64,000 nt of DNA, taken from NCBI GenBank assembly GCA_977030845.1, contig OZ365109.1, positions 60,574,001-60,638,000 of the forward strand, in the 5' to 3' direction. The notes beneath the pieces were generated by a model, which was not told the origin of the DNA, made no database searches, and saw nothing but the letters and a program-made list of their open reading frames with translations. A program made the position numbers and the translations under genes. Positions 1 to 64,000 of the stretch are shown in pieces (position 1 is the first letter of the stretch; each line of letters starts with the position of its first letter). The DNA is from Fimbriosthenelais zetlandica. Its lineage: Eukaryota.

Positions 1-415
1 GAAGTTTATCAGAGGACAGCATGGAAAATAACAGTTGGATTCGTCCAGAGGGAGTTTGTTATCCTCTGGAACCAATAACCTCAGCGTGAGAGATTACTTA
101 TTTATTTAATTGGAATTAACGTCACTTAAAAAAACATGACGGTACCTATACTTATGACAGTTGACTCTATGCTGTTTAATAGTGCTCCCACAATGAGGTA
201 TCACGTCGTAGGCGCATATAACCTCACCAAGACACATTATTCTGACTCCAGAACGGCCAGTCCTAACCATTGCTTCAATATCTCTACTAGTACCCCTACC
301 CCAGTGTCTCTTCCAACTACACTACCTACCTCCCCCACCCCCACCCCATTACACACATCCCCTCTTCTATAGACACAGCGGAGCGAATGTGGCGCGTGTA
401 AAAGCTAAGCCCCGT

Positions 416-461
416 CCTGTGCCTCGAACCCGCGTAGCTGGTCTAGGGTTCTAGGCACAGG
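416..461. repeat. 16-bp inverted repeat (hairpin) with a 14-nt loop
   Basis: CCTGTGCCTCGAACCC ... GGGTTCTAGGCACAGG, one mismatch. Confidence 0.8.
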
Positions 462-599
462 AGGGGTCTGAATACATGTACACACATTACAGGCTACCTA
501 CATGTATGTAACAGTACATGTATGTATTATATGCATATTATGTAAATTGGAAGCCATTTATCGCACCGATATTACATAATATAGCTGACCACCACACTG

Positions 600-1900
600 T
601 CAACCAAAACATGTAGCCAACTCTATAGCCAACTGCAAGGCATTACGTGTAGTCGCTAAACCAATTATTCTATTCTTAATTGGCGACAAATGCAAACGGT
701 AGCTGGAGGCTTGAAAAGCCTAGTTCACTAATGTCAAAATTTTGAAAAAGTAAAGCATATAATTCAATGTCATTGATTTCAGGGAAACCTATAATTACCT
801 TCACATGTTAAGGGCAAAAAGTCCAAGGACGACAAGGAATAGCTTTTCCATATCCCACAATCAATGTTTTACAGCTTCCTGTAATGTAGGGCCATGACAT
901 TCTGAAGGGTTTTTATTGAAAATCTATTATTCAAGGATGATGGGAGCAAGGAGAGCCATGTGACAGCTATATGAACAGTATTGCTTAATCTTCTCCCAAA
1001 TTGATTTACATCCCAAATGCAACTTAATATAGATTACTTAGAATGAACTTAGCAGTATAAGTAAGTTAGTTGATAAGATGATTAAATGTCCTTTTTAAAC
1101 AATAGAACTTATGTTTTATGCTATCCCTCGGAGGCTCCTATGAGTTGTCCATAGGAATAACCTTGGTTCCTTATATCATGAAGGTGGGGAATATTAGTTC
1201 CACATATTCCCTGCTCAGGGCATACTGGATTAGCCCTATAGTTAGGGTCTGTATAGAGACGGCCCTCTATACAATTGGAACGTTTTATAATTTCTAACGG
1301 TAAGTCAATGGATTGAAGCATGTAATTAGAATGGTCCCAGGTCAAAATAGTCAGTACCGTGTACTAAAGGCAATAAAATACTCCAGCCGGCTTCGGGCTC
1401 AATTTAAATGTTAACAATGTATTAGTACAGTTTATACTGAATATAGTTGAAAGTTTCTGTCTGAACATCACTGACATAAAATATATTTAACTAAAATAAA
1501 ATGTGTTTTCAAGCAAATAACTATAGTAACCGTCCATACACGATGCTTCCATACATGAATCATTCGGTGCTATAATCACCGATGAGAGAATTAAGAATAT
1601 ATAAATTTGGAGCACATGCATAGTACATGTACCGGTATATATCAAGGGACTAAGATCTATTTGGACTAATATCCAAAGGACTAATTTCCAAGCTCCGATT
1701 AGGCTACTATCCACTATTTCCCACTTGAGTTATGCTGGGAAACAAGACCTTTGTTTGCACAGATATACATGTATGCTATGTATAGCAGTATTTGGCTAAA
1801 TGGAAACAGGTATATTCAGTCAAGACTAGGCCTTCTATTGAGAAATATGTTTTTTAAAACGGTCTTGACATGAATTATCAGGCTATCCAAAACATGTTAA
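600..1900 (-). mobile_element. Decayed L1/Tx1-clade LINE, AP-endonuclease region (boundaries approximate)
   Basis: ORF fragments SVIIAPND (like NIYAPN) at 1487..1714 and WDHSNYMLQSIDLP...LYTDPNY (like SDH...GPGYWKFNNSLLxDxxY) at 1121..1345. Confidence 0.5.
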
Positions 1901-1949
1901 ATATATCCATAGAATTTCTAAATTAATTTAAAACATCTTGGGTAATAAA

Positions 1950-3700
1950 TTATTAAATATGGAGGGACTCGAGACCAAGGGCAAGGGGAAGATATGTTTC
2001 ACTGGCTTCATAAACAAACACAATTAGTAGATGAAGTGAAGTGTTTTTGGATCCTAACATATGGTTTATGATAACATTAATATTCATTATGGCAAAGACA
2101 CAATGACCCGAGCTCTATTGGCATATCCGGGTCTTCCTTACAAGTTATAATGAATCTTCATTAGCAGAATTGCATATATTGCCTTGGATTACATACTCTA
2201 CTACGTAAAACCATTTTGGATACAAAAAACTCAGCATCAGCATAAATACCACTGTCACATGACAGCTCGTGATTTTTCAGACTCCAGCGATGCACTGGAG
2301 TTTTTTTCAAAATCAATACTCTAAAGGAAAAATGGAGACTGCTACGCATATATATTTTTTTCTTAATATTGCCGACTCGAAATTCAACGAAAAATGCCTC
2401 AAGGTTAAGTACATGGAAACTGTAATACCGGGTTAATGCGGGTTGAACATGAAGCTTGACCCTGACATGGCGTGGGCAGGGACCATATCTGAATTTGGCC
2501 GGAGGAAGTTTAAGACTAGGAAGAGGAGGAAGACGAAGAACTGGAGGAATGGATGGTGGTTGGAGCTCAGGCATGGAGGCGGATCTTCGTTGTAGGTGGT
2601 GGTTAGCTGGGAAAAGACATGTCCACTTCTGCATATAAGGCACATCAGGTAATGGCAAGCGATAATCCCGAGGCATGGCAATTAATATTCCTTTAAATCT
2701 GATATATTCTCAATGGGTTAAGTGAACTGTTCTTAAAGCCATGACTTCTGGCCAAGTGTTGAAGCATATCATGGTTTCATCATGATCCAACAAATTGTCT
2801 TGCTGAAGTAATTTATTAATGCACGATCATATGATATGCCAAATGTGAACCTTTGAAATGCACAGGATTCGACGATCGAAAGAATGATCCTTATAAAGGG
2901 GCTCAAATCTGAATTTGAGAAAAGACACAAAGGTCTATTTTTCATTTCCGCTTATGTTACGATGATAATTCCTGTCTGCCATTATTGCAATCCATAAAAA
3001 CGTTCTGTAGAATAACTAGCTGCAGTAATGCAGGATTATAAGCAGATATCCCAATTGAGATTTAACACCTTCATTCCTATGAATGTATTTGTGAAGATGA
3101 ATATTTTAAAGTTCTTTCGTCATGAATCTATATCATAATTCCATCAGATGTAATGTCCGGCCAGATTTAATGTCATGTTATAGACTAATCTATGAACATT
3201 GAGCAGAAAAGGCAATGTTTAATTTTAGCTCTTCCAAGTTCAACTCCGTAGGCCTATACATTATATATTAAATATGTACATTCGGAATTTCCTTTTACTG
3301 CAGAACTGCATCTGGATCGGCCACGTTTTATACAAACCATCTCTATGTTAGATTATCCCGTGGTATGTCACTCCAGAGAGGGATTAAATTATGCCATGCT
3401 GGATGGATATTGTCTCAATAATGTTGTTCTTGCTACTGTAGCATCCTCTATGGGCACTATTACATTTCCGCAAGGTATGCTATCGCTCACGCAACTCAGA
3501 CATTACGCTATGTAATCCTAAGTTCTCTATACTTATATCATATAATATATCTCTCACATCAACCCAATATAGAAGTGATCTTTATCTAATCACCTTAATC
3601 AGGCAGAATCCAAGTGTTCTGTCCCATCTGTGGCTCAGATCTTGTTATATATAAGCACAATCGATAACGTTGTTAGGAATCAATGGAGCTGTCTTTCCCC
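1950..3700 (-). mobile_element. Decayed L1/Tx1-clade LINE, ORF2 C-terminal (zf-RVT-like) region (boundaries approximate)
   Basis: ORF 2161..2676 ends ...EFFVSKMVLRSRVCNPRQYMQFC, resembling the pre-zinc-finger segment of L1 ORF2; adjacent frames have stops. Confidence 0.4.
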
Positions 3701-4093
3701 CCAATAAACCTACCATTGTTTATACAAAGACAATGGTCTTGCATTTGGCTGCTTCCAATGGTGGCAAGAACTCTTGGAAATAGAGCTTTTCTACCCATGT
3801 GCTCCTGCTTATGGACCGTGGAAATATAGGTGGATATTATTGATTTGTATGTGGCTTTGTCAGTCAAGAGGTATATAGGTTTCATCTGCATGGAGAATTC
3901 ATACAGTGAATGACTTGTTATCCATGAATGTATTGAATGACTCGATAAAAGGACAGGATATTAATTATTATAAATATATATGTAATTGCCTTAGACAAGA
4001 CCAATGATGGACTACGTCCAAAGCTAGAATGATGATATATATTATTGGGTGGGTTGAAGAAACCCAGTTGGCTTGCAGAAACAAATTCCGCTC

Positions 4094-4265
4094 CAGGGGC
4101 GGATCCAGGATTTTTCCAAAGGGGGGGGGGGCGCCAGGTTAGGGTTAGGGTTATCCCTAACAACTAGGCTTAAAACCTATAGTTGTTAGGGTTAGGTTAA
4201 CCCTCCAAAAATAGGGGGCCGCGCCCCCTGCCCCCCTCCCCCCCCCCCCCCTAAATCCGCGCCTG
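4094..4265. mobile_element. ~170-bp MITE with CAGGGGCGGATCC... / ...AATCCGCGCCTG ends, poly-G and poly-C tracts, and internal TTAGGG repeats
   Basis: Imperfect terminal inverted repeats; G-run at the left and C-run at the right; GGTTAGGGTTAGGGTT inside; no clear TSD. Confidence 0.6.
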
Positions 4266-6899
4266 TGCTCGCTAAATACGATGTTGGCGAGTAAGAAAAT
4301 GCATGCTTCGCAGTAATCCATTACTCGCGAATTTCTTCTCGACAAAATTAGGTCAAATCGTATATATATATATACATTTTTGTTGTTAGTGATTATTGTT
4401 TGTTAGTCACCTCCAGTGGTGTGTCGGTGATCATTGCTAACAAAACCGGTCATTTACTGGAACCTCCCTGACAGGTGGCGGACATTGTTATGTAAGTCTG
4501 TGACTAAAGCAATTACAACCCTGACTTGGACGGCTTTGGATAGCCTTGAAAACCTAGGGTGTAGGCACAGCCACAAGAGATTGGGGGTCTCGGGCAGTAT
4601 AGTCAGGTCAGAAGATGGGGAATAGATCAGCGGAATGCACTCAGGCAGAGGTCGACAAAGCGATTCTCTGAAGGTAATGTTAACCTGATCTGGCCATGCA
4701 ATTTATTGTAACAATGATCTGGCATGCAGATCATTTTAGCAATAACTACAGTATATAGATCTATAGACACGTATAGCTTACATTAGCTTCTTGTGTATTA
4801 ATATCTTTGCCACTCGCCTCAGTACAGTTTTGATGACATTATCTGAGTAGTTCTAAGTACTCCAGAAGTTATATTAAATCAACCAGTAAGTTCAAAGTTA
4901 ACCAGTTCCCACTTAGCAACCAGAAGAAAAATGATAATGGTTAATGACAAGGTTGATTTATATTGAAAAGTGTAATTTTATGTTTTTCATCTTCTGGAAA
5001 TGTTTAAATCCCAGTGAATGAATCATTGTGGACTGCCTGAAACACTACTGATGAGACCAAGTCTTCATGCAAATTAAATAATTGTTGGAAAGTGATTTAG
5101 TAAAATTCTGTTAAGTATTGATTGCTCTTCATTGAAGTCAAACTGCCAATTTTATCAAGAAAAATTATATTACCTCCAGATTCTAATATTGTGATTTGCT
5201 TTTCCTTTTCGTGAAGCAAGTTTTGATTTAAGTTACGATGAAATCAACAATTTAATGTAGAATTTTAGTCAGTATTTTTAAAAGGTTATGAGGAAAACAC
5301 TCAAAGATAACTGATATGATCTTGAAACACACTCAGATTTACTATGAAAAGTGTAATATATTTTTGGTGTCAAGTATATATCTAACAGGGTGTCTAATAG
5401 AGTGTCCGCTAATGAAAGTATCTTCAGTATCTTCTTTCCAATCTTTGAATGTCCAGTATAAAACCGATACAAGTATAGGCCGAAATGTATTTCCCTTCAG
5501 CCTATCCAGTGACAGGTAATTAATTGTCACGATTATATGTAGCAAATGTGAGAACAAGTGTTATCTTATAAGTACAACTTGTGTCTTTAAAGATGTAGGC
5601 TTCAGAAATACACATATACCATTTTTGCTCATATTTCTCTTCATCTAGGCCTAATGTTTCAAACATTGTAGGTAAGAAGTCTACAGAAATACATGTAGCC
5701 TTTAGCTTCTCAAAAACTCAAAAGTTTTACCAGTGACATGCAACAGAGGTACTTTTTAATATGGAAAGAGACGATACTTCACATTGTCTCCCAACACTTC
5801 TGAATACATGCAGCTTGTCTGCCCTGCATTTACCGGTAACTCTACGCTGGTCAATAGTTCCCCACTGCATTAGTAGGAAATGAGAGCTGACCTGTGTACC
5901 GACTTATGTAGCTGGGGACGCTTAGGAAGTTGTCTGTTGTTGGAATCTCTCCCATTCTGTACAGTATCCCTGGAGGTCCGGGCAGACAACTGGCGTTTCT
6001 TCATCTCCAGTACATATAACTGGAGATTCTCCGTGCGCAGCATTTCCTGGGTTTCTTCCTTTGTTAACTTGTCAGGCTTCTGCTGATGTACAGTATTGGA
6101 TCTCACACAAGATGTTATCTCTTCTTAAAAACAGACGCATCTTTGATGTCTGGGTAAAACGACATCTTCATCAAGTGGCACTCATTTCTGGACTTGAAGC
6201 CACTGTTCTATCAACTTCCTCTGATCCGCCAACATAGTCATTAAAAGAAATTATTTCTGAATATTTCATTCCATTTATGATAGGCACATGCGATGTTTAC
6301 TCTCCGATTAATCTTTCAGTTGATGGCTCATGAATCCGACAGCTAGCGTGTAGGATTAAGAAGATTAAATATATGAATGAAGGCGTCAAGTAAATTCCTC
6401 AGACGAACAATAAATCCTCAATAAAATGAGATTTGTACTTGACAACAATCAATTATCATTGAAATAGGATTAATTGTTCATCATACGCATTGCATGACTT
6501 GATTCAGTTTTGTGTGGTCTAGTCATCATGGATGATTTCGCGGATGGTGTCTGATCAATTAATGAAAACAAAATTGAAAGAAATTCAAGAATAGGTCTTC
6601 AAAATCCGAGCGTAATTCACTGTAATTTCCATTAGCCTATCATAATTCCTCAATTCAAAAAAATCCTTCTAGGGCGTTCATTTAGGATCCAAAGTAAATC
6701 CAACTCTGCAACGTGACTGATGGCCATATGCAACATATTCATATCAAAAAGGTTGTCACATGTGTCACGTGTTAGTCATTTACTTCATGCATGGTGTTAT
6801 CTCAAGTTACATGAGGCACACAGTTACTTTCCCACTTCTATAAAGAATACGAATATATAAAACTATTATTCTACCTCCGGCCACGCTTCGAGCATAAAT

Positions 6900-8000
6900 A
6901 GTGCTATAACTTATCGTGATGGCCATATATGCAGCCACTAACTATCTGTTACCAAGACAGATAGCATATATGGCCCGGGAGATCCAGTTTATTTAGAGCT
7001 CTGCGTGCCATATATGGTAGAAGACACAATGAAGAAAGCATGAATATTTTATCATTCCCTTGCATGATTCCTGGAGGGAACAACCATCTTCTGAATGCCA
7101 TGCAAAAAGCATTATCCAAGATAATTAATTGGAATACAGATCTTGACTTAATGTCTCTTCTAATGAAGTAGGTAAAATCTGTTTGTTACATACACGTCCG
7201 GACAAGACAAATAATATGACCACCAAACGAGGCACTAAGTATGAGGCTCGGAGCATGAGGTATTCCAATAGAATGATCCATTTGAACCTTTCCACAATAG
7301 AGTTGTCCCTTTCCTTCACTGTGTAATAGAAGAATCGAATGCCAGATGAACAATGGACTCTTTCTGCCAGCTTGGGTCATTACAAGTCAGTATGGAAAGT
7401 GGATCCAAGTCTGGTGTATTTAGATCCAGATTAATCCGAAGCTCATGGATGATTAGGATGCAGGCTTATTAAATGTAGCAACCAGAGCATTAATCCTAAA
7501 GAGGATAATCCTATACAGAGTTTGCCATTATAATATTCCGAGTGTCTGGAATAATGGCTTCCAACTTTGGAGTTTGTATACATGTTCATGAATAACTTCA
7601 GTATATCCAGCCAGCTGTGGAAACTGATATGGTAAACTGCAGCAGTGAAAAACCGCCAGCTTCCCGCAATAAGCCAGAAGGAATTAAAAATCCAGTTATA
7701 AATACTGGGGCGATTAACAGGACAAATAGAACCACAGGGTAATCAATCCTCCAACATAAAAGTCGATTGATCAAAATCCCTATGGGGAACACGACGAAAA
7801 GAAAAATGCTTTTGTTATATGAAGCAGAATGTCTACACAGTGTATCTCTCACTCTCTTTCCTGGTGCCATAATGGTTTTGTTTGCCACGGATGGTTGGCC
7901 AACTGGTAGAATACAGGGTTAAACAAGTTACATTAATATTTGATAGAGCTGCAGCTGGGAGCCAGCAGGTCTCTATGTTAAGCAATATCAAGATGGTTTA
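6900..8000 (-). mobile_element. Decayed L1/Tx1-clade reverse transcriptase fragment
   Basis: GKRVRD...IFLFVVFPIGILINRL (like RGVRQGCPLSPxLFxL) at 7598..7888; LMLRASYLVPRLVVILFVL (like VIKSLxxSKLxYxLxVL) at 7125..7319. Confidence 0.45.
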
Positions 8001-9299
8001 AGTGCTTGGACAAAAGTACACTAATTAGTTAACATTGTAATCTACAAGTTGCCGAGTTCACAGGGGGGAAATTTTCTTAATTGCTGGCTCAACTCTGGGC
8101 GGGTAATAAATATTTGTACAGCACTCAGCTTTGTAATATCGACCCAATAGTGAATAGAAAATACAATACGGGGTGGAGGGGCTCATTCCATCTTGGATGG
8201 TGTAGATGAACAAAATATAGGGGCATCCTTGTGAAAACTTGGGAGAAGTTCAAGGAGACGTGCATCAAAAATACTGCATAAATATTATAATCCATTTGTA
8301 TTGGCATGGTTGAGAGTTATTTAATTTAATTGAAGATCCCACGGTTTTGAAACATATCTTAGTCAAAATTGCTGCGGCAAATTTATGTTATTTCCTGCTT
8401 ACTTTTGTACAGGTTTACTTGTACAGGTTCCTCCAGGCTGCACATGTATATTATACAAGTGTACCATACAAGTGTACCAAAATTCTGTAGCAGGCATTTA
8501 TACAGTATATGGCAGAATATACAGTACCTGCTATTTCACAATCTCTACATCTAATCCCTCACTTTGAACTGATGGATCTGAAACCACACGATTGAAAACA
8601 ATGACCTATTGGATAACGTCGATAATGACCTATTGGATAAGGTGCTTACGTTTTAAGCTTCAATCACCCACCGGCTCTCTTAACATGCACAGAGGATGCA
8701 ACACATTCACACATACTATACACACTGCGAGGTCAGGGTTGTATGCTACAGATCTGAATTATTGATATATTAGTCAGTCAATCGTTCGTGAAGGAGTTGA
8801 CTAGGAGTTCAACCACGCAAGGATCACCTTAATATCGAGTAATGAATCCATGATGAAAATGACTGTATATATGAACTTAGCATGAAACAAATAGGTCTAT
8901 AATGCCTGGGAATCACTAAGGCGATAAACATTGATATACAAATATAGTGATATACCAAAATATCATGGCAAAAGTTCGCCTGAGAGATGAGATAACCAAC
9001 AAGCACTTAACATGGAACCGATGAAATTTCATGAGATAACTACATTTATCTCCCTTGTAATTGCATGGTAAACCTTGTCATATAAGTAAACTGCAACTAA
9101 GGGAAAATGTAATCATAGAGAAAAAATAATTGTATAGAAAATAGAGAATAATACAAGGTATCATGAAAGACAAAGCAAATTAATGAGGTATAGAACCGGA
9201 TTCAATTTGATTTTCTTTCAATGCTGGAATTAAATGTCAAATAGACTTTAGTCTCTTTTGACAGTATTTGTAATTCTAACTTTACTTGAACTTGGAGAA

Positions 9300-12200
9300 A
9301 GCATTTATTCTGACAGCAATGGTAAGAGCCTCTTTTACAACTAACCAGCTGCATGGTCCCTACATAGGCCTACAAAGTGGAGAGTAATTTTCTTTTATTG
9401 GAGACGGGAAATCCCCTTGGTTTTTCACAATCTTATTACGTTGCAATTTAGAGTTCTGGTGCGCCAGGAGAATAGGAAAATGTTCATATTTATACCATAC
9501 ACGACTGATGGGATGAACATACCTTCAGTTTTTGGTATAAATGAGCTTACTGCACCATTATCTCGAGAGGATATTCTTTTCAACACTTTTTATGTATGTG
9601 AAGGTGATGAGAAGGCCTGTCCATACGCTACTTTAATGATTCCCAAAAGCAATATTTAATTTCAATAGCAGTTAGATCATAAGTGCACTTAGATACTTTA
9701 TTAGTCTCCCCTTCCCCCTTTTCTCTTCAGGAAAGGCAAGAGCTGCCATGGAAACGTAGATCTTGAGAAATGCGTCAATCAATGTCCCCACTAGTGCTAA
9801 GTGCCCTCTCTGGAGAAAAGGTTTCCTTGGAGACAATTCCCTATCCAATTCAGCTGCCAAGTTAGCAATGGATTCGATGCATTCCATACATAGGGCTCCA
9901 CGTACAAATGTATATAATACGAATATATAAGAATTGTTTGGATTGTCCTTGGCAAGTGACACAGAATTAAAATGTCAAATTGGTCCTGCGAGGAATAAAT
10001 CTGAATTGAGACTATAACCAATTGTGCCAGTTGATATATGCTATAGATAGACGAGTTACTGCTAACCTAATTGCCAAGGTCCACCATAGTTCATACAAGT
10101 ATATAATAATAATACTCTCCAGTATAGTTATCAATCACAATTTAAACTATTTATAATATACATAATTGCCTTTAATACACTCTGAATATTATATGAGGTT
10201 TGGTGAAAACCTGCTACCAATTACACGCATATATATATAGTATACATGTAAACATAGAACTTTTTTCCAACAGAGCTAAAAAAAAATAATAGAAGATTAA
10301 GCAGCTATGAGAGAAGAAGGCAGCAAAAAGATAAATGGTACTGGTCTCACTGTCATTCGTAAATACCTTGGTGTATTTGTCGACATACTAAGCTGTCAAA
10401 TGCTGTATTTGATATAGCAGGCATTTTTTATGACGCAAGCGGTCTGACGGTCAGGAAAACCATGAAAGATTACAGGTAACATGACTATAGGCTACTCCCG
10501 TACATATGAGGGCAGTACATGGCAGACAAGGTAGAAAAACAGCATGGAAGCTTATTCCACCTTGAGCAAAGAAGAAAAATATCCTCATAAAGTATTAAAA
10601 ACACGAATGACGCCTCTAAGTACAATAGACGCTCAAATCACACAGAGACTAAGAATAGTTAAACCTAATAATTACAGATTCCTCCGCAGGATAAAGCCCT
10701 ATATTAGGATAAAGACCTTAAAACCATAAACTCTTTTGTCACTCATACACTTCAGTAGACGACGTACATGCTAATATCCATGGTTCAACAAAGTCCTATG
10801 TCTAACATTCAGGATAGGATGAAAAATAGACAATTATATATGTAATTGTATGTCAATGGATTCTAGGCTGAGATAGTAAGCATAATCCTGACAATACAGT
10901 GAGTCTAAGCCACGACCTATACACTGACCGTGTGGGGCTTCTGAAGTGAACAGGTTTAGCAAAATTGAAATGGAGTAGACTCAAGTGATTATACCGTCAA
11001 TAGAAAACTTGATCGAGCATATTCACGTCTATAGGTAAAGGTCATGATCAAGATTTTGAATTACCACCACCTGTGAACTAATAACACCAACGCCCATTAT
11101 TCTGGAAGGAAGGGAAGGAACTGCCTTATCTTCATGTATTATATGGGATCCCTTGTTTTAGAGGTTTCAATGGGTGAGTTTAGTGTTAACGTTTAATACT
11201 AAACACCAAGATTTATCACCAAATTTAAACTCATGAAATGTACACAGGACATACTGAATGAGCTATTTATTGGTTAATCTCACCTTCCTTTTTTCATTCA
11301 ATTCTTTTATTCTAACGGGCAATAAAGAGAAAAAATGTTCTACTATTGTTTGTTTATATGAATACATACTCAATGCTTATGATGTTGATCATCATAGAAG
11401 TTCCCTCCCAAGTCTAAAGTAGCCAGTCAGTCTTTTTAGGCATTTCTAATCCAGCTTCCTTTTTCTCTATCCATTTTTTCACTCCCTCCCTATACACACA
11501 CTTCCCCCTCTGTCTGGCTGTCTGCCTGTATTGATGGGATTTATATTACCTTGCTTTCAAGGGATGATTGGGTTATGACAATGGAAAAAGAGAGGATATA
11601 AACTTTCTGGAGTGTAAGGGGAATTACAATTTTTTTATTTCGATGAATTATTAGCTGGCAACGCCCACTTTACCTAAATCTGCTCGAGAAGAAAATCCTG
11701 ATTTTAGCGGAAATGAAATGGAGAAAGCAATTAAGATGAGCTGATAATTATTTTCAATGACATCAGAAAGACTTAGCTAGTCAAATTATGTTATTGAAGA
11801 TACTTCTGGAACTGGAGTTTATAAAACCTGACAGAATCCAACTCCCACCTGGTGTCAGTTTTTTAAAAAGAGTAAAAGATTACAGCTTTTCACGCTGTTC
11901 TTCCATTCGATAATGTATCTTCAGTACATTTAATATAGCAAGATTTTTCAAATCTGATGGTTTTTGTCACTTTGTAAAATGTCTACATCTCCTCCTGAAT
12001 CAAGATAGATAAGCCAAAGTAAAAAGCTTCGAGGAAAGCTGTAGGTAGTACAGTGTTCTACTCGAATTTGGGAGGTCCCCAGTTCAATTCCCCAAGCATT
12101 CTCCAAATTTGCCATTGCCCCTCTCCACCCAGGGCTTATCAAAGGCCACTGGTACATATATCACAAAGGACCACTCTTGTCTGTCAGTGTCATTGTGTAA

Positions 12201-15200
12201 TTGACAGGTATCTATTTATATAAATATTAATTAGCTGAGAAAATGGCAGGGGGGCATCATACCACACGGGGGCGTCATCGACATCTCTACTCTATCACCC
12301 ATATAAATTTTCTATAAGCATTGATAGCATATATACCTCATGGAGACAGGAAATACATAGGACCTATTTCACTAGGCATGGTCCTTGCATACTAGTTAGT
12401 TTTATGCATTCTGATTGTTCAGCGGACATTCCCCCTGTAGTATAACATCAGCGAGAGGAGGCTGCGAATTTTCGCAGAAAAATCTCTCGCAGCACAAGTC
12501 CTGCGAAAAGTCCAGCGAGCCCTCGCTGACTCCCGCTTGCATAACATCCCTCGCATCGCTGGAGTTAACGAGACGTCCCTCAGCGAGTAGACGCTGCGAG
12601 CGGTGGGCTGCGAAAATTCGCAGCCTGCTCTCGCTGCAGCGAGAGGAGAAAATTCGCAGCCTGCTCTCGCTGCAGCGAGAGGAGAAAATTCACAGCCTCC
12701 TCTCGCTGTTTCCATAGCTACAGCGAATTTTCGCGCTGGGACCAGTAACCTCTCCCTTGGTTCCCGCCCTATATAAAAAACGGTAGGACAGTTCCCTTTG
12801 TTACGTGGTTACTGATTTACTCACCGAATCTTGGGTAGCCTAATCTCAGTTCCCCTCTACCTAATCTATCCTTCCTCCTATCTACCACGCCTGACGCAAC
12901 ACTCTTTGGTTAATCAGATAATTAAGTTATCTTGTAGGCCTAGGCTGGTTTACATAGGGACAAGCTGAGAAGAGGGGTGTGGCCTAAGCTTCAATTTTAA
13001 ATAGCCTAATCCATACATAACCGTTAGTCTATGGTTATACAATGGCCAGATTGAAATCCCGTTTTTAATAAAGAATGACAGGTCTTATAAATATTCCTTC
13101 CTCTTACGGCGTTGTGCCAGTTTTGGGCTGAATAGAAAATCATACACCTTTTTTAATTACCCGTTTCAACGCTGCGAATTTCGCTGTTGCTATGGACAAT
13201 TTCGCTGTTGCTATGGACAAAAATCCCTGCTTTTGCAGTGTTTTCTCGCAGAGATTTTCGCAGGGTTTTCTCGCAGAAATTTTCGCAGGGTTTTCTCGCA
13301 GAGATTTTCGCAGGGTTTTCTCGCAGAGATTTTCGCAGGCTCCTCTCGCTGGTGATATGCCAGCTGATGTTCTCTCGCTGATGTTCAACTCGCAGAACTC
13401 CTCGCTGGAGTTCTCTTGCAGCATTTTTCGCAGGAAGCGTTTTCGCTCGCTGGCAGGCCAGCGAGGGCTCGCTGAAGTTTTCGCAGGATTTTTCCTGCGA
13501 ATTTTTTTTCTGCGAAAATTCGCAGCCTCCTCTCGCTGATGTTATACAAGAGGGGGATTGTCATGATACGGCAATCTGATTGCAGTCTGACATCCCAATC
13601 AACAATCCTTGAACAAAGTTGTGACATTCTTATATTCAATTATTTTCTTTATATTATTTATTTCTATTCCTTTTTCCATAAGGTATTAAAATATGAAACT
13701 GATTTCAAAATCATTTGGGAAAAGGAAAGAGCGGGCTCAGCCCTCATGTTCTCCTCTTTCATTCATTCAGGCGACTAGTTCTATTTATTTATTTATTGGA
13801 AATAGATTCTTATCAGGTTAAACCACTTCGGTATGAATCTCTCATATAATTATATTTGATTTCATCCCTAATTTTAAGTAACCAGTAGGCCTACTTGATG
13901 GGAGTAAAATAGGACTAATAGTGGCTTATTGGCCCACCAAACTAACTGATATTCATAATTAGTAAGAAAGTGACCTTCACCTGACCTTAACCTTGCTTTA
14001 GGGGGTACAACCAACGCTCCAGGCAGTAGGAAATTCCTCTCTGAATGTGTTGTCCCTAGCGCTCTTCCACTGCCCGCTGCTCCGCCTGGAAGTGAAATGT
14101 CCCCTTTGTCCTCTGGGGCCAGGTTCTCCACCATGTGCCTCATCATTTCTCTCCTATGTATAGATTTAAGAGACTTCCGGGCTCCAATATTATCAATGAC
14201 CTTCATGCTGTATTTTTTCAGTAGGTCTGTTGCCACGCGGTCGCGGCCAGCAATACGGTCCTCCACAGTGTTTTGTCGTGAATTCTCAGCTTTCTGAATG
14301 CTCGAGTCCAGGACACGGAGTCTCTCCTTGAACCGTTCTAGAACCGGGGTCAAGCCGGCCAAGGACTTCTTTATCACCCCGTCCCCTGATGGGACGTGAT
14401 GCCTTCTTTTACCAACATTACCATGCCTCTTATCATACCCCATGTCTAACAGCTCCTCTACTGTTCCAAGTCTGGCAGGGGCTGACATATGGATACCTCA
14501 ACTGGTAATGCTTCGCTATTTCTCAATTCCTTTTGTTGGAAAGTTTTTTTAAGGATTCCTTGAAGAGTTCTCATCTGCTCACTCTAAGTCATGTGTATCG
14601 TTATGCAATCCATCATAACACTAGAGGCTTATCATCTTTATACTTTGTTGAGGAGTTTGAGACAGACCCAGAAGATGTATCTGTTTACAATGGCAACCAG
14701 TATAAAGATACCATGAGGCTGGCAGCAAGGAGAAGAGTATATATCTAATGGAAGAAGACCCAGGCTGTCTTTGCATGTTTGGTTTACACTGTGAGAGCCA
14801 CTGATTCATACCCCTCCACTCATTAGGTGGAAATCATTAATTAATTAAAGCAGGGAACCTCAGAGAGAGGGTGCTTCTTCCTTTGCAGGTCACGGACATC
14901 GGTACAAACAAAACCCTGCACTGAGTTTGCAGTCTTTGCTGATTAATAATACAGCGGTAAAATCACCAGTAAAACTTTATCCAGCATGAGCCCAGTTCCA
15001 ATCATCCCAGGCCACAAAATTGACGAAGGAAATAATAAAAAAGAAAACTCCCACCTATCTAAGTACATCAAAACACTTTTATAATAGCTTGTTAGTCTGC
15101 ATTGGCCTACTGATAAGGAGTTTTCATCAGTCTCCCCTACTTTCTCTTCGGAAGCGTTTAAGTGGAATTAAATGGCAGCTTGAGGGGTCTTTTAATCTCT

Positions 15201-15300
15201 TTGTCAGCTTTCAACTTAAAACCAAGCTGTTTAGTAAGGCACCTCTGCTGACAGATCCAGTTATTCACAGCCACAATGGAAAAAGTTTCTTTTTCCAAGT
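9300..15300 (-). mobile_element. Decayed, nearly complete ORF2 of an L1/Tx1-clade LINE, interrupted by a MITE at 12431..13556
   Basis: Motifs occur in canonical order on the minus strand: FTGDFTAVL (GDFN, ~14960); SIRYILFS (SRIDYIF, ~14740); linker ORF 13874..14488; KTDTRWELDSVRFYKL (KxPGPDGxxxEFYK, ~11840); TLDLGGNFYDD (LDFEKAFD, ~11410); QDYAYYLSL (YADD, ~10875); RGHLALVGTLI (thumb, ~9790); FIPKTEGMFIP (PKxxGGLGxP, ~9525). Many stops and frameshifts. Confidence 0.65.
12431..13556. mobile_element. 1126-bp non-autonomous DNA transposon with terminal inverted repeats and subterminal tandem arrays (CACTA/EnSpm-like architecture)
   Basis: Left end CCCCCTGTAGTATAACATCAGCGAGAGGAGGCTGCGAATTTTCGCAGAAAAA is the reverse complement (2-3 mismatches) of the right end; flanked by ATT (12428-30) and ATT (13557-59); internal arrays of ~36-nt units at ~12618-12708 and 25-nt units (TTTTCTCGCAGAGATTTTCGCAGGG) at ~13241-13337; no transposase ORF. 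Confidence 0.8.
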
Positions 15301-16599
15301 ATACATAAAATAGCTATGACGGGAATACATACATGTGAAACCCACTGAATGAGCTAGTGATTGCCCTTTTAGTTTGACTAAACTATGTAAGCCAGTCAAA
15401 GGCGAATATTTTTTCGTCATTTTTCTTTCGATCAGTCTAGTCTACGATCAGACAAGTGGCACATCTTTACCTGAAGGCCATTCATGACTTTACCCAATTA
15501 ACTATCTCCTTTGAAGATTTGTAGTCCTGAAGCGGTGGGTATTGGACTAATCAATGGAATAATTTGTTACTCAAGGCTGCGAGTCAATTGTTTATTGCTA
15601 TAAGCAGTTAGTTCCAGGATTTTCGTTTTGCCAAAAAGGAAATAAATTTGTGAGCTGAGGAAGAAATCCAGGGCAAAGGATCTTAACTCGCCAGATTTGC
15701 TTCATCCTGACACGTCTGTTTTTTTCTCAAGAGAGGCTTTTCCATTTGTTCATGCAAAATATCAAAAGGGGGTTTGTTCTGTTCGTTTGCGAGGTCGATT
15801 TACTCCAACGGTGCCTCTTTGTTGGAGTTTTAAATGGCAAAGCTGTTGAAGAGGGAGTCCTTCATGGGGAGAGTGTTCAGCAGGAGAAGAAATGCTAGAA
15901 TTAGCTCCAAAACTTTTAAAAGCATCTAGTTCCGCCTCTCCACGTGCCTGACAAAGACACTTTTATCGTGGAGGATTTAGTCGCCTGATCTCTTCGGTTT
16001 TAGCTTGAAACTTCCAAAGTTTTAGACAAATGTACAAGACCAGATTACTTAGATAGTAATGTATACACTATCCAATGTGTATACATATATAGGCCTATGT
16101 TTAGTGCCACAAGGTAATGGTTCCACATATGGAAGGAAATACATGATTGTATTTCAATTGATTGGTTGTATGTTAGTGCACAGGGTGAGTAGGTGTTCCT
16201 TGGGAGTCCTTATCAAGAGTAGGATCAATATGAAATCATGAACAAAGGCAGTATTCAATCAGACAGGATCAAGTCACATATTGTACTTGCCAATGTTAAC
16301 TATATGGGAGGTGATTTCATACATTGATCCTTGCCAAATCCTTATTGCAGATGCCTTATCTATATTAAAGACAAAATATAGGTGAAGAAATGAAACCAGA
16401 ATGTAGTTTCTCTTCCTGTTTCTTCCCAGACCTTCCCAGAGAAAGCCAGCGTAAAATAAAAGTCATTTGGGTTGGCAAGGATTATCAACTCATGTACAAA
16501 CGTATATATGTATTAGTTGGTGGTATTAAGTAATAGATCTAGATATAGAGGAAACCACCAATGGGGATAATCTGTTTTGTGTGTGTGTCTGTAGGGGGC

Positions 16600-17460
16600 G
16601 GGGTGGTTTGTGGTATGCCATAATACATGGCACCTGTTGTACAAGAATCGCCAGGTTTATTTGGCCTATTTGGTCCCAGCAGGGAGTTATATGTCAAGCA
16701 GGTTGCAATCGGATCTCCTACAAGGAAAGACATGCGAGCCCCAGGATACCACATGTACATGTTTTTACTTACAAAAGATTTAGCCTAAGAATTTTATTCC
16801 TTTCTAAGCGACCGTTAGAACAAAACAAGAGCTGCAGTGGTCCTATGAATGGATGACATCATGAAGTAAATGTTAATTTAGGTCATATAAACAACAGTGT
16901 TTGATTCAGATCTACATGTACATAATTAGGGAAGAGATGGAAGTCAACTGAAAATAATATTGGATCAAATTGCTGTTGGAAGACCTTACCATTGATATGA
17001 ACTGTAGGCTGTACATTGACAAAAAGATTACGCTGAAAGGCAATCCTTTCAAACGCGATCACAGTCTTTGTCCACTGGAGAGGACACATACAAATTAGCA
17101 CTCCCAACTTAAAAAATCCATATCGATCGAATATTGTCCATATTGTCGAATTCAATATACTGGCGAAGGCAAGGCCAAGATTCAATACAATGGAACACTG
17201 ATATTCTAGATATACCAACAAAAGAAATCCTCTATGGACAAATCCCAGACAACTTTCTCCACATAACATTGTCATACAGTATATATTCCGGAGATTGTCT
17301 CCCGGCAGACGCTGTCTGAATCTTAGAAAGCAACCCACCTATTAAACAGAACGCCTAGACCTGCTAAGGGCCTTGGACATTCTTGCACAGAGATCACAAG
17401 GGATCTGACCTTTGTAGGGCAAATGCCCACTGCCCTCTTGATCCACAGGAAATTAAACCT
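16600..17460 (-). mobile_element. Decayed Tx1/L1 reverse transcriptase core fragment
   Basis: RMSKALSRSRRSV (like ILSKALANRLKSV); LAFASILNSTIWTIFDRY (like LAIISLDQEKAFDRV); LFVNVQPTVHING (like LYTNVQSAVxING); ORF track 16883..17338. Confidence 0.6.
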
Positions 17461-17599
17461 TTGCTCTGCATTGGAAACGAATATCTATTATTAAGTTGGG
17501 TTGGTGCCCTCTGAACCTGCAGTCACATGTATATATATGTAGCTAGTTTGAGGGGAGTCCACTCTACTAGCTAGTCATGGTAGAATGTCATTTGGCAAA

Positions 17600-18300
17600 G
17601 GGATGGGACACTTTATGAAGCGCCTGCAGAGCACAGTTGGGTGGGGAGCCTGGTCATTATAGTAGCCAGGACTCAGGTTTATTGGACACTCAGAGTGTTG
17701 GGGATCGAATTTGTAGACTGGTAGGTCATTTGTTTCCAGGGAAACATCCAGGCTTTACTATACTATGATGCGGGAGTCTACTAATAATAGAGTTAAATAG
17801 TAATGCTGAGATAACAAGGTCTGCATAGCAAGGCCCTGGGGAATGTCCGAAACACACAAAATCCAAAGATGCAAAACGGCCAAATCTTCTGTTGCCAATT
17901 CATCAAAACAAGTTAGTTGAGAAGCCCTTGAGAATTTTCCATGATAGTAATTGCCACCGTCGTGGGATAACTCCACTGGAGTTTGTCTTACGCGAATTGC
18001 AAATTTTCATAGCAAATTTTCTATTTGTGGTTTGCTGGAGGAGGTTGCAGCTGTTGCTATACACACTGGCAACAACCGCAAGACTCGCAATACATAAGTC
18101 ATTCCCACAGGAAAATGGAGGCCTTGCGGCATTAGCGGTTGATGCAATGCAGTGGAGGTTACTCTTCATTTGGAATCACTTGTTTAAACTAAGGCTAAAG
18201 TAATGGGGAGAGAAACAGCAGTAGAAAGAAGATGATGTGCTGACTTAGGAAGGTCAAGAAGGCCTGGACTATGTTGGAGAGGCCTTGAGGTCAGAGAAGG
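17600..18300 (+). mobile_element. Decayed Tx1/L1 RT post-YADD (thumb) fragment on the opposite strand
   Basis: LRVLGIEF (like KxLGxxF) at ~17700; ELQIFIANFLF...FPQENGGLAALA...WRLLFIWNHL (like LPKEEGGxGL...FRLQFIQRLL) in ORF 17892..18203. Confidence 0.5.
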
Positions 18301-20820
18301 CTGGCAAGGAGGCTTGTTACTAATGCGGCACACCTTGTAAGTGAGTGGCCGAGGCTGCATGCCAAACAAGTGGCAAAAAATAGAAACCACTCTGACCCGA
18401 GTTGTCATGATGCTTATATATAATATATTGGAGGCAGAGCTGTACTGTGGCATATAAATAGACCTGTCTGGAGGAGGGAAATGAAGGCTGCAGTGGATCA
18501 TCATTCTAGTCTGGGAGTTTTCTGAATCTATATATCCAGTTACTTACTACTATGACTATCATTTTTGCTTTGAATGCATATGGTCTCAAATCGTGGAAGA
18601 CAATCATACTCGCCCACATTCAAGGAGACCGGAAATCCAGTGATGACGCATCTAAGTAGCTTGCTTATATGGAACAGGAGGATATGAGCAGCTTTTACTG
18701 GGGATTGACAAAATTGGAGGAGGTATAGGAGGTGCAATGAGAGTAAATGGGTCTAGTCGAGCAGTGTGCCTGACCTAACTTGAAACAGGGGTCGGGGAGT
18801 GAGATGAGTGGACTAATCAGGAGGGACCTTGAAGAGAGGATAGGGAGAGTCCTCTCTTCCCTTCCTATAACATGGAGGTTGCTCATCGGTCATCCTTCCT
18901 ACCATACATCCATCACACCCTCATGATTCTATAACAATTATCTCAGCTCCCCATCAACGTTCGCATAAATCATCCAAAGCTTAACCGCAAAGGATCACCT
19001 TGCACACAGAATCCTTGTAAATTGTTAAACGCAGATCATGTCAAGGTGGGGGGGACATGTTTAAAATAAAGGATCAGAATGAAACAGAATTCATAAAGTC
19101 CCGATTCTTAAAAAAAAAAAATGGCAAGATGTTTTCTCTTCAAACGGGAATTCTTCATTCTAAGCTGAAATATTTACAGAATACAAGAAGTATACTGGTA
19201 AATATAAAACTGGAGATTAGGTGACACACCTTAGGTGACACATGGGGAAGGGCAGCGATGTGCAATCAAGGATACCAGTATAATTTTTGAACTTCACAAA
19301 CAGATGTGAGAAAATTATATTGGTATTTTGCATACAACTTTTCTATAACAAATTGGAGCAATATCCTGTGAGGACATGTTCTTAATGATAACACAGGGGA
19401 ATAACTCAAACTAAGGGAGTCTGTTGATCGAAAGCAACTGGTGCACAGGAGCTGCATAGAATAGGAATGGCTTCTGCTGTCAAAAGGAGAGACATAAATC
19501 AGCTCTGGGGGATCTGACTAGAGCTTTTTCTTACAATAATTATACCATTTTTATGTTTGTTTACTATGCATGGATGTTAACAGCCTGGTCATTGGCTTTA
19601 CATGGTATTAGTCATTATAGTGTTTTACGGCACTGACCACCGGCAGGGAAATAAGATAGGACATTAAGGGAGAACACGGGAAGAAAGGAGTAGACCTTAC
19701 ATTAGGTAGCCAATATAATCAACCCTTCACCCTCCGGGGATCGATCAGGAGCACTTAGGGAAGGGGGGGGGGGAATCTCTTAAGAGAAGGGGTCTGGGCA
19801 TGTTTCATTATCCGAAATTAATTATAAGATCAAATAGATTCCTTCTAAACTAGTCATATTCAAAGTTTTCCGTGTAATTCAATAATGAAGAATTTGGGAA
19901 AGGGACGCCATTTTGAGCCCAATTGTAAAGACAGAATAATTAGGAAGGTTTTTTTCCTTTCCTTTGCATTGCTTTCAAGTGCAATACTCCCTGACTTGCT
20001 TGAATACTAATGGTGCCACAAAACATGTGAATGGAGAGTGTGCGGTGACAGTCACTAAAATGCCCCCGTGGTAATCTTGACTTAAATCATGGTTTGAGCT
20101 GAGGTCCCTAGAGGGGATTTAGCAGTAAATCAGCAGCGGACCTGTCCTTCCACATGATTGTATCGCATTTATCACCGAGGGACAGGCGACAAGGGCTTCA
20201 TCACATAACCGAAACAAGGTGATATGAAGCCATTATGACCTGTGAGGAAAACCATTTTGGGACAAATAAAATAACAGAGTACTAACCAAGGGGTCTCTTT
20301 CCCCCTTCCTATCCTGGAGCCTTGGGAGAATAGCCGTGTCAAATAGCACAGCGTTAGACTATATTCTTATTGAATAATATTATAAGAAATAATATTATGC
20401 TCGATTACATATCTGCACATCACTGGTGCTTTAAGCCGACTAGGGTACATTGGGCGTACATTTTCCCCGGCTTTTGCTTCAGAGGTGTAATACATGCATA
20501 TCTAAATATCCGTGATATTGTAACCAAACAATTAAGCAACGTATTTTAAATGGTTCCCAATGATTTAAATCGTATGACATTTATATAGATTGTTCAATTA
20601 GAAACCTTGGGAATCTGACACCGTTCCAGTAGCCACATGGTGATGAACGCAGCGAAAGGCAATTAAGAACCAAGAAATCAATAGCCAGACAAGAGGAAGA
20701 CACAGTTAACTACATGTCTTAGTCTGACATGATTTTGGAAGATTGCTTAAATTCTAAGTAGTTAATTCTAAGTAGGATGACACGCAAATTAGTTATTCAT
20801 AAGGAAGTATATCTACTCAC

Positions 20821-20882
20821 CTCCCAATTTCATTGAAGCTCAAGAAAAGTCTCTGGAGGCTGGGTAAGTTGTCAACATCAAT
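20821..20882 (-). CDS. LRRC49: LRRC49 exon 10 (IDVDNLPSLQRLFLSFNEIG)
   Basis: ttttttccag| ... |gtgagt; 62 nt, phase 0-2; one LRR. Confidence 0.92.
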
Positions 20883-23800
20883 CTGGAAAAAAAACAATGA
20901 CCAGCCATGAAGAGTGTCATGTAAAAATACAGCGTAAGCCAATTAAGGCCTGAGAGCCACTGTGGCCTAGAGGCAGATATTACCATGCAAAGCTTTATAA
21001 ATTTTAAAAACAGCTTGTAAATCAAGTTCCTGGACCCTCCGTTCTTTATTATTATAATTTTAAAGACATGTTTAAAATCACTTCTTGACTGTCCTATGCT
21101 TTTAAAAAATCGCTGTATGTATGGACAAGTTCGATGAAATTAATTATTAAAGACTTATAACTCAATATTCGACATGAATATAGCAGCTGGTATGGTGTTG
21201 AATCGCCATTCATTCATTCATTCATTCATTCATTCATTCATTTATTCATTCATTCATTCATTCATCCAATTGAACACTCATGGACATTTTTTGATCCATC
21301 TAACCTATCACAGAAATATCACTTGCAGTTACCGAGCAAATAAACTGGGCCGGTGGAATTCATTAAAGGAAGTATTTATAGGTATAGTCCCTACTCAGAG
21401 GCACTTCAGGATGGTTAGGACAGAAACAGATAAAAAGTTCCGAATACATAGTACTGGTTTTCGAGGAAAATCACTTTTGTAAACTGGGCGAATCCTATGA
21501 GCAATGCCCCTCAGCATTATGTATGGAGATAGGGTGTGACTGAGAGAGGAAAGCTGAGGTCTGGGTCCCATTTGTTAGTGCTCTATAGTGTTATCCCAAG
21601 AGAGTAAGATGGTCGGAGGAGGAGAGCCTCTTATCATATTCTGGTGGAGGATCTAGCTTGAGGTATAGACAGGTCGCTCAACAGACTCCGACAGAGTACT
21701 CTGAGGCAGGGGTACTTCATTCATATCTGCCTCTCCACTAATCATAATTATATGACTTGAAAGTAAGATTAATGTGATATACTATGCAAGCCTCGAGTGT
21801 GTGAAATGTGGCGAAGTTGAAAAACGGATCATGTAATGTCTTTATATGAATAGTAAATCCAATAAGATACAACCATTGACCATACTAAATAATGCACATA
21901 ATTGATGTTGTTGAAAAGAAATAATGCTACCGTCCTTGTTAAATTTCCCATATTCTTTTAAATGACTTTCAATACAGGGTGGACGGGTGGAAGCGGATAT
22001 AGACCACTATACAAGATAGAGTGAACCGTAAAATTCCGTGATGGAACTGTTCTGTTCAAGTGTATGTTCGGGCCCTAGGTGATGATAAGAATATAGACTC
22101 TACAGTACTAGATTGCGAGATAGAAGAGCCAGAAGCCAAGAGTTAGTGATCATTGAGCTTCATCTTACAACTCGAGAAAACAAGTTCATTTCGTTTGATT
22201 GAAGTGTCACTCCAGAACAGATGACATTCCCTTGTAAGTGCCTCTCAATGACACTACCATGCCTGTAGTATCTCCATCACAGTACAGCCCTATCTACAGA
22301 CAACCTCATCACTTTACATTATCTGTCAATGCAAAATGATGGATGGAAACATAGTTTTAAATCATTTCACACTGAGGGCATGGGATTAGTATGTTACATG
22401 CCCATGGCTGAGTGATGCATCAAAGTGGATGTTTTTCCCATAAATAAATTTCCATTTCATTGCTGGAAGGTGTGGCCAGTTTCTACTGTATGTTCTTCCC
22501 CAGTAATAATTATAATATGGCATAATGACATTTTTCATTTAGACCTTTTTAGGCCATAGCTATAGGGTAACATGAGAGAAACAACCTCGTGTGATATTCA
22601 TATATTCTTCTCTAGGACATTATAACCTTGAAATATGAGTAGAAGTTTTCAAAAACGGAGAAGTAGGTTACATTTTCCCTGCATGGATGTTCGACAACCC
22701 AGAGAAAATGTATTTAAATGTAAATCATTTCGTAACCATAACATCCAGGGTTGTACTTTGACATTGGTGTGGAAGGAAACATCCCTAATTTAAACTAAAA
22801 ATAGCAAAAGACAAAAGAGTTATTGAAAGCATTCTTGGCGAGGGAGGGCACAGTTTTGCCTGTCAATGAACATTCTTGGTTTTGTTCAAGCAAATGGCGT
22901 CATATTTTAGGTTTTCGTGTTTCTGTAACTGGTGATGGGTCAATCCATGGCTACTGTCAAAATGCATTGCCATTGTGTCCGAATTTGTACGTCTACTGGG
23001 TAGGGAATGCAAAAAGCACGAAAAAGCATTATAAGATATCTTGATCTGGCTATAGGGATGAGTGTAAAGGAATTGCCGGGGGAAAATTAATCAATAAAGA
23101 CCTATCATGGTATATGAAGGCCATTATCAGATACCACGGGGACATGTAATAAATCCGCCTGGTGTTAAAAGGCCCTGGTATAAAAGCTCAGCTCTTCTAC
23201 TAAATCTTTCCCACTCACACTTAGGCTATTAGGGTGAATAGAAAGCAGCAGAACTGCGAAGCAATATTTTCTTCTTAACATGTGCACTAAACATACGATA
23301 GAGGCATAAGGTAGAGTTTTTTCACATCGATTACTGGAGGGATAATCACGGCAGCCATAGCTCTTATATCACGTGATAAAGGGTAGGGACAGTATGGTAG
23401 CAGTTTTCATTGATGTAGGGGGCCTTGAAATGCCATTATCTCTGCTCAAAAGAGGAACGTTTTACCCCTGGAATGGATGTTCAAATCCTCTCAAGCCTAG
23501 GCTGGTAGAAATGATCCATTTCCTATCTGCTCTCATTTTTGATTCATAGTATTGTGTCATCAAAGAGATAGAAGTAAATGCGTATGTCGAAGTGCCTATT
23601 ATGACGTACATTTGAACACTTATGTTACTTTATATGTAAAATTACTGAGTAATTTGACTATATTTACTATTATTAACGGTACAATTGCAAAGGGCAGTTC
23701 CCAGAATTTACTAAAGCTCCAAACTGTATGTTATGATATGTTTTTATGTTATGATAAAAATGCAACCGAAATACATAGGAAAAGATCGTTCATTTGTGAG

Positions 23801-26800
23801 TTTTCTTTGCCCACAAATGAGTTTCCAAGATGCTTCTTCCGGATAGATTAAGTTGTGACAGTATTATTTAAGGGTATTTTCTATATTTCTGCTGATATAT
23901 AAACAGGAGCATCCCGGCCTTATTCAGTAGGTAAATTGCCACATGTACTCACCACTGTCCTAATCCTATTGCGGCGGAGGTTGAGCTCTGTTAGGGCATC
24001 CATCCCACTTAGATTGTCTACATGTTGTATGTTGTTACCAGCAAGGTTCAACACCCGTAACTCAGAGAGGTGGGAAAGGTTCCCCACTTGGCTTATCTGT
24101 TAAGATGAAGAAAAACAGTCCAGGTTTTGACCTATCTTATCTTTACACAATACATTAAGATAGCACTCAAGCTATCTGCAGATGCTAAGCTTTAGGGTTC
24201 CAGTGATTCTTAAGATATCCCAAATGGAACACAAGTGCAACATGTGTACACAAGTTTCCCTCATGAATGCAAAATTAAATTTTGGTCCTAGGCATTTCAT
24301 TTGATAGTACTCTTTTTCAATCATGGTAAAACTTAATACAAAGATTTTCGTACATTCAATGATAAATTTTGTTACAAGATTTTCAAGGATTTTTTAATTC
24401 TAATTGTCTATCCAATAATAAATCAATAATGGACTAAAGGTGGTTGTTTTACACCTAAAGTAGAAAGGTAATATATTAGAAGAGAGGTCTAAAACCTGTC
24501 AGGGGTATTTTGTTCATGTTACAAGGACTTTTAATGTAGCAAGAAGTCTTCATGCTGCCACCTAGTGTTAACTCCCTCCGCTAACTTTACACGAGTTGAT
24601 TCATTGAACTAGATTTCTATTCAATTTCCAAAGAATTTGAAAACTGTACTTCCTATAGGTGCCGTTCCCAGTATACAGTATCATAGGTAATATTCACGAG
24701 ATGATAAATCCAGAAGCAAATATAACAAAACCTCAATTAACTACAAATCCATTAACTTACCATGTTTCCATGAAGATCTAACACGTCCAATTTGGTTAAA
24801 GGCTCCAAGTTTTCAATCCTCTGAATTCTGAAAAACGATACTTTAACATTCAAAAAGCAGTTAAATGAGCAGCATAAAAGCCATATTTGTTGTCCTTTAA
24901 ATTGGCAATTCGATATTTAATTTCTAGCCGATGAAATCTCTCTTGGATTTTTACATCCATTAAATGTTTTAAGCTGGTGGCAATAAACCAAAAACCAAAT
25001 TTATGATATTAAATTTCAAAGCAGACCATTACAAACCGAGGCAATTTTCATGGAGAAAAAGTGTCAGAATGAAATTTAAATGACAAGCTATGACACAGTC
25101 ACCTTGAATACAATCCCCGTTTGGGCTAATATCAACAAAGATACACTGGTAAAATTATAATACGTTGATTTAAACATTTATTTTTTAAACATGGTTCCGA
25201 CAGATGTTTGGGTGCAAGAATTAATAAATGAACGAATGGTCTATCGGTGGATAAATGGATGAATAATGCAATGAATGTATGGATAATCAAATCACCTGTT
25301 TTTGCCGAGCATGAGAACCCGGAGAGACTTGAGAGCGTTTAGACCTGATATAGATTCTATCTGGTTATCATAGAGGTCTAGGAAGATAAGTCGCTTCAGG
25401 CCATGGAGGTGTTCAATGCGGGTGATCAAGTTGTGCTGGTAGTTAAGCAAACGGAGCTGCTCTTCTCCTTCCAGCGCTGGGCACACTGCCAACCTTCGTC
25501 TAGAGGAAAGATTCTTTTTGAGTGATATAAAACCATTGTTCTTGGTACTATAGTGGAAAATGACAGTCTAATCTACCAGATATTTTTCTATCCAGATGGG
25601 ATAACTGGCGTTTAGCATTAGCATTAGCCTGACAAAAAACAATTAAAAATGAAAGCATTTACCTTCATACTATAAGCTAACAAAACTGGCTACTTCTAAG
25701 TTGGCACAGGTAAGGGGTATTTTGTTCAATTTTTTTCCAAACCTGCTAAAAAAAGATGCTAGAAAAAAGCTCAGATCATTACCCAGTATACTTTCCCTTT
25801 CCATGAATACCCATTTATAAAGTCAATTTCTCAGACATGTCGTACATTGAACCTAGTATCAAAGCCGAATATCTTTAGCAACATAAAAATGTACATAAAC
25901 TTCATAAGTAAATGACAATATTATGATGACATTCTATGGCGACTGGACGAATATTTCCTCTGCAAGTGACTTTTTTGTTCCATTACTATCACAGGCCTAC
26001 GCTACAAATATTCGGAGGTCATTGCTTTCAGTTATACCAAGTTTTGATGCTGGCGTCTGGTGTTTTGTGATGGCGTCCTCCAGGACAATTTTTACAAAAT
26101 TGTCCACAAGAATCCATTGACTATATCAGACAAGTTTTCTAGTAGAAGTAGAATGATGTCCAGCGAAATGAGATTATTTATTAGCCTATGCAGTAATTAT
26201 TTTGGATGAAATTCTATATTTTGTTGCTAATTGCTGGAAGGAAGGACTTGCCATTACCTGTCAAGGTTTAGTCGGTCGGGATTGGCGGCTCGCTCCTCGG
26301 GTGTCCGGTAGACGACAGGTATGCCAGGTGAAGCCGGATTTTCAGCAAAAATGACGCGATCACCTTTAGGGAATACATTGACAATATTCAGAGATAAGCA
26401 ATTAAATTTCAACGTATAACTGAAAAGAAAATGTGAAAAGTAAAATTACTTTGTCTAGAAATCAATTAAAGGATGTTAAATCGAATTAATCCAATAACAC
26501 TAAATCATTTTCTGGAAAGGACGATTCTTTTCTTTTGAAAGTATCTCAACAATTATCCATGGATGAAATTGTTCAATATCATTAAGACTTTAACCAATTT
26601 CACTTTGTTCGAATCTTATTTAGATTTAATCAAATACAATCAATGTTACTCTCCAACTTATTGATTACACCCAACAGGGGAGAGCGACGTTATAAAAGGA
26701 TTGATTAGAAACATTGATTGTTTAAGAGGGAAAAGGCTAAGGCTCTAGGATTCATCAGTACAGGCACCTAGTGAGAATACCTGGCAAATAGACCGGAGCC

Positions 26801-29800
26801 CTGGGGATGCGTGCCCCGGGTCCGGCACTGTGCAGGGAGCGAACATCATGTCGCTCATCACCGAGGAGCGACGAGGCTGAACTGTTGGACCCATGTCCAT
26901 GTAAACCCGGATCAGAATAATTGAAATCTTGTGCAAAAGCCAGTGCTATGTTTTTCTGCTTATCCCTCAGATATAGATGGTGGGTGGAGGTGGTGGTGTA
27001 GGTGGTGGTAGCTGAGGAGGGTAGGTGACGTTCTGCAGGTGTTGCGAAATTAAAAAGGTGCACAAGAAATCATGACATCGTCAAACCAACATCTATAGGT
27101 GGTGCCATTATAATTAGTGACCTTACGACCATGCATTAAGTGAAGGAATATGACTTTGATTATTCAGGAATTCCAAACAGAACGTGTTAGATTTCACTAC
27201 ATTTTGGGGAGATGTTAATTCCATGTAAAATTCCAAAAAATACATTTTACTCATGCAATAAAAATACCATTATTCTAAATTAGGTAAAGATCCAAATATA
27301 ATGGGAATACATGTAGGTCTACACAAATTTATTTTAAAAGTGAGTGAAAGAAAAATCTTCAGTAATACTATGATACTAATAGTGAAAAGTTTCCTAAAAT
27401 ATTTGTAATTGATACTGAATTATCTTAATAGAGATTGTGAATCAATCCATGCAAATTTGAAGTTACAAAATGTAAATGCTAAAATTAAGAGTCAGGGATT
27501 CAAACTAACAAATGACAGTTTGATCCTAAGAATATAAGGTGCATACAAATACATGCTTTTCATTTCAAAAGACTGGAAATTTCCCCCAGTGAACCACTTC
27601 TGAGTAAGAATCGTGACGAAAAGAATGTAAAGGATAGTGAACACCGTGTTTCACTTACCAGGCCTCGATGAACCAGCTAAAGATTAAAAAATACCCTGAT
27701 GAGCTTTATCAATATTAGGCATCGGCAACAAAAATACCTTAATAGCCTAGGGTGAGGGGATCATGTTAGATGCAAAATGGTTGGAGTGAAGCGCTAGTTC
27801 GGGAAGTAATGAGTATCTTCAATCAAAATAAAATATAGGATTTGTTTGGCTCAAAAGCTGTACTCACTCCGAACGAAAAACTCCTTGTAAGAAACGGATC
27901 TTTCAACTGGGGATATTTTTTCTATTTAAATAGTTAATACATAAAATCAATTGCAAGGGGGTAATTAATATTGTGTACATCAATTGTGAAATATTTGACA
28001 ATGTTACAAGACCTTCTTACTACGCTCTTATTAGTTCAATATTTTTTTAATTTGTGATTTTTTGTGACGGGGAATCATTAACTTTTCTGAATGTTGAAAT
28101 TACCTGAAGAAACATTTGAATGTGTTTGTCCGTTGGAGTCGGTGTTTTGAGACATGAGCATCTTGCGGAGTGTAGGGCTGGGAGCTGTCGGGTCGCTCCT
28201 TTGGTATGGAGACATTTCCCGCGAACTTAGCCCCATCTGGCAAACAGGCAATGGAATAGAATTAATACAAGCCTTTCCTAGGCTAGAGACACCCAATAAT
28301 GTAGTTCGGGTTTTTGGCGACATTGGAAACTAATTTTCGGTTAGACTTTTGGCACAATCGGGTGGGGAATATTGATCAGAACTAAAATCTCGATAACCCG
28401 GGTATTACTTGGAACTTTTCAGCGAGACTTGGCGCCATTCGTTGTTAAACCCTGGAACTAATTATTTCATGATCTTGCACCATGTTATTTATTTATTACA
28501 AAATGTAGTTTGATTAGTTGGAACTTTTCAATAAGACCTACTGTTACAACAAATATTAAACGATGAAACTATAAATGATAAAATATTTCCAAAATTATTT
28601 AAGCTAAATAAATTAGAAACGCTATATAAATATAAATGGATAGTGCTCAACCTTTTCGCGGTCGGTTAAATATAATAGACATTTACTTGAAATTGGTTTT
28701 GAAATTATTGATAAGGCTTTGTATCACTTACCTGTTTGGGTATACGTTCATTTACTGTTGTTGCGGAGGCCTGGAGACTGAACTGGGGCCCAAACATAGC
28801 ATTCTGTGGGGACAAAAATAATTTATTTATAAATCATAATTATAATTCATTAAGATTCAGAAATGTGTAAAATTCATTTCAGCAACGTTGTACTAACACT
28901 GTACTAACAAGTAATCTTTCAATAAATAACCTCTAAATGTCGATAACCTTCTGGAAATATCCTTGCAAAAGGTGCAACAAAGGCCTTTCCACATGAAATG
29001 CAAACCATTTCTTTCATATGAGCAAGGCTAATACTGAGCTCGCTAGAAGTACCTTAATGCTCTATTTATATTGAGTATAGAACTTCGAAGCTTAAGGTAA
29101 TGTTCAAAGGAAACATAACTAGCATTGTGTCCTCGATCTCGATCATCCAATATCCTCAGAACCAGGTGAATTATTTCACATGATATATTCAAGTCAACAC
29201 CATATATAATCATAGTTACTGTTATTCCTATAATGTTTGCATTTTAACGTCTTCGCATTTCGTTTTCCCATTCTTATTCATTCCCAATCACAATATTTAA
29301 TAGAACAGCATGTACAGTAACAATGGTATTGGCAATGTTTTTTAAATGCCTACGGATGCATTGGCTAGGGATTATTCAAATCTCTAAAATACAGATATTG
29401 CCATTCCCTACATGGGTCCCCATTGTAAGTAGATTTTACAAAACAGCTGTAGACATGTAAAATTTATAATATCAAATTAAAAAGAATATAATTGTATATT
29501 CATCCATAAAGATATTCAACTAAGAAAGAATTAGAAAATAATTGTCACAACCCACACATAATATCACATTTTAAGCACATCATGCAAGTATACAACATTA
29601 ATTTAAAGTCACATTAAGTTTATCTTTACAATCTAATTATTATAATATTTTTCCCAAATTTAAATCTTTCAATACAAGTTTAGCATGAGCAAATTACACC
29701 TTGGACCTTATATAATCAGAATATCATCTTGGGTAAGGGTTGCCAATTTCTGCCCCGCTTCAAAATCGAAGTGCATTAATTTAGCTAATTAATTAGTTTC

Positions 29801-32192
29801 TTCCAAAAATTGCGTTACCAAAGGTGTTAATCACAACAAAAAGAAATGGAATTTAAAATGCAGGCCTGAATGAAGCTATTACAACCACATCAAGCGAGCA
29901 TATTAAGACCTATACACATGCTGAACATTAAAGAATTTAATTAAATCATTGTGATAAATATTTTCATCACTAAAAAAAGTGAACACACACGCCTGCCACT
30001 TTAAATGGCTCCTGATCTACAGTATCCTACCTTGGTGGTTTTTACGGCTCGAGACATATTTGCATCTAAGACTGCAAAAAAACAACCTGAATCTTTTAAG
30101 GACTGGGCCAAGGAAGAAATAAGTTCAAGTAGGGTAAATAAATAAATTGGAACCAGAGACTCAAACTCAGACCTGAAAAACAGAGCTCTAGCTATGAAGC
30201 CACCCATGGCAAAGTGACATATCAATCCTGAAAAATAAAATCGATTAGCATCATCCAGAGAGGGATGCATCACCTTGTTGACAGCATCTGGGAGGAGGAT
30301 GGATACTTGCGTAAATCGAAATGGATGGGCCATTGTTATCACATCCAAATATGTCCAAGGTTGTTAAAATTCAGACCAACTTCTTTTAAATAAACAGTTG
30401 GAAACAGTCCTGTTGGTTACATCAAGTAAATCCACTAGTGAATTAGTCCTATAAATTCAAGAACGATACAAATTCAATTTAATCATGCCATATGAAGTCA
30501 TTTAGTACAGGGAACTCAAGTACACCCATGCGATTGCATATTCCAGCAAAATAAAGCAAGGGACTCAATCCATTTTGTATAATTATGAAAATACCAGAGC
30601 AGAAGCCAGTCAAAGGCCAGATCTAGCAGGGAAGGAAGCACAGCCAAGAATCCAAGTCTCCAGGGGCACTAATGAAAATAAATCATTTAATACAGCCGTG
30701 CACTAACTCGGTGCTTTTCCAATTCCCTGCAAAGCTCCCTTGAAAAAAACATTCTTGAGTTGATCAATCAATTCCTCAATCAACATTGACTTTGTTCATA
30801 AAATCAGCTCAACGGATGATATGAGTCGTATACTTGACTAATCATATAATGGTGACTGGTTATGAAGAATATATTTCTCAGACTGTCAACTTTCTGAATG
30901 TGGGCATGTGTAAATTAATGGGTCTCAACACTCAGACTGTATAATAATAATAATAGATTATACCGTAGACCTAAATAGGACCTAAACAGTGGTGAGTTGT
31001 GGCATTATCCAAGCCATGCGCTCATAATTATAGGGAGAGGAATTAAGACGATTATTCAGCTCAACTGCCAACTGTCATGCATAAAAAGGGAAATGGATGG
31101 TTGAAAAGTTTAACATCTATACCAGCACGTAACAGATCTATAATAAGACAAACAACAATGGGAGCTCCGGCTCGGCTAAAAAAGGAGATGAAAATGTAAG
31201 GAATTGTGTCTATTAGAAAAGATGATTTTCACACACCGCCAATTTTATATTATAGACACAAAATAAAATTAAAGTAATAGATCTAACTAGCTACTGTATA
31301 AATTATGAAGATTAATTCTAACTGGTCAATTCAATACTTCATGTTTTATCATTATACAGGTACATGTATGTCATCTACGAGATCAATCTAACCCTATTTT
31401 GGGAGCTTAGAACAGTACTATTTGGATGAGCGCTCAGCCTCAGGATCAGCTCGAGCAGGTTAAGCCTATTAGTATTACTAGAGTATTACTATTAGCACCT
31501 GATCAGGGCCCTGGTTAATTAGACTGACTGACATAATATATAGCCTCAAAAAGTCAGGACTCAAGGTCTCGGCTCTGGTGAAACATTAATAGGCCTAGAT
31601 ATATTGGACATGGCAGTAGACCTTTACCTTTACTTTATAGCTGGAAAAAAATGGGCCTACTGGGTCTGGGCGGGGGTCTGGGACTAGATATCGATCTAAC
31701 CAATACCATGGAACTAGATAGTAGGCCTACTATAACTAGTAATAATGTTAGCCTACTAGTACTATAGTCTCTAGACCTAGTAGGTCAAAAAGACTCTAGA
31801 TCTAGTACGTACTAGACTACTAACTACTAGTACCGTAGTCCGAGACAAAATATTCGCCTCGGGTCCCATCCCGCTCTGAGACTGGGGACAGCTATAATAC
31901 AGCCTATTAGTATTACAGGCTACTAACTGGTATCGTTAGGCCTATACCTGCATTGTGCGCAACACATTCAATGCATTCACTGATCACTCGCCAGTTATGA
32001 CATGTCATGTACACCCGATAGTATTAGTATCAGTATCGCCATAGGCATATATCAGGGGAATGGTACTATCGCCTATCGGCCCCGCCTTGCAAGTTGTATA
32101 CAACGTGTTGTTAATCATTTAATGATTTCAGTGTCACTTACTTCTTTCGGAGTAATGGTGGCCCTGGTCCGCTGCTTACTGTAATTGTACAT
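20821..32192 (-). CDS. LRRC49: Leucine-rich repeat-containing protein 49 (centriolar satellite / tubulin polyglutamylase complex subunit), 5' part; join of exons 32192-32142, 28803-28732, 28329-28104, 27676-27659, 27032-26781, 26363-26258, 25499-25296, 24827-24761, 24096-23953, 20882-20821; 3' exons not found in window
   Basis: All exons have AG/GT boundaries and compatible phases. The spliced translation includes GDRVIFAENPASPGIPVVYRTPEERAANPDRLNLDRRRLAVCPALEGEEQLRLLNYQHNLITRIEHLHGLKRLIFLDLYDNQIESISGLNALKSLRVLMLGKNRIQRIENLEPLTKLDVLDLHGNMISQVGNLSHLSELRVLNLAGNNIQHVDNLSGMDALTELNLRRNRIRTVIDVDNLPSLQRLFLSFNEIG. This is collinear with human LRRC49 as recalled (CPIINGEDHLRLLNFQHNFITRIQ...LDLYDNQIEEISGL...LLLGKNRIKKISNL...DVDNLPCLQHLFLSFNNIS). 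Confidence 0.93.
21207..21265. repeat. (CATT)n microsatellite
   Basis: Direct reading; one interruption (TTTATT). Confidence 0.95.
22900..23520 (-). mobile_element. Probable decayed L1-clade RT fragment in LRRC49 intron
   Basis: GISRPPTSMKTATILSL...NRCEKTLP at ~23340-23450 (like NWRPISLLNxDYKI...NRLKKVLP). Confidence 0.3.
23953..24096 (-). CDS. LRRC49: LRRC49 exon 9 (ISQVGNLSHLSELRVLNLAGNN...NLRRNRIRTV)
   Basis: 144 nt, phase 0-0, cttaacag| ... |gtgagt; two LRRs. Confidence 0.93.
24761..24827 (-). CDS. LRRC49: LRRC49 exon 8 (IQRIENLEPLTKLDVLDLHGNM)
   Basis: tttttcag| ... |gtaag; exactly one LRR. Confidence 0.93.
25296..25499 (-). CDS. LRRC49: LRRC49 exon 7 (LRRs)
   Basis: 204 nt, phase 2-2; SDS22-like LRRs; matches ORF track 25292..25492. 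Confidence 0.95.
26258..26363 (-). CDS. LRRC49: LRRC49 exon 6 (GDRVIFAENPASPGIPVVYRTPEERAANPDRLNLDR)
   Basis: 106 nt, phase 1-2, AG/GT boundaries; conserved pre-LRR segment. Confidence 0.9.
26781..27032 (-). CDS. LRRC49: LRRC49 exon 5 (Thr/His-rich; ...DPGLHGHGSNSSASSLLGDERH...APVYLP)
   Basis: Open frame (ORF track 26755..27063); acceptor cctgcag|, donor CAG|gtattc; phase 1 joins the GDRVIF exon. Confidence 0.75.
27659..27676 (-). CDS. LRRC49: LRRC49 18-nt microexon (AGSSRP, phase 1-1)
   Basis: Minus strand reads tattttttaatctttag|CTGGTTCATCGAGGCCTG|gtaagtga: strong acceptor and donor, frame-preserving. Confidence 0.7.
28104..28329 (-). CDS. LRRC49: LRRC49 coding exon 3 (FPMSPKTRTTLLG...HSNVSS), Ser/Thr/Pro-rich
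   Basis: Open frame (ORF track 28078..28323); donor CAG|gtaatt; the acceptor aattag| is weak but is the best phase-0 option seen. Confidence 0.6.
28732..28803 (-). CDS. LRRC49: LRRC49 coding exon 2 (NAMFGPQFSLQASATTVNERIPKQ)
   Basis: Strong acceptor ttatttttgtccccacag| and donor CAG|gtaagt; only the phase 0-0 frame is open. Confidence 0.8.
29600..30400 (-). mobile_element. Decayed L1-clade AP-endonuclease fragment in LRRC49 intron 1
   Basis: ORF 30001..30348 (FAMGGFIARALFFRSEF like HGxxxSRGVAILF; FAVLDAN like ILGDFN); downstream CSLDVVVI (SRLDYFLI) and GPRCNLLMLNL (GPGYWKLN). Confidence 0.5.
32142..32192 (-). CDS. LRRC49: LRRC49 coding exon 1 (MYNYSKQRTRATITPKE)
   Basis: ATG at 32192; 17 codons ending at a strong donor GAA|gtaagt; phase 0 matches the next exon; promoter-like motifs lie about 110-150 nt upstream. 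Confidence 0.7.
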
Positions 32193-32294
32193 CGCCCTTG
32201 TGGTTCAGAATAAATACTTCGTCAGTTGGCCATTAATTATATTTAAATTCAACTGGGACTTGTTAAATTACACCCGCTACAGCTGGAATTCGAT

Positions 32295-32350
32295 GACAAC
32301 CGCCGCCATATTGTAAACAATCCACGGACACCTGCAGCGCGCATGCCTGA
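32295..32350 (-). promoter_or_regulatory. Probable LRRC49 promoter / TSS region with YY1-like and NRF1-like motifs
   Basis: CpG-containing patch just upstream of exon 1; CGCCGCCATATTG at about 32301-32313 (minus strand: CAATATGGCGGCG, YY1-like); GCGCATGC at 32339-32346 (NRF1-like core). Confidence 0.5.
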
Positions 32351-32444
32351 CCGGATAGTAAACAAGATTTCATTTCATGAAATAGGTGAGGTGCGCAATG
32401 GTAAATAATGGATTTTGGGATTTATGCGTTATGCCTAGGGGAAC

Positions 32445-32845
32445 CCGGGGCAAAGTGGAACAGAAATGTTTATTGTTAAATAATATTTTTAAAAAGAAAA
32501 ATAAAGTTATATTTTCTTACTGCATTTGGAGGTTAGGTTACAGGGTTAGGGACTTGTTGACAACTTGCCCCTGAATGTTCCACTTTGCCCCGAGAACAGC
32601 GTTCCACTTTGCCCCATTCCACTTTGCCCCGGACATATTTTTTTCTATAATGTGACCCCCAAGAGAATAATAATTTATCAAATCAATATTTAATATGCCC
32701 ACTAAAGGCTTATTCATACTTATCTACTGCCATGGGGTGGGATAGCAAGTATGTGCTTCAATAATTAGTTGACCTTTTAAAATAATTTATGAACATTGAA
32801 ATCCAAATTTTTCCAAAGTGGAACACGGGGCAAAGTGGAACAGTC
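32445..32845. repeat. Cluster of inverted and direct copies of (C)CGGGGCAAAGTGGAACA; probable MITE remnant(s)
   Basis: Forward copies at ~32445 and ~32826; three reverse copies (TTCCACTTTGCCCC) at ~32578-32632. Confidence 0.65.
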
Positions 32846-35800
32846 CCATAGAAAACTGTGCAAGTGCTGCCTTCTACTCTTGACCACTACTGTAGCATAA
32901 CCATGAGTTTCTCCTTTCTTGGTGGGAACCACCATTTCAGAGAATCACCTATTGTATTTATTCTGGGAATTTTACATTTTCAGCTGTAGGCCTAGGCCTA
33001 AATTTGTAAAAATTTAAAGGTTAGGCTATCTCTAGAGGCTCAGTGTCGCCATCTAGCAGTTCATGCCCGTGGCAGGTGATGTTGTAGGCCTACGAGGTGC
33101 GTATACCCAACCTGTTCCCTCGTGTGCCGTTCTCGTGTGACTGTGTGTGGGTCAAAACCGGAAGGCCTGATATGCCCTATAACTCTTCATAATTATGTAG
33201 CCTATGATAAGGAGGGGAGAAATTAAGTTCAAAATGGCTGCCACATTAGGGACGGGAGAATCCGCTGCATGGCGCTACGATCGCTCTCATACGCGGGTTA
33301 AAATAGATGGTTTATTGCTCTTTGCCACATGTCATAGCCTAGGCCTACTCACCTGTGGAGTCACTCTAGGCCTAGGTTACCTAGCCTACCTTCACTATTT
33401 CCCATAGGCCTACATATCGACTAGGTTCGAACCCTGCCGACTGCGAAGCATATGTATGATAAGGAGGGGAGAGGTTGTACGGTATAGGCCTACCGGTCGG
33501 ATGTTTATAGATTGGATAACAGCAGAAATTGCCCCATGTTAAAACGCCAACCTCAACTAGTTTTAACGTAGGCCTATAGTTCCTGGTTTATCCGCTTGTA
33601 CAATCTAGCGCAAATATCTGCTGCCATAGGGTCCAATGTTAAAAATTATTTAGCCCCCCAGGCCCCTCCCCGGCCCCCAACCTCAACCTCCACTCTCATG
33701 TCTACCCCCGACAACGATCCCAACTCCCTCCCAAAAAATCAGCCTGATTCGAAATGGTTAACCTGTTTAAATCCTTTCGATTGTGCAAAAGTGTCCCCTC
33801 CATAGGCTCAATGTTAAAAATCACTCACGATTATAGGAATGTGTGCTACAGAGCCGGTTTGCCAGTCCACTCCAATCGGATTTTTCCTACCTAATACAAT
33901 GTCATATTATTTTCACTCAAGAACACGGTTATGTATAACTTATATGACCTCTACTGATACATCTCAAAAAAGTGGAGAGGAAAAACGAGGAAAACCCCGA
34001 TTTCTGCAAAAGTGACAAATCGGCCGAGCGTATACCGGCCTATAATTTGGCCTTTTAAAAACCTTAACAGCGCCTTCTCACTAAAAGTCTAAAAAGTTGA
34101 ATAACTCTGTAAATAATGGGTCTAAAATTACAATTCAAACGGATTATTCTTAGTTGGAAGCATCTCCAAGTATCTGTGTGGTTTTTGTTGCACTAAAATT
34201 GATTTAAAATTTCGATTTTTGAAAATGGAGGGAATTTGAGGTCCATTGATCTCTATGGAACGAGGAGGCCAGCGCGCCAGTGGCGACCCGAGATATACAG
34301 CGGCAAAAAGGTGAACTACTCTTCAATGATCAAGCCAAGGCTGAGCGCTGTGTACACCTGGCCATAGGAGTTCCTCTCTACTAGGGGGTGGTGGGTGGGG
34401 GCTGGATAATTTTTCAAGGCAAATCCAATGCACGAATTAAATATTAGAGACTTAATGGCTATGGCTCCCCGCTGCTGCTTCTGCTGCCGTAGGCTACCTT
34501 CTGCTGCTACCCTTTCTGATCATAGCCTAAAAACAACTGGCCTACTTCACACATGTATGCAGACACAGAAATAGGCATATTTAAAATACTTCATGGACAC
34601 TTAATAGCATAAATAATAGCAAAATAGTATTTTAATTCATATTTTATTTTATTTTTCATAGCAATGTACAAGAATTAAGGATCTACAATTTTCCTACACA
34701 TGATCTCAGGTAGGGTGATCTCTGCTCGTTTACAGACATTTTTCAAAACCTACACTTTAATACCAGATTAGCCTATAGCAGAGAATGACGACGGAATGTA
34801 CACTAGCAAACCAATGTTTGAAACCTCACAGAAATTCATATATTTAAAAACTTCAACATTTTAGCCAATACAAGGACTGGCCATTTTCACTTTAGGCACA
34901 ATATTTAATCCCAAGCGGAAAAAATCCCATAAATTTAATTAGGCTAGGTCTATATTTTCACGTGTAGTCTAGGCTAGGTTTAGCCTAATGTCAAGAATAG
35001 GCCTCTTGCTTTGGCCTAGACCCAGGCCGAGGTCTATTTCCATATCTTATTTTGTTGATAAGAATAATTGTAGGTCGATATAATATATCGACCAATATCA
35101 TTGGTTCATTTTTTAAACGTTATTTAAACATTATTTATAAACGAAAGCTGTTGACCGAGGAATAAGGAAAACGGACAGGCAAAGGAAATCGACTTCACTC
35201 TATGAACATGAATAACATAGACCTAGGCCGCCTAAATTTTCATTAAATATAATATGATCTTGAGCATACATTTCACATTATTTATTGTAATTTAATATGA
35301 TATAACATTTAACTTTGCTTTGTGAAGGATAATTATCTTGCATTAAATATTATAGGCCCCGTTAATATAGGTTTATTTGTACTCTAGCTTTTTGTAGGTC
35401 TATTGGTATCCCATTTTGTAACCTTCCTACCCTCATGGAAGTAGAATAGGACAGAAGTAGGGTATTTTAGTCTTGAATGTCTTGTACAGTTTTGTACTAC
35501 AAAGAAATATAATATTATAGTGACAAATCAAAGCAAGGCTGTTCCCCACCTTCCATCATGCTTGGCCTCAGCCTAGTTATGGAACGCCGTTGGTAGTGTA
35601 GAAATAATAACAGTTATGGTGGCTTGGAAATGCTTGTTATTAGCAGGTTATTGTTATAACTAAAACGGTAGAGGTAGACTACTTTCAGGCCAAAAGGGTT
35701 GCCCCATCCGAAGAAAATGAATTGATTTTTAAAAAGATCTAATTTCTAGTCAAAATTACCTATGTAAATTCATTACCAATGAAGCAATCTAATTATGGTA

Positions 35801-38023
35801 CATGTACATGAAATCACTCGTTTTCAGATACACCTAAGTTTATTTTCAATATTATTAAATCCTTCTGACTAATGCGCCCAGTTTCTCTGAGACTAGGAAC
35901 TTTAAAACAAAATATTAGTGGGCATTTAATTATCGCCAGAAAAAATATAATTATTGGGATATTTCTATAAAAGTTCATTTCACATCAGAAGAAAAATTTT
36001 GTATAAAAATATCAGAAAGTAAACTTGAGCATAGTAGATAGATAGATAGATTCAGAACAAGGGCAGAATTAAATTTCTATACATTACATCCACCACCCCT
36101 AAATGCCTCGCATATCTAGATATAGATCGATACTTCATAATATATGATACATAATTGAGATATATATATCATATATAACTATATATCTTCTAATATTAAC
36201 TGCGCCTTCATCAAATTGAGTACTGCCAGAAAAATACTTTGTACAACAATATAATAGTCCGTCTGCCAATTATCCAAAGAAAATTAAAGTACATTCATGA
36301 TTTAACTATGGATATCATGATCATAAAAACATCGGAGTTTGTAACAGGTAATTCAAGCTATGGCTATAACATTCATGAAAATTATTATAATAATTATACC
36401 CCTGGGATGGGAATGGGAAGTGTCGTTAGCAATGTGGGTTGATAAATCTGGTTTTTCTAACAAACAGATGTAAGTTTTTCGTTCTGGTACAGTACCTTCT
36501 TCCTAACTGTCACAACCATATGGATATGGTTGGGACGTCATACATTAATTAATGCATTATTTTTCTACACGTGCACTGGCACAAAAAAGTAATTTTACAA
36601 TATCCACAACAATAAATTAACACAGATATAAAACGCTGTACAAATAATGCCATAACTTAACAGTATATCATACAATAAATATACATTAATAAACATTTAA
36701 CACTGGAGCAGATAGAGGAATCTCCCGCCATATTAGATTATCATTCTGTAGGAACTACATCATGCCCAATTCTCTTTCAAAATCCCTATCTATGTATTTA
36801 CATCAATGTTAAAGAACCAATGACCGTTAAACTTGGCAGAAAACAGATCCCCATCATGATTAGAATAATGTGTTAAATTGTCTGATGAGGCTATTGCCCG
36901 GAGTTAAACATAAGTAAGCGAATAAGTATCTCTAGACGTGTATGTTATACTATTGGAGTGTTCTACATATAATTTGTACTTCTTCAAACCACTCACAATT
37001 GCTGGTCCCCTGACCAATTTGGATGGCCATGTTTTTGGAAGTATCCAGATAATATTATTTGTTGTAAGTGAAGAAAAAAGGGAATTGTCTCTATTATAAG
37101 GACATGTACATGCAAGTAGGGATGAAAGTTTCTGGTTTAAACCCTGTCATTTTAGGCTACCTGACTCGCCCTTAAAACACATCTATTCAACCTCACAAAA
37201 TCCCTCAGACTTAAAAAAAAGTGATTTTCTACACGCAATACAGCTAGGTGTTATATGAAGTCGCATACATTTAATAGCTCTCTGTTGGTAGCCTAATTTA
37301 TGACAAAATAAAGGGAATATGTTCGGGACATGATCCATGAACTATACTATACATTTATGGCTTGTTGTATAGTGGAAGTTTTCATGTAGCGATGGGGAAG
37401 CTTTTTCGCATTTCCTATCAGACCATTACATGGAATATGGCGTGTCAGAAACATATCAGGAACACTCTATGACCCAATTTCTCCATTTTTGTTAGTTATT
37501 ACCCAAACGAATGGCCTAACAGATTAGTAATAAATAGGACAATGGCCAAGCAGGAGACACATTTTGACGTCACATTCAAGGGGTCGTGTCATTCCCATTA
37601 TAATATATAGCACCATATTAAGAGGCCCTCATCCCAACATCGATCTCCTTGCACTATAATAATAATCTGACAAAATAGATGCATTTCTCATAATATGAAC
37701 AGGACATAAAGTGTTATGAATAAGGGGGTATCCCGGGTTTCATCACTGTAAAGGACATCCCACCCAGCCCCAAAACGCAGTCTAGCCTATACATGATAAG
37801 TGTCTAGTAACAGTGGGAGTATATCATTATTATTATTAGAGATTCTGTTTTGTACAAAATCTTTAATACATATGGCAGTGGTAACAAGTGAAACAAAATT
37901 TTGAAAAAAGGGGAATGACCAAGCCAAGGGTCAAGCCCCTTTGTTCTGTGACCAAAATATTATCTTTTTAAAAAAGAAACATGTGAACAATGACTATAAC
38001 TCTCTAGATTTTCTTCCTCACTG

Positions 38024-38221
38024 CTACGACGAATTGGTCGTTATCTGCGTTGGGGCTTGCTGTGGCTTGCTGTCTGAAGGCGGTAGCATTGATTTGAGGG
38101 GAATTCGTTCGTCTACCATACTACTTTCCGTCAAACCGGGCTTGCGGTAATTTCCGTTATGGACGTCATCGTCCCTGGGATGTTGGTCTCCAGGCTGTGA
38201 TCTTGTCTTATCTGTTGAGTT
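38024..38221 (-). CDS. EGF-ligand terminal coding exon (65 aa plus stop)
   Basis: ttattgcag| acceptor; ORF track 38024..38227; TAG stop; followed by AU-rich 3'UTR-like sequence. Confidence 0.82.
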   Translation of the reverse strand, partial: NSTDKTRSQPGDQHPRDDDVHNGNYRKPGLTESSMVDERIPLKSMLPPSDSKPQQAPTQITTNSS

Positions 38222-41200
38222 CTGCAATAATGAAATTTATTAGAATTATATTTAAAATAGAACAGAAAGTAGTCATAACATAATAGATTATTACTGTAAT
38301 TATTACTGTAACACCATAGACATGATTTATAGTTATGGTTAATAATAAAGCCTTAATTATTATTTCGCCACTCACTTTTAATAACACTGCTAGTAGTGAA
38401 ATAGGCTATATATATTATCCATTCATATAAGTTATTAATATTCTTAATGAATATACATGTATTCACTAAAATTCGAAAATGCCAGTGGCCTAATTAATAT
38501 TTTTAATGAATATATACATGTATTCACTAAAATTCGAAAATGCCAGTGGCCTATATAAATATCACATCTCGGAACTTCAGAAGTGCATTTTAGCATTTCT
38601 TATACATGTAGTGTCAGAAGGGTTAGTACAAAACGTCGTATGTTATACATTGTAATTTTTCTTTTAAAAAATCCTTAAAATTAAACACGTCTAGGCCTAT
38701 ATTTCAGAATGATAATGCACCACAGACGGGAAGGACATGTTTTTCGCCATAACCTGTCAGATCGAGGATAGAACAAACATAAAAATCCGGTTGTCAGCCT
38801 TTCCCCTTTGCACATGATCTAAAGCAATTTCTTAGGTTTACACAAAATGGTGCACGTTCGAGGCGCCAGCTTGTTTTATGAGAGGTGAATAGTTTTAAAA
38901 TCTGATCAAGAAGACATCTTGTTTTTGGGCCAGGCCACCATATAGAGGCACAGCAGGTGTGCCGGGGAACAGTTGACATTGAAAGGTGGCCATGTTCAAG
39001 TCACGCAATCTGTATCCCTACACCCAGTGAAACACCATGTCTTGTTGACCAAAATAATTGTTAAGTCAGGCTTTCAACATCTGCTGCAAGAAGATCCAAT
39101 TCATCATTTGGAAAATTGGAATTTTGAATAGATTTACCATCACACGTGTTATTCATTTCTAAGCTACGAACCCACTACAAAATTATGCAGTGTTAACAAA
39201 ATAATCAGTGACCTATAAGGAACATAAGAATTGTCTTCACTCTGATTGAGAAAAAAACATGTAGGCCTTATTTAATAAATAATTCCACAGAAGTGATACA
39301 AAGTACCGTGATATTTCCTAGAATACCGTTCAAACAAAATATGACTCTGGACATTGTTAGTGTTAGGTCAGGTCCATACTCAGTCAAGAAAAGGCTATTC
39401 ACTTCACCGTGGAAATAAATGTTAATTTTCTTTGAATATGCCAATTTTTCTAAGTAGCCTACCAGTAGGCCTACCCTATAGTAATGTCCATGGGTGAAAT
39501 GGATCCCATTTCCATTAAGCTAAAGCCATTCCTCAAAAGATTAGAAAGTACAAGAGAGAGTTAGTATAAATATGGGCAGTGGTCTTGGGTAGGAGTTCTG
39601 CTGAGATTTCCCATGCATCATGTTTCTTTTTAGTGTGTTAAGGATATGAACGTAGACATCCCATGTAAAGGCATGCTTCCCTTAGTTTTGTATTTGACAG
39701 TGTAAGTTAAATTTGATTAGTCCAAGTGAGATGTAATGATTACTGGTCTTAAGAGGGTTCATTCAATATATTAAGCATAATTGAATCATTATAAATAATT
39801 ATCCTACACTTACTTTTGAAGGCGAGTTCATAATTAGGACATAACTTTAGTAAAGCTATACTATATAATATATTAGTTAATCAGTAAAGACAGGCTGCAA
39901 TTTTTCCCCATCCTTCCACATAGAAGCTGATATTTGATATTTTGTCCTTGCTGTCAGGGAGAGGTTTGATCTATTGAGATCATTCTTACCTGTCCATTTT
40001 CTAATAATCGAGCATCGCTGTTTGTTGCTTGAGAAGTTCTTGGTTGCTTACGTATCCTACATACACACAAGAAATACACACAAATATTCATTTTTTGTCC
40101 ATTTCAAGAACGGGGGGTCATTTGATTTCCCCATGGTTTCAAATTGGCAGCTGAGCCTGTTGATGCTTTGGTAAAATTTTCAGCCATCACGGAAAAGGAC
40201 TGGGAATGATGGACAACTTTAGAGGGACACGTGAGTCTGTAGAAGGGCTGTACATAAGAAAAGCCCGAAGATGAACGTAATCAAAATCTGGTCTTTTGCC
40301 AAGCATTATTACAATAATGTCCAAAATAAAGTGTAAATTGCTCAGAAGCAAACACTAAATTTGTACCATTAGTCACAACGTCAAAAAATAAAATGAAATT
40401 TGTATTTTAATAATGATTTTTTAAAGAGATGGACCATTTCAAAGTTTCACAGATCTTCACGAGACCAGATTAAGACGTGCAAGTGCTTTGATTAGGGGGT
40501 TGAGGGACTGAGTGTTTATATATGGAACCCTGGGCTTGTGATTTCTAGGTTTGTGGGTTTCTTGCCTATCATAAACCATGGACCTGACCTAAAAGAATCA
40601 ATGTATCGCCTCTAGGTCAGTTTTCGTTATCCCACTAAAACACAGTACAAAAATAAACCACCTAAGCATCCTTTTGCTGGGGAAAACAAAAAAGGGGATA
40701 GGTTGATGTCTGACACCGAAAATACCCACCCCTCTCCGGACTGAACTAGGCCTGGAAAGGCTTTCCACAATTGAAGATCGGTTACAGAATGGTCTTCTAT
40801 AGAGTTCTTCTGCTGTAGCTTCAAACTCCCGATCTCGGAGCAAGTGTTGTTTTCTTTTATACCTTAAAGCGATATATATACCATACATTCATCATTGCTG
40901 TTTAGCGATAAAATATATTTTATCCCAGCTTTCTAAAAAAAATAAATAAAAAAAAAGTCTATCTAGAGGAATGAGGTAATCCATACACCAGAGGAGACAT
41001 GTTTTTAGGGTTGGTTTGGGATGAACTGTCAAGGTGGGTTTATATATATTATGTAGTTCATGAACGTATGACAGGGTGAGGTGTTGAGGATATAGGGTGG
41101 AAGGGCAAAATTACAACGTGCACAATCACAAGAAAAATGTCGGCGTGAAATGATTAATTCACTGGGCAAAACAAAGCAACCAATAATATTCAAGCAATAC

Positions 41201-44200
41201 AATTCAGGCTCAAACCAAATCATAAAACCATGAGAATACATCAATATATATAAGAACATACACAAATTGTACTTTAAAAATTCATATTGTATATAGAGGT
41301 ATATTATAATAATGTAATGCAGCATATCTTTCTTGATAATTTTTACGAGTACTTATCAGATGAAATTTTCTCTTAAGGTCATGTTAAGATGTCTTATCCA
41401 ATACGTTCTGTTATGGTATAGGCTTAAAAATAATATGTAATTAGTTGTTAAAGGTAAGAAATTAGATTAATATTATATTATTATGTATTTGACGGTTTTG
41501 AAATGTACATAGTGTTGAGGCAATAGAATGTCAACTTACCTGAACCATACATATATTCCCAGGATTATTGCAAAGGAGATAAGGATAGCAACTGTAATAC
41601 CGCCTGCAAGCTGTGCTGTCCGTATTGGATTGTTTAAAACTGGGACTGTATCAAGGAAGAAAGAAAAATATATTAGGATGAACAAATAGGCCACGAGTCG
41701 GTTCAAAATACGTCAATGATTTCATTGCTTACTATTTTAATTCGAAAAATACTATAATAATACATTGTTTATGGACTATATTAATGGATATATAAATTTA
41801 TATTAAACAAAGATGGTAATACAATTATTTAAGATTCAAACTTAATTGTAATTATTTGTATAACTATAAGACAGGATTTATTAGGGATCACTAATGCCAG
41901 TGGAGCGGATATGTATTCAATGAGGATATAATAAAGGGAGTATTCCATGAAGAATAGCCACATAGTGCGTGGAGATGGGAAAAGTCCCGGTGTGGGATAA
42001 TAAGGAAAAAGGATGAGGGTGATATAAAAGGAACCAGGAATGGGGGAAGGGTTGCCCATTATTAGACTGGGAATAATTAATATCCTTTAAAGGTAATTAC
42101 ACCTTTAAAGCAAGCTTCTTTTTAAAAAAAAAACAAAAAACAACCTTATCTTAGATCATTAAGTACAAACATAGAAAGTATTTTAAACTTTCACTGTCGC
42201 AGAAAAAAAAAGTTATGTTCCTCTTACAAGTTAGACTTCAAACTTAATGGCCTAATATTGCTAAGGTGACGGAAAGTATGTACCTCTTAATTTGTATCTA
42301 ATACTACTGTTAACAATAAATTGAAAGTGCAACCAAGAAATATAATATTTTAAATACATATAAATATCAAACATACAAATTTACAATAAAGTGGACAAGT
42401 TCTAATAAGAAATATTTGAACAAGAATAATGCAAATAACTTCATCTTTCAGCTCACCAACTTAGAAATCTCTCAGTGGCTAACTTGAACTCTGGTTGTCT
42501 GTACCCAATAAAAGGGCATAATACATGTCGGCTTTCTTCTAAGATATTAAGGCATGAATGGTCTTTCACCACACATAAGTAGAAACACTCTGGCATAAAA
42601 TCCAGGCACGGACGTGGCAAGCCAACCGAACACTTCAGTTCAATTCAAACAAAACAGCACAAGCATGAACATCTTAAGAACGTTTTAAGGTTTCTAAATC
42701 AACGTCAGTAGAGAACATAGAACATATGTGTGCTCCCGCTATGACCGTATCCGGCATCAAACAATGTTTATATTTCGTTGTTCTCGGTTTTTATGTTTTT
42801 CCATTTCCTACTTACGTCAAAAGGGGCAAGGCAAAGGACATCCTTGAATGCCTACCGCATCCTGGCACTATATGTGATGTTAACACAGAATAAAATATAA
42901 GGCCAGGCATCTTGTTGCCAAATCAACTTTTATATCAGCCTTTAAGGAAGTAAATTCGTATACCTAATACAAATGGAAGGTTGGGAGGGAAATATTTAAA
43001 CACGAGAACACCATCATCATGACGTCTAGATGCCTTTTTGTGAATTGTGTTGATATCATCTTTGATATGATCTCAAAACGTAAGAAACCACGCCTAGAAT
43101 TTTAAAAATCGGAATGTTCTTAGTCTACTTAGCCTTCCTCCATTTTCACTTTCCCAAATGCGGGTCTATTCTGATAATCATAATAACGGAATAATGGAAA
43201 ATATTTCAATCTTTTACAACATTACATAATGTCTTCGTATTAACCACGACCAGTGACAATAAAAATAATTAGGGATGTTGAATCTCTTGTCGATAAGTGC
43301 TACGTTGGGATCCGTACTTTCACCATTAAGGAACCAACAAGGATGAAGGAACACGTTAAGTATTTCTACTTATTTTCTGGTTGTTTAACCGGTAGTTATT
43401 CGGTCATCACTTCATTCAGCCTAAGTTATTATAATAACATCCCATCAATGGTTAGCTTCTTCCAATCTCATCCCATTCTCAAATTTCGCAGGCGTCCGTT
43501 TGCGCCTGCCCAGGAAGCATCTGCTACAGGATCCATTAGACAAGACATGTGCCTTACTGCCACCGGCCACGAGCTAGCGCTAATTGCGTTAATTAAGGTT
43601 AATTAATGAAAAAGAATGGATAAGGCACACAGCAGGGGAAAATCGGGCCGATCGTGTGGGTCTCGAGCTGTAATATATGCTCAAGCACATGCGGCAACAG
43701 CCATAAATCCATGTCTCCGAATTACGAGACACCAGGAGTCTATAGACTACTAAAAAATTAGGATGACATTTTTAAAGAAAGACAAATACAATCCATTTCC
43801 CTCAAAATCCTCTCTTCTGGTAAATTTTAACTCGAGAGAATACACAAATATAGCAGTAAAAATAAATGTTATAATCAATGCCTTGGAACACATTAATTTA
43901 ACAGTTCCCTCCAATTGAGTAGCCTATGAACTATAATATTGTCACAAAAATATTCGTTCTCAAGTCGTGCCATCACAAAGGAAACTAAATAGCTTGCACT
44001 TATTTCTTATGGGACAACATGATTTCGTCTATCAGATGATCCCAATGCTTTCTGGTCAGAGGTGGATGGGAACAATCACAGTTATGACAAGCATTTCGTT
44101 TTGGATCCTGGTGTTTTACCTCCCGGAGTGACAGACAAGGCTAGGAGACGACACAATACCCCTCGGGCTATGAACATGGGCGGAACAAGAGCATGGAACT

Positions 44201-46892
44201 CCGATTACTCGATCTCTGGGAAAAGGGGAGCAAGTACTTATCCACATCACCGCCCCTACTATTAGATAGCTTTTATATGTTATTGTGGCACCAACATGGG
44301 GGCTAGAGTCGGTCAATGTTCACTCAGCAGAGGGTCAACAACCACATGTTGAATCAATCGACACAGCTGTATGTAATATAATGTATATGCTGCTGTAGCT
44401 AAATATGAAGTAATGCCAACATTATTTACAAGACAGCTCCCATATTAGAAAGCTGCTGAGGGGTGCAATTTATTCTTTGCCTGCCACGTGTTTCTTATAG
44501 CCCAAAATGGTACACATTTAATTAATTATCCCATAATTGAATTATGAATGCAGTCTTCCCCATTGTGAGTTTCCAGACATAAATTCCAAATTTCTTATCC
44601 TTGAGACTATTGTTATATCCCAGAACCAAAACAAATAGTCTTAGCTTAAAACCATTGGAATGACCTTCAGCAAAAGGCAGTTGTTCCTTGTTGTGGGCAT
44701 AGCCCTCCTAAAAATTATCTATCTTTTTTTTCTATTTACCGACAGAAATCCAAGCAAAAGAATCATGGCAACACTCAACACACCACAACAAGGATCATGC
44801 ACTCGAGCGAAGTATTTCCGTAAAGTGAAAACATCCTTTTTAATGGTATCACATGAAGGAAATAAGATCAAATACAACCAAAACAGCATCATCCATGATT
44901 GAAGGTGGGAATCAACAGAAAGACTAAGGGGTTCAATTCTAGGCATAATTTATACTACGGAATAAATCAAAAAGTCAGCAAATGAAAATAGTTGACAAAA
45001 CATTTAAAATGTGCTGAAAACAACATTGACCATCATTGCTTAATTCCTATAAAATGTGCTGCATCCAATATCTTATGTATAGGAACTTTTGCAATGGAAT
45101 AACTATCACAACAGTGGGTGGAAGGGAAAACCCCAGTGAAAGCATTAATTACCCAACTAGTTCATACTATGGAGACTAAAAATGACGTACATCTATGGAT
45201 GATGGGAAAAGCCAAGCAGTCATCAACATGCAATACTAGAGCATAGCGACTTACATATCCCAGGATCTATAAACTTGAACTCGCAACGCCTGCCCGTCCA
45301 ATCGACAGGACAGCTGAAAGTTCGCACAAAATGCAAAAAAGAGAGATATCTTAACTTTCTAGCATTCGACCTCTGGAAAAAGAAACTCTGGAATAAGCCA
45401 AAAAGCTGGCAATTTGTCTTCTTAGATCGCAGATGACATGCTTCCAAAGGCGTCTGCTCTTCTCTCCTGCTTTCTCTCTTCCTCTCTCTTGTTACAGTGA
45501 TGCTGCATAGCAATGCTTTTTTTTAATCTAACAGCTGGAAGGATTAAGGATTCCTCTATAAAAGGTGTTTCCCCCATAAGTCAGTTCTTAGGATGTCTAC
45601 ACCAAAGAGAGTGGGTCACCAGGGGACTGGAGTCCATCCATCAAGATCCATTCTGCAGACGACATTGGCATCTGTAGTTCTGCAGGTGACTGGATCCAAT
45701 CTGTTGGGGATGAGATTGGACCCAATCTGCTTGAGACACGACCCAGTCCCCTTGGTATAGACCCAGTATTTAATGGACACTAACAGAGTTAGGAGGGGTT
45801 CACATGCCATCAGCTACATTGTCATAAGGGCAGTGGCTGCGATGCATTGTTGTTAAAGATCTTTCGAGGGAAAAAATTATCTTACAAACTTCCGGTAAAT
45901 CTTTCCTGTGACAGCGCGTTCCAGTTGTACCGGTGACGCACCTAAAATGCAAGAGTGGAGCATCTATCTCATCTCCAATCTAGTATTTTTACACTTTTTT
46001 CTTCAGCACTGTTGTGTTAGTTCTTGGATATGTACAGGAGGCTATGGCGGTGGAAAGAAAGGAAGCATTTCCTGATGGTTTCCCAGTCTTTTTTGTTAGT
46101 GGAAGAGGTGGGTTAGGACAGGTAGGCCTCATTATTAGAGACATAAAAAACCTGCCGAGAGGATTGGACAGGGGTTCCTGAAGAAAGGGGGTAGAGAATA
46201 CTCCGCTCACTGTCAATGGATTGTTTTCATAGACTCATAATTCGCAAGGTAGACTTACATGGTGGTATATAACGAAATTCACACCGTTCCCCGGTGTAGC
46301 GATCTGTGCAGCTGTTATGATAGAGATACTTGTTTATAAGAGTCAAGCAGCATTTGTCTCAACAATAGGCATCAGTGGAAGTATGTCAAATGGATAAAAT
46401 AAACATAAACCGTAATAATTGAGGCAACTAGGATCAAACAAATTGTACATTGTAAAACCTTGCAATACAATAAAAAATTATTTAGTCATTTTTTAAAGGA
46501 ATTAATGCAATATCAATAACTGCTACTCCCGTTGTTAAAAACATGGCAAAATTTTGCATTAGAATGATCTTTATCTTAGATTTACTTCTAAAATATTGTT
46601 ATTTGTTATTTGTTATTGGGATATGATTACTGTTTTCTCCTAAAGAAATTCATATTTTTTTCAATGAAGAAAGGAATGATTAATTTCAAAGGTTTCTACC
46701 TGCAACCAATAATTCGGACTCCTTCCCCGACGCCTATGGAAGCAAAACATTCCCCATTATTTAGGCAGGACTTATTTGCCTTTTCTTGTAGTGTACATTC
46801 TAGTCTTTGACTTGCTGGCGTTGTGGAGAAATCTGGTAACATTGTAGGTGATGCTGTGGTAACTCTCTCAGCTGCTCGTCGATAACACCCTT
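38024..46892 (-). CDS. Single-EGF, single-pass transmembrane pro-ligand of the EGFR-ligand type (Spitz/Keren/TGF-alpha-like); 5'-partial; join of exons 46892-46700, 45313-45255, 41645-41540, 40056-39990, 38221-38024
   Basis: All exons have AG/GT boundaries and continuous phase. Translation: (E)GCYRRAAERVTTASPTMLPDFSTTPASQRLECTLQEKANKSCLNNGECFASIGVGEGVRIIGCSCPVDWTGRRCEFKFIDPGIFPVLNNPIRTAQLAGGITVAILISFAIILGIYVWFRIRKQPRTSQATNSDARLLENGQNSTDKTRSQPGDQHPRDDDVHNG...TTNSS*. Six-Cys EGF module C-x9-C-x5-C-x14-C-x-C-x8-C with GxRCE; intron between Cys4 and Cys5, as in EGFR-ligand genes; TM helix followed by the basic stop-transfer RIRK. Confidence 0.88.
38434..38553. repeat. Tandem duplication of a ~60-bp unit
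   Basis: ATTAATATT(C/T)TTAATGAATATA(TA)CATGTATTCACTAAAATTCGAAAATGCCAGTGGCCTA occurs twice head-to-tail. Confidence 0.9.
39990..40056 (-). CDS. EGF-ligand exon: cytoplasmic RIRKQPRTSQATNSDARLLENGQ
   Basis: tgtatgtag| ... CAG|gtaag; 67 nt, phase 2-0; bridges the TM exon to the long frame of the last exon. Confidence 0.82.
40598..40888 (-). mobile_element. Decayed L1-clade RT fragment in an EGF-ligand intron
   Basis: LYRRPFCNRSSIVESLSRPSSVRRGV...PFFVF (like LYxxxxSxVxxNGxxSxPFxVxRGVRQGCPLSPxLF). Confidence 0.45.
41540..41645 (-). CDS. EGF-ligand exon: juxtamembrane and transmembrane segment
   Basis: tacag| ... CAG|gtaagt; 106 nt, phase 1-2; hydrophobic ITVAILISFAIILGIYVWF. Confidence 0.88.
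45255..45313 (-). CDS. EGF-ligand exon: EGF Cys5-6 (CPVDWTGRRCEFKFIDPGI)
   Basis: actttcag| ... |gtaagt; 59 nt, phase 2-1. Confidence 0.9.
46700..46892 (-). CDS. EGF-ligand exon: N-terminal Cys, Ser/Thr-rich stalk, EGF Cys1-4
   Basis: ctttacag| ... AG|gtagaa; 193 nt, phase 1-2, 63 open codons. Confidence 0.85.
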
Positions 46893-49299
46893 CTGTAAAG
46901 CAATAAGAAAATCATTTATGAGAAAATGGTTTCAAACATTTTTTAGATTTATTTTTAATTAATACCAGGAATACAGCTGGAGAGTCTGTTTTAAGATCTA
47001 TCCACCCCGGGAAGCAAATATCTGTACCTAAGCCATGATATATTAGAGAAAACAGTAGAAATAAAATTAAAATACTGATCTATTTAAAATGACTCATGAT
47101 GATAGACGAATGGGGTGAGGAATTGAACAACAGCCAAAGACAATGAAAATGGAACATAATTATTATAATTATAGTCCATGGCAGGTCTGGCACACAATGC
47201 ATGATATATAGATCTAAACGTGGTTTATAATTATGGAACTAGCTTGGCAGGTTCAGGAGATTTAGTCTGTAAAACCAGTCAGTTTGAAATGTGCCCCATC
47301 AAACAAATAGGCTAAATCTTTATCCAGAATTTCTTCAAGTTTGCCCATATCCGTACATGTATTATATAGTTTCTACATGGAAAGGAATCCTTAGACCAAA
47401 GCACACAGATTAGGTGCACATAGCTTTCTGCAGGTAGTTTCAAAGCTGTTGTCACTCACAAAAGATTGTTGCAGAAAAAGCAGCATTGTCCATGCTGCGC
47501 TATTTATACTCTTGTACTGTAGCTGTTAAACCTGATACATAGTTCTATTTTGGCCACTTTCAACACCTTTAGAAAGAATACGAATTTAACGCCAGGTCAG
47601 CAGATTTAGAATTTGATAAAGTTTGAAAAGAATCCAAGCAAAGAAGCCAGCAACAACGGATAAAAAGTGAGTTACTGTGTCATAATTAGGCCTATAGAAC
47701 ATTTACATACAGGATGTATATATCCCCAGAAATAGACACAGGGACAAAATGTTCTATATAGTGAGTAATTGACAATTTGGCCTTAAGATGAAACGTTTTG
47801 AATGTTTATCTCCAGATTTTCTGTATACAATTGACCATGAAATGTTGGCATCATTAGTTAGTTTGAACAAAATAAAAGAACCAAAGACTTGCGCAAGTTG
47901 TTCTTCTCTTTCCTATGTAACAGTTACTAACTTTTATCCTGACCTTAGCAGGTGAGTGGAATTTAAAACTATTACCCGTCTGTAATATTTTCTCATCGTC
48001 ATATAGCCTAGGGTTCAGGGGAAGTATTTCACTGACCCTAAGGCGAATGGTCAATTGTGCGAGAACATACCGGACCTAGAAACCTTGTTATTCAAGTGAA
48101 ACATGTCATCTGTAATAGTAGGTAAAGGTACTCTGGTCCTAATACCGAATCGTGTAGAATAACTCTAGCATAAAAATCACATTCCTCTCTTCACATGAAT
48201 AATTGTAGTAATATTATTGAGAAAATAATTGAGAAGAAATTGTCAGCAAAGACATAATATACTTGTCAAAATGTGGAATACTTGAGTAATCTATTAACTG
48301 GACGGAAAAAGAACCATGTTTCCCTAAGTTATAATATACATAATTCCATCCGCACATTGCTTTCCTGAGGTGCGGATCACTGCGATAATGTCTGACAATG
48401 AACTTTGCGAAAACATTATTATTTCTTTAAAATAAAAGCATTTAAAAAGAAAAAAAATCCAAGTAACTCACCCACTGGCAGCTTGAATTTTTTTCTCAAA
48501 AAAAATAGTCAATGTAATCACGCAAAAAGTATTATACAACAGGCGAATTGTATAATGGTTATGAAACTATCAGTATGCCTAATGCAAGTATGTCCTCAGT
48601 AATGTAAGTTTGTCTCTAGTTGGGTCACCAGCTACTGTCCTCTTCACCTTTTCGTGTCAAGGGGTTGAATACCTCAGCCAAGCAAATAGTCCTCTATATA
48701 TGCTTTAGAACCGGATCCCTGTCATGGTTACAGGCCATGTTCGCGGTCTAGTAGCCACAAATAAAACATGCTGTCATATTATGTTCACCCTTAATTTAAT
48801 ATTAATCCGGTATACTATTTATTTTCAGCTCGATTAACTAAACCCGCCCAAAATAAAAATGATTTAATTCTTATAATGTGACATTAGAATAAATGAGTAT
48901 AAATTAATTGAAGAAAATGCTATATTTTTTCTCTAAAATGTGAGTTATTTGAGGATTTTCCCCGAGACAGATCTCACGTGGTTGGAGCAGCACGTGAGGA
49001 GAGGGGGCGGGAGATCATGAGAAAACAGTATACGGGAAAACCCACCACCCACTGATGATCTGAAGAAGAGTATACCCCACACGATCCTCACAGTCTTATA
49101 CTTCCAGGTGTCCAAGTAATTTGTGGTGCGATTCCAATTAAGATTACTGTTAATTTCCCTGATTATATTCCACCTTATTTTTATTCCTTGAGCGGGGAAA
49201 TGGGGGAGGATTTCTCAAATGTTTTCAAGGCATGCACAAATCCCCAAATTATATAGGGTATTAAGCTAATTAGGCAAGTAGATTTTATCCATCTTCTGT

Positions 49300-52200
49300 C
49301 GCACCTTTTCCCTGTTAGTTTATAACTGAAAGTCCTGAGGGCAGTGACCTCAGCAGGTCACTCGAGTCTGCCCATGATCATGTCAGTTGTCGCCATAAAA
49401 GGCAGCATCCTTCTCAACATCGCTTCTATACATGAGAAGCTTTGATCAAGATTACGTCGCGAATACTTCGGTGATGACTAAATAAAATTAGGCGGTTACC
49501 CTAGCAACATTCTGGTGATGTTCCAGAGATTGACATCATGAATAACTCGATATGGCTGATCAGAACTGACTTAATAGGGTCATAGAGGAAATCACTTGTG
49601 ATTACAATACTTAACACCTCCATTTATTACCCACAATTAATGCCGCCATGAATGTATGAATGAATGAATGAATGAATGAATGAATGAATGAATGAATGAA
49701 TGAATGGGTGAATGAATGGGTGAATGAATGGGTGAATGATTATTTGAATGAATGAATGAATGAATGAACTGTACGATTTGATAATTGCAGAAATCTAGTG
49801 TACACATGTAAAAGAAATAATATATCTAGTTTATATTTTTGCATCACTTATCACATGTCTCAAAAATGTGGTTTGTAATAATGATATTATGTGTAATGAA
49901 TGGAGTAGTACATCTCAGGTAGATGGTGCCAAATCCACCTCGTGGTTACCAACATATATAGGTCATGTGGCTCATCGAAAGACATACCATCAAATCACTG
50001 GGAAACCCCACATCAGATTCCCCTCCATTTTTCTAGTAGATATATAACCATGCTCATACTGTATCTACGCACAACAAAAATGATGAGTTTGGTACAAAAA
50101 GTGCAGCTTATTCAGCTCGAAGGCAAAGTATACATTGTTACTCAAAAAATAACTCATATTTCCATTTCATATGTACATAGGCTAATGCATTGGCTAATAC
50201 CATGTAGATGTAAGTGCATTTACTATGCCCTCTTTATGTGACAGAGGTCAGTGATTAGTGAACTTAGTCATAGAGGGAATATTATTGTATAAAGAAACGT
50301 AAAAACAGTACTCTATATAGATTCGTCTCTGTGTCAAACTCATTATTGTGCATATTAAGGATGGGTGTTTCTTGATACTATGACTATGTTCATTATATCA
50401 CTGGTCAGAGGCAAGCTATAGCTGAAACTGAAAAAATCACATCTGCCTTCATTTGTCTAAATTCACTTCAATTTAGTAAATCTGAATTAGATTATAACAT
50501 AACATTTTTTTCTCAGATATAAAGTATGACCGTGTAGGTAAAACCCTGCATCAGATTTGATTCCTACAGCGGATTCCCAGTTCCAATCTACCTAAAATAT
50601 GTTCAAGTAAGTTGTTTTCCTACATTTGAGGACTTTTTAAAGCATTAAAAGCATTAAGACTTTTCTCTACAGACTGTGATATGGGATAAACACATAAAAA
50701 CAGTAAATATGATCACATAGAGCGTGGATGGTATAATATTATGGAAATATGATTCCACGAAAATGGTTCTCCCATTTACGACAGTCACTGCATGTATGTA
50801 GTTTATCCTGATAGGCTTTTGTAGTTAATACTTAATGATGTATACGCATTGGGATTGATTCCAAGGTATTTGGTAACATTCAAATACTTGAGAATATTTA
50901 AACTAAATAAATAGTTAAATTAAAAAATATCTAACTGCATTGTCACTTGAGAATTTATAATTCCATGGACCCTTTCTCAACAAGAATCAACTATTCTCTT
51001 TGGAGAAACATAACCCTAATAATATATCACACAAAAGAACAAATTATGTTACCAGAGAGACTAGAGGTGTCTAGTTTCTCTGGTACAATGATCCGAAAAC
51101 AGCGAAAATCCCCCAAAATCTGAAAGTTGGCAGGAAGATGGTGTAAGACGATAGCGTCTTCGATGGAACTACTTTGACACACGTCAGAAAAACACTTGGT
51201 TTCAAGGATCATTTCCCTCATTCTGACGACTATGAAAACAGATGCAATAGAGGTTTGAGTGACAGGGCAGAAAGAGTGGGGTTTTTCTTCCATGTGGTTA
51301 AAAAACCCCATTTTGGTTTTGTGGTTTTACTATTGACACATGTCTGTGTGTAAAATTTCCCACACACAGACACTTGCAGAGTGACACATTTCAGCCACCC
51401 AAGGGGCATCCTCCCAACGCAGGCTGCCTTCCATTTGTTTAGTCTTAGAACTGCAGGTCTCTTGTGGTAGAACTAACAAAAATGGAACCCAGAATCAACG
51501 AGTTGTCAATGCATGAATGAATGAGAAATATATTACAACGATATTAGACATTCTCATTAAAATGAGATAATATTTTGTGGTTGAATTAATTGAAAATGAG
51601 AGAAGGACTAACGATCCATCCAATCACCTGCTCACAGTCAGAAAAAAATCATCGTATTTTTTCAAGAAAATGGTTATTCTTCACAAGGAAAAATCCATAA
51701 AATCTGTAATCTGAGGGCTGGGAAAGAGCATGGGTTCTGAGTGCCCTGTGAGAACAATCTCTGCATGGGAAGGAGGATGTCACCAGGAGGAACGACCAAG
51801 ACCACTGGCAGTGTCCTGGTACAAAAGGCACTAGACCCACAGCACCACTGTCACCCCCACCACTATCACCACCAACCAGTGTGATATATGTCACAACAAT
51901 CCTACACTCACCATTCCATCTACCATTTCTCAACTCCTCCTCCTTATGATAGATGACACCCTTCAACTGCACTTGGCTCTGGGTGTCATCTTCTCTGACC
52001 CAGTCTCTTGGCCTCTCCCATACCGGTCTCTGCCACAGGATTGAGGAGAAAATCAGGATGGGGGCACACAAGTCCGGCCCCTACCTACTTTTCCCCTACA
52101 AACACCCTTCAATCTTCCTGGACTTAATGGCCCTAATCACCCCTTATTTGGCCCTGATATGCTATCCCTCATTTTTAATACGTTTAACAAACATATCAGT

Positions 52201-52650
52201 TAGGCTAGCCCTCAAAACTGTGTCAATGCTAAATATTGCCATTGCCCCCCTCAACAACCTTTCAAACTTTGCCCTGAAAATGTTTAAGCATAAAATGACA
52301 GATTTTCTCTGTCCTTGGAAAGCAAAAAAGTGAGAGAAAATAACATGTGGGGCAGCCTGTACGAGTACAGTTTTAAAGCATTGAGGTTTTTTTTAACTAG
52401 TAACACACTTGGCGAAGCATCAAAGGCTATTAACCTCATCTGTGCACATAATGAGCCAAATATATTTGTACTCAAGTCGATGCCCCATATAAATAGGTTG
52501 ACAAGTCATAGTCCGCATTAGTGTGACATATTGACATAAAAAATGAATACAAATTATGGAATGTATTAAAGTCTCCCCATATAACAATGTGCACAGCCCG
52601 TTTTCCAATGCCACCCCATCTTCTGTGTCAATATTTGGCGCCATTTTTTA
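49300..52650 (-). mobile_element. Decayed Tx1/L1 LINE: ORF1-like, endonuclease and probable RT remnants (boundaries approximate)
   Basis: NGRWNGECRIV and a degenerate Cys/His cluster in ORF 51649..52071 (ORF1-like); QILGDFRCF (ILGDFNC) in ORF 51027..51311. Confidence 0.45.
49648..49768. repeat. (TGAA)n microsatellite with GGGTGAATGAAT variants
   Basis: Direct reading. Confidence 0.95.
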
Positions 52651-55519
52651 AAGGCAAAAAGAGTCAAAAGATTAATTAGTGTTTTTGGTTGGAGTGGTCT
52701 GGTTCCTGCCAACCAAATAAACATGTACAGACTCAGTTAAAAAGTTGGCAACCATGTGTACCTTGAACATATGCTATTTATTTCATTTGGTGCCGGCCGG
52801 CTCAATGAAGCAAAATGTAGACCCCATTATCATTCTCCATTCTACGCCGTGGTAGAGAACAGGATGGGTGTTCTCTCCAGTCCAAGCTTGTCTAACAGAA
52901 GGGTTAGACACATGTGTGTAACTGGAGACTTTGCTCTGCCCACCTGGATAAAAAAAGTGTTCCTCCAAGGGCAAACAAACACATAAACTACAAGTCTGAC
53001 CAGACTCCTTATCATTTAAATTCTGGAGAATTGAGGTCGTTTTACAAAGGCAAATATACTTGAGATCCTTATCAGTAATACATCAACAGGCCCCAAAACA
53101 TAATCGATAGCAATACAATGCATAACGTGCCTACACCACATTCATTTCGTATTACAATAAAAAAGAAATTTCATTATAAGGGACAAAATTGTTCTGTAAA
53201 AAGACAGGAACTTTGAGTATTGCAATGCTGTTATACACTAAGTAATAATGAAACTTGGTGGAATTAAGATTTGATAATATATGAACATTATAATTTCTAA
53301 TGTAGATAATTATGCACATAATCCTTACCGTCTTCGCCACATATTGTTGATAAAATGGCAGATGTAAGTTCACTTGTAAAATTTGTAGCCAGTCCAGTAA
53401 CAATATCATAAACTGCAGTAGTCAATTCTTGCTCTGCATTTACCATCTCCATGATTAAAACTGTCTTCAGCTTCCAACTTATACTATAGCCTATCCCTGG
53501 CCCAGAAAAGTCTTATCTTGATCACCTTTATCTAGATCGATCGCACACAGTCTCTAACAAGTGTCTATAATAGGTCCAATTTATACGGGATTGATAGCTG
53601 GTACACCAGTAATACTTGACTGTAGGAGCGCTTTTTAGCCTCCGATCAACTCCCTATCCCTATAAAAGTCTTTTCGAGCCCGGATATTTGCCCTTCCCTC
53701 TCCTAGCAGCTCATGCAGGCTAACCAATCAGGAGGGAGATCCTACCAGAGGGGAGGGAAGAACGTCAGACAGAGGCACCAAATGGAATATGATACAGTAA
53801 AACCTCTCTATAATGTCATTGTGTGGACTGAGAAAAGCCTTGAGGAAAAAAGTTCACAATACATGTACATGTAGCTGTTCCATAATCTGGTCTCAAGAGA
53901 AGGCACAGTGACCAAGGCACAGTGGAAAATTAATTATTACTCAGAGGTGCTCACTAATGGAGGTTTTATTGTAGTTTCTATTCATATTCTTAGCTCCTCC
54001 TTCAGAGAATATTGACAGTTCAGTTCCTATGACGTAGTACAAGCATGGTCATGCAAGAATGGTGACGAAAGGGCTTTCCTCACTCAGAGTCAGCGGGTCA
54101 TGTCTGATCATGAATGACTTCCGGTACCTTGGAATTTTGGTTTGTGTGGTCTCCCACATGATAATATGTGTACAGAGCCTGGCAATACAGACTAACTGCT
54201 GTTGCCACCTCCACTAACTGAAGCACACAAGTGGAAAACTGCATATAGCTATAATATACATTGTATATATGAACACAAGCTCGAGTCAAGTCAGTTCTGT
54301 AGACTGCTGAGTACAGGAGTACAATTCAGATCCCAACACCTCAATATATCACCAGGCTATCAACGTAAAGCTTAATTCCAATTTTAAAAAAATGTGTTAT
54401 TAACTAAAGAAGTGTTGATGAGCAATCACATAATTATGATGCACCGGATTTCAGCTTAGATGGTGAAATCCAAGTGCTGAAGTTTCAATGAAGAGGTATG
54501 AGAAACCTAACGAATACTCCAGTGATCCTTAATGACAGGTAAAGGTGAAGGTAAATGATAGGTTGGTGTACAGTAACGTTAGTACAGTAACCGCCCTTGC
54601 AAAATAACCTTCTGAAAACCCAGGTATAGGCAGTGCTCTTTGGCAATGTGTCTGCAAATATCCAAGGACTGCATAGTATGATCAATGTCACATTAAATGA
54701 TCACTGAAATCAGAGGCAGAAGGCCCTGATCATAACTAAGTCATTGAAACAAAGATTAGATTAGAACAAAGTCCATGCCATGGTATATTTAGATCATTAT
54801 TCACGTATCAAGAGAATTGATAGTGCTCAATATGGCATTTCACGAATGTTATTTGTAGACATGAGAAATATGCGAGCCTTGGTGATTGAGTGACTGCCAA
54901 TATTTTTATCAATCAATTATTTTATCAATCCATACCATTCAATGATAGAAATACCTATGAAATGACATCATTATGTAACCAACACAAAGGCTCCATTGGT
55001 TTTTGAACTCAAATTATTTATGTCAAACGGAAAGGTGTTATCAATTGTGATAGTAATCGAACAGATTATATATTATGGTATGAATGAATGTACAGGTACT
55101 AGATAATTATGTAGGTGATAAATCACTCCAGCACAGCCTCGGCCTTCGGCTTCGGGTTTCTACAGACTGCCTTATTGTTTACTTAACATTCAAAGGAGGT
55201 GCACTGTAGGTAATTGTCTAACTCCAGGTCATCGTGCAATATATTATTTTAAAGTACAATATAGGATATGAATTATATTTGGGCTCCATGGTGCATGCTC
55301 AACGGAAAACTATGTACTAAACGTAAACAGATACCATTTGGCGTTCAAAAAACGATAGGAGACAACTTAAACTTGCGAGTCATCTACTTCTATGGAAAAG
55401 AGTGGTTCAGTGTTAATAAAAGTGGTTTTGACAGGTGGTGTTATTTCCACTTCTATTGAGCCAAATCGCCTTTGGCCAGGTGTGCAATATCTACTATTAT
55501 ACATGTACTAGACTTATAA

Positions 55520-55862
55520 GGGCTCATCTACTAGGTCGCAAGGGGAAAGAGATTGCTTGCGATCAGTGTTATTAACGATCAGAAGCGATCACATGGTGTG
55601 GATGAGGTGCCAGCGATCGGATTGCCTGTACCTGGTGATCAGATCACCCCTGGCCAACAGGTACATTATGTTCAGATCGCTGGTGTTCATTCACATAAGC
55701 GATCTGATAGCCAGGTGCATTCGATCAGATCGCCCATCGCTTGTAATCGCACAAAATATTAAATATATTATGATATTAAATATTAACTACAGAGCGATTG
55801 GATCGCTAGTGATCACTGATCGCCAGTGATCGCTTCCCCCTGGCGACCTATTGGATGAGCCA
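55520..55862. mobile_element. 343-bp MITE, probably PIF/Harbinger (Tourist-like)
   Basis: Imperfect ~50-bp TIRs (GGGCTCATCTACTAGGTCGCAAGGGG... / ...CCCCCTGGCGACCTATTGGATGAGCCA); TAA on both flanks (55517-19, 55863-65). Confidence 0.7.
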
Positions 55863-57049
55863 TAAGAAGCTTCATTTTACAATCGTCATATTGAATCTAA
55901 TGTAGGAAACAGTAAGGACTAAGGTATAATTCAACACAAATAACACTTTGAAATAAATATAGACCTTTGGACTTTCAACCATTCCCAGGCCATCAAACTA
56001 TTTAAATATAGAAGCTATAAATCCGCAGAATCTACATCAGAAAATGATCAGATAGAATCATAAATGATCATAATAGATCACCAATGAATCACAATTACTT
56101 ACATTATGATAGTTCCTTCTCGATCAGAAATTCCTCCTATGCGGAAGATTGTTAGCCTGACTATTATATTAACACACGTGCTATATGCTAACACATGTAT
56201 GTATACCCAATACTTAGAAAAGTGACATGTAACAGTGGATGCCTAGCGCCAAACATTTATAAATGTATCAAGGTTGATATAAATAGGATTAAAATACTAC
56301 CCGTGGCTAAACACAGTTCTATTATTATGCCAACAACGACGTGTATATCTAGGCCGGAAATAGACAAGCCTTTCCCAAACGAAACCTACCCGAAACACTG
56401 GAATGGCACCTATTAGTATTACTTTCTGTTGGTTAAAAACAAAAGGATAGTCTAAGAATGTCACAGATATGAGTAGGACCTTATAGGGATGGAATGTAAG
56501 AGTGTTTATTGAGTTTTACTTCCGTGAAACTTCTGTCGCAAATCTGTCTAGCCACACAACCGTAGGTGGCAATACCTTACTCACTGGTTGCCTGTAATGA
56601 CTGGGCAATAGGAATTCAATGTTTGTTAATTCCTGCATCAAATGAAAGGCGCTTCTGATTTGTTGGGGAGCAACTGAATGGGTTTATTATGTCAATTTAA
56701 AGTAGAGCAATGGACAAATATCCGCTGACAAAAATACCATAATAATTGCGGTTTACAAAAATGGACAAAAAGTTGCAAGAAACTTTATCCATGAAATAGG
56801 GCGATACTGATTCTCATGGGATTGTGAAATTAAGATATTATTTTCAAGGATAGGAGGATGGTTGACATCATAATTATGTCACTGGATATCATCACCACAT
56901 ATCAATTCCATCTGATTAAGGAACAAACCAAGGATATAAAAATATCATTAGGAATCTCAATGCTGGTGCAATAGGTGGATTTTCCCAGACACTCCTGTAA
57001 GGTTTCGGTGAGATATTGTTGTTTTTTTTTTTTTTGTCATTTGCTAAAG

Positions 57050-58160
57050 GGTGACAATAGCACACTTCGAGCCTCGTCAACCCATCCTTTCAACAACGGC
57101 CAACCACAATGACGCCCGAAGTCCACACCCTATGCCCTCACCCTCCTCCTCCACCTCTTCTATTGCCCTACAAAGTACAATGTATAACCCCAAGGCCTCC
57201 CCATATCGTAGGTCTAAACATACAAGCAGATCATGAGTAGCTCCCCAATCATGTGTCCTTGTTTTTGACATTAATATCCACCCGGATTCAGGACCCATAT
57301 TCTGTATAAATATAGATGATTCCACAATGCTTGGTTAGCAGAACCTTGTCAATAGCCATATCAAAATCGGAAAGGATTATCTCCACGCATCAGTCAAAAA
57401 ATGTATTGGGCAACACAAGTCCAATAACAATTGTCCAATGTATTTTCACACCAATTATCTCTGACCCTTAATATATGAAATTGATTCAAACGTCGAACAT
57501 CATCTTTTAATAATTTTTCAAAATAAATATTTAATTCACATATTTAATTTAATTTTCATCATAAAATTTTCATCATGGAACAGACCACTACAAAATTAGG
57601 ATCTAGCTATAAACTATAATATTATACCACATTATTAAACCCCATTGATTTTCAACTCGGTAAGCCACTTTAATTTTAACCAATTCACAACACCTCTTCT
57701 TCAAGATATTACAATAAATTACCACATACTACAATTATTAAAGATTACCATCTTCCTCATGGTTTAGTACTCAAGAAAGCCCTAAATGAACTGGGTGGGT
57801 ACCAATAGAAACCAAAAACAAGGTCTGAAATGTTTGATATTTCCCTGCTCGAGTGAATAGTACTGAAGTTTTATTGATATTTCGGTTAAGAGAGACCTTG
57901 TGGTTACATAGATAACTCACCCATCCAGGGAGGACAATCTCCTTCCGCCATCAAGGTCATGGTGTTCTCCACATAGTCTGACCACGCCATCTTTAAATCC
58001 TTTCCTCCTCCTACAGAGCCCCCAAGAAAAGACCAGATCAATGATTCAACCCAGGTGGGCAGCTGCAGGGGCACACCCCATCCACCACCAAAACCAATAT
58101 GGAAGTTATGAGTCCTTGTAAGTGTGAAGAAATCTATTTCAGTGATAACATCAGTCAATT
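57050..58160 (-). mobile_element. Decayed L1-clade ORF2 thumb / C-terminal fragment
   Basis: PTWVESLIWSFLGG...GKDLK...MAEGD (like IxxLIFxFLWGGK...EEGG) in ORF 57904..58158. Confidence 0.35.
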
Positions 58161-61100
58161 GTTTGTCTAGGTTTGATCCCCCTCTTTTTCCTCGCCATCC
58201 GGCTCTGTGCCATTAAGGCAGAGCCCGTTAAATTGTCTTTTTCTCTTTGGAATCACATCTTCATCATTTGGTCTTTTCCTCTTGAATATGTATGGATGAC
58301 CGGAATGGTGATCAACACTCGAGTCATTATGATATGAAAGAAATCAAGCTCCTTCCAGCTCGAGTGGCGTTGATATTATGAAAGAAAGTAAGACAAACCC
58401 CTGATAGTTCCAATAACTAATTGCCTCAATTTAAATGCAGCAATTTGCTTCCAAAACTCCTTTGCTTAGAGAAGTCCCTTGACTGCAATCCAAGGTTGTA
58501 TGATCACCGAAGACAGGTAAACTATAGTTACAACAGAGTGCATAACATTATACGCCTGTATAATCTTCCTCCAGGTGTATAGTACAACTGCTCCAGTGTC
58601 TGTATACATCTACCTATCGATAGTCACTACGAGTATTCCCTCCATCTACCAGTGAACGTGGCCAGGTGAGGGGAAACGACCGCCCTCCACCTTCACCAGC
58701 TGTACCTGTGCGCGTCTCGTGGTGTCCACACGTTCCTACTGTCTAACAGATTTACTTGGAATCACACCTGTGAATTTTATTCAGCCATGAATTCATGATA
58801 TTCTTACGCAAAAACTTACAGATTTAAATTTTTCACTAAATTTGGGATTTTTTCATTATGGGCTCTTTCCTTAACTTTCCTTAGCATCTGATACTGAAAC
58901 ACATCAGCCAACACCTTGCTAAGCGAGGCAGTTAAAATGACATGGACAGCTCAAGGATTGAACTGTCAATCCTTTGGTCATTGGTATTTTCCTAAAGGGC
59001 CTACCTAGTGCTCTCACTAGCTAACAAATTAAAAAGATATTCATACGGAAGAGTAACCCTTGTAAGATTCCGTTAATAAGGGATGAGTTTAGGCCCCTAT
59101 ATTTTAATAATAGATTCATCATATTAGAGAATATCCCAAAATTATTCATGAAATCAGCACCAGTACAAACTTGTTGGACAGTATCAAGGTGGATATTCTA
59201 TATTTTTTGTCAGTTCTTGACAGTTGTAAGTCTCGTGTAGCCGGCTACTATGGCAACAGACCGACTGATGACCTTCAAGGTCAACTTGGGGAGCGGTCAG
59301 TGTCAGCTAGGTGACCAGTGTAACGAGTTCCGACACCTGGTCACTGGTCATTGAGGACCAGACAGGGAGAGACGCTGGAATGCAGCCATGCGTCCACATG
59401 GCAGCACTTCCGGATATATTATCCATGAGAAGAGCCAAAAATGGGGAAAACCACTAACTGTGGGCACAATACGGAGGGCGCCCAGTGCAAATTTCGAAAT
59501 ATGAGGTCTGAGGGATGGTCATATATACTACAGTAATAATAGATGTGATGCAGGATAGTTCACATTGGAGGAGGGACACTTGTTTTTTGGGAGGGACATG
59601 GCCTGAGTTATATTTATTGATTTAAGTACCGTATGATCCAAATAAAAAGTTCCAGTTATGTAGAGACTGGTAATCAATATCATCCACAGCAACTGCTTGA
59701 ACAAATATGATGCAGCATTGTGTACATATTTGCATATATGAGATATCAAGCCAGTGCCAAAAAAATAGTAGATTTCACACGTGCTACAAACAGAAATGGA
59801 ATGTACCATTTAAGTGTGAATACAGGATAGTTTTCTCACGTTCCTATAAAGTCCCACGAGTAGTCAATCTGTCCCAGATCAAAAAGTGTGCCCAAGACAA
59901 ATTAAAACGTGCGTTTCTAATTAATCAAGCGTCTCGGCCATCATTTTCTCATATGGTTATTACCCAAACGAATATGTTTCTTATGATACGAAATGTTATC
60001 ATCTGAGGTGCTCAGGGAGCATTTAGTTTTTATGAAGTAAGGTGATTGAGGGAGCATTGTCTTAATTTAGCCATAATGCCCAAACATTGCTTCAGCAATT
60101 TTAACAACAATATAAGTTAAATTTCGGGATCAGGCGAGCCAGATCCAATAATTAGAGTTGGTCAGTCATGGTATAGAGAAAAAGTGGGTGGGGGGAGGTC
60201 AAGATGGATGGGGTCAGGAGGCTGGTACCACGTGATCACCTCTCATTTTACGACTAATTAACCTGTAATTAGAGACAGGCTAATTGAAGCGACATCTCCA
60301 AGATACAGATCTCTAGGCCTTCTTCATTTCTTTGATCAACTTGAGAATCTCATAAAAATCCGCAAATGTTTCCGAAAGAAAACAAATTAATGTGCATGAG
60401 GGATGCTTACAGGGTGGATAATTACCCCTTCTTTTAAATGTTCCGCACATTTAATGATTTATGAATGATTTAGACTTGATGGCATTTTGACGTGATTTTA
60501 AAGTGAAAAAGGTATCATATTGTGTTCTAGTGCTGCTACAGGTAACTTGGCCAGGTTGCCACGCTAAATTGACCAGGTGTTCATAAGGTTCAATGGTGGA
60601 GATATAGATGGAAAAGGCACGAAACATTTAGTGTAATGGACTTTACCAACCATTTTTTCCCCATCATTGGCAAAAAGTATTATGTTTATTGTCCATTTTG
60701 GGACCACATGTGGTATTATAATGGCACTAATGGCACTTAATGGAAATAAATTAAAAGAATTGGCACTAAATGGACTGGATGTTTAAATTCATTTCAACAA
60801 GGAAGAAATATTTGGTCAAACTGACATAGGCCTACATGTACCAATTTAGGTAGAACCCACCACCATATCATCACATTACTCATTTTTAAAGCTATAATTT
60901 ATTCCTTCCTGATTATCTTTTTGTAAGATCATCTATGAACGTGAAAGCACAGCAATGAAATCACCACGGAAATCATGATGCAACACTGCGACAAACGACA
61001 GTACGCTAAGGAAAGTATGTAGACATAAAAACTGACATCAGATAGTGGTTATTTTGTTGAAAGATCAAAGACATTGGCCTTCATATTATATCTGACATAG

Positions 61101-64000
61101 CGGCACCTATTTTCTTTTCTTTTTTTCTTCTTTTTTTTACATCAAAGCTACATCCATTTTAAAGCTTTCGACAAGTTAGCCATGCATGGACCCCTGAGAT
61201 TCACTAGCTCAAAGATCAAACCGGAGCTGATCATCAAACACGCATTACAATTATACAAGTTGACTGACCATCATGGCGAGGGTGATTGTGAGTGTATGGT
61301 GACCACCAGGTGTGGTATGTACACTGGTGGCTTGTATTTCCACTGAGTACCATATGGTGCTAGTCAAGGTTAAGATCTTAGCTACATAAATATAGAAATA
61401 TAATATACAGAAATGGGTGGCAAAAATGGATCGTATTGCAATAAACGTAAAAGTTCAAATCGTTGATACCTGCAGACATGTTAAATATAGGCCTAGATGG
61501 CAAAGGATCAAAATTAAGTTTTAATGGGCTGTAACTGTGATAGAATTAAGATCTGAATATATGCAGGAATAGAATTGACCACTACTGAATTGAACAAGTT
61601 TCATAGTTTAATACATTGGAATTAGTTAATTCGGGGGTTCCCACTTCCATAATTATTACATAAACATCCCATAATATTTAAGGACCGGAAGTCTGCAGAC
61701 TACGATGGTTCAGCTACAATTTAATCAGGGCAATGGAACCAACGCCCCTATAACTCCTATCAAACATTCAATCATAAGGATGGAAATCAAAGTTACTGCG
61801 ATTTCGGTCTGAGATAAATTGCAAGGAATAAAACTTCATTAGGAGCATGGAAGTGATGTTGATAATTAAATAAGTAACCAAAGAGAGGAATGGTGAGTAG
61901 TTACAACGTGATTTATATGAAAAGATAATTATATTATTAGAACCAATGAGTGATAGTATCCCCTATAGGACCTCGTCAAACAGAACATCAAAATAAGAGA
62001 AATGGGCCTAAAACACTACAAAAGAGGATGCCCTAGTTTTACAAATACAGTTAGCTAAAGGCATTTATCTGTAATGATTTATATTTGCCCTTTGATCTCC
62101 CGTGGTACGCACCAGCCAAACCTGTCGTCGAAAAATAATAAAGAAAAAAGGATACTGCTCAAAATATATCTGTTTGTAATAAATGATAGTAAATAAAAGT
62201 CGGCGCTGAACCGTTTATCCTGTAAACAACATTATTAATATTTTGGTTCTGTATGAAGAAAAGATCATAATTATGTTTGTCTTAGACGGCGAGGAATGAA
62301 GGCGAAAAAGATGTAAAAATACAATAAAACGAAAACATTCAGGCACAAGTATTCAGAAATTATGACGGAGATAGGAAGAGGAGGGATAGCCACTAATACT
62401 AGCTGTCTATGCTATCATTTAATTTCGTGGAATAATATTTTTTGTATTCTATGCTCAATAAGAAAAGGAGGGGTGAGAGGAGTCGCTATAGGAGAGCATG
62501 GAGGTATAAGAAGAGGAGCCAGGAGGTATCTGACGAAAAAAACAGAGGAGTGGATGGAAGGAGGGAGGACAGAGTAGGGAGCAATGAAAGAAGGATTTAT
62601 ATATATGTAATCATTTCTTAACCAGAACAATTCTAAAAAGTAAGACAACACAAACTACTGCAATACATAGCAGGCAAGTCAAAGGGCGTGAAAAGGTCCC
62701 TGCGGCAGGTCCCAGCAACCATGGGAATCAAGCAGATACATGACAATGTTTTCATGCCTGGTTTCTTCTCGATCATTCTATAGACCCTCGACACCCAGCA
62801 GGAGAGGAACGTGGAAAGCACTCGCTCCCATGTGCCTCACATGTGCCTAGATCTGTGGAACGTGACAGAATCGAGTACCTTAAAAGGATCACTTTATAAT
62901 TGAGGTGGTGCAACAGATGGGCCACGTTCCTTTCCACTTAATTCAGATGCCAATTATTAATGTGGAAACATGTCTATCACGACACATCACTTCTTACTTC
63001 ATTGACTGCATGGGAATTTCAAGCTCATGCGTCTGATCCGGAATTAGCTTGAGCTAAGCGTTTGGTCAATGACACGTTTGGAAAGGAGTGTATAGCCTAT
63101 CTATAATACTTATGCGTCCAATTGTATAGCATGAACAGACAGATTACTGCATTAATTAAAATTAAATTTATATTAATTCATTTTATGTAAAATTAATATT
63201 ATTTAAAAGTGCTGCATGGGATGGAAATTTTGATATCTTAAATATTCTAAAATGTCATAACTATACAAAGCTGTCAAATTATAATCTAATACTTGCAAAT
63301 CTAAAAGAGGGAACATAATTTACCAGGAGGTATTTATAAACAATAATATTATATAAAATCCCCACACATAGGGCCTAATGGTTTAAAAGGTATAAGGGGG
63401 GACCCTGTTACATTTGTTACTGTAGGCTTACAAATGAGTGGTTTCTCCTATAAACGGAAGATGGCAGCCCCGTTGTGTGGCAAACTCCCTCAACGGCTTT
63501 GCACATCAACACTCGCCTTGCACTTTCAGGACCATATCATGCGGAATGCAACAACTGGCGAAAGTACCTGGAACTGTATTGGCATGTGGTGGACATGGGA
63601 GTAAAATATAAATTCTATAATATGTCTTGCAAATACAAAGAAAATCATAAAATATATATTAAAAAAATAAATTCCTTTCCCAATTACGAAACACGGGTCC
63701 ACATAAATAAGGTTTAATTGTAAGCTCATTCTGTCATTTCACAAGGGCATATCGGTCATGGGGCTTTCACAAATCAGGATATAATAATAATTATTTCATA
63801 CATATATGATGGAAATATGATATATTTAACAGGAGATGAGTACATTTATATGTATGTATGAGACAATCTCAAAATCATCAACCATATCATTTTACTATAC
63901 CAATAATTCCCAATATTTATAGTGGCTAATGTTCTATCGGAACAGAAGTATACCGGTATTATAGGGATTGTCAGTAAATTCTATCACCACCACGATTCAT

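What the first reader, a model, noticed from the sequence alone, without database searches (positions are those of the whole stretch)
41540..41645. Spitz-type rhomboid cleavage motif in a probable deuterostome EGFR ligand
Seen: the segment entering the TM helix reads NNPIRTAQLAGGITVAIL (core codons 41625..41599). Established: Drosophila Spitz is shed by intramembrane rhomboid proteases at ...MLEKA|SIASGAM.... The rhomboid recognition motif is large hydrophobic P4, small P1 and hydrophobic P2', followed by helix-destabilising residues. Vertebrate EGFR ligands are shed mainly by ADAM10/17. Here I-R-T-A|Q-L-A-G-G gives P4=Ile, P1=Ala, P2'=Leu and then AGG, in the same register as Spitz. The post-EGF segment RCEFKFID also echoes Spitz RCEYKEID (Spitz sequence recalled from memory). 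Inference: if the host is an echinoderm, rhomboid-dependent EGFR-ligand release may be retained in a deuterostome and be ancestral to bilaterians, not a protostome specialisation.
Basis: partly seen in the sequence, partly recalled or inferred. Interest (0 to 1): 0.75.

Follow-up and report, generated by a model that had tools for sequence, protein, structure and literature searches.

The report
Annelid Spitz-type EGF ligand exon
The exon is real and carries a cut-site pattern shared with the fly growth-factor Spitz, but the animal is an annelid worm, not an echinoderm, so it says nothing about deuterostomes and is an ordinary, if neatly conserved, protostome gene.

Summary
Observation confirmed. 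Window 41645-41540 (minus strand) is a clean 106-nt exon. It encodes (F)PVLNNPIRTAQLAGGITVAILISFAIILGIYVWF, and codons 41625-41599 read IRTAQLAGG. With three neighbouring exons it builds a single-EGF, single-pass membrane protein. Its EGF domain hits Spitz and neuregulin-1 best in the PDB.

BLASTP places I-R-T-A|Q-L-A-G-G on Spitz L-E-K-A|S-I-A-S-G, with the P1 Ala on Spitz A138.

The pattern is inherited, not chance. Capitella teleta EGF-1 has MRTA|SIAAG and a cytoplasmic tail 80% identical to this gene's. A second genomic orthologue (L019) has LRKA|HIAAG with the same splice phases. Published nemertean, brachiopod, priapulid and beetle ligands carry the same pattern.

The genome's mitochondrial DNA has the annelid gene order, all genes on one strand, and tRNA-Lys(UUU). 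The gene is therefore the annelid orthologue of Spitz/Keren-type ligands.

The amphioxus, Ciona, Saccoglossus and human EGF-type ligands printed in Barberán et al. 2016 lack the signature.

Rhomboid cleavage is plausible, because catalytically intact rhomboid exons exist in the genome, but it is untested. On its own the loose P4/P1/P2' motif is weak evidence (35-51% of random TM starts).

The scan listed this same stretch once more (s1-184616), and not on other DNA.

The parts
46700..46892 (-). Exon encoding (E)GCYRR, a Ser/Thr/Pro-rich linker and EGF cysteines C1-C4 (CTLQEKANKSCLNNGECFASIGVGEGVRIIGC). The acceptor is cag|AA and the donor is AG|gtagaa.
   Evidence: An orthologous exon with the same splice phases is P0003/L010. 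The exon is single-copy in the genome.
45255..45313 (-). 59-nt exon encoding EGF C5-C6 and the post-EGF segment: (S)CPVDWTGRRCEFKFIDPGI.
   Evidence: The spliced EGF domain hits Spitz (E 5.7e-5) and NRG1 (6.2e-5) best in the PDB.
41540..41645 (-). The finding: a 106-nt exon encoding the juxtamembrane stalk, the candidate cleavage site and the TM helix.
   Evidence: The 561-nt spliced model stays in frame. The orthologous exon L019:1781-1889 has the same phases.
41599..41625 (-). Codons for I-R-T-A|Q-L-A-G-G: P4 Ile, P1 Ala, P2' Leu, then A-G-G.
   Evidence: It aligns to Spitz LEKA|SIASG and to Capitella MRTA|SIAAG. The motif rules are in PMC2941825.
41542..41610 (-). Predicted 23-residue TM helix, LAGGITVAILISFAIILGIYVWF.
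   Evidence: Read from the sequence. It is followed by RYKRKQ.
40725..40862 (-). Exon encoding the stop-transfer signal and the conserved cytoplasmic tail: (R)YKRKQHLLRDREFEATAEELYRRPFCNRSSIVESLSRPSSVRRG. The acceptor is ctttaag|G. The 3' end and donor are uncertain (about 40735-40725).
   Evidence: The tail is 80% identical to the Capitella EGF-1 tail and 73-83% identical to P0004/L019.

Best explanation
The exon belongs to the annelid orthologue of the Spitz/Keren-type (TGF-alpha-like) membrane-tethered EGFR ligand. It corresponds to the gene catalogued as EGF-1 in Capitella teleta and Owenia fusiformis. The precursor has a signal peptide (candidate exon about 5.5 kb beyond the window), then Cys-Tyr-Arg-Arg, a linker and one EGF domain. 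A 20-residue stalk, one TM helix and a conserved tail follow. The stalk/TM junction h-x-x-A|x-[IL]-A-[AG]-G is homologous to the Spitz site A138|S139. The most likely mechanism is that a secretase-type rhomboid cuts after the Ala at the top of the helix and releases the EGF domain. Shown here: the gene structure, the orthology, the annelid host, conservation of the motif, and the presence of rhomboid genes. Inferred: that cleavage happens, and that a rhomboid does it.
For: The EGF domain is closest to Spitz and NRG1. The tail is 80% identical to Capitella EGF-1. The JM/TM region aligns without gaps to Capitella, with R-T-A-x-[IL]-A-x-G shared. It aligns in register to the mapped Spitz site. 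A second genomic orthologue has LRKA|HIAAG. Published sequences show the same pattern in Lineus (MRTA|NIAAG), Terebratalia (VATA|HLAGG), Priapulus (VEVA|GLAGG) and Tribolium (LETA|SAGG). IRTA|QL is the only acceptable motif instance near the helix start (my reading against the rules). The genome has rhomboid exons with HxxxN, WR/FR, GASGG and the TM6 His intact.
Against: There is no RNA evidence: no sequencing run was listed. There is no cleavage assay. The loose motif is common, and only 5 of 13 top-scoring candidates were cleaved in Strisovsky 2009. In Owenia EGF-1 the same register puts Lys at P4 (KMTA|NIAAG; this is OCR text). Conserved small residues at the top of a helix could instead serve packing or another protease. 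Pfam EGF scores are below cut-off.
Confidence: 0.55

Rival explanations
1. Same gene and same host, but the ligand is shed by an ADAM-type metalloprotease in the 20-residue stalk, or it signals while tethered. The conserved A-x-[IL]-A-G-G would then reflect helix packing or trafficking, not rhomboid recognition.
For: The motif rules are loose: 38% of single-pass proteins carry the motif, and only 5 of 13 top-scoring candidates were cut. My simulation gives 35-51%. Owenia has Lys at P4 in this register. ADAM shedding is the rule in mammals (PMC13597478 abstract).
Against: The residues conserved from beetle to annelid are exactly the positions needed for Spitz cleavage. The deuterostome ligands that use ADAMs lack them.
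Confidence: 0.3
2. One reading: a deuterostome (echinoderm) EGFR ligand that retains Spitz-type rhomboid release.
For: Only the motif itself.
Against: The mitochondrial gene order and strand usage are annelid. tRNA-Lys has anticodon TTT. The nuclear orthologues are Capitella and Owenia EGF-1. Other agents independently judged this genome to be annelid.
Confidence: 0.02
3. The gene is not a signalling ligand: it is a non-ligand EGF membrane protein, or the exons are not expressed as modelled.
For: There are no transcripts. The EGF Pfam score is below cut-off.
Against: The best PDB matches are all EGFR/ErbB ligands. The exons, their phases and the tail are conserved in at least three other annelid sequences. 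Barberán 2016 classes the orthologues as EGF-type ligands.
Confidence: 0.08

Closest known systems
Drosophila Spitz / Keren (TGF-alpha-like EGFR ligands cleaved by Rhomboid-1)
   Same: Both have a single EGF domain (CLN..CFA...RCE[YF]K.ID) and a stalk of 20-21 residues. The site pattern is h-x-x-A|x-[IL]-A-[SG]-G at the helix start, and a Cys follows the predicted signal peptide directly.
   Different: The EGF C3-C4 loop is two residues longer. The N-terminus reads CYRR rather than CSSR. The cytoplasmic tail is unrelated to that of Spitz. Cleavage has not been tested.
Capitella teleta EGF-1 (JGI 212613) and Owenia fusiformis EGF-1 (Barberán et al. 2016, PMC4914847)
   Same: These are orthologues. 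The tail is 80% identical to Capitella's. The JM/TM region aligns without gaps. Owenia shows signal peptide-DG|CFRR, as here.
   Different: They are from different species, and the linker and EGF loops have diverged. Those entries were catalogued without comment on the cleavage site.
Neuregulin-1 / Vein (NRG-type ligands)
   Same: The EGF domain scores as well against NRG1 as against Spitz.
   Different: No Ig-domain exon was seen, and the full-length orthologue Owenia EGF-1 has none. The stalk/TM signature is the Spitz type.
Mammalian EGF cleaved by RHBDL2 (Adrain et al. 2011, cited in PMC13597478)
   Same: It is an EGFR ligand that a rhomboid can release.
   Different: It is a deuterostome ligand with a different architecture. 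The human ligands printed lack the A-x-[IL]-A-G-G start.

Membership tests
Spitz/Keren-type membrane-tethered EGFR ligands | One EGF domain with six Cys in ErbB-ligand spacing, most similar to known ligands | tested here: met
   The spacing is C-x9-C-x5-C-x14-C-x-C-x8-C. The top PDB hits are Spitz, at E 5.7e-5, and NRG1, at 6.2e-5. Pfam EGF is below cut-off.
Spitz/Keren-type membrane-tethered EGFR ligands | Type I single-pass precursor with a short stalk and a stop-transfer signal | tested here: met
   There is a 23-residue hydrophobic helix followed by RYKRKQ. The spliced model is in frame.
Spitz/Keren-type membrane-tethered EGFR ligands | Signal peptide followed directly by an N-terminal Cys (the palmitoylation site in Spitz) | tested here: inconclusive
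   A candidate exon lies outside the window at L016:5440-5503 and encodes MIPQVFTWLSAALVAAFLGMA, giving ..MAEG|CYRR. Owenia has ..IADG|CFRR. There is no RNA support.
Spitz/Keren-type membrane-tethered EGFR ligands | No Ig domain (distinguishes it from Vein/NRG) | tested here: inconclusive
   No Ig exon was noticed, and full-length Owenia EGF-1 lacks one. The 22-kb first intron was not searched exhaustively.
Spitz/Keren-type membrane-tethered EGFR ligands | Binds and activates EGFR | not testable with these tools
   This needs a receptor assay.
Rhomboid substrates of the Spitz type | Recognition motif: large hydrophobic P4, small P1, hydrophobic P2', without Pro/Asp/Trp nearby | tested here: met
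   The site is I-R-T-A|Q-L, judged against the rules in PMC2941825.
Rhomboid substrates of the Spitz type | Motif at the outer end of the TM helix, followed by helix-destabilising small residues | tested here: met
   P1 sits one residue before the helix start and A-G-G follows. The register matches the Spitz site.
Rhomboid substrates of the Spitz type | Conservation of the site in orthologues | tested here: met
   Capitella has MRTA|SIAAG. L019 has LRKA|HIAAG. Lineus, Terebratalia, Priapulus and Tribolium also carry it. Owenia is a partial exception, with Lys at P4.
Rhomboid substrates of the Spitz type | A catalytically intact secretase rhomboid in the same genome | tested here: met
   PF01694 hits nine places. 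L009 and L003 keep HxxxN, WR/FR, GASGG and the TM6 His. Their subfamily was not assigned.
Rhomboid substrates of the Spitz type | Actual cleavage by a rhomboid | not testable with these tools
   This needs a co-expression or in vitro assay.
Deuterostome (echinoderm) origin of the host | Echinoderm-type mitochondrial genome (genes on both strands, tRNA-Lys CUU with AAA=Asn) | tested here: not met
   All genes lie on one strand in the annelid order, and tRNA-Lys has anticodon TTT. The echinoderm criteria are from my own knowledge.

The most novel reading that the evidence does not exclude
Both hallmarks of Spitz processing are conserved in annelids, nemerteans, brachiopods, priapulids and insects. 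These are the Cys directly after the signal peptide and the h-x-x-A|x-[IL]-A-[AGS]-G rhomboid site. Both are absent from the amphioxus, tunicate, hemichordate and human EGF-type ligands read here. Rhomboid-dependent release would then be ancestral for all protostomes, not an ecdysozoan speciality. The reliance on ADAMs would be a deuterostome-side change.
Probability: 0.4. Interest if true: 0.5.

Novelty: new member of a known kind. Interest (0 to 1): 0.27.

Why it matters
As posed, a deuterostome ligand with a Spitz-type site, the finding would have moved the origin of rhomboid-dependent EGFR signalling back to the bilaterian ancestor. That reading falls because the host is an annelid. A smaller point remains. 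The Spitz cleavage-site pattern is kept in spiralian orthologues, and I found no paper that says so. This makes annelids a testable case for whether rhomboid release of EGF ligands predates the split between Ecdysozoa and Spiralia.

Tried and rejected
- **Sequencing runs:** none was listed for the 5.6-kb gene body or for the EGF exon, so splice junctions and expression are unverified and read laying was not used.
- **HMMER search with the first EGF exon:** against 1.8 billion representatives it gave only three hits, one of them an orthologous exon.
- **Word-based search with the TM-exon ORF:** it found nothing.
- **Full-length spliced query:** a typed query for the search for homologous proteins was left out, because the string has no reference and is long.
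- **Signal-peptide exon:** none was found inside the window. A candidate was found 5.5 kb beyond it.
- **Pfam on the EGF domain:** below cut-off.
- **ARAGORN in its default mode:** it missed the mitochondrial tRNAs, and the -mt mode was needed.
- **Literature searches:** searches joining rhomboid, Spitz or EGFR with echinoderm, Capitella or annelid found nothing relevant.
- **Neuregulin/Vein reading:** considered and set aside, as there is no Ig domain and the stalk/TM signature is the Spitz type.

Full report
**1. The observation**

On the minus strand, 41645-41540 is a 106-nt exon. A polypyrimidine acceptor (tgatacag|TC) bounds it on one side and a consensus donor (AG|gtaagt) on the other. 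It reads (F)PVLNNPIRTAQLAGGITVAILISFAIILGIYVWF.

RCEFKFID lies in the preceding 59-nt exon, 45313-45255. EGF cysteines C1-C4 lie in exon 46892-46700. A fourth exon starts at 40862 and supplies R-YKRKQHLLRDREFEATAEELYRRPFCNRSSIVESLSRPSSVRRG. The junction codons are AG|C (Ser), T|TC (Phe) and AG|G (Arg). The spliced model, with a candidate first exon added, is 561 nt, in frame and free of stops.

- CLNDAHCFA...RCEYKEID is in PDB 3ltf chain D.
- PRPMLEKASIASGAMCALVF... is quoted in PMC8657799.
- Spitz P1 = A138 and P4 = L135 are in PMC2941825.

**2. What the gene is**

The spliced EGF domain finds Spitz (E 5.7e-5) and neuregulin-1 (6.2e-5) as its best PDB matches. Other EGFR ligands, together with Notch and other EGF modules, follow. 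Pfam EGF models score below their cut-offs. The first EGF exon is single-copy in the genome.

The supplementary sequences of Barberán et al. 2016 (PMC4914847; OCR text, so single residues may be wrong) identify the orthologues.
- **Capitella teleta EGF-1** has the tail LLADHEFEATADELYRRPFSKRSSIVESLSRPGSLRRG. It matches the window's tail at 35 of 44 residues, or 80%.
- **Owenia fusiformis EGF-1** has LTRDREFNASPEELGYRQPFNRSSIIES.
- Owenia's N-terminus is a signal peptide ending ...IADG, followed by CFRR. The window has (E)GCYRR at the start of its exon. An orthologous exon from a Logan contig (P0003/L010) has DGCYRR with the same splice phases.

A candidate signal-peptide exon lies 5.5 kb beyond the window, at L016:5440-5503. 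It encodes MIPQVFTWLSAALVAAFLGMA and ends G|gtaggt. No RNA supports it.

**3. The host**

The assembly is 447 Mb in 79 contigs. Contig C79 is a 15,667-bp mitochondrial genome. Under code 5, all protein and rRNA genes lie on one strand. ARAGORN -mt also places all but three tRNA calls on that strand, and those three look like spurious duplicates.

The gene order is cox1-N-cox2-D-atp8-Y-cox3-Q-nad6-cob-W-atp6-R-H-nad5-F-E-P-T-nad4L-nad4-C-G-M-rrnS-V-rrnL-L-A-L-[non-coding]-S-nad1-I-K-nad3-S-nad2. Pfam placement confirms COX1, ATP6, ND3 and cytochrome b.

PMC2639372 reports three arrangements as seeming to be restricted to annelids and their kin:
- atp6 lies between cob and nad5.
- nad5 and nad4L/nad4 are interchanged.
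- nad3 lies between nad1 and nad2.

PMC4505326 states that all annelid mitochondrial genes studied are on one strand. tRNA-Lys has anticodon TTT, whereas the echinoderm code (AAA = Asn) goes with CTT; that link is my own knowledge. The nuclear gene's closest relatives are annelid genes, so the mitochondrial contig is not a contaminant story. Other agents working on this genome reached the same phylum.

**4. Is the motif more than chance?**

Alone, it is not.
- Strisovsky et al. found a motif in range in 64 of 169 single-pass proteins of one bacterium. Only 5 of 13 top-scoring candidates were cleaved.
- My simulation gives 35-51% for the loose rule.
- The fuller Spitz-like form occurs in about 0.2% of simulated helix starts. 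That form is Ala at P1, hydrophobic P4 and P2', then three A/G/S residues including a Gly.

The real argument is conservation.
- BLASTP aligns window NNPIRTAQLAGGITV to Capitella EDNMRTASIAAGVSV without a gap.
- It aligns window P-IRTAQLAGG to Spitz PMLEKASIASG, putting the P1 Ala on A138.
- A second genomic orthologue (P0004, locus L019, from a 420-kb ENA contig) has its tail exon at 9962-10117 of the locus (the gene call that holds it is 10001-10171). Its TM exon at 1781-1889 has the same phases and reads LPLKMQHLRKA|HIAAGVSVAVLIVFVILLSLYVYI.

Published sequences show the same pattern:

| Species / ligand | Site |
|---|---|
| Lineus EGF-2 | MRTA\|NIAAG |
| Terebratalia | VATA\|HLAGG |
| Novocrania | VMAA\|HIGAG |
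| Priapulus | VEVA\|GLAGG |
| Halicryptus | VEAA\|GIAGG |
| Tribolium Keren | LETA\|SAGG |
| Owenia EGF-1 | KMTA\|NIAAG |

In Owenia the P4 residue is Lys in this register. The distance from C6 to P1 is 17-23 residues throughout.

In the window protein, IRTA|QL is the only acceptable instance near the helix start. IDPG|IF has Asp and Pro in the motif and lies 14 residues outside the helix. ITVA|IL lies eight residues deep in the helix.

**5. Deuterostomes**

One search prints four amphioxus ligands, two Ciona ligands, the Saccoglossus ligand and seven human EGF-type ligands. None shows A-x-[IL]-A-[AG]-G at the helix start. None shows a Cys-x-R-R directly after the signal peptide. Saccoglossus LMDTA|LG has Gly at P2', which abolished cleavage in TatA. 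I read these by eye from OCR text.

**6. Mechanism**

The genome has Rhomboid-domain exons at nine places.
- L009 keeps HLVFN, WR, GASGG and the TM6 His.
- L003 keeps HLFFN, FR, GASGG and the TM6 His.
- L005 looks iRhom-like (GPSGSQF).

A rhomboid cut after the Ala at the top of the helix is therefore feasible, and it is the most economical reading of the conserved positions. It remains inference. An ADAM cut in the stalk is the main rival.

**7. Verdict**

The gene is a Spitz-type ligand. The deuterostome inference is refuted. What remains is a new member of a known kind, with a modest and testable evolutionary point about protostomes.

Noticed in passing
window 46878-46892 (-), and L016:5440-5503 (-), which lies outside the window: The exon starts (E)G-C-Y-R-R. 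The same G-C-[YF]-R-R follows the signal peptide in Owenia EGF-1 and opens the orthologous exon in P0003. Spitz, Keren, Tribolium, Priapulus, Terebratalia and Lineus ligands have Cys-S-[SR]-[RQT] at the same place. This fits the other first-reader note on N-terminal palmitoylation.
   Followed up: partly
G000:C79 (L012 and L013): Complete 15,667-bp mitochondrial genome with the annelid gene order. trnG sits between trnC and trnM rather than before cox3. A non-coding stretch of about 1.1 kb with a TA/TG-rich repeat lies between trnL(taa) and trnS(tga).
   Followed up: partly
window 25295-25567 (-): An open frame with two leucine-rich repeats (Pfam LRR_4, E 4e-14). It is probably an exon of a neighbouring LRR gene on the same strand.
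   Followed up: partly
window 12400-13560: A block where several frames on both strands stay open over a repeated unit (for example RKFAACSRCSE and FSQRFSQGFLAEIFAG). It looks like a minisatellite or tandem repeat. It was not examined.
   Followed up: no
L005 and L006 (G000:C13, 17.75 Mb and 24.12 Mb): Two rhomboid-like exons with an iRhom-type context (..SGSQF.., Cys-rich C-terminal part). One has GPSG and the other GASG, so one of the pair may keep a catalytic serine.
   Followed up: no
P0001 (ENA, 170 aa): A predicted protein with two tandem ligand-like EGF domains (CLGGGECFAM..., CMAEGKCFAM...) and no TM segment. It was hit by the EGF exon at E 7e-6. Its organism is unknown.
   Followed up: no
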